DNA of 64,000 bases from an uncultured bacterium (GTDB lineage: Bacteria > Babelota > Babeliae > Babelales > Babelaceae): NCBI GenBank assembly GCA_963819815.1, contig CAWFXL010000001.1, positions 832,001-896,000 of the forward strand, in the 5' to 3' direction. Positions 1 to 64,000 of this stretch are shown here, in pieces. Under the pieces are notes generated by a model. The model searched no databases. It worked only from the letters and a program-made list of their open reading frames with translations, and was not told the DNA's origin. How positions within the stretch are numbered: position 1 is the stretch's first letter; each line of letters starts with the position of its first letter. Made by a program: the position numbers and the translations under genes.

Positions 1-1
1 T

Positions 2-251
2 TCAGTCCTCTCTTCTTTTCCTCAAGACCATATCGTCATCTCAGCCGATACAGGTTATGTAAAACCCGATCGTAAGATCTACTACCTGGCTTCTCACACA
101 CAAGCATCTTGACCCTGCATCCTGTCTCTTTTTTGACGATCAACTTGAAAACATTGAAGCCGCTGCATCGGTGGGCATTGAAGGTCTTCATATCCAAAGA
201 GATCGCTTGGGGCCAGTCAAAGAAGAGTTAGAAAGACGCGGTCTCATCTGA
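2..251 (+). CDS. HAD-family phosphatase, 3' part (5' end outside window), with an apparent +1 frameshift near 83
   Basis: Frame 2 reads ..IVISADTGYVKPDRKIY; frame 3 continues TWLLTHKHLDPASCLFFDDQLENIEAAASVGIEGLH..LI* (HAD motifs KP and FFDD..EN). Confidence 0.7.
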
Positions 252-452
252 AGAAAAATACTCACTCTACTTTCAGGAAAGCCTTCAGCCACGTCATATC
301 ATCTCCTAAAGCAATCTCCTTATGATGCCTTGGGAGCATACATGGTAACTTTTTCACTGCACGGAGGTACCACCACAGGCAAACGATCTTCCTGGTCTAA
401 GTGAGCATAGTATGCTATACTTATACGTATCATTCATAACTTTGGGTAGTAC

Positions 453-1538
453 ATGCTAGTCGATGACCTCCGCGAAAAAATTAAATCCGTTGAACCAGAC
501 CTTCAGGTCATTAAAACCTTCTGGGAGCAGTCACCTTTTGAAAAGGAATATGATCGCCTACAAAAAGTAACGACTGAAGAGAACTTCTGGCAAAACCCTC
601 AACAAATAGAGCTTATGAAGGAGCTACAAAAGGTTAAGACTCTGCGTGAGCAGTATATAACCCTCATGCATACAGCCATTGAACTTCCAGAGCTCCTCGA
701 GTTATTTGCAAATGATGAACAAGAGATTATAAAGATTAAAGATGAGGTGTATAGTTGGGCACGGGGAGTTACTCGATTTAAGATTAACCTCCTTCTTCAA
801 GATGAAGTGGATGCCCACAACTGCTTTTTCAGCATCAACTCAGGCGCGGGAGGAACCGAATCGCAAGACTGGGCCGAGATTCTTCTTCGTATGTACATAA
901 GATTCTGTGAGCGAGAGAGCTTTCAGGTAGCTATTACCGATTACCAGGCAGGAGAAACTGCCGGTATAAAGTCCGCGACACTGTTTATCAAAGGCAAAAA
1001 TGCCTACGGTTTTCTGAAAGGTGAAGCAGGAGTTCATAGACTCGTACGAATCTCACCCTATGATGCAAGTAAAAGGCGCCATACTTCATTTGCTGCGGTA
1101 ACCGTCGTCCCTGAAATTCCTACTGAACAAATCACTATCGATCCTAAAGATCTGAGAATAGATACCTACCGTGCAGGTGGAGCTGGAGGTCAGCATGTCA
1201 ATAAGACTGACTCAGCAGTACGTATCACCCATCTTCCTACCAATATCGTTGTGCAATGCCAAAGTGAACGTTCGCAACTTCAAAATAAAGAAACTGCAAT
1301 GAAAATGCTTATGGCTAAGCTTGTACAAAAAGAAAAAGATGAACAAAAGGCTCGAGAAGACTCTATTGAAAGAAAAAAAATCGAATGGGGCTCTCAGATA
1401 CGATCTTACATCCTTCACCCCTATAAAATGGTCAAGGACCATCGCACTGATTGGGAGTCTCCTCAACCAGAGTTGGTACTTGATGGCGATCTTATGGAAT
1501 GCATTGAGGTAAACCTCGTTCGCATGCAAACTCAATAG
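453..1538 (+). CDS. prfB: Peptide chain release factor 2
   Basis: GAGGTESQDW, GGAGGQHVN (GGQ), SPY at the RF2 SPF position, WGSQIRSY. Continuous ORF without a frameshift. Confidence 0.97.
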   Translation: MLVDDLREKIKSVEPDLQVIKTFWEQSPFEKEYDRLQKVTTEENFWQNPQQIELMKELQKVKTLREQYITLMHTAIELPELLELFANDEQEIIKIKDEVYSWARGVTRFKINLLLQDEVDAHNCFFSINSGAGGTESQDWAEILLRMYIRFCERESFQVAITDYQAGETAGIKSATLFIKGKNAYGFLKGEAGVHRLVRISPYDASKRRHTSFAAVTVVPEIPTEQITIDPKDLRIDTYRAGGAGGQHVNKTDSAVRITHLPTNIVVQCQSERSQLQNKETAMKMLMAKLVQKEKDEQKAREDSIERKKIEWGSQIRSYILHPYKMVKDHRTDWESPQPELVLDGDLMECIEVNLVRMQTQ

Positions 1539-1615
1539 CACCCATTTTACATATGATTCGGTTACTGTTAGGCTAATACTATAACTCTTACCCTCTCTAC
1601 AGAAAGGAATAATCT

Positions 1616-2578
1616 ATGAACCGTTTTATTGCTCAGAGTTCATTCGTTCTCTCCCTATTAATAGTCAGTTTACCCTATGCCTCGGCTATTCAGAAAGCTG
1701 GATCTGTTGCTCAGGAAGTTGATTATTTTAAAAAGGGACAAGAGTTTGGAAAAATGGTACGCGAAGCAGCCACACAACAAATTGAGTCGCTAGCTGGTTT
1801 TGGAGATAAAGAACTTATCCGTCTACAAAATACTCTCTATAATGAAGGTACATCAACAGAAGCTCATAAAATTGCCTTTAAACACTATCAGACTTACTTT
1901 AAAGGTGTAAAAGAGGCTCTTTCAAGTTATATTCCCTCGCAAAATACTGACCCTTTAAGCCTAACGATGAACTATGGCATTAAAATGCATCAGGACATTG
2001 CAGACGCTATTATAACAGCTCCTGATATGGCAACAGTTCGAACAAGCCTTGGGGTCATCGTGTCTAAAGCTATGCAGGATGCAACTAAGCTTGCACCAAA
2101 GATTCCCCAGGTAAACTTTACCCTTAATACTAATCACCCCTATTATAAAGAGGGTTACGCTATTGGGAAAACATCCTGTGAATGGATGGTCCTTGAAGCT
2201 CAAGGAAAACCGACATCTGAGGATGACCAAGTTGCCCTACAAAAAAGAATGCTTGCCTTTATGACAAACTCATCTCAGCCAGGTACTCCTCAAGAGGAAG
2301 CCATAGCTGCATCCTTGCAATATATAAGCGGTATGAAAAAAGCCCTTGAAGAATTAGATCTTGAAGCAACGATCACACGCTATAAGCCCTCTAAAGAGCG
2401 AGCTGAAAAGTTGAGAGTTGGCTATAAACTTGCTATTGATATGGCACAAAACCTCTTCGAATCGATGCAAAATCCTCAAAAAGGATTCGATAGCATTGGT
2501 GAATCTTTCAAAGAAGCTGCAGCCGATATGAACAGACTAGAGGCAGCAGATACAAACAGACCACAGAAAGCAGCGTAG
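1616..2578 (+). CDS. Secreted hypothetical protein with two copies of a helical domain
   Basis: Signal peptide ending ASA; AGGA RBS; internal repeat YFKKGQEFGK..YFKGVKEAL versus YYKEGYAIGK..YISGMKKAL. Confidence 0.85.
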   Translation: MNRFIAQSSFVLSLLIVSLPYASAIQKAGSVAQEVDYFKKGQEFGKMVREAATQQIESLAGFGDKELIRLQNTLYNEGTSTEAHKIAFKHYQTYFKGVKEALSSYIPSQNTDPLSLTMNYGIKMHQDIADAIITAPDMATVRTSLGVIVSKAMQDATKLAPKIPQVNFTLNTNHPYYKEGYAIGKTSCEWMVLEAQGKPTSEDDQVALQKRMLAFMTNSSQPGTPQEEAIAASLQYISGMKKALEELDLEATITRYKPSKERAEKLRVGYKLAIDMAQNLFESMQNPQKGFDSIGESFKEAAADMNRLEAADTNRPQKAA

Positions 2579-2594
2579 TTTTACAAGATCTCGT

Positions 2595-2627
2595 AAGAAG
2601 GTATCCGTTTGGGTACCTTCTTTTTTT
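2595..2627 (+). terminator. Intrinsic terminator
   Basis: AAGAAGGTATCC-GTTT-GGGTACCTTCTT plus T-run, just after the stop at 2578. Confidence 0.85.
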
Positions 2628-2746
2628 ACCCTATGATTTTAGGAATGACTTACATCTGTAGCAAAAGCTTCCTTCTTCAGCTAGAAAAAAACCAGTGTCT
2701 ATGATGAATTAGAAGTCGATTCCAGGCTATAGCGCACTCAACCGAA

Positions 2747-4409
2747 CTACAGAAATGCTCGTGCAAGCATCCAAAGGGAGTTTGAAGCATACACGCCTGA
2801 CCAGAAAGGATAGTATTCCTCTTTATCTTTAAAGAGATAGGTAGAGAGTCCACCAAGAACAAGCATCATAGTGTAGGAAATTGGCATAAGGATACCACCA
2901 AGAAGCAATGCAGGACTTACTTTGGTATATGAAATGAGATGACCAAAGAGCAACCCAAAAAGAAGAGCCCCCACATCAAAGCTTTTTACCGAAATTAAAA
3001 ACGCCCTACTTGCAGCACGTGTCGCTGCTAAGTTCCCCACCTCATTACCTAACCCAAAATGGTTGATAAAAAGCCAAAAGATTCCTCCAATTACCAGGAC
3101 ACTGACAAGCAGACCTAACCACTGCGATGTCACAATAGCCTTTCTACTTATAGAGGCAAGATGGGCCATCTTTCTTCCAAAGAGAGCATCGCAAGCCACC
3201 CCACCTGCAACTTCAACATACAGCGCTACCAAGGTGATTTGTAGGGGGGTATACCCAAAAATCAGTAGGCCCGGCACCATAACAAAGGTGGCAAAACGAC
3301 CCATAGGCGCAAGCCCGAATTTACCGGCAATGATCATAAGCTGGTAAGTACACACCGCCGTAAAGAGAATCAGATACACCTGTGCAAGAAGCGAGAATTG
3401 CAGATAGGTAAGCACTAAGGCATTAAGTATGAGTACACAGCCCGTGAGCAACCATGGAATGGCCTTGCTCTCGCTCTTAGGACCTTTATTAAGTAGCTTA
3501 TGATAGGTAGCTTTCAATACCTTAGGCAGCTCTGAGAATCCTAGTATTGCTCCGTAAAGTACTAACCCACTTGAGAATGCAAGGGTAAAGTCCATAAGTG
3601 AGAGCTCCTTAGGAACGTAGGATACTCCTAAAGAGAGAACCTATTCCATGGGTATATACAAAGGAATAGATTACTGGGTAATAATAATGCAAAGGATCGA
3701 TAACTAACAGCTTGGAAAGGACCCCTACTAGTAAAGGGATAGCAATTACGTGGCCGGTTACAAACCCAATCGCCCAAAACATTGGTATCTGGTCTGCAGG
3801 CATCCCCAATGAGGGTATAGTAAATGGGCCCCAAGAAGAGCTAGAAAGCAACGTAAGGGGTCGAGAGGCATAGGCAGTAAGGGTAAGAAGACCTAAATAC
3901 AGCTGAGTCCCTATAAAGCCACAGGCAAGCATCAGTGCCCTTCCAGCATTGTCGGCAGCCGTCATCATTTTATAGACAAGGTCACCTATAGGAAACGCTA
4001 ACCCTTGCTCATCAAGGAGGCTCTTTTCAAAGTACTGTGCGAGCAGTAAGCCAAAGGCGCCGGCAGCTCCAGCAGAAAGACTCACCAGTAAAGCAAACTT
4101 ATAGGGAGTGGTAAGCAAAGCATTGAATTCTGCAGGTTCAAGGAAGTAATAGGTAGGGAAGGCAAAGCCACACCCCACCGCTAGAATGCCCCCAATTCCT
4201 CCCGCAGCCACCACCAACCCAAGGGCCTTTGTTCGCTGTTCAGTGCTATACCACCGGTGAGCAGCATAGAAAATAAGCATACCAAAGAGCACAAGGGTCG
4301 TTTCTATCCAGGGACCGATCGCCGTGGCCATAGAAATATAGCTCATTATGGCCGTAGCACCTATCGTAAGCAGAATAGCAACGGGTACAATTAGTAGTAG
4401 CATAGACAC
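2747..4409 (-). CDS. OPT-family oligopeptide transporter-like membrane protein, split into 3609-4409 and 2747-3595 by one extra base near 3630
   Basis: Polytopic TM pattern with LAFPIG and GKFGLAPM motifs. Removing one T from CTCTTTAGGA fuses the ORFs (..GSLLGVSYVPKELSLMDF..). Confidence 0.7.
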
Positions 4410-4636
4410 CTCTAGCTAAGCGTAAACCAAACAAAAGGGAAGGTAAAGTTGAACCATCTTAGAGAAACCACAAATATGTAGCTACGATTTAGCACCACTC
4501 AATCAACGCTTAATGCTAAATTGAAATATTTTACATAAAATTCTTGATTTTTCTTTTTGGAAAGTGACATACTTAGAATTGTATAAGCGCTTATAGGTGT
4601 ATAATATAAACAACAATAACTTTCCAAGGAGAAGGT

Positions 4637-5074
4637 ATGAATAAACTACTATTGGCCGCATTAGCTGGCCTCCTAACTGTGGGAGCTATGGAAGCTCGTT
4701 TTGGTCGTAACGGCGGCGGATGTTGCCCAACTCGTTCATGCGAAACCTCATGTGCTCGTCCATGTGGACGTTCATGCGAACGTTCATGCAAACCAGCTTG
4801 TGGACCTTCATTAAAGCCACCTGTCTGTTGCAAAACAATCGAAGTTCCACGAACAATCATGGAAACTAAGGTAATTGAAATTGCAGCGGAAGAAGTGAGA
4901 ACGCCAAACCCTGACCGTATTGTGCGTCATCCACAACCATGCGAAAAAGTACAAGTACCACTTCCAGTGTGTTATCGCACAGAATTGAGACCTGTACCTG
5001 ATGAAATCGAGTACATAAAAGTACCTGATACAATCAGCTACCGTTGCCCAGCAGACTGCGAAGTCAGAGGCTAA
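4637..5074 (+). CDS. Secreted Cys-rich protein (CxxxC repeats plus V/P-rich tail)
   Basis: Signal peptide; GGAG RBS; CCPTRSCETSCARPCGRSCERSCKPAC; followed by a strong terminator. Confidence 0.85.
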   Translation: MNKLLLAALAGLLTVGAMEARFGRNGGGCCPTRSCETSCARPCGRSCERSCKPACGPSLKPPVCCKTIEVPRTIMETKVIEIAAEEVRTPNPDRIVRHPQPCEKVQVPLPVCYRTELRPVPDEIEYIKVPDTISYRCPADCEVRG

Positions 5075-5120
5075 GAAAAAGTAGCACATTGATTACTCAA
5101 TAGCGAAATTCTCTATACTC

Positions 5121-5155
5121 AAGCTCCCCAATTCAATGAATTGGGGAGCTTTTTT
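5121..5155 (+). terminator. Intrinsic terminator
   Basis: AAGCTCCCCAATTCA-A-TGAATTGGGGAGCTT plus TTTT. Confidence 0.9.
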
Positions 5156-5299
5156 GGTATAAAACTAATAGAAAAGTCGAGCGGGTCTTAGCTGCTTGCA
5201 TATATAACTGATCAAAACTAGCAGAACAAAGAGCTCCTTAGTAATACAAACATCCCTTGAAAGGACATAGATGGCTAAGAAAAATTGATTGGGGAGGGT

Positions 5300-5554
5300 T
5301 TAACGTACGAGAAAATTCCCTGACCATCCCTCATTGTCTTTGCAGACAAGGGCGCAAGAAATACTCTTTAATTTAATCTGGTTTGAGCAGATACAATCAA
5401 CTCCATCATCCGTCAGAGCCATAGTACCAGAGTCAATTCCACAAATTCCACATTCAGGTCTTACGACTGAATGATCGTTACAGACACACCTGATATCTTT
5501 TGCCTTAATGGAACCAAGAGATAGAAGTGTAAAGAGAAAAAAATACCTTATCAT
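5300..5554 (-). CDS. Small secreted Cys-rich protein
   Basis: Signal peptide ending IKA; 8 Cys in two CxC..CxxC/CxxxC modules; AAGGA RBS. Confidence 0.75.
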   Translation of the reverse strand: MIRYFFLFTLLSLGSIKAKDIRCVCNDHSVVRPECGICGIDSGTMALTDDGVDCICSNQIKLKSISCALVCKDNEGWSGNFLVR

Positions 5555-5760
5555 ACAACTTCCTTATAGTTATAGTATCAGTTATTGTTAGTATACCCAA
5601 AAACATTTCACATAGGCAATGGTTTTATGGGATAAGTTTTCTATAAGAAAAATGCTTGGAGCCTCTATTTCTAAAGCAGCATGCATCTGCCGTGTGGTGC
5701 CCGGTAATTGCCAGGCCCTTAGATTCACGTTATGTGAGAGTGAGAAAAAATACTAGATTT

Positions 5761-6093
5761 TCAAAACTCAGGTATCAGACCACCTGCAAGAAAGTGCATA
5801 TGCAGATGAAATACCCGCTGGCCAGCTTTATAACCATTATTAATGACAAGCCTATACTCCTCTGCTCCAGGAATATTTGCAGATAAAGTACGAGCCATAG
5901 AAAAAAGAGCACACGTAAGGGGACAGTCAGATGCCGACTGCAGATCTTTATAATGAACTTTGGGAATAATTAAATAATGGATAGCCGTCTTAGGGAAAAT
6001 ATCCTTAATAACAATAAGGGTATCATTCTCGGCCACTACTTCTGCAATCACTTCACGAGCTATAATCCTACAGAATATACAATCAGTTTCCAT
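5761..6093 (-). CDS. hinT: HIT-family nucleotide-binding protein
   Basis: CIFCRII N-terminus and AGQRVFHLHMH histidine triad. Confidence 0.92.
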   Translation of the reverse strand: METDCIFCRIIAREVIAEVVAENDTLIVIKDIFPKTAIHYLIIPKVHYKDLQSASDCPLTCALFSMARTLSANIPGAEEYRLVINNGYKAGQRVFHLHMHFLAGGLIPEF

Positions 6094-6116
6094 ATACTAC
6101 CCCCTACAAACAATTT

Positions 6117-6203
6117 TGGTGCCGGAGGTCGGACTCGAACCGACATGGTATTGCTACCGCGGGATTTTGAGTCCCGTGCGTCTACCAATTTCGCCACCCC
6201 GGC
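6117..6203 (-). tRNA. tRNA-Leu(CAA)
   Basis: Reverse complement GCCGGGGTGGCGAAATTGGTAGACGC..CTCAAAA..GTTCGAGTC..CCGGCACCA; long variable arm; encoded CCA. Confidence 0.97.
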
Positions 6204-6292
6204 ATTACTATGCAATGTAGCAGGTATTAGGGCTTAAGGCAAGATGGTAGAAGATGCCTGAGAGGCATTAATCAGAGTTTATCTACTGGAGC

Positions 6293-7339
6293 TTATATTT
6301 TGATAATCATAACTGATATATTGTCAGAGCTCTCAAGATCATGTGCATTGTCGCGCAATGCTCGAGCTACAAGACGTAACCTTTCATCCGAGCCAGCTTC
6401 TTCTGCATGCTCATCAGCAGGTGTTTGCGCTTCACCATACCAGGTCCGTAGAAAATCTATCGGCCAGTGCATACGATCGGTAATGAATTTGACAACTTCT
6501 TCATTGGTCATAACATCCCAGAGCCCATCACAAGCAAGGACTATATAGTCTCCTTCAGCTACAGGTGTAACCACAATATCGGGTACTGCAGTAATCATGG
6601 GCTGTTTCACTTTGCAGACCCTATCTCCTAAAGTCCGTGAAATCGCTAATGGTCCAATGCGAGCTGGTCCTAGTTTAAGAAGTTTTTGTCCTGGCTCAAG
6701 TGGCGCAGGGTTATGTAAAGGCCTATATACGATAGCATTGAGTCCATCAGCATTTCTAATAATTTGAGTACGCATAACATTCTCCACACCTATCCGCTCA
6801 AGCTCTAGAGGACTGTCTGGCTTATGGTCTATAGTTGCCATTTTAAGTGTGGGCTCTTGCTTTGGTGACACATGAGAAAATATGAGTCCACGTGAGTCAC
6901 CCACCCAGGCAAGATACACACTCTCATCAACAACAAGTCCAATCAGGGCCGTTGTTCCTTGTTTTGAATACTTCAATTGAAGAGCTTGATCTACTAGTAG
7001 GCAGCTCTGCTTCAATCCTTCCTTAAAGACCTCATCAAGTATTCCGGGAGTGCCCGCAGCAGGTATTTCATTTTTTACGTAGGTCGCAAAAAGCGAAGGG
7101 AAGTGCTCAGCAACGTGCTTTGAAGCATGAGGTCCCCCGTGTCCATCAAATAGTCCAAAGCAGGGATATGTTGTGCCCGGACTAATTTCGATCATCTCAT
7201 GAAAGAAGGCATCTTCCATAGTTTCCCGATCACCTTGCCTATCACTAAAACCCCACTCTATAATCGATGGCTTAGTCATAGCCCCCACAAAGCCTCTAGA
7301 CAAGACTATCAGAAGAATGCCGAGTATTTTTTTGATCAT
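6293..7339 (-). CDS. PP2C/PPM-family Ser/Thr phosphatase with signal peptide
   Basis: RETMEDA, FDGHGG, GTTA, VGDSR, DHKP, LAISRTLGD, ACDGLWD and DNISV motifs. Start re-set to MIKKILG. Confidence 0.93.
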   Translation of the reverse strand: MIKKILGILLIVLSRGFVGAMTKPSIIEWGFSDRQGDRETMEDAFFHEMIEISPGTTYPCFGLFDGHGGPHASKHVAEHFPSLFATYVKNEIPAAGTPGILDEVFKEGLKQSCLLVDQALQLKYSKQGTTALIGLVVDESVYLAWVGDSRGLIFSHVSPKQEPTLKMATIDHKPDSPLELERIGVENVMRTQIIRNADGLNAIVYRPLHNPAPLEPGQKLLKLGPARIGPLAISRTLGDRVCKVKQPMITAVPDIVVTPVAEGDYIVLACDGLWDVMTNEEVVKFITDRMHWPIDFLRTWYGEAQTPADEHAEEAGSDERLRLVARALRDNAHDLESSDNISVMIIKI

Positions 7340-7476
7340 TTCTATTTCCCCTATGTAAGAAGCTGAAATTTCATCCCCATAAATTATTTTCAATGTGTAT
7401 TTATTCTATCATAGATTTTTCAATCTGGCAAGTGGTCTTATCTAATGAGCGGATCATGCATAGCTGCAGTTCGCTG

Positions 7477-8655
7477 TCAGCAAAGCACCGATGAAAACTC
7501 TAAAAGAGGCATATATATTCCGTAGATGAGGCACCCTATAAGGACAGCTAAAACAAGAAGTAATGTAGGATTTGCATACATAGTTATCAAATGAAGGCGC
7601 TCATAGAGCTTCTTCTCAATACTGTCAGAAGCATGTAGCATTAGGGTACTTACACATCCTGACACCTCTCCCAGTGCAAGAAGCCCCTCAATTTCAGGAT
7701 CTGAAAAATATGACGCATGCCATGCTTGCGTAAAAGTCTCTCCCCGCTCAACAGCCTTTTTAAGCTGAGAGAGCTCTCTTCGATACAGATCATGAAAGGT
7801 CAGAGCTTCAGAAGCCTCTAGAGCCCTAGTTAAAGGAACCTGCTGAGCAAGCAGAATACCCAGGACCTTCAAGGTGCGTGCCTTCATAAAAGAGCGGTGA
7901 AAGGAGCCAATTATCGGCATATATTCAATCACGATCTCTATCATTTCTTTTCCACGACGAGTTGCATAGAGTATACGAAGACACCCAATCATAGCTACAA
8001 TGGCAGCAGCTCCATACCCTACAAGCTTTAAAGTCATATAAGAGCTCAGTCCCATAAGCCATGAGGTTACCCAAGGCATTGGCATATGATTAAGCTCAAA
8101 AAAACGGCCAAATTGAGGGATTATCCAGGTAAACATACCTAACATAACCACACAAAAAAAGCATAACGTCAGCAAAGGCATACTGAGAGCACGTTTTATT
8201 TTGCTTACTGATAGCGCCATTTCTGCACGGTATGAGACAATTTCCTTAAGAAGTGGTCCTAAAGTCCCCGTCGACTCCCCCACCCCAATCAATGCACGAG
8301 AAAGAGGATCGAGAATCTGAGCTTCTTCAAGAACCTCTGTTAACGTAGCGCCCTGGGCAATATGTCGACTAAGCGAATCAAGTAGCAAGACGTGATCAGA
8401 AGATGCCCACGAAGCCTTCATGGTACAGAGAGATTCATATAAGGGAATATGGGCCGAAAGCAACGATGCGAGCTGTGCAAAGAATGCATCTTTTTGACGA
8501 GAAGTAAAAATGCTCCGCTTTGCTACACTCGCCTGAATAAGTCCAAGTGATTTTTTACTGAGATATTCCTGCACCTCATCTACCGAGAATGCATAGAACC
8601 TACCATGATGCTCAACTCCCTCTTGATCAACAGCTCGCCAAACATATAAAGGCAT
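7477..8655 (-). CDS. pilC: Type II secretion F / PilC platform protein
   Basis: Two T2SSF repeats (QLASLLSAHIPL, VGESTGTL, LGEVSG); N-terminus MPLYVWRAVDQEG. Confidence 0.88.
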   Translation of the reverse strand: MPLYVWRAVDQEGVEHHGRFYAFSVDEVQEYLSKKSLGLIQASVAKRSIFTSRQKDAFFAQLASLLSAHIPLYESLCTMKASWASSDHVLLLDSLSRHIAQGATLTEVLEEAQILDPLSRALIGVGESTGTLGPLLKEIVSYRAEMALSVSKIKRALSMPLLTLCFFCVVMLGMFTWIIPQFGRFFELNHMPMPWVTSWLMGLSSYMTLKLVGYGAAAIVAMIGCLRILYATRRGKEMIEIVIEYMPIIGSFHRSFMKARTLKVLGILLAQQVPLTRALEASEALTFHDLYRRELSQLKKAVERGETFTQAWHASYFSDPEIEGLLALGEVSGCVSTLMLHASDSIEKKLYERLHLITMYANPTLLLVLAVLIGCLIYGIYMPLLEFSSVLC

Positions 8656-8662
8656 AGGTATC

Positions 8663-8962
8663 CTAGACGTGAGGAAGTTTCGTCTGAATCGCAAGTCCTA
8701 GCTTAGACAACATTTCATCGAAGGACAAGGGAATCTCAAGGAGTATTTTCTTGTTACGCGATGTTGCACCCGCAATAATCGTAACCGCTGACTGGGTGCA
8801 TCCGAGCGATTGCGCCAAAAGCTTACAGAGCTCCTTATTAGCTTTCCCGTCTTCAGGAGGGCTTTTCAAAAAGGCCTTGAGTCTTCCCGATTTATCGAGC
8901 ACAAGGGCCGATTTTCCTGAGCTGGGTACAACTTTTATCTCAATGATCAACGAGGTAGGCAA
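8663..8962 (-). CDS. DUF167 / YggU-family protein
   Basis: IKVVPSS, PPEDGKANKEL, GATSRNK. Confidence 0.9.
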   Translation of the reverse strand: MPTSLIIEIKVVPSSGKSALVLDKSGRLKAFLKSPPEDGKANKELCKLLAQSLGCTQSAVTIIAGATSRNKKILLEIPLSFDEMLSKLGLAIQTKLPHV

Positions 8963-9110
8963 CGAAATTCCTTTGATATTCTTCGGTTTGTTGTCATTTT
9001 TTCTTAATTTTATATACTCTTATAAGTAAAGTCTTTTGTCTAGACTCTCGTTGCTCGATACAAAGAGTCCTTCGTGATAAAAGCGTGATACAAGTACACG
9101 TGCTAGTTGT

Positions 9111-9201
9111 GGAGAGATGGCTGAGTGGTCTAAAGCGCTTGCCTGCTAAGCAAGAGTCTCGGAAACGGGGCGCGAGGGTTCGAATCCCTCTCTCTCCACC
9201 A
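9111..9201 (+). tRNA. tRNA-Ser(GCT)
   Basis: GGAGAGATGGCTGAGTGG..CTTGC-CTGCTAA-GCAAG..GGTTCGAATCC..CCA; long variable arm. Confidence 0.97.
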
Positions 9202-9213
9202 GAAATTATCTAT

Positions 9214-9290
9214 GCGCCTATAGCTCAACTGGATAGAGCGTCAGACTACGGATCTGAAGGTTAGAGGTTCGACTCCTCTTAGGCGCACCA
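9214..9290 (+). tRNA. tRNA-Arg(ACG)
   Basis: GCGCCTATAGCTCAACTGGATAGAGC..CTACGGA..GGTTCGACTCC..GGCGCACCA. Confidence 0.97.
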
Positions 9291-9361
9291 ATTTCTTCCA
9301 CCTATAAATGCTGATCAATGCCGCTACATCATGTTAGACTCTCTTCTCACCCTTACTCCCA

Positions 9362-10117
9362 TCAGTCTTGCTGAGCAAGCTTTGCATACTCAACCTGACC
9401 AATAAGTTCGTCAGGCTTCAAGCTTTTCTTTTCATGAGCACCATATTGCTTGGTAATCTTCCCATTTTCTAGAATCCACACTTTGTTACCGATACTTAAG
9501 GCAATGTGAGGATCATGCGTTATCAGTAACGTAGTTATTCGGTGTTGTCGAATAAACTGGGTCGCATACTGCAGCAATCGTGTCGCTGCCTGAGGATCAA
9601 GAGCTGCCGTAGGCTCATCAAGCAGGAGAACTTTAGGGATGTGACGCGTTGCCATAACAAAGGCAATAAGCTGCCTTTGCCCACCTGATAATGCATCCAT
9701 CGGTTTTTCTAACAGTGAAGGATGAATACCTAGTGCACCGATAATCTGTTCTGCAAGCTCTTGCGGTAGTACCTGCATACCATCGATCAAGCGCGCTCGC
9801 CGGCGACTATAATGTGCTAACGCAAGATTTTGGGCGACCGTAAGTGAGCCGACTGAATTCAACTGCGTATTTTGAAAAAGACGGGTAATCATGCCGGCAC
9901 GTTGTTGCTCACTCAACATGGTAATATCGGCACCTTCCAATTCTATCGTACCATTCTGAGGTTTTGTTTTCCCAGCAATCGTATTAAAGAACGTGCTTTT
10001 CCCAGCGCCATTAGCGCCCACTATCACCACAAAATCTCCCTCAGTAACCTCACAGGAAAGATCCTGTAAAATATGGTTCTGAGAAAGCCAGACATCAATG
10101 TGTTTAAGTGTTAACAT
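9362..10117 (-). CDS. ABC transporter ATP-binding subunit (putative Trp/Tyr transport system)
   Basis: GANGAGKST, LSGGQRQ, LLLDEPTAALDP, ITHD. Confidence 0.92.
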   Translation of the reverse strand: MLTLKHIDVWLSQNHILQDLSCEVTEGDFVVIVGANGAGKSTFFNTIAGKTKPQNGTIELEGADITMLSEQQRAGMITRLFQNTQLNSVGSLTVAQNLALAHYSRRRARLIDGMQVLPQELAEQIIGALGIHPSLLEKPMDALSGGQRQLIAFVMATRHIPKVLLLDEPTAALDPQAATRLLQYATQFIRQHRITTLLITHDPHIALSIGNKVWILENGKITKQYGAHEKKSLKPDELIGQVEYAKLAQQD

Positions 10118-10127
10118 AACCATTTCC

Positions 10128-10970
10128 TTACTTCTTGGGTAACCATTGTTTGATACCGAGCAACACAACGATAAGCGTTGCCGTAATTAATTTATTCCAA
10201 TCTTGATTGAGCTGTAATTCAAAGGTCAATGCAATCAGTGCTTGATACATAATTGAACCTAGCACAAGTGCAATGCCAAAGTTAGTACTCAGCACTTGGG
10301 CAAGTATCATGCCAGCCAATCCGATGATCAGCACACCAACTCCCGTCCAGATCGAAAAGTACCCCGCATAGTGCACAAATAGGGCACCACTTACTGCAGC
10401 AAGCATATTTGAAAGGACCAATCCAAGAACGAGGTACCCTTCTACACTTTTACCGACATTCGTTACCATCTGTGGTGTATCACCCACTGCACGAAGCAAG
10501 AACCCAACTTCAGTTTTTAAGAACCAACTCATCAGAGAAAAAAGTAGTATGCAAAGAACCCCTAAGACGAGCAACGGCTGATACGGAGCTAATGAGAGGG
10601 ACAGGGAGGAAAAGATAGTCTCCTTGCCTAGGGTCATATTTGATCCTGCTATAAGAAGCATTATCGAAAAGAGCCCTGTGGTAACGACAATACCACTTAT
10701 CAAATTATTGAGCTGCAACCTCGTATGTAACAGTCCCGTGACAACTCCTGAGAGCCCGCCAGCAATTGCTGCAGCTGCAAGAGCTATCCAGGGATTAAGT
10801 CCCCAGCCAATTAAAAGTGCAGTTAATGCCCCACCTATTCCAAAAGCACCTTCCACCGCTACATTATCAAAGTTAATAAGTCGCGAAGAGAGGTACACGC
10901 CTGCAACAACAAATCCAAAAATTATGCCCCGCTCAACGATGCCTTGTGCTATCTCAACTAGTTCAATCAT
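10128..10970 (-). CDS. ABC transporter permease (BPD_transp_2, putative Trp/Tyr system)
   Basis: EGAFGIGGA, GLLHTRL, GFLLRAVGD; multi-TM; operon context. Confidence 0.9.
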   Translation of the reverse strand: MIELVEIAQGIVERGIIFGFVVAGVYLSSRLINFDNVAVEGAFGIGGALTALLIGWGLNPWIALAAAAIAGGLSGVVTGLLHTRLQLNNLISGIVVTTGLFSIMLLIAGSNMTLGKETIFSSLSLSLAPYQPLLVLGVLCILLFSLMSWFLKTEVGFLLRAVGDTPQMVTNVGKSVEGYLVLGLVLSNMLAAVSGALFVHYAGYFSIWTGVGVLIIGLAGMILAQVLSTNFGIALVLGSIMYQALIALTFELQLNQDWNKLITATLIVVLLGIKQWLPKK

Positions 10971-11935
10971 CTTCTCTCCTCAAGCACCACCTGATTGTGA
11001 AGCTCGGTTGGAATGGTTAATCCAAGTGCCTCTAGTGTTGTTTGGTTAATGAATATCTGCTCACATTTTGGTTGCTCAACAGGCACCTCAAAGGGCTTTT
11101 TACCCTCAACGATCACTTCATGAGCAATCTGTGCAGCCCGCTTACCACCTGTTTTGTAATCAACTCCTCGCGCTGCTAAAGCACCTGATTTTACGAGCAT
11201 GTTATCGCTCACAAATAATGGTTTCTTGTGCTTTAAGGCAGTTGCTGCAATAACCGCAATCGTTGAAGCAACCGTGTTATCGGTGGGCGCTAGAATAACA
11301 TCAGCTTTTCTGCATGCTAACTCAACCATCGCATGTACATCTGCTTCGCTACCAAAAGCAAAATCGCTCACCACGATACCGCGTGCTTCAAGCTCTTTAC
11401 GCATAAGCTTACTCAGAGCTCGTGAGTTTACCTCACCTGAGGTATACACCAGCCCAACATGATGAGCATGTGGCACTAAGTGAAGAAGCATATCTATCTC
11501 AGCTTTAACATCGATCATGTCCTTGGTACCACAGACATTCGTCGTCGGATGAATAATTCCCAATGCAAGGGGATCCGTTACTGCAGAAATAATGATCGGT
11601 CTTTCTTTTTCTACAGCGCTCATCGCCTGAGCTGCTGGAGTCGCAATAGCAAAAAAGCCGTTCATCTTCTTGTTTGCATGAAACTGCTGAGCTATTGAAT
11701 GAGCCTGTGAAACCGAACCCTGAGCATTCTGGATGACAAATGCCACCTCATTGCCCAGTGTACTTTGCAACTCTTGCATAAATCCTTCACGAGCAGCATC
11801 AAGTGCCGGATGCGACGCAGTTTGCAAGATACCAATCGTATAGCGAGCATTCTCTGCCGGCTTCTGCAAACGTTTAATAACAAATGCACCTACGAGTGCT
11901 ACTCCTAGTATGCTCATTAACACTATCTTGTTCAT
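10967..11935 (-). CDS. ABC substrate-binding protein (ABC_sub_bind, TrpX-like Trp/Tyr type)
   Basis: IGILQTASHPALDAAREGF, IATPAAQA, AVTDP, GEVNS, PTDNTV. Confidence 0.9.
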   Translation of the reverse strand: MNKIVLMSILGVALVGAFVIKRLQKPAENARYTIGILQTASHPALDAAREGFMQELQSTLGNEVAFVIQNAQGSVSQAHSIAQQFHANKKMNGFFAIATPAAQAMSAVEKERPIIISAVTDPLALGIIHPTTNVCGTKDMIDVKAEIDMLLHLVPHAHHVGLVYTSGEVNSRALSKLMRKELEARGIVVSDFAFGSEADVHAMVELACRKADVILAPTDNTVASTIAVIAATALKHKKPLFVSDNMLVKSGALAARGVDYKTGGKRAAQIAHEVIVEGKKPFEVPVEQPKCEQIFINQTTLEALGLTIPTELHNQVVLEERR

Positions 11936-12852
11936 AGATTTCCTTCACCGTTTACAAACGTTACCCATGAGCGACTCATCAAAGCCGACTCTTTTCTTTT
12001 TCCTCTAATTGCAATCTGATACTCATTGTGTAGAGCCTGTGTCATACCACCAGGTGCACTAAAATGTTTACTCTCAATACTTTTAATGGGAGTAATTTCA
12101 CTTGCCGTTCCGCACAAAAATGCTTCCGTCGCCTTCTCAATAATCTCGAGGGGCAACGTTTCCACGCGAGTCTCGATACCCAACTCTTTTGCAATACTCA
12201 GTAGTGTTGAGCGCGTTATACCCGGCAAAATCGAAGTCGTTGACGGCGTGATAAGTACTCCATCGACCACAAAAAAAATGTTGGCTACAGAACCTTCTGC
12301 GATAGTGCCCTCATGATCCAAGAGCAATGCCTCATCAAAGCCCCTGCTACGCGCATCATGAAATGCAAGAATCGAGTTAACGTAGAAGCCGTTTATTTTA
12401 TGGTGTATCGGCATCGATTCTGGATGAATACGCTTGACCGATGATATGCCCATCCTAATAGCTTCTTTGCCTAAATATTTTTCCATATCCATCACAAGTA
12501 TGGCGCAGTGAACCGACAATTCCCCAGGACTGAGTAATAACGACTCTCCCCCAAAAAATATAATCGGCCTGATATAACAATCTTCAAAGGTATTGGCTTT
12601 GATAGTAGCTATAATCGCCTGCTCAATTGTCTCTTTGCTCCAAGGAAATGGTACTCCAAAGCAGGAAAATGAATGTAATAATCTCTCTACATGATCAGAG
12701 AGTCTAAAAACAGCCGGGCCATTATCCGTTGCATAGCATCGGATCCCTTCAAAAGCTCCTGAGCCATAATGGAGAGTATGGGTGGTAAGAGGAATGGAAG
12801 CCTCTTTTTGGGGAACCAATGCCCCATCTAACCATATAACTGTGTTCTTCAT
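11932..12852 (-). CDS. ilvE: Class IV (IlvE-type) amino acid aminotransferase
   Basis: LHYGSGAFEGIRCY, YIRP, catalytic Lys in HKINGFYVNS, EGSVANIF, LPGITR, CGTASEI. Confidence 0.92.
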   Translation of the reverse strand: MKNTVIWLDGALVPQKEASIPLTTHTLHYGSGAFEGIRCYATDNGPAVFRLSDHVERLLHSFSCFGVPFPWSKETIEQAIIATIKANTFEDCYIRPIIFFGGESLLLSPGELSVHCAILVMDMEKYLGKEAIRMGISSVKRIHPESMPIHHKINGFYVNSILAFHDARSRGFDEALLLDHEGTIAEGSVANIFFVVDGVLITPSTTSILPGITRSTLLSIAKELGIETRVETLPLEIIEKATEAFLCGTASEITPIKSIESKHFSAPGGMTQALHNEYQIAIRGKRKESALMSRSWVTFVNGEGNL

Positions 12853-12898
12853 GATAGAATCCTTCGAATCCTAGGTTACTTTTTAAAAATTTGGCAAC

Positions 12899-12928
12899 AA
12901 AAAAACCCCGGTTAAAAACCTAGGGTTG
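12899..12928 (-). terminator. Attenuator terminator upstream of ilvE
   Basis: Minus strand AACCCTAGGTT-TTT-AACCGGGGTT plus T-run, about 50 nt before the ilvE start codon. Confidence 0.8.
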
Positions 12929-12962
12929 CACGTAGAGCCTGATATTCTTATTCGTTCATCAT

Positions 12963-13100
12963 TTAGCCATACGCACCCCTCGACATATAATAATATGAAT
13001 ATGAATAAGAAAGGGCACAGTTAGGGCTTTTGGCGCTGGTAAGGCCAGAGAGAATAGTATTCGTGACTGAGGCGTTCAAACATCTTAACGTAATCTTCAT
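12963..13100 (-). CDS. Tyr-rich attenuator leader peptide, 45 aa (MKITLRCLNASVTNTILSGLTSAKSPNCALSYSYSYYYMSRGAYG)
   Basis: Hand translation; 5 TAT codons in 7 positions; antiterminator segment AGGGGTGC sits just before its stop. Confidence 0.72.
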   Translation of the reverse strand: MKITLRCLNASVTNTILSGLTSAKSPNCALSYSYSYYYMSRGAYG

Positions 13101-13107
13101 ACTGATA

Positions 13108-13136
13108 ATCCTAGCATGAAATTTTACAAATAGCAA
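13108..13136 (-). promoter_or_regulatory. Sigma70-type promoter of the leader-ilvE-ABC operon
   Basis: TTGCTA-17 bp-(TGc)TAGGAT, 7 nt before the leader ATG. Confidence 0.6.
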
Positions 13137-13292
13137 GCTTACGTGTAAATCTAATTTTTTTTATGGATTTTCTGAAGGAAGACTTCTCCCTTTGGGTCTA
13201 TTGATTAAAAGGGGCACTGGATGCTTCTCATGAAAATTATTAAGACTACGATTGCGTTTTACGCAAAAGCAAAGTATAGTAATAAAATGCCA

Positions 13293-13384
13293 GGAGAGAT
13301 GGCTGAGTGGTTGAAGGCGGCGGTCTTGAAAACCGTTATCTCGAGCGATCGGGATCGAGGGTTCGAATCCCTCTCTCTCCTCCA
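13293..13384 (+). tRNA. tRNA-Ser(TGA)
   Basis: GGAGAGATGGCTGAGTGG..GCGGT-CTTGAAA-ACCGT..GGTTCGAATCC..CCA; upstream TTGCGT-17-TATAGT. Confidence 0.97.
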
Positions 13385-13553
13385 AAGAATTCCCAGCTTA
13401 CTCTAGCACAGAGTAAGTTTTCAATGTCCATTAAGGGCCAATATCATATAGCACATGAGTCTTCTTACCAACACTATTGACTTTCCATGGCCTCTTTCTT
13501 CATAGTTATAGAAAGAATGTCTAGATCAATTTTTTTGCTTAGGGAGAACTCTG

Positions 13554-13928
13554 ATGAAATTTTTCAACGAAAATACTACGCAACTCGCTCGACAAAACAC
13601 AAATTATCGCAAAGTACTTTTCACTGATGATAAAACTCAGTTCGTCCTTATGTCGATCCCAACAGGTGAAGAAATCCCTAAGGAAATTCATAAAGCTGAT
13701 CAGATTATCCTTATCGTAGAAGGCTCGGGGCAAGCTATCTTAAATGGCATTACCACTCAATTCTCTGCAGGGCATACGCTTATTATTCCTTTGGGAACAA
13801 CCCATACGATCATGAATACTGGATCTTCTGATCTTAAGTTAGTTACCATTTACGCCCCACCACAGCATGCACCGGGTACTATCGATAAAACCAAAGCTGA
13901 TGAAGAAAGAAGAGAAAAGGCTGGGTAG
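13554..13928 (+). CDS. Cupin-domain protein
   Basis: NYRKVLFT, EIHKADQI..VEGSG, IPLGTTHTIMNTG, IYAPPQH. Confidence 0.9.
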   Translation: MKFFNENTTQLARQNTNYRKVLFTDDKTQFVLMSIPTGEEIPKEIHKADQIILIVEGSGQAILNGITTQFSAGHTLIIPLGTTHTIMNTGSSDLKLVTIYAPPQHAPGTIDKTKADEERREKAG

Positions 13929-14008
13929 AAGGTTGAAAGAGGCCGGTTTGTTAGACCAGCCCCTTTTTGGATCATGCAGAATATACATTATCTTTTCATC
14001 ACTTTGGA

Positions 14009-14842
14009 TTAATAGGTATCTGCATCGAGCGCAAGATTAATGAAATTAAGATTGTACTGTACCACGGTATCAACACGCTTGTCCCCAGAAGATTGATATT
14101 TTTCTAAAGCGTTCTTAGAACCGCGAAGATAGGCTTTATACAGCTTAAATGCATTTTCATGGGCAAGGCTATCTTTTTCAGTAATTTTCAGAACATCTAC
14201 CAAATATTGAATACCGGTATAAAGCTCAACACTCAGGTGAAATTCGATATCCGTTACATCGGTAAATGGAATCCGCTGAATCCTCGTTATGTTACCCTTT
14301 TCATCGTAAGAGGTCTGGACCCCTGAGAAAAGTTCATCTGCAGGTAGTGCAAGCATCCTCGTAAAGACCTCTTCACCACCCATAAACATCCGTGTACACA
14401 TTTCATTAAGCTCCGCCGGTGAATAATTCGCAATATCTTTTTCAAGTTTCACTCTTTGGGCTACTGAATGTTCAAATCCTTTAAGTATTACCTCTAATTC
14501 GCGACATTCAATTACGTCTTCGACGTTATAGCTCACGATACCTATTCCTTTATAGGAAAAAGAATATTTTGTGCTCAAATCAGAAAGTTCTAGAAGCGGT
14601 ACGAGTGACTTGTTTTGAGCATCTACAAAACAAAATGTATATTCGGGATGTTTTTCAGCAACTTCGACAAATGCCTGATTCTTCCCAAGAGGCTCTCTTG
14701 AAAAGAGCGTAACTAATAGGTGATTATGGTAAAGCTTCGTGTACTCTTCAACACTCGTAGGAATAACAACCTTGGCAAACATTCCCGACGAGAAAGATAG
14801 CAACGTGGTCAAGACAAGATTTTTTAGAAGTTTCGATTTCAT
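14009..14842 (-). CDS. Secreted hypothetical protein (thioredoxin-like region lacking CxxC plus helical domain), tandem paralog 1
   Basis: Signal peptide; FVEVAEKHPEYTFCFVDA; clear paralog of the next gene. Confidence 0.8.
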   Translation of the reverse strand: MKSKLLKNLVLTTLLSFSSGMFAKVVIPTSVEEYTKLYHNHLLVTLFSREPLGKNQAFVEVAEKHPEYTFCFVDAQNKSLVPLLELSDLSTKYSFSYKGIGIVSYNVEDVIECRELEVILKGFEHSVAQRVKLEKDIANYSPAELNEMCTRMFMGGEEVFTRMLALPADELFSGVQTSYDEKGNITRIQRIPFTDVTDIEFHLSVELYTGIQYLVDVLKITEKDSLAHENAFKLYKAYLRGSKNALEKYQSSGDKRVDTVVQYNLNFINLALDADTY

Positions 14843-15044
14843 GGAATAACCCTCAATATGTGTTAGTTTGTTTATAAGGTAGGTTAAAGGAATGGCAGTG
14901 CTTTTTGCGTTGAAAGCGCGAGTACCTCCTGCATGTATGATTTTTATAGCTGTAATCGTACCCAGCCTAAACTCTATTCATTATGTTTTCAACAGCCTCC
15001 AGGCTCAGCCTTCTTGAAAGCCCCGATTACAAAGCTGTTTTGGA

Positions 15045-15866
15045 TTAATAGCTGTCCGCATCGAGCGCAAGATTAATAAAGTTGACACTATATTCAACAA
15101 AACTATCAACTCGTTTGTCACCTGATGATGTATAGGTATCTAATGCACTTTTTGCACCTCGAAGATACGCTTTATACAGGTATAATCCATTTTTATATGC
15201 GGCAGTATCCTTTTCAGTTGTCTTAAGTAGGTCTACCAAATAAGCAATATCAATAGAGCTTTCAAGATAGAGATGAAGTTGAATATTCAGATCTTCACTA
15301 TATGGAATCTCATAAACCGTGTTCACCTCATTACCCTTTTCATCCCACTCAGTTTGTACTCTCGAAAAAAGAGATGACCCTGGAAGCGCAAGCAACTTAT
15401 TAAAAGTCTCTGCACCCTTCTTAAACATTTCTTGACGTTGCGCTTTTCGCGCTCTAGGAGAAAGCTTCGCCATATCCTTTTCAAAGTGAATTCGCTTAGT
15501 TACTGCATCTTTAAAAACTTCTATAGCTTGTTCTAAGCCAGCACGATCTTCGATATAACTACCTCCCATAATATCTATGCCTTTATACGAAAAATGATAA
15601 TCAAAAGTGCCGTGCAGTGTATCTTCTAAAGACAAGCTATGAGCATCTATAAAACAAAACGTATATTCAGGATGTTTTTCAGCAGCTTCAACAAACGGCT
15701 TATACTTCTCAAGAGGTTCTGTTGACAACAAGGCAATCAATACGTGCTTTTGGTAAAGGTTCATCAACTCTTCCGTATTTGCAGGAGTAACAACCTTTGC
15801 AAAAATTCCTGAAGAGAACGATACCAAAGCGGCTAAGACAAGATTTTTTAGAAGTTTCGATTCCAT
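15045..15866 (-). CDS. Secreted hypothetical protein, tandem paralog 2
   Basis: Start MESKLL matches MKSKLL of paralog 1; shared YKAYLRG and SSGDKRVD..INLALDA. Confidence 0.8.
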   Translation of the reverse strand: MESKLLKNLVLAALVSFSSGIFAKVVTPANTEELMNLYQKHVLIALLSTEPLEKYKPFVEAAEKHPEYTFCFIDAHSLSLEDTLHGTFDYHFSYKGIDIMGGSYIEDRAGLEQAIEVFKDAVTKRIHFEKDMAKLSPRARKAQRQEMFKKGAETFNKLLALPGSSLFSRVQTEWDEKGNEVNTVYEIPYSEDLNIQLHLYLESSIDIAYLVDLLKTTEKDTAAYKNGLYLYKAYLRGAKSALDTYTSSGDKRVDSFVEYSVNFINLALDADSY

Positions 15867-16103
15867 GGAATAACCCTCAATATATGTTAATTTGTTTAGA
15901 TGGTAGGTTAAAAGATCGATAGTGCTCCTTTGTGAAGCTATGAACACCTCCGGCATGTGAGATTTTTTAGATGATCATATCTATGGTAAACACAATTCAT
16001 TACGTTTTCAACAGCCCCGAAGAATAGAGCTTATGCGCATATAAGCCACTCTTTTTCATTGATACGTAGCCAGAGAGGTTCATATGTCCCGCCGAAATCG
16101 GTT

Positions 16104-16291
16104 ACTCAGAAAAATCATGGCATGTTTAGGCAAAAAAATGTAGATTTTTCGGGCATGATTTGAGAAAAATCTCGCATTTCAAAAAGTCCTCCAGCTGGCA
16201 TTATGTATATTTATGGGGGCAACTTTACCTAAGAAATGTATAAAAATCAGGGCAAAAAATGGGCTTTGATGTATAAAAATAGGATCATGTA
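16104..16291. repeat. Degenerate 33-bp periodic array, left copy
   Basis: ATGTA-A/T-rich-GGGCA units at about 16104, 16138, 16203, 16236 and 16269; direct repeat of 17847-18067. Confidence 0.8.
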
Positions 16292-16423
16292 ATTTTAAAA
16301 ACACTAATACTATCTTCCTCATCAATGTTCTGCAAAACTTTAGACTCGTGAACAACATGGTGTGAGTCCTTTACACAGATAATGACAAATCTTAAGAAAA
16401 AAGATCAGTACGAAACTATAGCA

Positions 16424-17767
16424 TTAGCCAATGAGATGAAGAAGCGCCTCTTTGACAATGCTTTTTGAATTCAATATTGGAATAGAAACCCCGTAAAGAG
16501 GGTATGAATGGAGGTTTTCCTCAATATGCCTATTATTACTCCAAATTCTTATGCCATAGGGAGTGTTCTTATGATATTGTAAAAAGGCATGCATGCTTCT
16601 TAAGTGTAGGCTTTTACCAGACTTAACTTCAATTGGTATAATCTTTCCTTCAATCTGAACAAGATAATCTATCTCTGCTTGAGCCGAGTGTTCTGCTCGC
16701 ACCCAGTAATAGAGGTTTTCTTTTTTAATGGGATCTGAGTACGCAAGGAGCTCTTGCCCAACGAAGGCTTCAACCAATTCCCCTTTATTGTGGAACGCTG
16801 ATAACGGGTCTATAAGCCATGAGCTGATGTCATAATCAAGCAGAGCTTGACAGAGACCAATATCAAGAAAAATTACTTTGAATGCATCTAATTTTGCATC
16901 GGCTCCTAGCGGTATCCCTTGACCCGAGGTCTGATATACTTTGTACATAAGGCCTGCTCTCACGAGAAGATCTAAGGCGGGTTCCAACTCTCTTTTTTGG
17001 TATTCTCCAAGCCGCGAATACATGAATTTTTTTGATAATTGCTTAAGCCCACTTTCAAAGACAGTATTCAAATATTTTATTTGGTGTCTCCGACCATACT
17101 TATCAAAATCCTCGATATAGGTAGCAGTAATATCTTCTTGTGCTATTCGTACAGAACGTGACGACTGCTCTTCAACCCAGGCAGCAACAGCCTCAGGTAA
17201 ACCCCCAACTGCAAGATATATACCAACAAGATCAATTATTTTATGGTGAAGCTCCTCAAAAAGCTGAGAATTTTTTGTGATAATCAACTGAACCCACTCT
17301 TCATATCCTAAAGCTGCTAGGAATTCTAAAAAGGAAAGTGGATACATATATAGCATGGTTATTCGGCCAACAGGCAGTCCAACCTTTGCAATTGCAAATT
17401 CAAGAAGTGATCCCGCACCGATAACATGAAGTCCCGGGAACTTTTCATAGAAATAGCGCAGGGCAAGTATTGCCTGTGGAGAGGCCTGCATTTCGTCGAT
17501 AAACAGGAGCGTTTCACCCGCTATGATGGGAGTTCGCGTATGGGCAACCAGCTGCATTTTAATACGATTGACATCTAAATCTTTTTCGAAAATTGCTCGC
17601 GCAACAGAATCTTCTTCTAGATTGACCTCTACAAAATGGGTAAACGTCTTACCCAGAGTACGTGCAGCATAGGTTTTTCCTACCTGCCGAGCTCCACGCA
17701 AAAGAAGAGGCTTGTTTGTTTTACGATTTTTCCATTCGAGTAAGTAATAATCTACAATACGCTTCAT
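16424..17767 (-). CDS. AAA_14 ATPase with DUF4143 / PD-(D/E)xK-like C-terminus
   Basis: GARQVGKT, LFIDEMQ, GAGSLL, MYPLSFLEF, GGLPE, AEIDYL..IPIEVKSG. Confidence 0.92.
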   Translation of the reverse strand: MKRIVDYYLLEWKNRKTNKPLLLRGARQVGKTYAARTLGKTFTHFVEVNLEEDSVARAIFEKDLDVNRIKMQLVAHTRTPIIAGETLLFIDEMQASPQAILALRYFYEKFPGLHVIGAGSLLEFAIAKVGLPVGRITMLYMYPLSFLEFLAALGYEEWVQLIITKNSQLFEELHHKIIDLVGIYLAVGGLPEAVAAWVEEQSSRSVRIAQEDITATYIEDFDKYGRRHQIKYLNTVFESGLKQLSKKFMYSRLGEYQKRELEPALDLLVRAGLMYKVYQTSGQGIPLGADAKLDAFKVIFLDIGLCQALLDYDISSWLIDPLSAFHNKGELVEAFVGQELLAYSDPIKKENLYYWVRAEHSAQAEIDYLVQIEGKIIPIEVKSGKSLHLRSMHAFLQYHKNTPYGIRIWSNNRHIEENLHSYPLYGVSIPILNSKSIVKEALLHLIG

Positions 17768-17815
17768 TTATTTTTTCAACGGTGGTGGGGTATTATTTTG
17801 AAAGCCATATTACTC

Positions 17816-17861
17816 ATGATACGTCTAAGAGAATGATACCTCAATTATGTAGAAAAATCAA
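17816..17861 (-). promoter_or_regulatory. Two overlapping sigma70-like promoters of the AAA gene
   Basis: TTGATT-17-TATCAT and TTGAGG-17-TATCAT; the first overlaps the last array unit. Confidence 0.5.
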
Positions 17862-18067
17862 GGCAACTTCGGTAGCAAAATGTAGATTTTTCTGGGCATG
17901 ACTTGAGAAAATTCTTGCATATCAAAAAGCAGTCCATCAGGCATTATGCATATTTATAGGGGCAACCTTGCCTAAGAATTGTACAAAAACAAGGGCAACT
18001 TTGGCTGGAAAATGTATAAAAATCGGTCCATAAAACGTGCTTTTATGTATAAAAATAGGACCATGTA
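17847..18067. repeat. Degenerate 33-bp periodic array, right copy (about 7 units)
   Basis: Units start at 17847, 17880, (17913), 17946, 17979, 18012 and 18045. Confidence 0.85.
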
Positions 18068-18310
18068 GATTTATAATCAGCAAAATCGCCTATTCATGGC
18101 CACTCCCCTCTAAAAAAGTTTAAAAAAAGCTTTCAAGATGGGCCATTTGAGCGATCGCCAACACCAATAAATCCTCAATACTCCCTTCCAATCGTATAAA
18201 CTCAGCATTGTTACATGAAAAAAACTAGAGAAACTTATGCCGCAAATACTTGCCAAAATATCTAATAATAACTCTTGAAGATAAGATTTTTTCTAATTTT
18301 CGAGAGACAA

Positions 18311-18556
18311 ATGAAGAATAAAGAGAGCCTACTTCAGGCCCTATTACGTTCACCCAAAACGGTTTTTTCAATGAACGAGGTGGTATTGCTCTGTCATATA
18401 GATACGGCAAAACTTATGTCTAATTTAAGATATTATGTTAAAAAAGGATATTTGTATCATATCAAACGTGGGCTGTATGCTAAAGATAAGAACTATGACA
18501 GGGGTGTTAGTACAGTCCATAAAGTCACATACGTGACCTTGAAGGTACTTGTTTAA
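18311..18556 (+). pseudogene. Truncated AbiEi-like (type IV TA antitoxin) wHTH fragment
   Basis: LLRSPKTVFS..LRYYVKKGYLYHIKRGLYAK. The resemblance ends near 18500 and no toxin gene follows. Confidence 0.6.
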
Positions 18557-18693
18557 AAAAAGAATGCCTGGTCAATCTATGTGGGCAATACTATTTCACA
18601 GCCTAAAGAACTCTCCTCTGCTCACCTGAGTATCGCCATGAGACCTCGTCCGTGCTAGGCTTAGCATAAGCACCCGATCGAGCAAGGTAATCA

Positions 18694-19383
18694 ATGACCA
18701 ATGAACTTATTTTCTTAGGATCTATTTTCGCAGTAAGCACCGCAGCTCTCACCGCATTACGGCTCGGAAGGGACTATCTTATAGGCCTCATAAGTACCCT
18801 AGCAGTCGTTGTTAATCTCTTTGTCATTAAGCAGATTACGCTCTTTGGATTTACCGCTACTGCCTCCGACGCGCTAGCAGTAGGTATCACTCTGAGCTTA
18901 AATCTCATGCAAGAGTATTATGGTAAACCCTCTGCACTACAAGCTATCTGGGTGGGATTCTTTTGCGCACTTTTTTATTGCCTCATGAGCCTGCTCCATC
19001 TTGCCTATATACCCGCTTTACTAGATGTAAGCTCTGTGCATTATGAAGCACTTCTTTCGATGATGCCACGAACCATTATCGCTTCTTTGACGGTATATCT
19101 TATAGTGCAGTATATCGATGCACAGCTGTATGGCTTTATGAAAAGAAGATTTGAGGGTCGCTTTTTCATACTGCGCAACTACAGTACCCTTGCATGCACC
19201 CAACTACTTGATACCGTACTCTTTAGCTTCCTTGGGCTCTATAAACTAAACGCCGCCTATAGCTCCCTGAGCGTCCTTGGTGAAATTATTCTGGTCAGTA
19301 CCCTGATTAAACTTACCGTCATCCTGATCGCAGTTCCCTATGTACGACTTGCTAAAACCTTTTACCCGGTACCTACCTCATGA
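18694..19383 (+). CDS. yhhQ: Queuosine-precursor transporter (YhhQ/Vut_1 family)
   Basis: NLFVIKQI, NLMQEYYG, PRTIIASL..QYID, RNYST..QLLDTVLF; overlaps the tgt start. Confidence 0.88.
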   Translation: MTNELIFLGSIFAVSTAALTALRLGRDYLIGLISTLAVVVNLFVIKQITLFGFTATASDALAVGITLSLNLMQEYYGKPSALQAIWVGFFCALFYCLMSLLHLAYIPALLDVSSVHYEALLSMMPRTIIASLTVYLIVQYIDAQLYGFMKRRFEGRFFILRNYSTLACTQLLDTVLFSFLGLYKLNAAYSSLSVLGEIILVSTLIKLTVILIAVPYVRLAKTFYPVPTS

Positions 19384-20513
19384 GTTACTTTAGCTTTGAA
19401 GTTCTTCATGCCTCAAAAAAATCTCAAGCTCGTGTAGGGAGAATCCATACTCCTCATGGGATCATCGATACACCAAACTTTGTAGCCGTGGGTACCAATG
19501 GAACTCTCAAAGCTCTTGATAATGTGCAGGTTAACAAGCTTGGACTCCAGCTCATGTTTTGCAATACCTATCACCTGCTTGTTCATCCAGGAACCGATGT
19601 CATCAAATCAGCCGGAGGCCTCCATACCTATATCAATAGGCCCTATCCTATTATTACCGACTCAGGGGGGTTTCAAGTCTTTAGCTTAGCCTATGGTACC
19701 GTCAAAGAAGAATTAAAAAGCAAAGGCTTGAATCGCCATGCTGAAGCCGTTATTAAGATATCAGAAGAAGGAGTTCTCTTTAGATCCTATCGTGATGGGA
19801 GCCCCATTTTGCTTACTCCTGAATCATCAATTAAAGCCCAAAAAGCTCTCGGTGCCGATATTATTATTCCCTTTGACGAACTACCACCCTATCACATTGA
19901 TCCTAAAAAGCTGAAACAGTCTCTTGATCGGACACATCGTTGGGAAGAGCGCTCTCTTATGGAGCACCGCAAAGATCCACAGCAACAAGCTATCTATGCT
20001 GTCGTGCATGGCGGAGTCGATAAAGTATTGCGCACCTTAAGCTGCCAAGTACTTTCAGATCTCCCCTTCGATGGCTATGCTATCGGAGGCAGTGTCGGCA
20101 AAAATAGACAGGAAATGGTAGAGATGCTTACCCATACCGTTCCTCAGTTACCTAAAAATCTACCGAATCATCTCTTAGGGATCGCCGACCTACCCTCAAT
20201 AGATGAGATTGTAAAACTTGGAATCGATACATTCGATAGCTCATATCCTACGAGGAGCGCACGCCATGGCTCAGTTTTTGTTAGCAACGGCCAGCAACTT
20301 AAGCTTCTGCAAACAAAGTATAAAGACTTTCATGAACCGATTGAAAGAACGTGCGAATGTTATACCTGTCTTAACTATACCATTTCCTACATTCATCATC
20401 TTTATAAAGCAAAAGAGCTTGCAGGACTTACTCTTGCAACGCTGCATAATGTACATTTTATGATACAGTTGATGAAGAACTATCAAGAAGCTATTTTAAA
20501 CGATGAGCTCTAA
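19380..20513 (+). CDS. tgt: tRNA-guanine transglycosylase
   Basis: NTYHL, TDSGGFQ, HLLGI, FDSSYPTR; Zn site CECYTC..H. Confidence 0.96.
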   Translation: MSYFSFEVLHASKKSQARVGRIHTPHGIIDTPNFVAVGTNGTLKALDNVQVNKLGLQLMFCNTYHLLVHPGTDVIKSAGGLHTYINRPYPIITDSGGFQVFSLAYGTVKEELKSKGLNRHAEAVIKISEEGVLFRSYRDGSPILLTPESSIKAQKALGADIIIPFDELPPYHIDPKKLKQSLDRTHRWEERSLMEHRKDPQQQAIYAVVHGGVDKVLRTLSCQVLSDLPFDGYAIGGSVGKNRQEMVEMLTHTVPQLPKNLPNHLLGIADLPSIDEIVKLGIDTFDSSYPTRSARHGSVFVSNGQQLKLLQTKYKDFHEPIERTCECYTCLNYTISYIHHLYKAKELAGLTLATLHNVHFMIQLMKNYQEAILNDEL

Positions 20514-21269
20514 ATGACCTATAAAAAGATTTCCTCAGCTACTAACCCCGTTATTAAGGCCATCGTAAAGCTCCATACCGCCTCAGAGCGTAAGAAAAGA
20601 GGCCTATTTATTATAGAAGGACAACGAGCCCTAAGCACGGCACTTACGAAGCTACCTCCTGAAGCTCTCTACTGCACTGAAAAAATGCTCCCCCAAGCAG
20701 AAAAGCTCATCCAAAATGGTGAGATCTTCCTCGTAACTGATAGCATCATGAAAAAGATCAGCACAACTAGTTCACCGAGCGGTCTCCTTGCTATCGTTCC
20801 TATTCCTCAAGAACCTTCTCCTGAGAAGCTTGGTCCTGGCTTAGTACTTGCTGACATTACCGATCCGGGTAATATGGGGACCCTCCTACGTACGGCAGTC
20901 GCCTGTAAGGTGTCATCAGTCATTATCATCGGAGGTTGTGATCCCTGGTCACCCAAGGTAGTACAGGCCACAGCAGGAACGAGTGTGCAACTCACTATCT
21001 TTGACTGGAGCTGGGAACAGCTCATCTCCCTAAAAAAATCACTCATTCTCTATGGGCTTGTCGTGCATGGTGGGCAGCCTCCACAGGAGATAGATCCTAC
21101 CAAAGCATTGCTCATTATCGGTAATGAAGCTCGGGGCATACCCCAACAATGGCTTGAGCAATGCAATGCTCAGATTACCCTCCCAATGCCAGGAGGTGCT
21201 GAAAGTCTTAATGCCGCGGTAGCGGGATCTATTGCAACCTATCTCACCTTTGTGCAACCCGCTGGGTAG
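20514..21269 (+). CDS. TrmH/SpoU-family RNA methyltransferase
   Basis: DPGNMGTLLRTA, IGNEARG, ESLNAAVA. Confidence 0.93.
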   Translation: MTYKKISSATNPVIKAIVKLHTASERKKRGLFIIEGQRALSTALTKLPPEALYCTEKMLPQAEKLIQNGEIFLVTDSIMKKISTTSSPSGLLAIVPIPQEPSPEKLGPGLVLADITDPGNMGTLLRTAVACKVSSVIIIGGCDPWSPKVVQATAGTSVQLTIFDWSWEQLISLKKSLILYGLVVHGGQPPQEIDPTKALLIIGNEARGIPQQWLEQCNAQITLPMPGGAESLNAAVAGSIATYLTFVQPAG

Positions 21270-21402
21270 CTAGGCAAAAAAGAACAAAAAAACTCTCTAA
21301 AAAAGTCCTTAAACTCTTGCAATCATAGTTTGCACTAGAGTAATCTGACAGTAAACGGGAAGAAAGCCCGTAAAATCAGTTTTGATAAAGGGGAGAAAAC
21401 AT

Positions 21403-22222
21403 ATGAAGTTCTTAGTAAAATCTCTAGGGTTACTACTAACCCTTACCGTACTTGCACCTGCGTTAGCAAAATCGGAAAAGTGTCACGATAAAGAAGAAAT
21501 TGTAAAATATGTCCAAGGTGGTGCCGCTCCAGGTGGCAATGGCAGCAGAAAACATCCTTTTGCATTACTTGCAGACGCACAAAGTGCTTCATGGGATGTA
21601 CTTATTGTCCTCTCATGGCACCTTCTATAATACAAGTACAGGCAGTTCTTCTGCAGTAGAGCTCAGTACTCTAGAAGGAAATACCTTTAATGGTTCAACA
21701 GGCTTCGTAGTTGAATCACCTCCTGCTGGTGTTGCATGGAAGTTATTGAATATTACTGCGGAAGATAATTGTTTCAATGGAGGCAACGCTGCAGGAAGTA
21801 ATGCTTTTCTTGTTCAGTCAAGAAACAGTGGGAATATTGTCATTAACGCCCATGAAAACTCATTTTCAGAATTCTCTGTTGATATTGTTGATCAAGGGAC
21901 CAACACAAACTATCTTGTAAGCAAGAACTTTTGGGGCACCCCTACTGTTTCATGTACAAGTACAAGCATGTGCGGCAAATACCAAGTCTGTAAGAAGAAT
22001 TCTTGCTTTGGCCCAACAGTAACGACAACTGGCACGGCCTTCATAGATGCCAGCAACCCTCTTTTATCCTCTATTAAATGTCCTCCTAACTGCTCTGATT
22101 CACCTTTTACCGCATCAAACCCTCCCTTAGAAAGAATCAAGCTTTCTAGTGAAGAGATGCTTCAAATGATTGAAAGCAATAAAGCTCGGCTTCAGTTCGT
22201 TGAGGCTGATAAGGCTTCTTAA
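21403..22222 (+). pseudogene. Beta-helix family paralog A, internally deleted (about 1 kb) and out of frame
   Basis: The N-terminus (..WDVLIVLS) is joined near 21617 to the C-terminal part (GTFY..NFWGTP) of the family in another frame. Confidence 0.8.
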
Positions 22223-22230
22223 AAACTGTA

Positions 22231-22272
22231 TCAGTCCTACCTATGACGCCAGAAACTCATAGGTAGGACTGA
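22231..22272. repeat. 3' palindrome, copy 1 (16-bp stem)
   Basis: TCAGTCCTACCTATGA-10 nt-TCATAGGTAGGACTGA. Confidence 0.9.
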
Positions 22273-22542
22273 CAACGTTAATTAGCAGAATTTCTTTAGA
22301 TATACATTCTTCCTGCATCCCAGCGCTGTAAAGAGCACATAGTCTTCTATCAATCCCACAATGATGACGACCCCCGCGTAGCTTACCCTTTTACATCAAA
22401 GCATTAGGCGCTGATAGTATTTATTATACCCTTGAATGAAGTGCCTATCACTTACTCTTGCAATCTTAATTTTCAATCGGATATAGTAGAAGTAACTGGG
22501 TAGTAAGCTCAGGAAATCAATTGTATAAAGGGGAGAAAACAT

Positions 22543-24390
22543 ATGAAATTATCATCCAAATCTTTAGTCTTGCTGCTAGCCTTTACCGTACTTGCACCTG
22601 TGTTAGCAAAATCGGAAAATGGTCACGAAGTTGTCAAATATGTGCAAGGCGGTGCCACCCCAGGTGGCAACGGCAGCAAAAAGCGTCCATTTTCAACACT
22701 TGCAGATGCAGAGCAACATAGCTGGGATGTACTTTTTGTCCTTTCATCACCATTAGACCTTGATGGAGGTATCACCCTCAAGCCAGGACAAAAACTTGTT
22801 GGTGAGGAAGATCCAACCGGTATAGCCGTATCGCCTACACAACCTACTATTATAAACACGGGTACTACTAATGGTGGAAATGGGGTTGTTGTTACTGGTG
22901 ATGCTACTATTAAGAACATCTTTATTAACGATACTAATAATAGTGGGATCAATACTGATCAAGCAGAAAATCTTACTGTGCAAAATGTCCGCATTACCGG
23001 TTTTAATCAAAATCCAGCTCTTAGATCATCGGGAATAAGCGGATTTGAACAAAAATCAGGAAAAACTCATCTCGAAAGGGTTATTATCAGCAATTCGAGC
23101 GGGAGGGGAATTGAGGGTATTCAAGAAAGTCTCTCATCAAATGGTATCCATAGGAAATTATCACTATGCAATTGTGAATTTACTCAACTCCATAGAGGCG
23201 TCTTTACCCAACTTGTAAATCCCGATACGTCATCTATCGTAGTGATTGAAAATTCATATTTTCATGACTTTTTTGCAAATGGCAATGGCATTGAATCTGT
23301 TCACCTTAATAACAGTCAACAAACTATGCTCGTAAAGAATTCAATATTTCATAACGTTGGTGTTGGCAATGGGAATGCACTATTGCTCCTACCACAACAG
23401 AATTCCCAGCTAAAACTGAAAGTTGATTCATGCTCATTTGAAGAAACCCTAACACCCAATTTAGTAGACGGGGTAATTGTACAGAGTTCTGAGAGTTCAA
23501 CTAGCACAACTTGTGTAATAAATTCAACCTTTAATAATACCAATTATGCCATACAGCCCGTTAGTTCTGGTACCTCTTCTAACAAAACGGTTGTGGAATA
23601 TTCAACATTTAATAATACCCCATTTGCAATACAACCCAATAGTAATGACACTTCTTTTACGGAAACGATTGTAACATGCTCACTAGGTAACAACGTTGGA
23701 GATTTCTTCAACCCATTCTTATCTGGCGGTCAACAAAAGAACAACATTTGCGGAAACACGGTTACCGGTGGTACCTTCTATAAAACTGGTACAGACGGAG
23801 CTACGGCAGAGCAAAGTTTTATCGAGGGAAATATCTTTAATGGCTCAACAGGCTTTCTAGTTCAATCATCTCCGGCTGGTATTGCATGGAAGCTGTTGGA
23901 AATAAACGCGAATCATAATTGTTTCAATGGAGGCAATGCCACTGGTAGTATTGCTTTTAATGTTCAGTCGGGTAATCGCGGTAGTATAGCAATTAGAGCC
24001 CATGAAAACTCATTTGCGGGCTTCTTAAGCGATATTACAGATGGTGGAAGCAGTGCAAGCTATCTAGTAAGCAAGAACTTCTGGGGTACCCCTACTGTTG
24101 CATGTACAAGTACAAGCATGTGTGGCAAGTACCAAGTCTGTGAGAATGGTTTTTGCTTTGGCCCAACGACTAACCTTACAATTCCAGGTTTCACAGGCTT
24201 TATAGATGCAAGCAATCCGCTTTCAACTTCAATTAACTGTCCTTCAAGCTGTTGCCCTTCACAGTCTGGCACACTAACCTCCCTTCCACAGACTATCAAG
24301 CTCTCTGCTGAAGAGATGCGTAAAATGCTTGAAAAGAAGAAAGCTGTTCCAGCACACTATCAACCAACTGAAACAGTTCAGATTCCTTAA
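22543..24390 (+). CDS. Secreted right-handed beta-helix (pectin-lyase-like fold) protein, paralog B
   Basis: Signal peptide; YVQGGATPGGNGSKKRPFSTL cap; Asn-ladder repeats; NFWGTP plus Cys-rich C-terminus. Confidence 0.8.
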   Translation: MKLSSKSLVLLLAFTVLAPVLAKSENGHEVVKYVQGGATPGGNGSKKRPFSTLADAEQHSWDVLFVLSSPLDLDGGITLKPGQKLVGEEDPTGIAVSPTQPTIINTGTTNGGNGVVVTGDATIKNIFINDTNNSGINTDQAENLTVQNVRITGFNQNPALRSSGISGFEQKSGKTHLERVIISNSSGRGIEGIQESLSSNGIHRKLSLCNCEFTQLHRGVFTQLVNPDTSSIVVIENSYFHDFFANGNGIESVHLNNSQQTMLVKNSIFHNVGVGNGNALLLLPQQNSQLKLKVDSCSFEETLTPNLVDGVIVQSSESSTSTTCVINSTFNNTNYAIQPVSSGTSSNKTVVEYSTFNNTPFAIQPNSNDTSFTETIVTCSLGNNVGDFFNPFLSGGQQKNNICGNTVTGGTFYKTGTDGATAEQSFIEGNIFNGSTGFLVQSSPAGIAWKLLEINANHNCFNGGNATGSIAFNVQSGNRGSIAIRAHENSFAGFLSDITDGGSSASYLVSKNFWGTPTVACTSTSMCGKYQVCENGFCFGPTTNLTIPGFTGFIDASNPLSTSINCPSSCCPSQSGTLTSLPQTIKLSAEEMRKMLEKKKAVPAHYQPTETVQIP

Positions 24391-24402
24391 GAGGCTGTCT
24401 TT

Positions 24403-24438
24403 CTCCTGCCTATGATATATAAATATCATAGGCAGGAG
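24403..24438. repeat. 3' palindrome, copy 2
   Basis: CTCCTGCCTATGATAT-ATAA-ATATCATAGGCAGGAG. Confidence 0.9.
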
Positions 24439-24760
24439 CTGATCCTGGTGAAATCAGAGGTGCGTTGTATCGATTATATGCGATGCTACCAGATCTAACA
24501 GAGAATTTAAACAGAAAAGAGCTTGATCTTTCGCATTTCCCATAGCACCTAAGCCTTAATTTGAAGCATCAGATGCCACCATTCAGACAGAGCATCTCCA
24601 ACAAAGCAATGTAACCTATATGCCCTTTTCCTCGATTGAATTGATTAAAAGGGCATAATAAGATTCCAAAGTCCGCCCCCCTGATGATACCTTGCAAACA
24701 ACTAGGCATCTTCGATCGGTTGTATTAGACTACAAAAAAGATGTACTTGGAAAGGCGCAG

Positions 24761-26080
24761 ATGTCCAGACATAAAATCTCCTTGTTCGCGGCTATATTTA
24801 TTAACATTAATATTATGTTAGGTACCGGTTTTTTCATAAATACCGTCGTGCTTACAAAAGAAGCAGGAAGCCTTTCTCCTGTCGTCTATCTGTTGGTAGC
24901 TACTTTATTACTCCCCTTAATTATGACCATGGCCACCCTTATTAGGCAAACACCCCATTCGGGAACCTTTTATGATTTTGGACGACATATAAGCCCCTTC
25001 TTTGGATTTCTGACAAGCTGGGCATACTTTACCGCAAAGCTTACCTCAACCGCTCTTGGAATTCACGTATGTCTTTCTTTTATACAAAAAATCATTCCCC
25101 TACTTCAGACATTTCCCATCCTAGTACTCGATGTGGTTGCCATCATACTTTTCACTCTCTTAAATCTCCTTAACTTGCGCATCGGCAAACAGATACAATT
25201 TGCATTCATCTGCCTCAAAGTTATTCCGATTATCTTTGTGATACTTAGCGGGCTCTATCTTTTCAACGGTGCTTACTTTACCCCTGATACCTTTATTATC
25301 TCTGGAGTCCCGCTTACGGTGCCTCTCGTGCTGTACGTCTTTACCGGATTTGAGGCGAGTTGTTCACTCAGTTCTCATATCATTGACTCTGAACGAAATG
25401 GACCACGTGCTATCTTTATTTCGTACGGAATAGCCGTGGCAATCGTCTTTCTCTATCAACTCTTTTTCTATGGAAGTTTAGGTATGTATTTAGGTACCCT
25501 TGCAGGAGGCTACTTAGACATGTTCCCTGAGCTCTTCAACACACTTGCTCACCATGGAATAGCTATTAAGAAAAGTGCTCTCTCACTTTTTTATCTTGCT
25601 ATCGCTTCATCTTCCTTGGGAAGTGCCTATGGCATTATGTTTAGCAACTGTTGGAATCTTTATACCCTTGCATCGCATAACCATACCTTCGGGAAAAATC
25701 TCTTCACCTCGCTCAATAAGCACGGCGTTCCCTTCGCAAGCGTTATCACTGAGGGCCTTCTTGCAATTATCTATCTTCTGATCACCCAAGGGTACCAGAT
25801 CCCCTTACAGCAAGTATCAAGCCTCGGCGCTACGATCGCGTATACCTTTAGCTCGATTGCACTCTTAGTACTTCTTTCAAGAAAGAAAAATTCTTTGATT
25901 ATACCGATCCTAAGCCTCATAAGTTGCTCACTCTTGATTAGTTCATTTATATGGACTGTAACCGTACAAGGGCCAACCATCATGCTTCTGGTATTTCTAG
26001 GATTGCTTATCTTTGGAAGCTTTATGTTCTATAGAAAGCATCTTCTTGAAAGACCGGAAAACCTCTTTGAAAAGATCTAA
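24761..26080 (+). CDS. APC-family amino acid permease
   Basis: INIMLGTGFFIN, SGTFYDF, FTGFE; about 12 TM segments. Confidence 0.9.
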   Translation: MSRHKISLFAAIFININIMLGTGFFINTVVLTKEAGSLSPVVYLLVATLLLPLIMTMATLIRQTPHSGTFYDFGRHISPFFGFLTSWAYFTAKLTSTALGIHVCLSFIQKIIPLLQTFPILVLDVVAIILFTLLNLLNLRIGKQIQFAFICLKVIPIIFVILSGLYLFNGAYFTPDTFIISGVPLTVPLVLYVFTGFEASCSLSSHIIDSERNGPRAIFISYGIAVAIVFLYQLFFYGSLGMYLGTLAGGYLDMFPELFNTLAHHGIAIKKSALSLFYLAIASSSLGSAYGIMFSNCWNLYTLASHNHTFGKNLFTSLNKHGVPFASVITEGLLAIIYLLITQGYQIPLQQVSSLGATIAYTFSSIALLVLLSRKKNSLIIPILSLISCSLLISSFIWTVTVQGPTIMLLVFLGLLIFGSFMFYRKHLLERPENLFEKI

Positions 26081-27183
26081 CGGGCTAGAAGAGTGCTCAG
26101 CGCAATAACACATAAAAGCCCAGTAATGATACCAAAGCGGGTCGTAATATGTGTCTCAGGCCATCCTGCTAATTCAAAATGATGATGAATAGGAGCCATC
26201 TTAAAGAGGCGCCTTTTTAAGAATTTATACGAGGCTACTTGCAGCATCACAGAAACCGTCTCTGCAACAAATACCCCGCCGGTAATAGCTAGAAGCAATT
26301 CTTGACGCGCCATTAAAGCCATTAACGCTAATCCACTTCCCAAAGCTAACGAACCAACGTCACCCATAAATACCTGTGCAGGATAAGCGTTATACCACAA
26401 AAATCCTAATGAGGCACCGACTAATATACCCCCTATGAGAGCAATCTCAGAGGTGTGCACATATGATATGGAAAGCTGCTGAGCATAGACATAAGAGCCA
26501 GAAAGATAACATATCACTGCAAAGGTGCCATAGTTAGTAAGCAACGAACCTATTGCAAGCCCGTCAAGACCATCGGTTAGGTTAACAGCATTACTTGTTC
26601 CAATGAGAATGTAGGTTGCCCAAGGAATAAGAAATAACCCCAGAGAAATCTGCAAAGAAGGTACCAGAGGAATTGAAATCTCTGTAGAGGGAGTAAGCAC
26701 CAGATACCACAGCACTGTTACAAGCAATCCTACAAGTATTTGGGCAAGAAACTTATGCTTTTCCTTTATCCCTTTTTTGAAACGGATTTTCATGACATCG
26801 TCCCAGAAACCGATAGCTCCATAGCCTGCTAAGCAGCCCATGAAAATCCATACTTCTGGGCGGGTAAGATCGCACCACAGAAAAGTAGTTGCAAACACAG
26901 AACCAAGAACAAAAAGGCCTCCCATAGTCGGAGTATCATTTTTTGCCTGGTGCGATTGGGGAGTATCCTCCCGTACCTGTGAACGGAAACGTGCAGATTC
27001 TTTAATAAACCAGGCTCCTCCTAGGAGTGACAGTAGAAAGCCTGTACCTAGCCCTAAAAGCGTTCGAAGAAGAACAGAATGGAAAACACTAAAAAAAGGC
27101 ACAGAGTACGTTAGCCACTGAAAACCATGATACAGCATAGATCCTCGCTCAAATCTATCAAAAATTTGTGCCCAGTCTAGCAT
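26077..27183 (-). CDS. mraY: Phospho-N-acetylmuramoyl-pentapeptide transferase
   Basis: TPTMGG, GFWDD, NAVNLTDGLDGL, FMGDVGS, MAPIHHHFE. The start may be 27138. Confidence 0.96.
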   Translation of the reverse strand: MLDWAQIFDRFERGSMLYHGFQWLTYSVPFFSVFHSVLLRTLLGLGTGFLLSLLGGAWFIKESARFRSQVREDTPQSHQAKNDTPTMGGLFVLGSVFATTFLWCDLTRPEVWIFMGCLAGYGAIGFWDDVMKIRFKKGIKEKHKFLAQILVGLLVTVLWYLVLTPSTEISIPLVPSLQISLGLFLIPWATYILIGTSNAVNLTDGLDGLAIGSLLTNYGTFAVICYLSGSYVYAQQLSISYVHTSEIALIGGILVGASLGFLWYNAYPAQVFMGDVGSLALGSGLALMALMARQELLLAITGGVFVAETVSVMLQVASYKFLKRRLFKMAPIHHHFELAGWPETHITTRFGIITGLLCVIALSTLLAR

Positions 27184-27275
27184 AATATCGGCCCTTTTGA
27201 CAGGTGTACTCTTGAAAACTTACAATAATAGTATAATCACAGAATAACTCGAAATAAGAACAAGAAGGAAATTGT

Positions 27276-27839
27276 ATGAAATATCTAGTACTACTCGTAG
27301 CCACATCAAGTATGATGATGCCATTCCTGCATGCAGGAAAACCTCACTACAAGTCTGCTCCTGCACTTATGAAAGATTTCATGAATCTTTCGGTGCAAAC
27401 GGACAAAAACTTTGAGTTTTGGATAGAAGAGCTGAGGCACCATGCGCCAAATAAAGAGAAGTTCGCCGCTTTTGAAAAGCAGTTACGTAAAAGCCTTGAG
27501 AATAAACAGGATCCATTGAACGTATTTAATGAGCATAAAGGTCTTTTTAACCAAACAACCCAAATAGAGCTTTTAAAGCTCGGACTACCAAAGTTAAAAG
27601 CTGCATTTAAAGCTCGACTTGCACTGCATCGCCGTCTTCCTGCAGTCCCAAAGGAAGCAAATCCCGAACTTCAGCGTTGGCTCCTACTTATGAGGATGAT
27701 ACGGCATCATTATATACCTACTCAAGGTGATGCCCTAAACAGCACACCCCAGAAGCTACCCGTGTGGCTTGAAGGCAGCTATCCGATATTTTTCGCAGCA
27801 TACCAGCTACAACAAAAGAACCATGGGACCTCTTCCTAA
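27276..27839 (+). CDS. Secreted hypothetical protein
   Basis: Signal peptide; shares LMKDF..LSV...K....W...L with the next gene. Confidence 0.75.
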   Translation: MKYLVLLVATSSMMMPFLHAGKPHYKSAPALMKDFMNLSVQTDKNFEFWIEELRHHAPNKEKFAAFEKQLRKSLENKQDPLNVFNEHKGLFNQTTQIELLKLGLPKLKAAFKARLALHRRLPAVPKEANPELQRWLLLMRMIRHHYIPTQGDALNSTPQKLPVWLEGSYPIFFAAYQLQQKNHGTSS

Positions 27840-27938
27840 CCTTTTGACATCCCCTCTAGCTGTTATACACTAGAGGCTAGATAGACTGGGAAGAAAAACC
27901 TAATCTTCTCTTCCCCCTACCATTAAGGAAATATTTCT

Positions 27939-28421
27939 ATGAATGACCTACTGAAAAGAAACCTAACCCTCTGTACTCTGACTCTTCTTATAAGTGTGCC
28001 ACTTTCTTTGAAAGCTGTTACTAACCCTTTACGTTCAAGTTCAACTGATTTGGTATCTGCTCCTGTTGACCTTGTACCTATGAGTGAAGAGAAACTAGAT
28101 TATGAGAATGCATTTCAACTCATGAAAGACTTTCTCGATCTTTCGGTAAAACCAGAAAAATCGATGAACTATTGGGTAAAGCAACTTATGGGCCTCATCA
28201 AGAAAAAAGGGGATGACAAGGTCGAATCTCTTAAACCTTTTTTAAAAGAGTTCAATACCGCTCTGAGAAGTCGCCAACCAGCACTTATCGGTTTAGCATT
28301 TAAGAATCACAAAGAAAGATTTGGCGAACCTGCGCTCACCAAGCATGTTAAAGATATGCTTAACCAACCAAATGGTCTCACCAAAATTACCACTATTCTC
28401 CAAGCACGACTCCAAAAATAA
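27939..28421 (+). CDS. Secreted hypothetical protein, paralog of 27276
   Basis: Signal peptide; LMKDFLDLSVKPEKSMNYWVKQL. Confidence 0.75.
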   Translation: MNDLLKRNLTLCTLTLLISVPLSLKAVTNPLRSSSTDLVSAPVDLVPMSEEKLDYENAFQLMKDFLDLSVKPEKSMNYWVKQLMGLIKKKGDDKVESLKPFLKEFNTALRSRQPALIGLAFKNHKERFGEPALTKHVKDMLNQPNGLTKITTILQARLQK

Positions 28422-28423
28422 CT

Positions 28424-28458
28424 GATAGCCCTAGCTAAAAAAGCCGGGGCTATTATTT
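28424..28458 (+). terminator. Probable terminator
   Basis: ATAGCCCTAGCT..AGCCGGGGCTAT followed by TATTT. Confidence 0.55.
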
Positions 28459-28630
28459 CTCTTGCTCTGTTGATTCTCAACCAGGTTATACAATCCAATG
28501 CATTCTTTGTGCCTTAATCGGTAATCATTCAATTATAGAGAGTACAAGCAACTTTTACTGCTCTTTTTCATGAGACCTACATGCAAAAGAGCACCGGAAG
28601 ATCATTCCAGCGCCCTTTTTTAACTTGTTT

Positions 28631-28834
28631 TTAGTCCTTGGTTTCTTTTGCTTTTTGCTTAGGAGCTTGTTGAGCAGGCTTTTGCTGTTCTACAGGCTTC
28701 TGTTGCCCCTTCCCATATTTATTTTGAATATATTGATGTATCGGGTTAACGGGCTTGCCTTTTTCCATTGCGGACATCTGCACCATTATACAAGCAATGC
28801 TAGCCACTATAAGGCTTTTACCTACAAAATTCAT
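28631..28834 (-). CDS. Small secreted Gln/Lys-rich protein
   Basis: Signal peptide ..QMSA-ME; GGAG RBS. Confidence 0.6.
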   Translation of the reverse strand: MNFVGKSLIVASIACIMVQMSAMEKGKPVNPIHQYIQNKYGKGQQKPVEQQKPAQQAPKQKAKETKD

Positions 28835-28956
28835 AGTCGTTTCTCCAGTGAATTACTCTTATTATTGATTACTGTTATAATAGTAACATAATATTAAAAT
28901 TTATTCAATGTTTCAAATAGAAACAACTCGTCGAGACGTTCCTGGTACAGAGATCT

Positions 28957-30083
28957 TTAATCCTGTGGTTCTCTAGGGAAAGCTCTCATTGCTTGATGTT
29001 CTAAAATTCTGGGCGCAACAACACCGTTAATGAGTGAAGTGGTGATTATATTTTCATTGGTCGCTAAAGCCGCGTCTTGAATGCTTCTGACAAGACATAT
29101 AATGTTACGTGGCACAAATCCTTCAAGCCTATCAGCTAATGCATCGAGAACCGCGTCAGAAAGAGCTCCTTCTTCTATAGTAGGTGGCACTATCTTTGTA
29201 TCTCTCCCAAACCAATACTTCCAGCTCATACGTGAAGAGGTAGCATGTTGTAAGTCCACTGAACGTACTACTATCTTATCAACAGCGTCTTTAAGAATTG
29301 CAAGACGTACATTTTTATCGGGAGCTTTAACATGAATACGTTGAGCGCAACTGTTTACAATTGCTCCAGGGATATTTTCTTCACGATTTGTGATAAGGAT
29401 TACCATGCAGCTCCTGTTTTTTTTGGTCATGTACTCTTGAACAAGTTTAATCATCTTACGCCTTATCTCGGCAGCCCTAGCGTAATTTCGAAACAATACG
29501 TCAGCATCATCAATAACAAGTGCCCTTATGCAGGGTAAGATTTCAGCATAGTGAATGAGCCTTTGTACGAGAACTGTCGCCTGTTCAGCATTCCATTTAA
29601 AAGATAAGCTGCATCAAGATAGATATATTCCATAAACTGCGGAACTAACCGCTTTGCAAACATGGTTTTACCGGTACCCGGTCTTCCTGAGATCAGCACA
29701 TTGAAAGGCGCTCCATTGCTTGCGCTTATTGATTCGATAATGCTCTTTTCTTCCGCAGCCAGTTCAGGGCTCAAAAATATCTCCGAGCCTTCATCTTTAC
29801 CGGAGATATGAATCATCGATCGAAGAAGTCTATCCATCTCCTCTACATACAGCTCATGCTTATACACGTCAAGTATGGCATCGAGCAAACCAGGCCGTCT
29901 CACAAGCGCATGCCTCTCACCATTAAGCTCAAAAACAAGTAATTCCACCCTTCTCCTTTGCTGAAGGGCCTCCCCACCTAGTCGAAAAATAGGTATAGTA
30001 TCGTTAACCATATCCATTGTATAGAGTGGTGTGCATGAGCTTGCAATTAAAGCAGTTATAAAGCTTATACGTAAAAATTTCAT
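28957..30083 (-). CDS. Secreted ATAD3-like AAA+ ATPase, split by a missing T near 29600
   Basis: Walker A GRPGTGKT. Restoring one base gives ..YLFKWNAEQA..ALVIDDADVLF (Walker B), continuing into ORF 28957-29496. Confidence 0.75.
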
Positions 30084-30289
30084 AGTCTGTCTCCATAGGA
30101 ACTATCAGTCGTTATATTAATATCCTAATTGTAACATAATAAACTATTTTCTCAAGCTCTTTCTTTGGTCGGTTAACAGGACCTATCGGCATAGAAGACC
30201 TATATCCACCCGCACGACATTGACAAATTGAAAATACATGCTAGTTTTATATTCATATGTGCGACCCAAAAAAATTAAAGGAATTGGAT

Positions 30290-31762
30290 ATGAAAAAGTT
30301 TTTAAGTACAGTCATGCTTTGCATGGCATGTTCACAACCTCTCTATGGAATGGAAGACGTCAAATCTCATGATCGTCTATTATGGCAGCTTTTAGATGCA
30401 GCTGATGAGCTTCTTGAGAAACGACAACGTGATGATGATTCCGAAGACCAGAAGGTTAAGAAAAGAGCAGTAGAAAATGATCGTATACGGAAAATTTTGA
30501 TAGATTCTTTGGATAAAAAGAATATCACCCTAGAAAAATTAGTCGATCAGCTCAAGGATGTGGACAGTTCATTAGATCAGAAATCTATTCGTTCTTTTGC
30601 GCTGGCAGAATTACTAAAAGGTTCTGTCAATGCTGCCCTTTGGAAACGCTTTATTAAAGAAAAATGCAACACTACCCCTCTACGTATTGCTGCATGGGAT
30701 GGCAACAGCAACGCGCTAAGGCTCCTTTTGGATCAAGGAGAAGTAATTAATGCGAAAAATATGGACCGAGAAACAGCACTACATCTCGCTGCACAACAAG
30801 GTCATACTGATGCAGTACGACTTCTCATAGCAAGACAAGCAGACCTTGAGGCCGAAAACAATTCGGGACATACTCCACTGCATAAGGCTGCTGCTAATGG
30901 TGATTTAAATGTGATGACCGCTCTTTTAGATAGTGGCGCACACATCGGCCAAAATCAGCATGGATGCTGTGCACTTTTTCAGGCTGCTTCTTTCGGACAG
31001 AAAAAGGCACTTGAGCTTCTCCTTACAAGAGGTGCCTCAATTCAAGAAAAAGATCCTTGCGAAAAGACAGTACTTCATCATGCTGTTTCGCAGCATGGTC
31101 GCGTAGAAGCAATAGAGTTTCTGTTAGATCGAGATCCTCAGATGATCACTATGACAGATGATCTTGGAAGAACAGCCCTCCATGTAGCTAGCGAAAGTGG
31201 TCATGTAGATATCATTAAGCTTCTCTTAGCAAGAGGAGCACAAATCGCACTGGCAGATACTGGTGGAAAAACAGCCCTTCACCTTGCAGCTTACTTTAAT
31301 CGGACAGAAGCCCTAAAACTGCTATTAGGCAGTGGCGCACAGATCGATGCGTGCGACAATCAATGGAAGACAGCCCTCCACGATGCAGCTAATAATGATA
31401 GTGTAAAAGCGCTAGAACTTCTCTTAGAGAGAGGTGCCCACATCGATGCCGCTGATAATGAAGGAAATACTGCACTCCATTATTGCGCAGGAAGAGATTG
31501 CGTAGAAGGCATAGAACTTCTCTTAGATAGAAGAGCACAGATTGCTCTCGCCAATAACGAGGGAAGAACAGCCCTCCATACGGCAGCATGGTCTTCTCAA
31601 GCAAAAGCAGTGCAACTTCTCTTAAAAAGAGGAGCCCCTACAGAGAACAAAGACAATGAAGGAAAAACGGCACTTCAGTGTGTTGATGACTTTAGTGATG
31701 ATATAAGAACTATTTTTGCTACGCATTTCATGGCCCAGAAAAATAGAGATAGAGCCCGCTAG
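30290..31762 (+). CDS. Secreted ankyrin-repeat protein (about 10 repeats)
   Basis: TALHxAA..G..LL..GA repeats; signal peptide ..LYG-ME. Confidence 0.93.
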   Translation: MKKFLSTVMLCMACSQPLYGMEDVKSHDRLLWQLLDAADELLEKRQRDDDSEDQKVKKRAVENDRIRKILIDSLDKKNITLEKLVDQLKDVDSSLDQKSIRSFALAELLKGSVNAALWKRFIKEKCNTTPLRIAAWDGNSNALRLLLDQGEVINAKNMDRETALHLAAQQGHTDAVRLLIARQADLEAENNSGHTPLHKAAANGDLNVMTALLDSGAHIGQNQHGCCALFQAASFGQKKALELLLTRGASIQEKDPCEKTVLHHAVSQHGRVEAIEFLLDRDPQMITMTDDLGRTALHVASESGHVDIIKLLLARGAQIALADTGGKTALHLAAYFNRTEALKLLLGSGAQIDACDNQWKTALHDAANNDSVKALELLLERGAHIDAADNEGNTALHYCAGRDCVEGIELLLDRRAQIALANNEGRTALHTAAWSSQAKAVQLLLKRGAPTENKDNEGKTALQCVDDFSDDIRTIFATHFMAQKNRDRAR

Positions 31763-32284
31763 ATGCATTGCAACTATCATTGTAATGTGATCTAGCAAAC
31801 TTCTTTTAGACTAAGAAATGTACAATGCAGTACTATTGTTATTGCTAAGCATCTAACAATAGTACTGCAGACACCTGATGTGATCGCAAAGTCGCTCGAT
31901 CAATTGCACACAAAGGCATCACCTTTCTAAAGGTGGTACGTCGAACCTTTTTTGATGGAGGAAACATCAAAAAAGGTCCAAAAACGATGCCAGCACCATC
32001 AAAAAATGAACCTACCAAAACTCACAATGACCCGACTAGACGATCTTTTAAGAAACAACCCCAATTAAAATTAGAAAAAAACGGAACTAGTGACTTCTCG
32101 CATGTTCGTCATACAAGAGATCCCCTGTTTTTTTAGGGCTTTCACCCTAGCAAGGAAGGATGATCACATTTCTTTCACTCTTATAAGGAAGCTTTAAACG
32201 CAGAATGTGATGTATCATAGTGGCTAGGTCAAAAGATGTATGGTATACTAAGAAACAATCAAGTAATCCGTAACCCGCTACCCT

Positions 32285-34111
32285 ATGAACATGCAAAAAT
32301 TTGATGTTATCGTGGTTGGCGGTGGCCATGCAGGAATTGAAGCTGCCTATGCAGCAGCCCGGCTTGGCTCCCGTACCCTACTACTAAGTCTTAAGCTCGA
32401 CCGCATAGGCCATATGCCGTGCAACCCTGCTATTGGGGGCATCGGCAAGGGGCATATCGTCTTTGAGATTAGTGCACTAGGTGGCCTCATGCCAAAACTC
32501 TGTACGAGCACCTATCTTCAAGCACGCATGCTCAATACAAGAAAAGGTCCTGCTGTTCATGGACTACGTCTACAAATCGACAAGGTAGCCTATGCTGAGC
32601 TCAGCCAAAAAGAGTTAGCACACGTTTCCAACCTTACTATTATGAGCGGTCTTGTAGATGAGCTACTTCTTCATGAAGATGGCTCAATTAAAGGAGTGCG
32701 TACCCAAGAGGGAACTATCTATGAAGCTTCTTCGGTCGTCCTTACTACGGGTACTTTTTTAAATGGCCTGTGTCATGTAGGCTATGATAACTACCAAGCA
32801 GGAAGACAGGGAGAAGAAGCGGTTACCAAACTCTCGAGCTTCTTAAGTTCACGTGGTCTTTCCATGAAACGTTTAAAAACAGGAACTCCTCCACGCTTAT
32901 TGCGTAGCAGTTTAGACTTTACTCAGATGGAATACCAAGGATCTGATGAGCTTTCATCTCTCTTTGAGTTTGAGCCTCATCAGGTTACCCATAAAATGGG
33001 CTGTTATATTACCCATACCAATGAAAAGACCCATGCAATTTTAACGAAAAACTTTGAGAAGTCGCCGATATTTACGGGGCATATCAAAGGCACTCCGCCA
33101 CGATATTGTCCTTCTATTGAAGATAAAATCTCCCGCTTTGCCGGCAAAACTTCCCATCATGTATTTGTCGAACCAGAAAGTGCCTCAAGTGAAGAAATCT
33201 ATCCTAATGGGCTCTCTACCTCGATGCCTCTTGAAGTGCAGGAGGAGTTTATTAGGTCGATAAAAGGCTTTGAGAAAGCAGAGATTGTACGACCAGGTTA
33301 TGCAGTCGAATATGATTGTATATTACCCAACCAACTCAAGCATACGCTCGAAGTTAAAACGATTCCGGGACTCTTTCTTGCAGGACAGATCAACGGGACT
33401 ACCGGCTATGAAGAGGCTGCAGGACAGGGCATCATAGCGGGCATTAATGCAGCGCATAAATCACAAGATAAAGAGCCCTTTATTATAGCACGTACTGAAG
33501 GCTATATCGGTATCATGATCGATGATCTAGTCACACTCAGTATCGATGAGCCGTACCGCATGTTTACCTCACGTGCAGAACGGCGTCTTATCCTCCGTCA
33601 AGATAATGTCTTTGATCGATTGGGAGATAAAGCTCATGCGCATGGACTCATAAGCGATAATACCTATGCCGCAATTACACAGGAACGTGAGCTCGTACGT
33701 GCGTGTGGTACTCTGCTCGCCTCTAACAAGCGTCAATTTCTTGCCCTCAAACAATGGCTTGGAGAGGGACGGGTAGATGATGTGTATGCTCATATTACTC
33801 AGATAGCACCGGAGCCGCTTTCAGACAGAGCACGTACTATGGTCTATGCGGATCTGCTTTATGGCCCGTATATTGAACGGGAAGAGAAGGAGCTTGCTAA
33901 GACCCACTATTATCAAAGCCTTGAAATTCCTTCATCCTTTAGCTATGACTATATACCTGGCCTTTCAATTGAGCTGCGCCAAAAGCTCGCCTCTATAAGG
34001 CCCAATACCATAGCGCAAGCTCAGCTCATTACGGGGATGACCCCTGCTGCAATCTCATTATTGATATTTAAAGTACGAGAGCACCGCAAAAAGGAGCCTC
34101 ATGAATCCTAA
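32285..34111 (+). CDS. mnmG: tRNA uridine-5-carboxymethylaminomethyl modification enzyme
   Basis: GGGHAGIEAA, CNPAIGG, KTGTPPR, PRYCPSIEDK, GQINGTTGYEEAA. Confidence 0.98.
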   Translation: MNMQKFDVIVVGGGHAGIEAAYAAARLGSRTLLLSLKLDRIGHMPCNPAIGGIGKGHIVFEISALGGLMPKLCTSTYLQARMLNTRKGPAVHGLRLQIDKVAYAELSQKELAHVSNLTIMSGLVDELLLHEDGSIKGVRTQEGTIYEASSVVLTTGTFLNGLCHVGYDNYQAGRQGEEAVTKLSSFLSSRGLSMKRLKTGTPPRLLRSSLDFTQMEYQGSDELSSLFEFEPHQVTHKMGCYITHTNEKTHAILTKNFEKSPIFTGHIKGTPPRYCPSIEDKISRFAGKTSHHVFVEPESASSEEIYPNGLSTSMPLEVQEEFIRSIKGFEKAEIVRPGYAVEYDCILPNQLKHTLEVKTIPGLFLAGQINGTTGYEEAAGQGIIAGINAAHKSQDKEPFIIARTEGYIGIMIDDLVTLSIDEPYRMFTSRAERRLILRQDNVFDRLGDKAHAHGLISDNTYAAITQERELVRACGTLLASNKRQFLALKQWLGEGRVDDVYAHITQIAPEPLSDRARTMVYADLLYGPYIEREEKELAKTHYYQSLEIPSSFSYDYIPGLSIELRQKLASIRPNTIAQAQLITGMTPAAISLLIFKVREHRKKEPHES

Positions 34112-34883
34112 ACTGCTCACCTTATATGGACCACTTGAGTTTAATGGCTACAATACGGCCATTATGATCGGCATCGGAGTATTTTTGTATTGTGCTAATA
34201 GGCATCCTACCCGAGCCCAGTATATGAGCAGTTCAGCATTTTTTAATCTTATTATCGAGTCGGCACTTGCAGCACTGTTAGGCGGCAGAATTCTCCATAT
34301 ACTCAGCAGTTTATCAGACTATCCAACCCTGTATGCTATGATCAGTCTCTGGGATGGTGGTCTTTCTATACTAGGTGGCTTTTTGGGGGTACTTCTCTTT
34401 AGTAGCTGGCGCTTACGTCAACTTGGAGTTCCCTTTGCACCCGTTGCTGACATTGCAGCGCTCTATGCCCCTCTTGTGCATAGCATTGCACGCATAGGAT
34501 GCTTCATAGTAGGATGCTGCCATGGCGCTCCAACTGACAGTATTTTTGGCTTTACCTATACGCACCCACAGGCTCTTGCGCCACTTAATATTCCCCTCCA
34601 TCCAAGTCAACTGTATAGCTCTCTCGTATACGCATGCTTATTCATAGCATTATATCTCTATGCTGAGCGCTCCAAACCGCAAGCTGGTGTTATCACCCTA
34701 CTTTATATCATGGGCATGAGCCTTGAACGGTTTCTGATTGATTTTGTTCGAGGAGATCGTATACTGGTTGAATCACTTCCTCATCTTTCGTTCTATCAGC
34801 TCGTTGCTGCAGCTCTTTTTATAGGAGCGCTCAGCATTATGATAGTTCGCCAACGGGCACCGACGACCTATGAATCTCTTTAG
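34101..34883 (+). CDS. lgt: Prolipoprotein diacylglyceryl transferase
   Basis: GGRI, WDGGLSILGG, RIGCF..GCCHG, HPSQLY, RFLIDFVRGD. Confidence 0.92.
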   Translation: MNPKLLTLYGPLEFNGYNTAIMIGIGVFLYCANRHPTRAQYMSSSAFFNLIIESALAALLGGRILHILSSLSDYPTLYAMISLWDGGLSILGGFLGVLLFSSWRLRQLGVPFAPVADIAALYAPLVHSIARIGCFIVGCCHGAPTDSIFGFTYTHPQALAPLNIPLHPSQLYSSLVYACLFIALYLYAERSKPQAGVITLLYIMGMSLERFLIDFVRGDRILVESLPHLSFYQLVAAALFIGALSIMIVRQRAPTTYESL

Positions 34884-36600
34884 TTATATTAAACAACGAG
34901 TACCGATACTCACTGTTATCGGTGAATATACGACCCTTAAAAAGGCCGGCATGTACTGGAAAGGATGCTGCCCTTTTCACCACGAACGTACAGCTTCCTT
35001 CACCGTAAGTCCTCACAAGGAGATCTTCTATTGCTTTGGCTGCCATGAAGGGGGCGACGTTATCTCCTTTATCGCAAAAGTTGAACATTGCACACCCTTA
35101 GAAGCAGCACGCCATCTTGTTGAACGGAACGGCATCTCATTGCCCGAGGATATGTCCTGGGATAAGAAAACGGAAACCTATGATGCAAAGAAAAGCTACT
35201 ATAAGACCTGTGAGCTATTTTCAAAGTGGTGCCAGGAGCAGCTCGGTAAAAATCCCCTCGCACACCGCTATCTGATTGATCGTCAGATAACAGAAGGAAG
35301 CATCTCCTCCTTTTCCCTGGGGTACTGCTCAACCGACGTACGGAGCCTCCTAAACTTTGCCACAAAAGAAGGAGTCCTTGCACAAAACTTTATAGATGCC
35401 CACATTATCAAAGAGGGCAAAATGGGCCTCTATACCACCTTTGATGAGCGGATAATATTTCCGATACACGATCATCTTGGCCATACGGTCGGCTTTGGAG
35501 GAAGGGTTTTTAAGGACGGCGACGACCGAGCTAAATACTATAACTCTCAAGATCACGTTTTTTTTAATAAAGGAACCTTACTTTTTGGCCTTGATAAAGC
35601 TAAGAAGGCTATTTCAAAAGAAGAGGCGGTCTTTCTTGTTGAAGGATATACTGACCTTATTATGATGCATCAGTACGGCTATACCAATTCAGTAGCTACG
35701 CTAGGCACTGCCTGTACGCCTGACCATTTAAAGCAGTTAGCACATTACGCCGAGAGGCTCTATGTCCTCTATGATGGGGACTCTGCAGGACAAAATGCTA
35801 TTATACGCCTCGCTGAGCTCTGTTGGGAAGTGTCGATCGATCCCTATGTAATTATACTACCCAAAGAGGATGATCCCGCGTCATATCTGAGCAAGCATAA
35901 GAGTCTTAAGGAACCATTAGCATCTGCCCATGATATTTTTTCGTATGTCGTACATCACTTTGCAGATGACTTTAAGAATAAGAGTCTGCAAGGAAAACTG
36001 GCTGCTACTACGAAGATTCTTGAACTGATTGGATCATTATCAGATCCTCTTAAGCGCGACCTTCTGCTTCAGCAGGCAAGTGAGCGATTCATGGTGCCCT
36101 TGAATACGCTCAGACAGAGCATTATGAGTCAGAGAAAGGCGCATATTCCATCCAAAAGCCAGGAAACCTCAAAACTTAGCGCATCTCCGTTAGAAAAAAA
36201 GCTATTTTCTGCTATACTATCTCATAGGAATGTACTTGCCCCAGAAGATGAAGTACTCTTGGGGTTACTGCTCGATACACCGTTAAAAAAGGTCTTTGAT
36301 GCTTGGAATGCTTCAAAAAGTAATGAAGGTACCGATCTTATCGCACTGTTTGAACGACTTGATGAACCGGAAAAGTCATTTATCAGTCAATGTATTACCC
36401 AAGAAGAACCGGGCGATAAAGAACTCCTTGAACCTGCCCAGCTTACTCAGATTTATAAGAAACAGTGGAAAAAGAAAGTCCATGATGTCAAACTAAGAAT
36501 TGAAGAGGCGGAAAAGCAGGGAGAGCGAACACAGGTAGCTCAGTTACTCAATGACCTTAATGCGCTTAAAACTAAAATGCTTGTAAGGGGTATAACATGA
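34870..36600 (+). CDS. dnaG: DNA primase
   Basis: [15 protein letters not shown] zinc finger; FGGR; KYYNS; TOPRIM VEGYTD and YDGDSAG. Confidence 0.97.
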
Positions 36601-38744
36601 CGAAGAAAAAAACAGTAGAGCCAACAAAGACTACAAAGTCAAAAGTTACGCCAAAAGTTGCACCTAAAGCAGCTCCAAAAGCTCAGTCTAAGACCGCACC
36701 TAAGGCAGCTCAAAAGGCTACTCCTAAACCTACGCCTAAAGTTACACCAAAAACAGCTCCTATAGCTGTTCAAAAAGCTCCTACCCCAAAAGTTACTCCC
36801 CAAAATGTCATTGAGGTTAAAAAGCCAGTTGCCCCTGTTGAATCTGTACGACGGACTCACCTAAAACCAAAGCCTAAAAATGTCGCCGCACCTAAAAAAG
36901 AGATCGAAGCAGGTGAAACACAAGAACTCATCGATGAACTTATCGAGCGTGGAAAACAGTCTGCGGCTTTGAGCTATGAAGAGATCATGGAGTTCAGTGA
37001 GAATAATCATCTGAGTGAGATCGAAACGGCTGACCTCTTAAAAGCTCTTGAGAAATCTAACGTGACTCTTGTTATGCAAGAGGAGATCGATAAAGAAGAA
37101 GCTCTTCAAGACTTTGAAAAAGAAGAATCGAAGAAAGAACATTTAACCTCTCACTTAAAATCATCGATCGACTATGTGGGCGACGAAGAAGATGTTGATG
37201 AAGATGAGGAAGATGAAGAGGATGGACGCTCAACCGTTCGAGTCGTGGGCGAAGCTGCTCATATTGCTGATGGTGTTAAGTGCTATTTACGAGATATCGG
37301 CAAGATTCCTCTGTTAAATAAAAAAACAGAATCTATCATCGCGAATAAAATAACGCAGGGCAAACGAGAATCTATTGAAGCAATCTCCCGATTTCCTTTT
37401 ATTCATAAAGAGATTATTTCACTGGGAGAACGGCTTGAAAAGAACTCAGTGCCCGTAAAAGATATCATCCAATTTACTGAATTTGATGAAGAGAATGCTC
37501 CCAAAGTCGAAGAAGAAAAGAAGCTCCTTCTTAAGACCATCGCTAAAATAAAAGAGCTTGTGGACAATGAATCTAAGATTTATCGAAGCTATCGAGATAA
37601 GCTTAATTCTTCTGAGATGAAAAAAGAGATGCTTGCAGCCGTCCAAGCCAACAAAAATGATATAGCTGAGACCATACAGTCGATAAAGCTCTCTAATAAG
37701 TTCATTCGCAAACTTTCAAAGCGCCTTGAAAAGATCATCAACAAGATCAAAGAGCGCACAGAAGCAAGTCAGTACTATGAAACTGACTATTCTTCCCTAG
37801 AGGCAAAGAAGAATCGTACTGAAGAAGAGCAGCAACGCATGGAAGAGGTTCATCGGCTTATGCGAGGTGCTTTGAAAGCGATCAAAAAGTCTGAGCAAGA
37901 AGCAGGACTTCCCCAAGAAGATATCTTCAGATACTATACTATGCTCAAAACAGGGCAGGTCATAGATAAGCGAGCAAAAGATGATCTTGCACGGGCAAAC
38001 TTACGCCTTGTAGTCAATATCGCTAAAAAATATGTAAACCGTGGTCTTCATTTTCTTGATCTGATCCAAGAAGGAAACATCGGTCTGATGAAAGCGGTAG
38101 AAAAGTTCGAATTTGAACGGGGCTTTAAGTTCTCAACCTATGCAACCTGGTGGATCCGACAGGCCATTACCCGTGCAATTGCAGATCAGTCACGAACTAT
38201 TCGTGTACCTGTTCATATGGTTGAAACGCTCAATAAGATCAATAAGATTAAGCGAACCTTCATCCAAGAGCATGGCCGTGAACCAACACATACTGAATTA
38301 GCAAAAGAGCTCAACATCGATGAGAAGAAGATAAAGAATATTATCAAGATCTCTAAAGAGCCTATTTCTCTTGAAACACCTGTTGGTGATAGTGAAGATG
38401 CTTTCATTAAAGATTTTATTGAAAGCGAAAATGAGTTTTCACCCGCAGATACGGTTGCTAACAGTGACTTAAAAGATCGTGTCCGTGAAGTGCTTAAAAC
38501 ACTTACTCCACGTGAAGAAAAAGTACTTAAAATGCGCTTTGGTATCGATGTCGCTTCTGAGCATACTCTTGAAGAGGTCGGTAAAGACTTCTCGGTAACT
38601 CGTGAACGTATTCGCCAAATCGAAGTAAAAGCGCTCCGCAAACTCCGCCATCCTTCACGAAGCAAGAAGCTGCAGACCTTCTTTGATAAGGAGTTCAATA
38701 TCTCCGCAGAAGAAACCCTCAATGATGAGGATGACGACGAATAA
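36597..38744 (+). CDS. rpoD: Primary sigma factor with Lys/Pro/Ala-rich N-terminal extension
   Basis: [52 protein letters not shown]. Confidence 0.97.
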
Positions 38745-38764
38745 GAAACAGATTATCTGGAACG

Positions 38765-38796
38765 AAACTCCCAAGAGCCAATCTTGGGAGTTTTTT
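38765..38796 (+). terminator. Intrinsic terminator of the mnmG-rpoD operon
   Basis: AAACTCCCAAGA-GCCAA-TCTTGGGAGTTT plus TTT. Confidence 0.9.
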
Positions 38797-39155
38797 CTAC
38801 CGTCTACATGGTAACCATTTGGATGTTTATGAGTACTATTCAGAGTCATCATCCCTTTTAGTACTATCGAAAACACCCAACGGGCCCTTACTGAGAAGCT
38901 CAAAGATTACGAGAAGGATCTTATATGGGGTATTTTTGAGTCAAGCGCAGAAAATAATTTGTTTTTTTGTAATAATTTCTGGCCAGACAAAAAAAATCAT
39001 GCTACCCTTAAGCTAAGACTTTTTGAAAAGTCTTGTAGTATTAAACGAAAAAGAGCGCATCAGGCTCTGGTAAAAGGCTCCAAAAGAAGGGGTTACACGT
39101 CTAAAGAGGCTTCAATTATAAGATGTTTCTTGTGATAACCAAGAGAAGGACCGAC

Positions 39156-40955
39156 ATGAATAAAAACATACTTGTACACATTGTAGGAACACTAGTATTC
39201 AGCATAGCTTCTCTTAGAGGGATGCAGCAAGCAGTTGTTGAAAATGCTCTTTCAGACATTGAGCTCGCCTGTACTAATAATGAGATTAATGAGGTAAAAA
39301 GGCTCTTATCCCGGGGAGTCAAGGTTAATGCGGTGAATCACCAGGGCGTTACACTCTTATACATTGCAAGTCAATTAGGCCACAAGACAATAACCCAACT
39401 CTTATTAAATTACGGAGCAGAGGTAAATGCTCAATCACCTGATGGTGGGACGGCATTACATGCAGCAAGTATGAATAATCATTCAGATCTATGCAAAATA
39501 CTCATAGATCGTGGAGCAACCGTCGATATACAAACACGTAGTGGGGCAACAGCTCTTTTTACCGCAGTTTTACGTAATAGCTATGAGGCCGCCTCTGTCT
39601 TGCTCAATAATGGTGCTAATCCAAATATACCTACCATAAAAAATAAAAAAACTCCGATTCATAGAGCAATTGAGGATAATAATATAAGGATGGTGGAGCT
39701 TCTGGTCGCTCATAGTGCAGATCTCTCATGTAAAGATAAGCAGGAGAACACACCGCTCTTATTGGCAGCTATAGCATCGAATGAAGCTATAGGTCAAAAA
39801 CTTATAGAGTTTCATGCGAACTGCAAGGGTTCTGGATTTTACTTCAGTAAGAAGAATAAACTCTTAAGAAAATTTCTCGCTACTCTTAATGCAAGTCAGA
39901 GTGAATTAGCTGAGGATGGCGCAGCTCCCGGCATAGTTTCTCCGTACATCAGTATTAAATATGTAAGTACCAACAACGAAAATGACAATGACGGAGCTGT
40001 AAATAATCAGCCCTACCAAAGTATACTGACTAAGGCAAAGAATAATTATGAGAACTTTTCTGCCCCTCTTGATGGAAAATCTGAAAAAGCTCAAGTCTCA
40101 GTAAATGGCCATTATGATGAAGCACGTCTTCGGCAGCAGGATAACTATGAGGCAGTTTTTTATCTCGAAGCTGAGACGACACCAAATGATCATTATTGTT
40201 CAGTCGTTCCTCGGCAACCAGAAAACTCTAACGACATATTTGCATCGCTCCATAAGGCAGCATCCGAAGGATCTTGTGAAGAAATTGAGATCTTGCTCAG
40301 TTTTGGAGTTCCAATCGATTTGCGTGATGATGACGGATATACCCCTCTTCAAAGGGGAGTAATGGCCGGCAAAGAAAACACTTGTAGACTACTCTTAGCA
40401 CGTGAAGCTGATAGGAGCCTCAAGACTCCTCATGGTAAAACAGCGTTAGAGCTCGCAAAAGAGTTACAGTTTGCTAAACTCGTTGCTCTCCTTGAAAGTT
40501 CTTCAGTCATCAACTCTCCAGGGTATGGAAGTATACCAATGGCACCCTCTGGATATGCAGCAATGCCTGAATCGGCATTTAAATCGTCGGGTAGTTATGG
40601 ACAATTACCCTTACGACTTGCCGGGTACATTAAGTCTTCAGCACAATCTAAGGCTGACGAAAAAAGATACGTTTCGATCCCTCTCATTCATAAAGCCTCT
40701 CAGGAGGGGATCTGTGAGATTATAGAAATGCACTTAAACTTGAAAGTTCCTGTCGATTTGCCCGATGCCGAAGGCTATACACCACTTCATAAGGCAGCAA
40801 TGGCCAACCAAGAAGCTGCGTGTAGGCTACTACTCAGCAGAGGTGCTAATCGAAGCGTAAGAACTAAGGCAGGTAAAACTGCACAGATGATTGCTCAAGA
40901 ACAAGGATTCAAAAGACTGGCAGCCCTTCTTGGAAATGCTACACAATCTAAGTAG
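39156..40955 (+). CDS. Secreted ankyrin-repeat protein with Tyr-motif linkers
   Basis: Three ankyrin blocks separated by low-complexity linkers; signal peptide ..LRG-MQ. Confidence 0.9.
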   Translation: MNKNILVHIVGTLVFSIASLRGMQQAVVENALSDIELACTNNEINEVKRLLSRGVKVNAVNHQGVTLLYIASQLGHKTITQLLLNYGAEVNAQSPDGGTALHAASMNNHSDLCKILIDRGATVDIQTRSGATALFTAVLRNSYEAASVLLNNGANPNIPTIKNKKTPIHRAIEDNNIRMVELLVAHSADLSCKDKQENTPLLLAAIASNEAIGQKLIEFHANCKGSGFYFSKKNKLLRKFLATLNASQSELAEDGAAPGIVSPYISIKYVSTNNENDNDGAVNNQPYQSILTKAKNNYENFSAPLDGKSEKAQVSVNGHYDEARLRQQDNYEAVFYLEAETTPNDHYCSVVPRQPENSNDIFASLHKAASEGSCEEIEILLSFGVPIDLRDDDGYTPLQRGVMAGKENTCRLLLAREADRSLKTPHGKTALELAKELQFAKLVALLESSSVINSPGYGSIPMAPSGYAAMPESAFKSSGSYGQLPLRLAGYIKSSAQSKADEKRYVSIPLIHKASQEGICEIIEMHLNLKVPVDLPDAEGYTPLHKAAMANQEAACRLLLSRGANRSVRTKAGKTAQMIAQEQGFKRLAALLGNATQSK

Positions 40956-41271
40956 TAAAAAATAGGCTGTCGTACTCTTCATTATTCTTAGATGAAGCAA
41001 CTAGGTGCGAGCCTGGAAAGCAGAAAGTCTGAGTCCGTCCATACCTTCAGAATCTCTGAGAAGGGCACTATTCTATGAGTGGCGCTCCAAAAGAGTCGCT
41101 ACACGCAGGTCAAAGACGTTACCCTTTCTCCACCCTTCTGCATACTGTCATTACGAACAAAACTTTCATTATACTCCATTTATTCAAGCCTTTTGAAGAG
41201 CGCCTGCACACCTGCTATACTAAACAAATAATGACCTATATAGAATTATATAATCACAGTGAGAAGAATTC

Positions 41272-42549
41272 ATGCAAAAAGCATTTCTATTGCGCTCGTT
41301 TCTTCCAAGAATCTTGTGCATCACTCTTATGAGTACCCTCATCCTAAGTGTACAACCTGCCGACAAAGCAAAAACATTGGCTATTGCCCTGTCTAATGGA
41401 TTTTTTACCTACCATACCCTAAACAGTTTGCGCTCTCAACCAAGCAAAACAAAGTACGGTCTTGCGGCACTCGGTTGTGCTCTTGGCTATATAGGTGGTG
41501 ACTCTACACCTGAGCTTGCTCATGGATCCGTTGGCCATGGAGTTGGCATTACTGCCCATATTCTTGGTTCCCTCGCAGGCATGTTTCCCACACGTGCTCC
41601 CGGATCAATCCTTGATAATATAGGAATTTCTTTGCTTGATAACATAGGGGTCTTTTTAGGAGGAGTTCATGCAGGGGTATCATGTGCCGCACTCACCAAG
41701 AAACAGGTAAGTCTCCGAGTATATGATACGGTAACCCCGGGAGAATCGTCAGAACAAACTCCGCAGAAACCCTATACCTTTGCCAATCTGGCCGGTACCA
41801 TTCCTCAAGATATCCGTGAAGTAACTGACTTCATCGCCCAAAGTGACAAATATCGTGCCGTAGGGGCCCATATGCCAAAAGGCATCCTTCTTGTCGGCCC
41901 TCCAGGAACAGGTAAAACTTCTATTGCCCGTGCTATAGCTGGTGAGGTCAATGCAAAATTCATCGCCACAACGGCCAATCGTTTTATTGGTAAATATGCT
42001 GGGCAAGGACCTCAGAGCATACAAGAGCTATTTGACGAAGCTCGTGCTGCTATTAAAGATAGCGCTTATCAAAAAGCGATTATTTTTATTGATGAATTCG
42101 ACGCAATTGGATGTAAACGCAGTAGCAACGTTGAAAGTGGTTATGCGATGGAATACCGTGCTACGATAAATGAACTCCTTAATCAGCTAGATGGATTTAA
42201 ACAAGACGATGATATCTTCGTCATTGCCGCAACAAATCGCCACCAGGATTTAGATCCTGCGCTGATTCGTGCAGGCAGATTCGATCGAATAGTAACGGTA
42301 CCACTTCCTGATGAACAAAGCCGAGAAGCTATCCTGCGTCTCCATGCTGCAAAAATCAAAACTGATGGAAATCTTAATTTCGGAATCCTTGCCCAAAAAA
42401 CTCGGGGACTCACCTGTGCTGATCTTGCAAACATTATCAATGAAGCAGCTATTCATGCAGTTCGTGAAGATAAGACGCTGGTTACTCAGACGCATTTTGA
42501 AAAGGTTTTTCAATCAAGTGAAAAATATCGCAGTAGATTGGGTTCTTGA
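41272..42549 (+). CDS. FtsH/CDC48-like AAA ATPase without a protease domain
   Basis: PKGILLVGPPGTGKT, IFIDEFD, AATNR..LDPALIRAGRFD; Gly-rich hydrophobic N-terminal region. Confidence 0.88.
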   Translation: MQKAFLLRSFLPRILCITLMSTLILSVQPADKAKTLAIALSNGFFTYHTLNSLRSQPSKTKYGLAALGCALGYIGGDSTPELAHGSVGHGVGITAHILGSLAGMFPTRAPGSILDNIGISLLDNIGVFLGGVHAGVSCAALTKKQVSLRVYDTVTPGESSEQTPQKPYTFANLAGTIPQDIREVTDFIAQSDKYRAVGAHMPKGILLVGPPGTGKTSIARAIAGEVNAKFIATTANRFIGKYAGQGPQSIQELFDEARAAIKDSAYQKAIIFIDEFDAIGCKRSSNVESGYAMEYRATINELLNQLDGFKQDDDIFVIAATNRHQDLDPALIRAGRFDRIVTVPLPDEQSREAILRLHAAKIKTDGNLNFGILAQKTRGLTCADLANIINEAAIHAVREDKTLVTQTHFEKVFQSSEKYRSRLGS

Positions 42550-42673
42550 AGAAGAATGCTGTAGATGTCCAGGAAGTGAGAAAATTACTCATGTACCCGC
42601 GACTTGACAATTTCTGCCTAATTCAGGAAGATCTAAGCTAGTAGCACTGAGTTACAAGAAAATTGAGGGGAAA

Positions 42674-44044
42674 ATGTCAACTTGGCTGAAACAATGGTGC
42701 ACACTGGGATTGGTGTTTTCAGTGATGACAACCTCTGTCACATCACTATCAACAGCTTCTATTGTACTTCCTCGTAGCCTTGAAAACGAGTCTTTTCTCG
42801 ATTCACCTATAACGAGAGACCTGCTTGATGAGGATATGGTTCTAGATGCTCTTTCTTATGGACCTAAAGCGATACAAGCGATTATTGAGGGCTTCCAGTC
42901 AGGATCTAAATTAGTAGGCAAGCATTGGTTAAAAACTGTGACGCTACTTCTTCTTGCACTTCAAAATCAAGGTAGCTTAATCACCATATCTGGAGCAACA
43001 GCATTATCCGTAACCAATAGCAATCAAGTTTTAACAGGCAATGGCTCAGCTGTGGCCCTTCTACCGATGAGCATTAGTGGGAATGCTATAGGAGATCGCG
43101 GTTCTAATAGCAATGCAACATTGGTGCTCAGAGATAAAAATTCCGGTAATATTAGCAGCAGCTGCGATGCGGGACAGACCCAAACATTTTCCAATGGTGT
43201 TTGGAATTCTTTCGGAATTACTGTTCTTGTTAACAACTTACTAGGATGTATTACCGTCACCCCAGCTCCCGGTTATCTTGACACTACTATGTATATCGAC
43301 TCTACCTTCATTGATTATATAGATTATTACCCAACGGAAAGCGTAGAGGGCACAATCGAGATTAATCCACCTATGACTAGCATTCCTAGTAACCCTATAC
43401 AAACTCCACCTTCAACGAAAATAGTTTCTTCAACAGTAACTTCTGAAAATTCTGGCGTATCTTTAACTACCCAAGCTGTATCACCAACAAATTCAGAGAA
43501 TAGCTCAAGTAATGCGAACGCCTCTCTAACAACTCAATCTCCATCTAATGTAAGTCATACCGTAGCAACATTACTTTCTAATTCCAATCAAAATACTACC
43601 AATGGCACCAATGATTCAAATAATGATACTATAGCGACCCCGAGTATAGTTCATGGGACAACAACTAGCACACATGGGTCAACAGACACTTCATCATTTC
43701 CTCTCATACTATCTACCAGCAAACCTCCATATGCTATTATTGGGGGTACAGTGGGTGGCGGACTGCTTTTATGTAGTCTTATAGCTGGGATTGCAGCATT
43801 CGTGCATGGCTGGTGCGGCATGCACAAGGAATCCTCCCCTGCCGAAGTGCATGACCATGAATTACAAACCCAACATTGTGTTCCAGATGAAGGTAGATCA
43901 AACTACGCTCTAATTGTAGTAGCTCAACCCCAAAAACCCATTAAATCTGATTACACGGGCCTGCCAGAAGCTTCGATCAGATCTCAATATGATCTGACTC
44001 CTCAGGCAAATCTTGGTTCGAAGGTTTGCCTGCAGCTGCAATGA
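42674..44044 (+). CDS. Receptor-like single-pass membrane protein, paralog 1
   Basis: Signal peptide; S/T-rich stalk; TM PPYAIIGGTVGGGLLLCSLIAG; Tyr-motif tail. Confidence 0.8.
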   Translation: MSTWLKQWCTLGLVFSVMTTSVTSLSTASIVLPRSLENESFLDSPITRDLLDEDMVLDALSYGPKAIQAIIEGFQSGSKLVGKHWLKTVTLLLLALQNQGSLITISGATALSVTNSNQVLTGNGSAVALLPMSISGNAIGDRGSNSNATLVLRDKNSGNISSSCDAGQTQTFSNGVWNSFGITVLVNNLLGCITVTPAPGYLDTTMYIDSTFIDYIDYYPTESVEGTIEINPPMTSIPSNPIQTPPSTKIVSSTVTSENSGVSLTTQAVSPTNSENSSSNANASLTTQSPSNVSHTVATLLSNSNQNTTNGTNDSNNDTIATPSIVHGTTTSTHGSTDTSSFPLILSTSKPPYAIIGGTVGGGLLLCSLIAGIAAFVHGWCGMHKESSPAEVHDHELQTQHCVPDEGRSNYALIVVAQPQKPIKSDYTGLPEASIRSQYDLTPQANLGSKVCLQLQ

Positions 44045-44503
44045 GAGCCTGACCAACCCCTCACATAATACCTATCAGTATGAACCTCTGATATTATAGG
44101 AAACCGCAGATGGATTTATTCTAGTTTGTGGCATTTATGCAGAGGTGGCATAAGCAAGAAATCATCCTTCTATTCAAGCGCATGATCATAAGTTCGGTAT
44201 CCTCCATGAGTATTCTAAGTGCGCCTTGGCCAGGCTTACAGTCCTCCCTATTCTGAGTACGAAGGGCTAGGGGTAGGGCAGAATTCCTTGCAATTCGCAA
44301 TGAGAAGGATGCTAGTCTTGCAGCTGTATTGAAAAACATTTCGATCAAACGATAAATTCCTCAATAAATCGAGCTATTGAAGAATGCTGTTGGCGAAAAA
44401 CCCCAACCAGTGATAGAATTGCTCTTAAGGAAATGACAAGGGCTTGACAATTTCTGAAAAATAAATATTATAGAATATAGTTAGTAGAAAATTGAGGAAA
44501 AAA

Positions 44504-45933
44504 ATGACAAATTGGTTGAAAGAATGGTACGTGGTAGGGATGATGTTTATTGTGATGGCAACCTCTGTCACATCAACATCAGCAGCTTCTATTGAGCTTC
44601 CTCGCAACCTTGAAAGTGAGTCTTATCAGGCAAAGTCACAAGCTACTCCAAAAATTGTAGCTAAAAAGATGGCCTCGCAAAAAGCTTCAACCCGCAAAGT
44701 TGCACCAAAAAAAGTAAAAAACCCTAAACATCAACCTACAAGCAATGATTTGATGGAGGATACTATCTCTCCAGATACTCTTTCTTATGGAGCCAAAACT
44801 CTACAATCCCTTTTGGTACTCTACAAGTCTGGGTTAAAAATAGTGAAACCAGTATTAAAATTTGTGCGAAAGCACCCGGGAAAAGCGCTAACAATTGCTC
44901 TTGCATTGCAAAGTAAGGAATCCTCAAACAGAGCACCTGGTGCAACAGCGTTATCAGTAACAAATATTAATCAAAACATAACATCCAATAGTACAGTTGT
45001 GCCCCTTTTACCTATGACTATTAGTGGAACTGTTAATCCTACCACTGGTCTTCCAACCTGTAATGCAACAATAAGACTTGGTGATATAAATTCTGGTAAT
45101 ATTACCAGCGCTGGAACTGGACTTCCCCAAACATTTTTTGATGGGGTATGGGATTCTTATGGATATACACCTGTGTTAAGCACCATATTAGAAAGTATTT
45201 TAGTCACACGAGCTATTCGTTATCTTAATACGACAATTTATGCCTATCTTACTGTAATCGATTTAGGCGCTACGCCAAATACTATGGTACAAGGAATTAT
45301 CCAAATTAATCCATCCATATTAACATACCAAGCATCTCAGTAACGAATCAACCTTCATCGGCAATAAACACAGGAACAAGTATTTACTATATGCCAGATA
45401 CTGCACCCACTATTATCGACACCACTCCAGCAGCTCTAGCAATTCTCCAACAACCCAATCTTCATCAGTCGTCAGCAGCCCAGTACCAACCCCACTTCCA
45501 AATACCAATCAGAGCTTAACCGGCTCTGTAAATAGTACGGACGCTACCGCTATACCCACATCAAATACTCAAGGAACAACAACATCAAACATGTCCGATA
45601 CTTCATCAATCCCTTTTATAAGTCCCTACCAGCAAACCCCCCTATGCTATTATTGGGGGTGCAGTAGGTGGCGGATTGGCTTTATGTAGCATTATAGCTG
45701 GGGTTGTGGCATTTGTGCGTGGATGGTGCGGCATGCACAACCAGGCCTCATCAGCTGACGAGGAAGATCAAGAATCAGGTGTCCAACGTTCTTCAGATGA
45801 AGTTAGATCAGCTGACTATGCCCTAATTATAGTAGCTCCGTCTCAAAAACCCAAAGAATCTGGGTACCAAGACTTGCCAGAAGCTACAACAAAACCTCAG
45901 TTCTACGAATCGGTTAACCAACCTCTCGCATAA
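44504..45933 (+). pseudogene. Receptor-like membrane protein, paralog 2, with about three frameshifts (near 45317, 45433, 45620)
   Basis: Homology to paralogs continues across frames (NIPSISVTNQ / SSNSPTTQS / TSKPPYAIIGG). Confidence 0.72.
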
Positions 45934-46265
45934 TTCCGTCAGCACGACCTCCCAAAACTCTCCGGAAAGTCATCTAAAGTAGCTCATGCATCCTTACTGC
46001 GATGCTGATACATGGTGAAAATAGATGAATGTGCAGTGTCACTTAAGATATAATCGGTCAAGGTTCGGAACGGCAACAAAAGAAAGCCTCTTCTTTTAAA
46101 TTAATACAGATCTATACAATCTTTTCACTCTTGAGAAAGTCTTGTATCTATTGTGCCGTAACCTTGATTATCAAAACTATTGCATTCGAAATTTTCTTTA
46201 GAGTATCCTAAAAAGTAACTGGGGAGTAAGCCCAGAAAAACAAAACTTTGCAAGGGGGAAATCCT

Positions 46266-48023
46266 ATGAAGTTCGTATCTAAATGCCTTGTGTTATTCGC
46301 AACCCTTATACTTCTCGCACCCGTGTTAGCAAAATCTGACAAGCACTGTCATGAAGAAGTCGTAAAATTTGTCCAAGCCACTGCCTCACCAAACGGTAAC
46401 GGTTCTAAAAAACATCCCTTTGCAACACTTGCGGCTGCAGCCCTTGCCACATGGGATGTACTCATTGTGCTTCCTTCAACAAAGGCACTCGAGGGCGGTT
46501 TAACTCTCAAGCCAGGACAAAAAATCATAGGGTCTTGTGATCCAACAGATATCTCTTTATCTCCAGCACAACCTATCATTACGACATCAAGCACAAGCCC
46601 AAACAATGGTGTCGGCATTACAGCTACTGGTGATAATGTCATTAAGAATCTCTATTTTCAAAACACCTGGTCTTCTGCTATCAATTACGATAACGCAACG
46701 AACCTGACCATACAGGATTGCCTTATTACCGGTCATAACCAAGGAAGCACCGTCATTACAACAGGTTTTTTTACAGGTGCTCTCGTAGGTGGAATACAAG
46801 GCCAATGCTCACAATCTGGAGAAACCCGTATTGAGCATGTAATTATTCGTAACAATCATGCAGGACCTGGAATTCAAGATTTGCCAGTAAACCCTGCTCA
46901 TCGTGAGTTAACAGTATGTAAGTGCGAGCTTGCTCAACTTAATACAACTGGCATCTTATCTGATCCTGTAGGTAGCACCACTACAGTCTTTTCTTCGGTT
47001 GTTGTTAAGGATTCATATTTGCATGATTTCATTGGAAATACCGGAATTGGATTCTTATGTTTCCCCCATAATGGAAGTGTTCAGACAGTTCTCATAAAAG
47101 ATTCAGCCTTTTCTAATATTAATGATTCTAATATCGAAGCCGGTCCAGCTTTTTTTACCACCAACGCAGGGCCTTCACCAGAGCTAAAAATAGAAATTGA
47201 TGGATGCTCATTTGAAAGCAGCACCAGTGTTGCTATAACAATATTCAATAACAACTCTTCACAAAGCGAAGCAATTGTAACAAACTCCACAAGTAATGTG
47301 AGTACTTTTTTCCTGTCACAAGTATTCGATAATGGCATACAACAAAACAGGCTCTGTGGTAACACCGTTACCGGTGTTACTTTCTACGAAGCACAAGCAT
47401 CGCATTCTGTAGTAGCTCTGCCAATGCCGGTAGAAATTACTGAAATCATCGGTAACTGCTTTACTGGAAATATTGGCATCGAACTCTTGCCACTCATAAA
47501 GTGGACCCTCCTTGATATTACTGCAGAATGTAATTGTTTCTACGGCTCTGGCACTAACAGTATTTTGTTTGATACCATAACTTCAACCCCTACGCCAGGG
47601 GCGTTTAATGGTCTCATTAATGCTCACGACAATACCTTCTCTGGTTTCACAACTGATATTAAAGACAATGGAAGCAATGTCAGTTACCTGGTAAGCAGAA
47701 ACTTCTGGGGTACACCTACGACAACTTGCTCAACCACAAGTTCTTGTCTACCATTCCAAACCTGTGACCATGGTTCTTGTCTCGGCCCAATAGTTGTTGC
47801 TCCAGCCCCTCCCTTCACGGGCTTTATTGATGCAAGTCACCCACTTGCAGTTTCTATTAAATGTCCACGCAACTGCTGCTTTTCAACATCTGGCAAGCTA
47901 ACAACACCTCCTCTTCCGCAAGCAATGCTCTCTACTGAAGAGAAGCTCCAAAAACTTGCAAGAATAAGCGAAAGCATCGAAAACAGATCTCATCAGCCAA
48001 CAGCTGTAGCAGTGGCTTCTTAA
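46266..48023 (+). CDS. Secreted beta-helix protein, paralog C
   Basis: Same architecture as 22543; GGGGG RBS. Confidence 0.82.
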   Translation: MKFVSKCLVLFATLILLAPVLAKSDKHCHEEVVKFVQATASPNGNGSKKHPFATLAAAALATWDVLIVLPSTKALEGGLTLKPGQKIIGSCDPTDISLSPAQPIITTSSTSPNNGVGITATGDNVIKNLYFQNTWSSAINYDNATNLTIQDCLITGHNQGSTVITTGFFTGALVGGIQGQCSQSGETRIEHVIIRNNHAGPGIQDLPVNPAHRELTVCKCELAQLNTTGILSDPVGSTTTVFSSVVVKDSYLHDFIGNTGIGFLCFPHNGSVQTVLIKDSAFSNINDSNIEAGPAFFTTNAGPSPELKIEIDGCSFESSTSVAITIFNNNSSQSEAIVTNSTSNVSTFFLSQVFDNGIQQNRLCGNTVTGVTFYEAQASHSVVALPMPVEITEIIGNCFTGNIGIELLPLIKWTLLDITAECNCFYGSGTNSILFDTITSTPTPGAFNGLINAHDNTFSGFTTDIKDNGSNVSYLVSRNFWGTPTTTCSTTSSCLPFQTCDHGSCLGPIVVAPAPPFTGFIDASHPLAVSIKCPRNCCFSTSGKLTTPPLPQAMLSTEEKLQKLARISESIENRSHQPTAVAVAS

Positions 48024-48032
48024 AGCAATCAA

Positions 48033-48071
48033 GTTCCTACCTATGGTACAGTATGTATCATAGGTAGGAAC
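48033..48071. repeat. 3' palindrome, copy 3
   Basis: GTTCCTACCTATGGTACA-GTA-TGTATCATAGGTAGGAAC. Confidence 0.9.
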
Positions 48072-48253
48072 ATTGGCCAACTATTCAAGACCACCAAGCC
48101 TCCCAGCCTCCATTAAAAATAATTAGCATGACGTACCATCCACCTCTCTTGTGCTCACAGCACAAACTATTGCTTTCGGAATTTTCTTTAGAGTACCCTA
48201 AGAGTAACTGGGTAGTGAACCCAGAAATAAAACTTTACAAAGGGGGAAATCCT

Positions 48254-49915
48254 ATGAAGTTCGTATCTCAATCTCTGCTGTTACTCGTAACCCTTGCGCT
48301 TCTTGCACCTACGTTAGCACAAGCTGACGAGCGCTGTCCTAAGGAAATCGTAAAATATGTCAAAGCTAACGCCTCCCCCTATGGTGATGGTACCAAAAAA
48401 AATCCTTTCACAACACTCGCTGCTGCAGCGCTTGCTACGTGGGATGTACTCATTGTGCTTCCTTCAATAACAGCACTGGATGGAGGTATAACCCTCAAAC
48501 CAGGACAACAAATTATAGGGTCTTGTGATCCAACAGATTTCACGGGATCTACCACACAATCAATCATTACAAACTCTTCTTTAGCAACTAATAATGGAGT
48601 CGGTGTTACTGCTAATGGTGATAATGTCATTAAGAACATCTATTTTAAAGATACCTTCTCTTCTGCTATCAATTATGATAGCTCAACTAACCTGATCGTA
48701 CAGGATTGCCTCATTACCGGTCATAACAAAGGAAATGTCAAAATTCCCTCAGGTGGTCCTTTTGTAGGTTTACTCGTAGGAGGAATTCAGGGGCAATGCT
48801 CACAATCTGGCGAAGCTCTTATAGAACATGTTATTATTCGCAACAATAATGCGGGTCCTGGGATTCAAGATTTTCCAGTAAACCCTGCTCATCGGGAATT
48901 AATAGTATGCAAGTGCGAGTTTGCTCAACTTAATGCTAATGGTATCGCGTCTGACCCTGTAGGTGGTACTACCACTGCCTTTTCTTCCGTTGTTGTTAGA
49001 GATTCATATTTTCATGATTTTGTTGGAGTTGCCGGATTCGGATTCGTTTGTGCACCCCAGAATGGAAGCGTACAGACAGTTCTAATAAAGAATTCCTCCT
49101 TTTACAATATTGCTAGTTATAATATTGCGGGCAATCCTATATATGACATTACCAAGCCAGGGCCTTCACCAGAGCTAAAAATGGACATTGATTCCTGCTC
49201 ATTTGAAATTGGTACCGCTGCAGCTATTGGAATATTCAATAACAACTCAACAAAAAGCAAAGTAACTGTAACAAACTCAATCAGCAACAATGTTGCCACT
49301 TTTTTCCTATCACTAATAGATGATAACGCCATACAACGAAATAAGTTATGTGGCAACACGGTTACCGATGGTACTTTCTACCTTGCAGAAGCCTTTCATC
49401 TTAATACCTCTGCCGCCAAGCCTGTAGAAATCACTGAAATCATAGGTAACTGCTTTACTGGATCTATAGGTATCGAGCTCAATGCATCCCTTATTAATTC
49501 CATACCTTGGACTTTCCTTGATATTACTGCAGAAGGTAATTGTTTCTTCGGCTCTGGCTCTAACAGTATTTTGTTTGAGACCATAACTTCAACCCCCACC
49601 CCAGGGGCGTTTAATGGTCTCATCAATGCCCATGACAATACCTTCTCCGGTTTCACAACTGATATTAAAGACAATGGAAGCAATGTCAGTTACCTGGTAG
49701 GCAAAAACTTCTGGGGTACACCTACGAAGGCTTGCACAAGCACAAGTATGTGTGGTCAATACCAAATCTGTCAAAATGGAATGTGTTTTGGACCAACAGT
49801 ATCTCTCCCTACAACACCTCCTCTGTTCATCGGCTATATAGATGCAAGCCATCCACTTACAGAGTCTATTGCATGTCCCTGCAACTGTCGCTTTCCAGCA
49901 TCTGGCACGCCCTAA
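48254..49915 (+). CDS. Secreted beta-helix protein, paralog D (C-terminal tail shortened)
   Basis: Start re-set to MKFVSQ; the remnant of the family terminus (KAVAS*) lies just after the stop. Confidence 0.82.
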   Translation: MKFVSQSLLLLVTLALLAPTLAQADERCPKEIVKYVKANASPYGDGTKKNPFTTLAAAALATWDVLIVLPSITALDGGITLKPGQQIIGSCDPTDFTGSTTQSIITNSSLATNNGVGVTANGDNVIKNIYFKDTFSSAINYDSSTNLIVQDCLITGHNKGNVKIPSGGPFVGLLVGGIQGQCSQSGEALIEHVIIRNNNAGPGIQDFPVNPAHRELIVCKCEFAQLNANGIASDPVGGTTTAFSSVVVRDSYFHDFVGVAGFGFVCAPQNGSVQTVLIKNSSFYNIASYNIAGNPIYDITKPGPSPELKMDIDSCSFEIGTAAAIGIFNNNSTKSKVTVTNSISNNVATFFLSLIDDNAIQRNKLCGNTVTDGTFYLAEAFHLNTSAAKPVEITEIIGNCFTGSIGIELNASLINSIPWTFLDITAEGNCFFGSGSNSILFETITSTPTPGAFNGLINAHDNTFSGFTTDIKDNGSNVSYLVGKNFWGTPTKACTSTSMCGQYQICQNGMCFGPTVSLPTTPPLFIGYIDASHPLTESIACPCNCRFPASGTP

Positions 49916-49948
49916 GGAGTAACGGTAAAAGCTGTAGCTTCGTAAAAA

Positions 49949-49999
49949 CAATGCAGTCCTGCCTATGATACATACTGTATCATAGGCAGGACTGCATTG
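49949..49999. repeat. 3' palindrome, copy 4 (24-bp perfect stem)
   Basis: CAATGCAGTCCTGCCTATGATACA-TAC-TGTATCATAGGCAGGACTGCATTG. Confidence 0.92.
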
Positions 50000-50184
50000 G
50001 CCATAGAGACCTACCCAGCATCACCAAACCTCTTTTCCTGCGCTTAAGATACTCAGCGTGGCGTTCATTACCTTCTCTTGAACTATCAGCACTAACTATT
50101 GCTTTGGGAATTTTCTTTGGAGTACCCTAAGTATAACTGGGGAGTGAAACCAGAAAAATAAAACTTTACAAAGGGGGAAATCCT

Positions 50185-51972
50185 ATGAAGTTCGTATCTT
50201 ATTCTTTCGTGTTACTCACAAGTCTCACGATTTTCGCACCTGCGTTAGCAAAATCTGTTAAGCATGGTCATGAAGAAGTTGTAAAATTTGTTCAAGCCAC
50301 TGCCGCGCCAAAAGGTAATGGTTCCGAAAAACACCCTTTTGCATCACTCGCTGCTGCAGCACTTGCTCCATGGGATATACTCATAGTGCTTCCTTCAACA
50401 ATGGCGCTTGATGGCGGAATAACTCTCAAGTCAGGACAGAAAATCATCGGAGCTTGTGATCCAACAGATATCTCTGTTTCTCCAGCACAACCGATCATTA
50501 CAAACTTGAATGGTACTCTAAATAATGGGGTCGGTGTTATTGCTACAGGCAATAATGTCATTAAGAACATCTATTTTCAAAACACCTATTCTTCTTCTAT
50601 TAACTACGATAACGCAACGAACCTGACCATACAGGATTGCCTCATCACCGGCCATAATCAAGGAAATGTCACCCTTACACATGGTCATTTTGCCGGAAAC
50701 TTGGTAGGGGGGATACAAGGTCAATGCTCACAATCGGGAGAAACTCTTATAGATCATGTCATTATTCGGAGCAATACTGCAGGACCTGGAATTCAAGACT
50801 TGCCAGTAAGTCCTGCTCATAGGCAATTAACCGTATGCAATTGCGAGCTTGCTCAACTTAATGATCGTGGTATCATCTCTGCTCCGCTAGGTAGCAGCAC
50901 TAGTACTGCCGTTTCTGACGTGGTTGTTAAAGATTCCCATCTGCATGATTTTATATCGAGTACTACGGGAGTTGGATTCGGTTGTAACCCCCTTAATGGA
51001 AGCCTTCAGACAGTTCTGATAAAGAATTCAGTTTTTAACAACATTTCTTTTTTTAATATTGAAGGCGTACCATTTCATGATATCAGCATCTCAGGACCCT
51101 CACCAGAGCTAAAAATAGAAATTGATTCCTGCTTATTTGAAAACAGTACCAGTATTGCTATACAAATAATCAATGACAATGTAGCAAAAAGCGAAGCTCT
51201 TGCAACAAACTCAACCAGCAACAATGTTGCTGCCTTTTTTGGGTCATTAATACTTGATAACGGAGTGCAAAGAAATAGACTCTGTGGCAACACGGTGACT
51301 GGAGGAGTTTTCTATTTAGCAGAAACAGACACTAACCAAGAGCAACCTTCGCAAGCAATGCCTGTGGAAATAACCGAACTCATAGGTAATTGCTTTTCTG
51401 GATCATTCGGCATCGTACTCGACCCAAAAATACCTTGGACTCCTCTCCTTGATATTACTGCTGAATGTAATTGTTTCTACGGTACTGGTACTTCAAGCAT
51501 TTGTTTTGCTACAGATACTCTAAACTTGCAAGCTAGTGCTAGTCCGCTTAATGGGTTCATTAATGCCCATGAAAATACCTTTTCCGGTTTCACCGCTGAC
51601 ATTGAAGACAGCGGAAGCAGCATCAGCTACTTGCTAAGCAAAAACTTTTGGGGTCAACCTACGACCTCTTGCGCAGCAACGAGTCCCTGCCTTCCTTACC
51701 AAACCTGTGAAAAAGGTGCATGCCTCGGACCAATAGTAATTCTCCCTACAACTCCTCCGTTGTTTGCTGGGTACATTGATGCAAGTCACCCACTTGCAGC
51801 TTCTATCGCATGTCCTCGCAACTGCTGCTTTTCAACATCTGGTACCTCAAACCCATCGCCTACCCTACAAGCAAGACTCTCTCCTGAAGGTAGGCATCAG
51901 AAGCTTGAAAGAATACAAAAAAGCATCCGGAGCATATCTCCTGAGCCAACTGAAGCAGCTGTAGTTTCATAA
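50185..51972 (+). CDS. Secreted beta-helix protein, paralog E
   Basis: Same architecture as paralogs C and D. Confidence 0.82.
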   Translation: MKFVSYSFVLLTSLTIFAPALAKSVKHGHEEVVKFVQATAAPKGNGSEKHPFASLAAAALAPWDILIVLPSTMALDGGITLKSGQKIIGACDPTDISVSPAQPIITNLNGTLNNGVGVIATGNNVIKNIYFQNTYSSSINYDNATNLTIQDCLITGHNQGNVTLTHGHFAGNLVGGIQGQCSQSGETLIDHVIIRSNTAGPGIQDLPVSPAHRQLTVCNCELAQLNDRGIISAPLGSSTSTAVSDVVVKDSHLHDFISSTTGVGFGCNPLNGSLQTVLIKNSVFNNISFFNIEGVPFHDISISGPSPELKIEIDSCLFENSTSIAIQIINDNVAKSEALATNSTSNNVAAFFGSLILDNGVQRNRLCGNTVTGGVFYLAETDTNQEQPSQAMPVEITELIGNCFSGSFGIVLDPKIPWTPLLDITAECNCFYGTGTSSICFATDTLNLQASASPLNGFINAHENTFSGFTADIEDSGSSISYLLSKNFWGQPTTSCAATSPCLPYQTCEKGACLGPIVILPTTPPLFAGYIDASHPLAASIACPRNCCFSTSGTSNPSPTLQARLSPEGRHQKLERIQKSIRSISPEPTEAAVVS

Positions 51973-51983
51973 AAGCAAGTAAG

Positions 51984-52018
51984 TCCTACCTATGATACCT
52001 ATCGTATCATAGGTAGGA
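51984..52018. repeat. 3' palindrome, copy 5
   Basis: TCCTACCTATGATAC-CTATC-GTATCATAGGTAGGA. Confidence 0.9.
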
Positions 52019-52225
52019 GCATTGGTGCCATGGACAAGGAAAGCTCAAGAGCTCTTATAACTCGCCCGTCTGAAAATCCCTAGGTGTGTGTTCTGCATCA
52101 TTACCGCCATCTTAGGGAAGCGACAAAATTTCTCCCCCAAATCTAGACTTTAACAAAGACTCTGTGTCACGCTCTATCTAGGAGCAGCGTCGGGAAAAAG
52201 AGTCGCTGCTAAAATACCGAGTCGA

Positions 52226-53452
52226 ATGATGAAAAAGATACTTTGCTTACTCGTATCTACAACCACCTTGATGCTCTCTCTTGGCATTTCATTGCAGGGG
52301 GGCACTATGTCCGCAGCACCTACCAAAGAAAGATATAGAGAACAATCTGACTACCCAAACTATGCCTGGAAGAGTTCGAACATACGGATTTCCCCAAAGC
52401 CCTCAAATACGGGTAAAGAAATCGGTATTGTCGAAACTCCCAGCATAAAGCCTCTAGGGTTCACCAAAAATGGAGACGTGAAAGTATTTCGGTTGACGGC
52501 ACAACCGGTTGAGCAGACCTTAACCGATGGAGCAGCTACGCACCATCAATTACTGCACGCCATGAAAACTATTCTTGGCATAAAAGCGTTACCCTCCAAA
52601 AAGAAACTAAACGCCTGGGGCTATAATGGCAGTACACCAGGACCTACCATTGAGCTCACGGTGGGGGATAAGGTACGTGTCATCTTTAGAAACGAATTAC
52701 CAGAACCGACGCTCATTCATTGGCACGGCCTTGAATATCCTCATGCCCTTGATAAATCTTCTGAAAGGAATCCCGTACTACCTGGAGAGACCCATGTGTA
52801 TGAGTTTACGGCCTATCAAGAAGGAACCTATCTGTACCACTCAGGCTGCTCTATTGCAAAGCAAAATAGATATGGACTCGTTGGTATGGTTATCGTTCAC
52901 CCAAAGCAGTATGAAGAACCTGTCGATAGACACATAGCTCTTCTTGTACAAGAATGGGCACTAAATTCACAGACACTCACCCCAAATACCGCGACAAATC
53001 AATTTAATTGGTTCACTTTGAACGGCCATGCTGCACCGAGCATTCCCCTTATCACCTTAAACCAAGGAGAGCGGGTGCGCCTCCATGTAGGATCTATGGC
53101 GCTCAATACCTATCCACTCTTTTTGCATGGCTACACCTGGACCCTCGTAGGAACGGAAGGTGGCCCCATTTCTAAGTCTGCTCAAATAAAAGGAGCAACG
53201 CTCCATCTTCTTCCTGGAACAACTCGAACGATTGAATTTACTGCATGGAACCCAGGAACCTGGCCTTTGTATGCTTTAACACGCCATCAAAGCCTGAGCC
53301 ATATGACCGATATCCCCTTAGAAGTAACACCTAACGGGGGAATATTTACTCTTTTGAAAGTAGAACCTACTGATCCCGATGCTCCATGGACACATCATTC
53401 AGAAGCTACAAGTGAAGAAGGCCGCGAATTTCCTCGCGACCTTCTAAGCTAA
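52226..53452 (+). CDS. Two-domain multicopper oxidase homolog with degenerate Cu sites
   Basis: WGYNGSTPGP, IHWHG, GTYLYHSG, PLFLHG, NPGTW. Confidence 0.85.
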   Translation: MMKKILCLLVSTTTLMLSLGISLQGGTMSAAPTKERYREQSDYPNYAWKSSNIRISPKPSNTGKEIGIVETPSIKPLGFTKNGDVKVFRLTAQPVEQTLTDGAATHHQLLHAMKTILGIKALPSKKKLNAWGYNGSTPGPTIELTVGDKVRVIFRNELPEPTLIHWHGLEYPHALDKSSERNPVLPGETHVYEFTAYQEGTYLYHSGCSIAKQNRYGLVGMVIVHPKQYEEPVDRHIALLVQEWALNSQTLTPNTATNQFNWFTLNGHAAPSIPLITLNQGERVRLHVGSMALNTYPLFLHGYTWTLVGTEGGPISKSAQIKGATLHLLPGTTRTIEFTAWNPGTWPLYALTRHQSLSHMTDIPLEVTPNGGIFTLLKVEPTDPDAPWTHHSEATSEEGREFPRDLLS

Positions 53453-53465
53453 CTAGGTTATGCGA

Positions 53466-53633
53466 CTATTTGCAGGAACCTGAACGGCAAGATTTGCTGC
53501 TTTGTCCACAATCGCAGTCTCTTGTGCATGTGCTACTGCTACATTTTTTACCACATTTAGCTGAAAGCATAAAAGTTCCAACTCCACTGCAGAGTAATGC
53601 AACAATGCATAAGGTAGAGATAATATTTTTCAT
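53466..53633 (-). CDS. Small secreted Cys-rich peptide (55 aa)
   Basis: AAGGAG RBS; signal peptide; KCGKKCSSSTCTRDCDCGQSSKSCRSGSCK. Confidence 0.7.
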   Translation of the reverse strand: MKNIISTLCIVALLCSGVGTFMLSAKCGKKCSSSTCTRDCDCGQSSKSCRSGSCK

Positions 53634-53770
53634 CTGGACTCCTTTATTGTAGAGAGTTACGCTGCACCCATATGCAGACCATCCTAAAGTACCAATAAAA
53701 CATCTCAAGCTCAAGTGGGTCTAAGAAAGCCGTGTCTATCAAATGAGACACAGCTTTCTAGATCGTTACG

Positions 53771-54745
53771 TTATGCGTCTGTAAGTATTTTCTTCATCGC
53801 AGCAATTGAACCGCCAAGTCCAGCCGCTTCATATGGTACTACGATAAGCTTATTATCTTTACCTTCCATAAGGGACGGTATCGTCTTAATATACTGTATC
53901 GCCGCTAAGTAGCTCAGCGGATCTTGACCTGGAGCCGCATTCTTCACTAAATCGATCGCTTTTGCTTCAGCCTCGATAACCTGAAGACGTGCTTCTGCTT
54001 CACCACGAGCTTCAATCACCTTCGACTCAGCGACACCGCGAGCTTTCAGAATCGCAGATTCTCGTTGCCCTTCAGCCGTCAGAATTGCCGCCTGCTTAAG
54101 TCCTTCAGACTCTAAAATTACCGCACGACGATCCCGTTCTGCACGCATCTGCTTTTCCATCGCAATGCGAATATCCTGAGGCGGATTCACTTCCTGAAGC
54201 TCAACACGAGTAATCTTTACGCCCCATTTGTCGGTTGCAGCATCAAGATTGAGCCGCAATTTTTCGTTGATAGCATCTCGAGAGACTAAACTTTCATCAA
54301 GATCTAATGACCCGATAACGTTACGCAACGTTGTTTGCGTGAGCTTTTCGATCGCCTCTGGCACGTTGACCACTTCGTAAATCGCTCTCTTAGGATCAGT
54401 AATATGATAGTAAAGGAGCGCATTCACTTCCATCATCACGTTATCTCTTGTGATAACATTTTGCTTTGGAAAATCGTACACGCGTTCTCGTAAATCGATC
54501 TGATAAAAAGTTTTGACAAAACGATGGTATTTACGATCCGAGCCTGCAAGCAAATAGCTCCAGGTAACATAATGTGGCCTCTCCATGAAAGGCACCAAAA
54601 AATGTATCCCCGCCGTAAGTGTACGATCATAGCGTCCTAAACGTTCAACGATAATGGCCTCTGCCTGTGGTACTAAATACACAGAGCGCACCATAAGAAG
54701 CGCTGCAAGCAGCACTATAACAGCTAATACAATCATGAGTATCAT
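53771..54745 (-). CDS. SPFH/stomatin-like protein (QmcA type)
   Basis: IVERLGRY, QNVITRDNV, TTLRNVIG, MEKQMRAERDRRA. Confidence 0.93.
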   Translation of the reverse strand: MILMIVLAVIVLLAALLMVRSVYLVPQAEAIIVERLGRYDRTLTAGIHFLVPFMERPHYVTWSYLLAGSDRKYHRFVKTFYQIDLRERVYDFPKQNVITRDNVMMEVNALLYYHITDPKRAIYEVVNVPEAIEKLTQTTLRNVIGSLDLDESLVSRDAINEKLRLNLDAATDKWGVKITRVELQEVNPPQDIRIAMEKQMRAERDRRAVILESEGLKQAAILTAEGQRESAILKARGVAESKVIEARGEAEARLQVIEAEAKAIDLVKNAAPGQDPLSYLAAIQYIKTIPSLMEGKDNKLIVVPYEAAGLGGSIAAMKKILTDA

Positions 54746-54760
54746 AGGACACCTCTTAAG

Positions 54761-55201
54761 TTATGCATTGTTTTCTAATTTCTTTACCGTAAGATGGGTA
54801 CCGGCACTACCTATAACTTTTACTACCGCACCTTTCTTAATGGGAGTATCATCATAGGGTAACGCTGCCCATGGTTCACCATCTACGAGTACCCAGCCTC
54901 GTGATAGCGGGCTTATATCTTCAGTCACTACACCCTTTTTACCATGCAGTGCATCAACGTTCGTCTTTATAGCCCCTTTTTGCTCAATACGTTTAACATA
55001 CCGTCGTAGAAGAGCAAAGGTAAGAGCTGAGATACCCAAAAATATCCCTCCTTGCACCATAGGTGCAACATCGTACCATGCAGCAAAGCCTGCAGCTAAC
55101 GATCCTATCGAAAACGAGAGGAAAAAGAAGTATCCGGGTGAACTTAACTCTAAGAGAAGGCAGAGCGCAAAAAAAAGGCCCCACCAAGCGAAAATCTCCA
55201 T
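54761..55201 (-). CDS. NfeD-like (YbbJ) partner of SPFH
   Basis: TM N-terminus; GKKGVVTEDI..GWVLVDGEPWAA OB fold; adjacent to SPFH. Confidence 0.88.
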   Translation of the reverse strand: MEIFAWWGLFFALCLLLELSSPGYFFFLSFSIGSLAAGFAAWYDVAPMVQGGIFLGISALTFALLRRYVKRIEQKGAIKTNVDALHGKKGVVTEDISPLSRGWVLVDGEPWAALPYDDTPIKKGAVVKVIGSAGTHLTVKKLENNA

Positions 55202-55530
55202 GACAAAGCCCTTTCTTGGTAAAAACATGCGAAATGTAACGTATCAATGTACTAATAGTATACCACATATACCAATAAATGCTAGTGAAAAATAATATCA
55301 TTCACTTGCCGCCCATAGAGCACTTTCTAAAAGCATATTGAGGCCACGCAACTTCTATACACTCTTTAATATGCACTTTTGGGCAATGAACATTGTAGGT
55401 TTTAATGGGGTTTAGACAACGCTGCTTGAACAGGAATGATAGTTTATTGCGCATGTCATCCAAGCTGGTATACATGCCACAATCTGAGAAAAAGCCATCT
55501 GCACTTATTTTCGTTAGATTAAATTCAAGA

Positions 55531-56838
55531 TCAGTTTTTCATTGGAGCAAGCGATAAACTGGCGTATCCAGAATTGCTATCGGGCTGAGAATGCAAGTCA
55601 GTTTGAGATCTGCTTGAAACTGCAGATATGTCATCATACTCAGATGGTTTAAGGTTTTGAGAATGCGCAACGACAATTAGGCCATAATCTGCTGATCTCG
55701 GATATCCACTACCTGAATCTTGATTCTGCTCTTGAGAAGGCGAGGATTCCTGCTGCCTGGCATACCATGTTCTCACATATGCAACAATACCAGCCATAAT
55801 ACTACATAAAACCAGTCCGCCACTTACAGCACCCCCAATAATCGCATAGGGAGGACTGCTTGCAGGAACTGCAAGGGTTGATGCAGTATCGGTTGTACTT
55901 GTAGTTATCCCATAAGTTATATTCGATGTTGGAGTAGTAGCAACAATTGAATTATTATTGATAGGCTGAGTGAAAGTTGCGGTCGGGGGTACACTACTTA
56001 TTGTTGATAAAGATTGAGTTATTGGGGAGTTAGAGCTAGGAATATTGGAAGCTCTAGTTGAGGTATCTGTTGTCGATGGTGATTGATTTGTTAAGGTTGT
56101 GCTGGGTATGTAAGCAGTAGGCCAATTAATTTGAATCAAGCCTTGTGCCTTATGCCCTGAAATATCGTCAAACGTAGAATTAATATAAATTGTGTTAAAA
56201 TAGCCTAGAGCTCGCGTTACGAAAGCGCAATGTAATATATGGTTTAATTCGTCCTGAAACCCGCCAGTAACCCAGCCAGGAGAATCGGCACAGGTCATAT
56301 TGCTAAATGTAAATGGCACTGTTGGGACCAGTCCTCCTAGAGGGCAACTGGATGAAATATTGCCGGAATTCGTATCCCTAAACACAAATGTTACACACGC
56401 CGTAACATCATTACCCACGGTGGTAATCATAGGTAAAAGGGGCACCATGGTATCATTTGAGGTGATATTCTGATAAAGATTCGTTACTGATAGAGCTGTT
56501 GCGCCAGGTATCTTGATTAGGGAGATCTTATTTTGCAGTGCCAAAAAACTTGCCAGCGTCTTTCCTGGATGCTTCCGCACAAATTGTAAAAATGACTTTG
56601 CAATTTTTAATCCCGCCTTGCTGAATACATAAAGAGATCGTAGAGCTTTCGCCCTATAAGTAAGAATCTCTGGAGATATAGCATCCTCCCCAGTATCACT
56701 TTTTGACTTTGTATGATATGACTCATTCTCAAGGCAACGAGAACGCTCAATAGAAGCTGCTGATAGTGATGTGAAAGAGGTTGCTATCACTGTAAACATC
56801 AGTGCTCGTGCGGACCATTCTTTCAACCAAATTGACAT
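55531..56838 (-). CDS. Receptor-like single-pass membrane protein, paralog 3
   Basis: MSIWLKEW start; GATALSVTN; PPYAIIGGAVSGGLVLCS; Tyr-motif tail. Confidence 0.8.
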   Translation of the reverse strand: MSIWLKEWSARALMFTVIATSFTSLSAASIERSRCLENESYHTKSKSDTGEDAISPEILTYRAKALRSLYVFSKAGLKIAKSFLQFVRKHPGKTLASFLALQNKISLIKIPGATALSVTNLYQNITSNDTMVPLLPMITTVGNDVTACVTFVFRDTNSGNISSSCPLGGLVPTVPFTFSNMTCADSPGWVTGGFQDELNHILHCAFVTRALGYFNTIYINSTFDDISGHKAQGLIQINWPTAYIPSTTLTNQSPSTTDTSTRASNIPSSNSPITQSLSTISSVPPTATFTQPINNNSIVATTPTSNITYGITTSTTDTASTLAVPASSPPYAIIGGAVSGGLVLCSIMAGIVAYVRTWYARQQESSPSQEQNQDSGSGYPRSADYGLIVVAHSQNLKPSEYDDISAVSSRSQTDLHSQPDSNSGYASLSLAPMKN

Positions 56839-57207
56839 GTTCTTCCTCAATTTTATCACTACTCGCTCAGAGTTTCCTAAATTCGGCAGAGATTGTCAAA
56901 CTTAGACCCTTACTTCGCGAGCAATAGTCTTACTAGTTGGGCTTTTACATCATGATGCTATTATTGGCCACTGCATCCTATTAGTAAAAATATTATTTCA
57001 AGTCACTATGTGCTTCTACAAAGCCTAAACTATTCACCTCCTTGCATAGCTCAGGTTGACTTGTCAGTAATTATAATAATTGGAGCGTATCCATTAATAA
57101 GTAGTCCTCTTGTAGAACATATCCTAAAAGTCGATTCATGCATTGTGAGAACCCACTAAATTGATATACTCAAAGCCATACATCAAGGAAACTCGAAAGT
57201 TTACGCT

Positions 57208-58023
57208 ATGGAACGTATCCCGGTCACCTTATTTATTCATGGCACTCTTCCCCTAGAACCGATTCTTCATCTACCTCCGGTCTACCGTTTTTTTCGCTGT
57301 CCTCAAGGCATTACCAAACTATCTGACCTTCCAGAAAGCCATACAACAGATTTTCTGACGATGCTGAGCGCCAAGTATCCTCAGGATTTTCCTAGGGATC
57401 ACTGTTACGCCTTTGGGTGGTCAGGTGATCTTAATCATACGGTACGAAAAGAGTCTGCCTATGAGCTTTACAAAGATCTGATCAAACTTAAAAAAGAATA
57501 TGCTCAAACGAATAATGATATCTTCTTACGCATACTCACGCATAGCCATGGGGGCAATGTTGCCTTGTGCCTCAAGCATGCCGCAGATACCTACGCAACT
57601 CCGATCCACCTTACCATCGATGAACTTATACTCCTTGCCTGCCCTGTGCAAGTAGAAACGGCCGATTATGCAAAAGATACATTGTTTCAAAAGGTATACT
57701 CTATTCATTCGCACCATGATATTTTACAGGTGATCGATCCACAAGGATTGCATGCGTTTCTGGAGTATCTTAAAAACTTTGGCCTTGAATTTACTCTTTC
57801 AAATCTCAAAGAGCTCGGCCCCCTGTTTTCTGAACGCCATTTTCCAAAGTATTGTCCTGTCGTAGAACTGAATGTTAAATATACGCACCGAGAACTCTTG
57901 CACATCGAGTTCCTTTTGCCAAAGTTTCTGGAATCTCTTCCTCAACTCATAGAGCGCATGAAAGAGCATACGGGATCTGATGAGTTAACCCATATATGTA
58001 CCGAAGTGCAGAATGTACCTTGA
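57208..58023 (+). CDS. Alpha/beta-hydrolase-like protein
   Basis: FIHGT, FGWSG, THSHGGN nucleophile elbow, LILLACP. Confidence 0.72.
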   Translation: MERIPVTLFIHGTLPLEPILHLPPVYRFFRCPQGITKLSDLPESHTTDFLTMLSAKYPQDFPRDHCYAFGWSGDLNHTVRKESAYELYKDLIKLKKEYAQTNNDIFLRILTHSHGGNVALCLKHAADTYATPIHLTIDELILLACPVQVETADYAKDTLFQKVYSIHSHHDILQVIDPQGLHAFLEYLKNFGLEFTLSNLKELGPLFSERHFPKYCPVVELNVKYTHRELLHIEFLLPKFLESLPQLIERMKEHTGSDELTHICTEVQNVP

Positions 58024-58175
58024 GATGAGGTCTACTCATTCAAATAAATCATCGGAGCATCACTTTAAATCACTCTTTAAGAATGCAATTGACCGACAGC
58101 TATAAAAGCTGCTAGTATAGCTAGCTTCGGAAGAACTTTACAAGCTCATCCAGAATAAGATTCTAATCCATCGTT

Positions 58176-58221
58176 AAAAAACTTCGGGAGCAAAGTACCA
58201 ATAAGGCACTCTGCTCCCGAA
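58176..58221 (-). terminator. Intrinsic terminator
   Basis: TTCGGGAGCA..TGCTCCCGAA hairpin with a T-run on the minus strand. Confidence 0.75.
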
Positions 58222-58246
58222 CACATATAAAGAGTCTATGAGAGAC

Positions 58247-58966
58247 TTAGAACCATTGACCTAATCTTCCAAAGAATGAAGATTCTTCAGATGGCACTCT
58301 GTCATACTGACGTCGAGCAACTTCTTGCTCTTCAGGTGCTGCTTCTTCTTCATCAACTTCTGAAGCATTGTCATCTTCTACAACAGGTGCTGGTACAGGA
58401 CGAGCAATCGTTCGTGGATTTCTTCCTGCATTTGCTGCACGAGGAGCTGGTTTTACTGTCATAGGAACCGGTTTAGTTACTGCTGGCTTTCCACCTTTAG
58501 GAGCTTGTTTGCCTTTAGCTGCTGGCTTGTCACCTTTAGCTGTTGGTTTACCACCTTTAACTACTGGCTTTAGACCCTTACTAGGTTTTGCTGCATGTCT
58601 AGCACACGGTTTTCCTTTACATCTTTGATTTGCAAGAGCTGCTCTTGCCATACCAACGATTTGAGCATTATTTTGAGCTCTACCTGCAAAATTACATACG
58701 CCATTTTTGCATCCGGTATTCTTATTTACACCAGCGGTATGGGTATGAACGTTATTACCTGCAAAAGCTTTGCCTCTTCTTAGATTGCGAGCTTGTGCAA
58801 ACTTAACGATTACGGCACCTCTTGAACACTTATTACGTTGAATATTTTGAGCTTTAACAACCTTAACAGCTTTTCTACTGCAATGGCCGTTGCGGCACGT
58901 TCCGAAAGCATTACCTAAGGGTAATACTACGACTAATGATAAAAGTATGTGTTTCATATAATTCAT
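58247..58966 (-). CDS. Secreted basic low-complexity protein with CxxxxC motifs and an acidic tail
   Basis: Signal peptide; CRNGHC, CKNGVC, CKGKPC; KP..KG repeats. Confidence 0.8.
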   Translation of the reverse strand: MNYMKHILLSLVVVLPLGNAFGTCRNGHCSRKAVKVVKAQNIQRNKCSRGAVIVKFAQARNLRRGKAFAGNNVHTHTAGVNKNTGCKNGVCNFAGRAQNNAQIVGMARAALANQRCKGKPCARHAAKPSKGLKPVVKGGKPTAKGDKPAAKGKQAPKGGKPAVTKPVPMTVKPAPRAANAGRNPRTIARPVPAPVVEDDNASEVDEEEAAPEEQEVARRQYDRVPSEESSFFGRLGQWF

Positions 58967-59086
58967 AAAATCTCCAAATTTAGAGTTTATTATTGTTGTT
59001 ATTTTACTAATATGAATTATACCTGAAAAAAAACTTTTTGCAAGTGCTTGGGAAAAAGAGTGTGTGACAGGGACAGAATACCTTAA

Positions 59087-60940
59087 TTATAGGACTATAA
59101 CCGAATAAACAGCCTCAAGAATGGCAGTATGGTCAATTCTATGGAACGCCAAAAGCTCATCGGGCTTTCCTGATCGAGATATTTCATTGACAGCCAATAT
59201 TTCTATATGTACTCCTTCATTACGCAAAGCATAGCAGATGGCTTCACCAAGACCACCCTGCCTGAAATGATCTTCTACGGTAATAACCTTATTGTGGGCC
59301 TTACGAGCCATGCGAAGAACCGTTTCTTTATCGAGTGGTTTTACACTATAGAGATCAATAAGGGAGACCTTAATGTTCCTTGCCTTGAGCTCTTCGTATG
59401 CCTTAAGAGCCTCAAATACCGTAATTCCCGCGGCAATAATACAAACCTGGTCTTCATCACTTTCCTTAAGAACGTTACAACCTCCTATCCTAAAAGGCTG
59501 GTTCGGCCCATAGAGTATCGGGGTATCCATTCTTGTGAGGCGTAGATAACTTATACCTTCTTCATAGGCAACTATTTTTTGAAGAAGAGCATAGGTACTC
59601 ACCGCATCAGCCGGATACAGAATAATACTGTCAGGCAGTGACCGGATAAGAGCTATATCTTCAAGACCCATTTGGGAAGGGCCATCTGATCCTATAGATA
59701 CTCCAGCATGAGAACCAACCAATCTCAAGGCTGCTCTGTCGATGGCTGCCATTCGTATCTGATCATGAGCGCGTGTAATAAAGGAGGCAAACGTAGAACA
59801 GATGGGAATGTATCCCCGTGCATAGAAGCCGATACCCATGCCGATCATATTCTGCTCAGCGACGAAGCTCTGTATAAATCGCTGAGGAAACTTATGTTCA
59901 AACATTTCTGCAAAGGTAGAATTTTTGACCTCGGCATCAAGAGAAATAATTCTTTCTTCAAAGGCTCCCGCTACTGCTAAAGCATCTCCAAAGGCTTTCC
60001 TCGTTGCCCGCTTCATCTCTTTAGTATAGGGTGCTGGAGGCATAGAGAGGGAAATTGATCGTCGTGCTTCACGATGATAAGGCTTTACATGTGGTGGAAT
60101 AAAGGTTATCTGAGATTCCTCCTTAAAACGGTCTGCCATTTTTGCAAGGAGGTCGGGAAGCTGCTCTTTTGAAAAGGCATGTCCGTGATAACCATTTTTC
60201 CCTTCGATGCCCTCAAGCCCATATCCCTTAATAGTCTTTGCGACAATAACAGTTGGCTTATCTGAAGTGCGTGCTTGTTCTAAGGCAGCAAGGATCTCCT
60301 CCATAGCATGGCCATCAATACAGATCGTCTTCCACCCAAATGCTGCCCAACGGCCTGCGTGTTTCTCCGCATTACGATCATCGATCGTTTCAGTTGTTTG
60401 ACCAAGACCATTAAGATCGACAAGAGCTATGAGATTAGTAACCTTATAATAGGCAGCAAGCTCTATTGCTTCCCACACAGACCCTTCGGTCATTTCACTG
60501 TCACCAAGAAGAACATACGTATAAAAGGGTATCTCTTTTTGACGGCTACTGAGTGCCATACCAAGACCAACAGAAAGCCCACACCCTAAGGACCCTGTAG
60601 CCGCTTCATTGTAAACAAATCGTGGCGTAGGATGGCCTTCGAGTACTGAGGTGAATTTTCGTAGGGTCATAAGTTCCGCATAAGGAATAACCCCCACCTG
60701 CTCCCAGGCTGCATAGAGTACCGGAGCTGCATGCCCTTTTGATAAGATAAAGCGATCATTTGAAGGTTTTGTAGGATCTGCTGGATCAAACTTCATCGCT
60801 GAAAAAAATAAGGCCGCTACCATATCAGCTGCTGATAAACAGGACGTTGGATGACCAGAGCCGGCTTGAGTGGTGGCCTCTAAAGACAACACGCGTAACC
60901 GGTATGCATAGCTTTTTAAACGGAGTAACTGATCATCCAT
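59087..60940 (-). CDS. tkt: Transketolase (animal-type subfamily)
   Basis: SGHPTSC, DRFILSKGHAAP, ATGSLG, LGDSE, DGPSQMGLED. Confidence 0.95.
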   Translation of the reverse strand: MDDQLLRLKSYAYRLRVLSLEATTQAGSGHPTSCLSAADMVAALFFSAMKFDPADPTKPSNDRFILSKGHAAPVLYAAWEQVGVIPYAELMTLRKFTSVLEGHPTPRFVYNEAATGSLGCGLSVGLGMALSSRQKEIPFYTYVLLGDSEMTEGSVWEAIELAAYYKVTNLIALVDLNGLGQTTETIDDRNAEKHAGRWAAFGWKTICIDGHAMEEILAALEQARTSDKPTVIVAKTIKGYGLEGIEGKNGYHGHAFSKEQLPDLLAKMADRFKEESQITFIPPHVKPYHREARRSISLSMPPAPYTKEMKRATRKAFGDALAVAGAFEERIISLDAEVKNSTFAEMFEHKFPQRFIQSFVAEQNMIGMGIGFYARGYIPICSTFASFITRAHDQIRMAAIDRAALRLVGSHAGVSIGSDGPSQMGLEDIALIRSLPDSIILYPADAVSTYALLQKIVAYEEGISYLRLTRMDTPILYGPNQPFRIGGCNVLKESDEDQVCIIAAGITVFEALKAYEELKARNIKVSLIDLYSVKPLDKETVLRMARKAHNKVITVEDHFRQGGLGEAICYALRNEGVHIEILAVNEISRSGKPDELLAFHRIDHTAILEAVYSVIVL

Positions 60941-61029
60941 AAAACCCCTTTGAGTAAGCCAAAGCTAAGTCAGCCTAGGCACTTCTACGTTCTCCTACTA
61001 TACTAAAGTGGTCCTCACCATGCTAGGGT

Positions 61030-61995
61030 TTGAGGAACTTTCCTATGTCTATTTTTATAGCAATCTACCGCAAGCTCAGCTATCTACGCTCCCGCTTCCT
61101 TATCTATCTTGATATACAACTCTTTCTAAGTCTCTGCGCCTGGCCCTTACTTGCTGCTTGGGGGCTCCCTTTTTCTCCCGCAAATATTCTGGGCAATCTT
61201 CTGTTTACGCCTTTTCTAAGCCTCTTTCTCTTTATTTCCTCACTTATTTTTTTCTGCGAGCTTTTTTCCCTTCCTCACGGAATAGTGATAGGAATCTTAG
61301 AAGGTATCACCTATGCATGGAGCATCCTTCTTACATTGGGAAGTCGTTCTTGGCTCTTCATCGGAGCTCATCCTCCTTTGTATCTTACACTCCTTTTACC
61401 TCCCCTTGGCTGCAGCATCATGCTCTTTCGTCCCTTTTCTCACAAGCATCGTATCCTCATGTTTACCCTAATCTATCTCCTATGCGGATTCCTTATTCCC
61501 CGTTACCGACATGAGAGAACCTTACTGCTCCCCTATGAAACACAGCAGCTCACCATTATACAATCTCAAGGGAAAACGGTACTCATCGATCCTGGAGTGT
61601 TAGGACGGCGGATCTCTAGCCCACAAAAGATACAGCACACCTTGATTCCCTATCTTATCTCAAAGGGTATTCGGTGCATCGATATCCTTGTCGTACCAAA
61701 GCCATCTCTCATGGTCTTTAAAGCACTCGGCGTACTTGTTGATACATTTCCTGTAACCGATATCTACCTTCCTTCCTGGCAAGGATACACCTTGCAGAAT
61801 GCGGGCTGGTCAGCCTGGGAAACCTTAGCAAGAAAGGCACAAGATCACAGGACCACCGTTAGCCTTATAGATGAACCGACAACCCTCGCCTGTGGATCAA
61901 CACATATGGTGCTTACTCCCGCTCCTAAGTATGCTAAACGAAATAAGCTGGTATATCATGAACTCATTCCTAAACTGAACCAAACTTATGCTTGA
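61030..61995 (+). CDS. Short ComEC/Rec2-like membrane protein with degenerate metallo-beta-lactamase region
   Basis: ILGNLLFTP TM motif; VLIDPG; LIPYL..KGI..ID; no HxHxDH. Confidence 0.55.
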   Translation: MRNFPMSIFIAIYRKLSYLRSRFLIYLDIQLFLSLCAWPLLAAWGLPFSPANILGNLLFTPFLSLFLFISSLIFFCELFSLPHGIVIGILEGITYAWSILLTLGSRSWLFIGAHPPLYLTLLLPPLGCSIMLFRPFSHKHRILMFTLIYLLCGFLIPRYRHERTLLLPYETQQLTIIQSQGKTVLIDPGVLGRRISSPQKIQHTLIPYLISKGIRCIDILVVPKPSLMVFKALGVLVDTFPVTDIYLPSWQGYTLQNAGWSAWETLARKAQDHRTTVSLIDEPTTLACGSTHMVLTPAPKYAKRNKLVYHELIPKLNQTYA

Positions 61996-62055
61996 ACCAG
62001 TACGGTAAGAGCTGGTAGACTAGGCATACGTTTAAGAAAAGGAAGAAGTGAACAG

Positions 62056-62589
62056 ATGCAGAAAAAAAAGATTGTCTTACTCATAGCCCATGATCAGTAC
62101 CAGCCAATAGAATATGGGGTTACCAAAGCGATACTCGCCAAAGAACCTACCTTTACCATTATCACCGCAAGCACGAAACCTGGGATAGCAAAGGCAACCG
62201 ACTCTTCCACTACCGAAGTTGATATGACTCTTAACCAACTTGATGTAGCTGCGATTGATGGACTCTTTCTCATTGGAGGATCAGGAGCTCTTGATGACCT
62301 GGATATCCCTGCTGTACATACGCTGCTTCAAGAGATGATGGATCTTCATAAGCCCTTTGGGGCAATATGCATATCATCTCGTATCTTAGCTAAAGCGGGC
62401 GTTCTTGGTGGCAAAAGAGCAACAGGCTGGGACGATGATCACAAGCTCGAAGATATCTTCCGGAAACATGCGGTGATCTACACAAAAGAACCAGTAACGG
62501 TAGATGGAAACATTGTGACTGCAACTGGACCTCAAGCTGCTGACGAGTTTGCCTGGAAGATCACCAAGGTGATGCTTGAGGATTGCTAA
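62056..62589 (+). CDS. DJ-1/PfpI-family protein
   Basis: YQPIEY, LIGGSG, GAICIS, VDGNIVTATGP. Confidence 0.92.
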   Translation: MQKKKIVLLIAHDQYQPIEYGVTKAILAKEPTFTIITASTKPGIAKATDSSTTEVDMTLNQLDVAAIDGLFLIGGSGALDDLDIPAVHTLLQEMMDLHKPFGAICISSRILAKAGVLGGKRATGWDDDHKLEDIFRKHAVIYTKEPVTVDGNIVTATGPQAADEFAWKITKVMLEDC

Positions 62590-62859
62590 ACTAAATGGTA
62601 AAAAAACCTCGGAATTATTCGTCTTTCAAAACTAGTAGAACCAATCATGGGACCATTCTAGATCGATGCTTTCATAGCTTCCTTAATTTTTTGTATTTCT
62701 CGATACTTGGCGGGACAAATCGAAAAAATTGTATGATTCCGGCATACTTCAAAGTACTCGTATCTACGAATTTTCTTGCTAGACTCCACCTCAGGCATGG
62801 TAGCAAGTTTGATGTTGATAGATATCCAAAAAGCACTGTTCTTGATGAGGACGATTACC

Positions 62860-64000
62860 TTAACCCTTGAGAATCTCCCGAGTTTCCTGTTTATAAAGCT
62901 CCACCGCAGGTTGATCAAAAGGATTAATATCGAGCAGCTTAGCAAGAAGCATCGTCTCTACCATCTTTTGGATGAGAAACGCTCCCATGCTTTCTTCCGT
63001 TTGCTCAAGCCCTTGCACCACTGAAGGTCTTTTCTGCTTCTTAAAGGCAGCTATGGTACCCTGAACGATAGCCGATTTAACTGCTGTCAGAGGGCGCTTA
63101 GAAAGACCTGGCACGAGGGCGCTTAAGGAATTTGAAGGGATGGTAAGATCCATCGGCTCATCTTCAAAAAAAAGGAAACTCGTAAATATACTACGAGGCC
63201 CAGCAAGATAGAGCTGCGCAACTGAATGGAGGTCTGTCGTACCTAAGGAAACAACTGGGGTAAATCCTACTTCAACAAGCTTACCTTCGGTAGAATCCTG
63301 CTTCCCTAGACTCTCCCCAATTAACTGTTTATACCAGTGGCCAAGAAGAACTAAATAGGGAGAAAAGACAAAAAGATTATGGATCGTATATCCCGCCCTA
63401 TAATGGAGATATAAGGCACGCGCAGTCTGTGCCGTTTCATTCACTTCATTTGCTATTAGCGCTGTTCTAAGGGCGCGAGCAGCACCCTTACACAAGCTTC
63501 GTACATCTATCCCAAGCATCATTAAGGGAAACAGGCCTACGGGGGTAAAAACAGAATACCTGCCACCTACCTGCTTGGGAATCTCAAGGAGCGCATATCT
63601 TTCCTGTTCTGCCAGCACATATAAAGGAGAATCTTTGTCGGTGATAACTACCACATACTGGTGGTAGTCCTTAGGAAAGAACTCTTTAAGAACCTCTAAA
63701 AAGAGTGCTCCGTTGATGATACTCTCAGGAGTTGTACCGGACTTGGTAACGATACAAAGAATGGCCCGCTGCCCACTCTCTAAGTTTCTCCGAAACTGAG
63801 CAATAAGCGTGCTTGTATACCGTTCATCGATCGTATCAGCACAGGCAAACTCAAGATCATTTTTCTTCCCAAGGGCATGCATAACCCCCAGAGTTCCCAT
63901 GTTAGACCCACCAATACCCACGAGCATAAGTAATGAGGGATGCAATGCCTGCATCTTTTTTACCAGCTCATGAACCGGCTCGAGGGGCTTTGGGTCAACA
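62860..64000 (-). CDS. pgi: Glucose-6-phosphate isomerase (5' end outside window)
   Basis: GIGGSNMG, KSGTTPE, VGGRYSV, ESLGK, TDLHS, NPFDQPAVE. Confidence 0.93.
   Translation of the reverse strand, partial: VDPKPLEPVHELVKKMQALHPSLLMLVGIGGSNMGTLGVMHALGKKNDLEFACADTIDERYTSTLIAQFRRNLESGQRAILCIVTKSGTTPESIINGALFLEVLKEFFPKDYHQYVVVITDKDSPLYVLAEQERYALLEIPKQVGGRYSVFTPVGLFPLMMLGIDVRSLCKGAARALRTALIANEVNETAQTARALYLHYRAGYTIHNLFVFSPYLVLLGHWYKQLIGESLGKQDSTEGKLVEVGFTPVVSLGTTDLHSVAQLYLAGPRSIFTSFLFFEDEPMDLTIPSNSLSALVPGLSKRPLTAVKSAIVQGTIAAFKKQKRPSVVQGLEQTEESMGAFLIQKMVETMLLAKLLDINPFDQPAVELYKQETREILKG

Follow-up and report, generated by a model that had tools for sequence, protein, structure and literature searches.

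The minus-strand DNA ahead of an aminotransferase and ABC transporter operon carries what we read as a ribosome-mediated transcription attenuator, which would gauge the supply of charged tRNA-Tyr and control an operon of an ilvE-type aminotransferase and a PF04392 importer. We put the probability of this reading at about 80%. The element lies in a 64,000-nucleotide stretch of DNA from a Dependentiae bacterium, referred to here as the window, and all its features are on the minus strand. Judged by comparison of sequences, the element is real, with base pairing and leader both conserved among relatives. Its operon would most likely be switched on at tyrosine shortage, and we infer the transcription start, leader translation, ribosome stalling, termination and the response to tyrosine. 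Among sequencing runs listed as matching the stretch there was no RNA run, and the one DNA run shared 0.15 of its words.

The promoter and the reading frame proposed by the sequence-only reading proved correct to the base. A -35 hexamer, TTGCTA (13136-13131), is followed after a 17-nt spacer by the -10 hexamer TAGGAT (13113-13108), and 7 nt (tatcagt) separate the latter from an ATG at 13100. This ATG opens a leader ORF of 45 codons plus stop (13100-12963), homologous to 26 other leader ORFs, which translates as MKITLRCLNASVTNTILSGLTSAKSPNCALSYSYSYYYMSRGAYG and ends with TAA at 12965-12963. All six of its Tyr codons are TAT (codons 32, 34, 36, 37, 38 and 44), and five of them fall within the seven codons 32-38, the putative regulatory run Y-S-Y-S-Y-Y-Y (12987-13007). 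Shuffled sequences contain an open frame as long as this one in about 5% of cases (median 0.046). The same -35/17/-10/7/ATG geometry is found again in about 19 of 27 leaders, and 10 of the 30 substrate-binding protein (SBP) loci compared below have an identical copy of the extended -35 motif, the 12-mer TTGCTATTTGTA, in their upstream DNA. From the spacing between the -10 hexamer and the ATG we predict a probably leaderless or near-leaderless mRNA, in agreement with the leaderless start suggested earlier. The sole SD-like AGGA in the window is not conserved, because the -10 hexamer of G001, a relative of 95% identity, reads TACGAT where the window has TAGGAT. A consensus promoter scanner favoured another promoter-like site, TTTACA-17-TAAAAT, at 13149-13121. 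Inside the ORF, a small hairpin GGCCTT..GCGCC (13032-13046), supported by alignment and folds and conserved in sequence, may act as a pause hairpin.

Past the Tyr codons, two competing structures can be drawn. The intrinsic terminator with its U7 tract (12899-12927) consists of a stem of 10 bp, interrupted by a single bulged A, and a loop of 3 nt, AACCCT(A)GGTT / TTT / AACCGGGGTT (12927-12904), with seven T at 12905-12899. Folded alone it reaches -9.7 kcal/mol, the weakest of ten terminators folded alike (the others between -12.6 and -18.9 kcal/mol), and a consensus terminator scanner called no terminator at this site because of the bulge. RNAalifold gave a 7-bp terminator consensus with compensatory changes at four pairs. 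The antiterminator is formed by segment 2, its 5' strand (12956-12979), which runs from GGGG through the stop codon to a few bases past it, and by segment 3, its 3' strand (12922-12945), identified from folds and duplex energies. The terminator 5' arm shares its outer half, AACCCT (12927-12922), with the end of segment 3. The RNA model R2 matches the window at 12917-12984. Segment 1, GTGCCCTTTC (13009-13018), pairs with segment 2 in MFE folds without a ribosome. The pairing segments had first been read as GTGCCCTT (13018-13011), AGGGGTGC (12980-12973) and GCAACCCT (12929-12922). The core of that proposal stands, as AGGGG before the stop does compete with the terminator and does so in a partner-specific manner; the pairing is, however, not just 8 nt long, the antiterminator spanning 12979-12922 with the stop codon included.

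In the mechanism that we propose, transcription would start at or next to the ATG, and a ribosome would translate the 45-codon leader behind RNA polymerase. When Tyr-tRNA is plentiful, the ribosome would reach the stop codon at 12965-12963 and cover the G-run and the bases that follow it (12979-12956); with segment 2 covered, the C-run at 12925-12922 would be free, the terminator hairpin (12927-12904) would form, and transcription would end in the U-tract. When Tyr-tRNA is scarce, the ribosome would stall on the TAT codons 32-37, covering segment 1 and leaving segment 2 free; segments 2 and 3 would pair (12979-12922), no terminator would form, and the aminotransferase and the importer would be transcribed. 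With no ribosome at all, 1:2 pairing in the window would lead to termination by default.

Taken singly, the window leader is unremarkable. Its 218 nt fold no better than shuffles (z = +0.50, with 135 of 200 as good), and such statistics are what one would expect of a chance ORF beside an ordinary terminator. With single-sequence statistics at chance level, it is conservation in relatives alone that makes the element significant. Because ilvE orthologs are too patchy (7 of 41 genomes), we anchored the comparison on the SBP gene and used 30 loci around its orthologs in the phylum. An automated search accepted ATG ORFs of 30-80 codons with a hairpin plus T-run no more than 110 nt past their end and with at least four Y/F/W among their last 24 codons. 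It returned family-like leaders at 21 of the 30 loci, or 22 after the addition of L010. The check for Tyr runs upstream of orthologous operons that had been suggested from the sequence came out in favour of the leader. Six of the 30 loci have no leader (L024, L026, L030, L031, L036 and L038), L026 among them having the ilvE-SBP arrangement. ilvE lies upstream of the SBP gene in three other genomes, two of which have a Y-rich leader, ending in ...SYINSYYFYFIYEGSHYA (L015) and ...SFSSYYYYTYRGSRMSIG (L027). The SBP loci and the loci found by RNA model R1, whose search covered 121 of 261 genomes (one order), together yielded 27 distinct leaders.

Several Babeliales families keep the leader ORF in frame and have the Tyr (+Phe) run in the same place, which upholds the tyrosine-rich leader as first described. 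Between the window and G001, the ORF differs by five synonymous and three non-synonymous codons. Over the 27 leaders, Tyr and Phe make up 34% of the last 22 codons and 8% of the first part, an enrichment that is partly circular since the leaders were in part selected for at least four aromatic residues. A chance ORF is already contradicted by these comparative data, namely by conservation across several families of the order and by covarying pairing, and we give it next to no credence.

Applied to MAFFT alignments, RNAalifold found just the terminator or just GGG:CCC pairs. Because sequence alignment does not keep the inner helices in register, we examined the pairing of segments 2 and 3 by alignment-free duplex energies and a model-fitted alignment. 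In alignment A1, cut before the terminator 3' arm, the G-run pairs with the C-run of the terminator 5' arm in 22 of 22 sequences, plus inner helices. Cognate 2:3 duplexes have a mean energy of -19.05 kcal/mol against -15.17 kcal/mol for non-cognate ones, a value reached by none of 5000 permutations. The preference for the cognate partner persists in 24 leaders from which near-duplicates were dropped and the invariant G and C runs removed (-8.97 versus -6.71; 0 of 10,000 permutations), and the duplexes of 14 of these 24 have z < -1.64 against shuffles. A3, the model-fitted alignment, covers 20 sequences and 12 pairs; 81.9% of its cells pair, compared with 22-52% when the partner is slid, and changes on both sides occur in six pairs. 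The covariation score of A3, 0.212 against 0.181 in shuffles with 11 of 500 reaching it, is a modest signal.

These results bear on the idea that the ORF is a small protein gene, for instance for a Tyr-rich peptide, with its own terminator, and that the operon is transcribed from its own promoter. A promoter-like site does lie directly past the terminator (TTGCCA-18-TAGGAT, 12897-12868), and TTGCC follows the T-run in many relatives. Yet the peptide is poorly conserved over its N-terminal two thirds, and where it is conserved, at the C-terminus, it coincides with the RNA pairing segment. The partner-specific 2:3 pairing overlaps the terminator, and the element always lies ahead of the transporter and reads in the same direction. 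A small protein gene is thus very improbable in our judgement.

We also weighed whether the leader might be a regulatory RNA that works by its structure, for instance as a riboswitch or by binding a protein or a tRNA; the ORF would then be incidental and the Y/F run a U/A-rich spacer. Nucleotide conservation is indeed strong in places, e.g. GGCCTTAAC..GCCAAAAGCC and TATGCCTAA, and two close pairs of leaders differ by 3 synonymous and 13 non-synonymous changes and by 4 and 17, respectively. Against this, the ORF frame is open in all 27 leaders, a set chosen as ORFs, while frames +1 and +2 contain on average 2.2 and 2.7 stops, and the distance from promoter to ATG is fixed. A cmscan of window positions 12000-14500 with E up to 10 returned only a tRNA and chance matches, none of them in 12899-13136. 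At the same limit the leader has no Rfam T-box match and no similarity to the Rfam leader families Trp_leader, Phe_leader, His_leader, Leu_leader and Thr_leader. Moreover, leaders at asnA loci of the phylum, described below, carry Asn codons in place of the Tyr/Phe run, which a mere spacer would not. On balance, a structured RNA with an incidental ORF seems to us quite improbable.

Folding with a ribosome in place is consistent with a leader-peptide attenuator. The informative test uses the nascent RNA, cut before the terminator 3' arm and folded with a ribosome footprint. Without a ribosome, the nascent RNA of the window adopts the 1:2 fold; placing Tyr32 or Tyr34 in the A site gives the antiterminator, and a footprint at the stop codon covers segment 2. 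In relatives such as L015, L017, L029, L035, L057 and L062, the antiterminator persists until the ribosome has moved beyond the Y/F run. The footprint model is a crude one, because a hairpin loop could not realistically accommodate a 28-nt footprint; in it, the window also forms the antiterminator with A-site codons 3-11 and does not form it with Tyr36-38. The 1:2 / 2:3 / 3:4 logic that had been put forward from the sequence is thereby reproduced in the window. The 1:2 hairpin is present in the MFE fold of the window, whereas many relatives default to the antiterminator, and cognate 1:2 pairing has no covariation support across leaders (698 of 5000 permutations reach the observed value).

Equilibrium folding of the full-length RNA with a footprint keeps the terminator at all ribosome positions in 8 of 10 leaders, and in the window at all positions but one. 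With the terminator persisting at equilibrium, the switch must be kinetic. E. coli trp attenuation is likewise kinetic. Equilibrium folding of the full leader was dropped as a test of the switch, attenuation being kinetic.

Which amino acid is read is a separate matter. The window and G001 leaders each contain six Tyr and no Phe codons, and the Ser codons interleaved in the run are not kept, being replaced by Ala in G001. Among the relatives the two aromatic residues are mixed, with 127 Y and 76 F in the last 22 codons over the 27 leaders, and some leaders are dominated by Phe (L028, Y3 F6; L035, Y2 F5; L062, Y1 F4). The tyrosine sensing claimed at the outset fits the all-Tyr run of the window, but the sensor of the relatives would read Tyr and Phe together. 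One could accordingly suppose an attenuator whose signal is Phe, aromatic amino acids in general or general translation stress, with the Tyr codons of this genus being a drifted Tyr/Phe run. Passages of PMC11802643 describe a precedent, the Corynebacterium glutamicum aroR leader (Phe-Tyr-Phe), which is reported to respond to Phe and not to Tyr; as it does so despite its Tyr codon, codons alone do not prove the sensed amino acid. The exclusive use of Tyr in the window and G001, together with an acidic SBP residue at the position that contacts the tyrosine hydroxyl, speaks against a signal other than Tyr, and we regard such a signal as unlikely.

The genes behind the terminator agree with a tyrosine-responsive attenuator. 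The first of them (11932-12852) encodes an ilvE-type class IV aminotransferase (Pfam PF01063; NCBIfam PRK06606, 319 bits against a cut-off of 279). It is followed by the PF04392 SBP of an ABC importer (10967-11935, E = 8e-57) and, by domain matches, an ABC permease (BPD_transp_2, 10128-10970) and an ABC ATPase (9362-10168). Among proteins of solved structure, the SBP matches three aromatic amino-acid binders, 6HNI, 3LKV and 3LFT (E = 4e-45 to 1e-35), the best being Clostridioides difficile CD0873 (PDB 6HNI, E = 4e-45). According to the part of PMC6816091 that we draw on, Glu-263 of CD0873 bonds the tyrosine hydroxyl and is replaced by Ala in Phe and Trp binders, while the position of Tyr-279 is Gln in the Trp binder. 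Asp244 of our SBP lies at the Glu-263 position and Tyr260 at the Tyr-279 position, and among Dependentiae SBPs Asp is found in 34 of 35 and Tyr in 35 of 35 at these sites. Against the TrpX equivalog NF041285 (tryptophan SBP), our SBP scores 225 bits, below the cut-off of 390. These residues suggest a tyrosine-type pocket with Asp instead of Glu and fit the earlier proposal that the transporter imports tyrosine. No link was found between the Tyr:Phe ratio of the leaders and the pocket residue, because the pocket Asp is nearly invariant.

The physiology of the organism points the same way. Prephenate dehydrogenase (PDH_N), prephenate dehydratase (PDT), the CM_2 chorismate mutase and IlvD were not found by their domains in the window's genome (G000, 88% complete). 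With these genes not found, uptake or salvage of tyrosine becomes plausible, and the expectation of a host-dependent, probably auxotrophic bacterium fits this member of the Dependentiae.

The element would share the essentials of the classical attenuators of E. coli. As described in portions of PMC11802643 and PMC3082878, trpL, pheL/pheA, pheM/pheST and hisL work through a short translated leader in which codons for the amino acid to be sensed are bunched together. An intrinsic terminator follows, one strand of which can instead enter an antiterminator, and where the ribosome stands determines which of the two hairpins arises. The candidate described here differs from them in several respects. 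It would sense Tyr (Tyr and Phe in relatives), its target is an uptake ABC transporter plus a salvage aminotransferase rather than a biosynthetic operon or a tRNA synthetase, its leader is long (45 codons) and probably leaderless, its stop codon lies within the antiterminator 5' strand, and its host belongs to a candidate phylum of host-dependent bacteria. The aroR leader upstream of aroF (Neshat et al. 2014, as cited in sections of PMC11802643) likewise has both Tyr and Phe among its regulatory codons, but only as Phe-Tyr-Phe, and it controls a DAHP synthase, reportedly in response to Phe and not Tyr, in contrast to the 5-7 Tyr codons and the importer target here.

Leaderless sensing has a counterpart in mycobacteria, where polycysteine leaderless short ORFs act as Cys-responsive attenuators, as far as the consulted text of bioRxiv 10.1101/834739 goes. 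Our case concerns another amino acid and another phylum and has a clear terminator and antiterminator pair, its leaderless start being predicted from promoter spacing only. The TrpX/TrpXYZ T-box of Streptococcus suis, in the excerpts of PMC9382623 used here, resembles it in the PF04392 SBP transporter family, in being on when its aromatic amino acid is scarce and in having a terminator/antiterminator leader; there the sensor is uncharged tRNA-Trp on a T-box RNA, whereas here it would be a ribosome on Tyr codons. With CD0873 (PDB 6HNI), our predicted tyrosine binder shares the acidic residue at the contact to the tyrosine hydroxyl and the Trp-excluding Tyr, with Asp replacing Glu, to judge from the same part of PMC6816091.

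If the reading is correct, leader-peptide attenuation extends to tyrosine, and in the same phylum to asparagine, and these would be the first Tyr-specific and first Asn-specific ribosome-mediated attenuators. Among papers open without subscription, our literature search found no published Tyr leader-peptide attenuator of this type and, among the matches listed, none for Asn, and on Dependentiae it found nothing relevant on leader peptides or transcription attenuation. The known RNA-level tyrosine sensors are T-boxes, according to the available extract of PMC1262725. Attenuation would here control nutrient uptake from the host, governing uptake and salvage rather than biosynthesis in an uncultured, host-dependent phylum, and the leaderless geometry would offer a case outside Actinobacteria in which the sensing ORF may start at a 5'-terminal AUG. 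The leader would also hint, from the side of regulation, at what a widespread and little-characterised ABC importer carries, a hint with which the pocket residues agree. The 27 or so natural variants with differing Tyr:Phe ratios could serve to probe how specificity depends on codon content.

When all of the G000 genome was scanned for further pairs of leader ORF and terminator with codon runs, only this locus came up. Across the phylum, 14 of 22 asnA loci have a leader ORF with an Asn run (e.g. NNQNNNNQ), and these Asn-run leaders precede a G-run, a C-run and a terminator of the same build. We consider it fairly probable that leader-peptide attenuators of one common, probably leaderless design serve Dependentiae as general amino-acid sensors, with Tyr/Phe runs in front of aromatic importers and Asn runs in front of asnA; a leader's codon run would then tell which substrate the following gene handles, in this case tyrosine for the importer.

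Every part of the window element lies on the minus strand where a sequence-only reading, which proposed an unannotated tyrosine-sensing, ribosome-dependent attenuator at 12899..13136, had placed it: promoter, spacer, ATG, 45-codon ORF, three 8-mers and terminator. The -35 hexamer TTGCTA (13136-13131) is followed after 17 nt by the -10 hexamer TAGGAT (13113-13108), 7 nt ahead of the ATG at 13100, which opens the leader ORF (13100-12963) encoding MKITLRCLNASVTNTILSGLTSAKSPNCALSYSYSYYYMSRGAYG up to its stop codon. Its six Tyr codons, at positions 32, 34, 36, 37, 38 and 44, are all TAT. The terminator hairpin (12927-12904, with one bulged A) starts 35 nt past the stop, folds alone at -9.7 kcal/mol and ends in seven Ts (12905-12899). 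Judged alone, without its relatives, this leader is unremarkable: its folding energy is no better than that of its own shuffles (z = +0.50), a consensus scanner called zero terminators in it and favoured another promoter-like site, and an Rfam scan at E up to 10 gave no match within it. A small hairpin inside the ORF, GGCCTT..GCGCC (13032-13046, minus strand), has its sequence kept across much of the family and may be a pause hairpin or the trace of a conserved G-L-N-x-A-K peptide stretch. In many family members TTGCC follows right after the terminator T-run; in the window it begins a promoter-like site, TTGCCA-18-TAGGAT (12868-12897, minus strand), which could provide attenuator-independent basal ilvE transcription. 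On the plus strand, opposite to that of the leader, a tRNA-Ser(TGA) gene (13293-13384) sits some 160 nt ahead of the leader promoter.

We surveyed the relatives of the element in a phylum comparison set of 261 genomes, all in one order. The PF04392 substrate-binding protein (SBP) encoded downstream is widespread (94/261 genomes), and ilvE is patchy, occurring in 7 of 41 relatives with its sole close ortholog, at 95% identity, in the genome G001. Within 1.5 kb upstream of the SBP gene at 30 loci, we searched for an ATG ORF of 30-80 codons ending at most 110 nt before a hairpin with a T-run and holding at least four aromatic codons among its last 24. Family-like leaders were found at 21 loci by script and at one more (L010) later, making 22/30. 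At L020 and L022 the promoter motif is accompanied by a leader poorer in aromatic codons, the former locus also being matched by the RNA model R2 (E = 1.7e-4), and the leader is absent at six loci (L024, L026, L030, L031, L036, L038). The ilvE-SBP arrangement recurs in three other genomes, in two of which the leader is present, ending in ...CALSYINSYYFYFIYEGSHYA (G115, L015) and ...SALSFSSYYYYTYRGSRMSIG (G109, L027); L026 has this arrangement without a leader. R1, a covariance model of the leader 3' 140 nt, is represented by a single true copy in the genome that holds the window, G000, and by 22 full-length matches (E <= 1e-4) in 20 genomes among 121 Babeliales genomes. The majority of the matches whose neighbourhood was examined precede an SBP gene; L064 precedes a permease of a PF04392-type transporter, L059 an IS110 transposase and L063 asnA. 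A scan of the whole of G000 for further pairs of leader ORF and terminator with codon runs found none besides the window element. Among the genus genomes searched, SBP copies close to the window's occur only in G000 and G001, and the nearest outside the genus, 72% identical, is in another family; this patchiness suggests that attenuator and operon (window 9362-13136) may have been transferred within the phylum as a cassette, together with the leader. In some genomes, two SBP genes stand in tandem, each with its own leader and attenuator copy (L014 in G104:C9, leaders at 1384-1451 and 2641-2709; also G040:C1:246526 and 247726). At L003 (G013:C1:355067-358858), a distant ilvE (42% identity) of an AT-rich relative lies behind a 15-codon Ile/Val/Leu-rich ORF, MIINVVILTGLIFCI; no terminator is evident there, and the ORF could be a product of chance in AT-rich DNA.

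The compiled set of 27 distinct leaders was then compared. The leader frame is open in 27/27, frames +1 and +2 average 2.2 and 2.7 stops, and shuffled leaders keep an open frame in a median 4.6% of trials; since the leaders were chosen as ORFs, the open frame is supportive rather than independent. Tyr and Phe account for 34% of the last 22 codons versus 8% of the first part, in a set partly selected on aromatics. Aromatic counts are 127 Tyr, 76 Phe and 3 Trp, and aromatic codon usage is TAT 118, TAC 25, TTT 96 and TTC 19. The window and G001 leaders contain Tyr only, and the Ser between the window's Tyr codons is not kept, being Ala in G001. The aromatic run is kept at the leader end in relatives, which mix Tyr with Phe. 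Beyond the aromatic run, conservation of the peptide is low, with synonymous to non-synonymous codon differences of 5:3, 3:13 and 4:17 in three close pairs, as expected of a leader that need only be translated. The spacing TTGnnn, 17 nt, TAnnnN, 7 nt, ATG is found again, give or take about 1 nt, in about 19 of 27 leaders, as read by eye from the table, and in G001 the -10 is TACGAT, so the only AGGA ahead of the ATG is lost; both features would fit a leaderless mRNA. The terminator begins 16-49 nt, mostly 25-38 nt, after the stop codon, and 4 of the 7 pairs in its RNAalifold consensus show compensatory changes.

When sequences were cut ahead of the terminator 3' arm, all 22 aligned sequences folded into a long interrupted hairpin, in which a G-run upstream of the stop pairs with the C-run of the terminator 5' arm (the 2:3 pairing, or antiterminator; 12979-12922 in the window). 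Its two inner helices are typically CGCA:UGCG and UGCC:GGCA, and its 5' strand contains the stop codon. Since these inner helices are out of register in sequence alignments, RNAalifold recovered the outer antiterminator pairs alone, and we therefore used three other tests. Pairing each leader's whole segment 2 with its own segment 3 gave a mean of -19.05 kcal/mol, versus -15.17 with every other leader's, and 0/5000 permutations reached the observed mean. With the invariant G and C runs removed and the near-duplicates L010, L015 and L037 dropped (n=24 leaders), the inner part still gave -8.97 for cognate versus -6.71 for non-cognate partners (0/10,000 permutations reaching the cognate mean). 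Against composition-preserving shuffles, 14/24 leaders reached z < -1.64; nine missed it clearly (L016, L028, L032, L033, L034, L056, L060, L061, L062), and L009 stood at -1.64. Finally, in the fixed columns of an alignment of 20 sequences (A3) fitted to a 12-pair model (R2), 81.9% of cells pair versus 22-52% with the partner slid by 1-3 columns, and 6/12 pairs show changes on both sides; the covariation score of 0.212 versus 0.181 in shuffles (11/500 reaching the observed value) is a modest signal from an alignment that leans towards the structure. The 1:2 pairing (anti-antiterminator) showed no cognate advantage, 698/5000 permutations reaching the observed value.

The ribosome was modelled as a 28-nt footprint held unpaired on the nascent RNA, from the ATG to the terminator loop. 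In the window, segment 1 (13018-13009) pairs with segment 2 and leaves the C-run free when no ribosome is present (-33.9 kcal/mol), the antiterminator forms with Tyr32 or Tyr34 in the A site (-28.3 kcal/mol), and segment 2 is covered with the stop codon there. The antiterminator state extends over A-site codons 28-35, but also appears at codons 3-11, and for Tyr36 the footprint ends up enclosed by the 1:2 pairing in the model, something impossible with a real ribosome. Many relatives fold into the antiterminator by default, and L015, L017, L029, L035, L057 and L062 lose it only once the ribosome is past the Y/F run, within their last 8-10 codons. Of the 1:2 / 2:3 / 3:4 logic originally proposed, the contrast between a ribosome at Tyr32/34 and one at the stop is reproduced in the window, but 1:2 lacks a cognate advantage and is not the default in many relatives. 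With the antiterminator as the default there, the step common to the family would be its melting by a ribosome arriving at the leader end. The complete RNA at equilibrium keeps the terminator nearly always, so the choice must be kinetic, as it likewise is in E. coli trp attenuation.

The genes behind the leader, all on the minus strand, encode an ilvE-type class IV aminotransferase (12852-11932; NCBIfam PRK06606, 319 bits versus a cut-off of 279), the SBP (11935-10967), a BPD_transp_2 permease (10970-10128) and an ABC ATPase (10168-9362). Searches of G000 (1.64 Mb, 2 contigs) found none of PDH_N (prephenate dehydrogenase), PDT (prephenate dehydratase), CM_2 (chorismate mutase) and IlvD, although the genome is only 88% complete. 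With no IlvD or branched-chain pathway found, the aminotransferase stands alone and most plausibly serves salvage, interconverting keto acids and amino acids; phenylpyruvate is a substrate of E. coli IlvE. Chorismate synthase is present (G000:C1:18685-19461, minus strand), its match split into three stretches of a ~301-aa frame.

The window SBP matches three solved structures, 6HNI (C. difficile CD0873), 3LKV (V. cholerae VC_1101) and 3LFT (S. pneumoniae SP1069), which bind Tyr, Phe and Trp, respectively (PMC6816091). According to the same source, two residues set specificity: CD0873 Glu-263 forms a bond to the tyrosine hydroxyl and is replaced by Ala in the Phe and Trp binders, and Tyr-279, which keeps Trp out, is replaced by Gln in the Trp binder. 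Asp244 and Tyr260 of the window SBP align to these two in HMMER, with offsets agreeing with all three chains, and 35 Dependentiae SBPs carry Asp in 34/35 and Tyr in 35/35 at those positions. The window SBP also falls below the cut-off of the NCBIfam TrpX equivalog (225 vs 390 bits). Tyrosine import, also part of the original proposal, is favoured by the residues at the two pocket positions, which fit a putative Tyr-preferring, Trp-excluding importer, though the window SBP has Asp where CD0873 has Glu.

From this comparative evidence, we judge the window element to be real and conserved. We predict, with a probability of roughly four in five, that it is a Tyr-responsive ribosome-mediated attenuator of the importer and aminotransferase operon, a reading favoured by the leaders at SBP loci, the partner-specific 2:3 pairing and the footprint folds, with the Asn-run leaders ahead of asnA (below) and the Tyr-type pocket residues as independent support. 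It would work in the manner of the classical leader-peptide attenuators, and in the Rfam scan it matched neither a leader family nor T-box. In the published literature it stands closest to E. coli pheL and pheM, to the leaderless polycysteine ORFs of mycobacteria (10.1101/834739) and to C. glutamicum aroR, whose Phe-Tyr-Phe codons are reported to respond to Phe, not Tyr (PMC11802643). A further near relative, for the transporter family, is the Trp T-box that precedes TrpX in S. suis (PMC9382623). In a 2005 survey, T-boxes regulate tyrosine genes, and the attenuators listed are confined to amino acids such as His, Thr and Phe (PMC1262725).

Leaders of the same build also precede asnA. The R1 match ahead of this gene has a leader ending in ...NNQNNSQQQNNNNDLLAGVFA, and we surveyed 22 asnA loci out of 25 places from a phylum-wide family search. 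At 14/22 (asnA loci L075-L092; for example L082, G093:C2:75840-79547), an Asn-run leader ORF is followed by the G-run, C-run and terminator of the Tyr leaders, with runs such as NNQNNNNQ, NNNNQNNNNQ and NNQNNNNNNQ. At three loci (L085, L094, L098), leader ORF and terminator are present but no run stands out clearly. By our criteria five have none, two of them with <140 nt of upstream sequence; one of the five, L095, has an Asn run with no terminator detected. Different genes thus lie behind different codon runs, and the asnA leaders look like a putative asparagine-sensing attenuator of asparagine synthetase A. Literature searches outside subscription journals turned up no account of a leader-peptide attenuator for Tyr or Asn, of attenuation in Dependentiae or of an Asn-sensing attenuator of asnA. 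A weaker R1 match (L070, G180:C1:69761-72900; E = 5.9e-4) has a terminator and a leader ORF with no obvious codon run ahead of an APC-family amino-acid permease.
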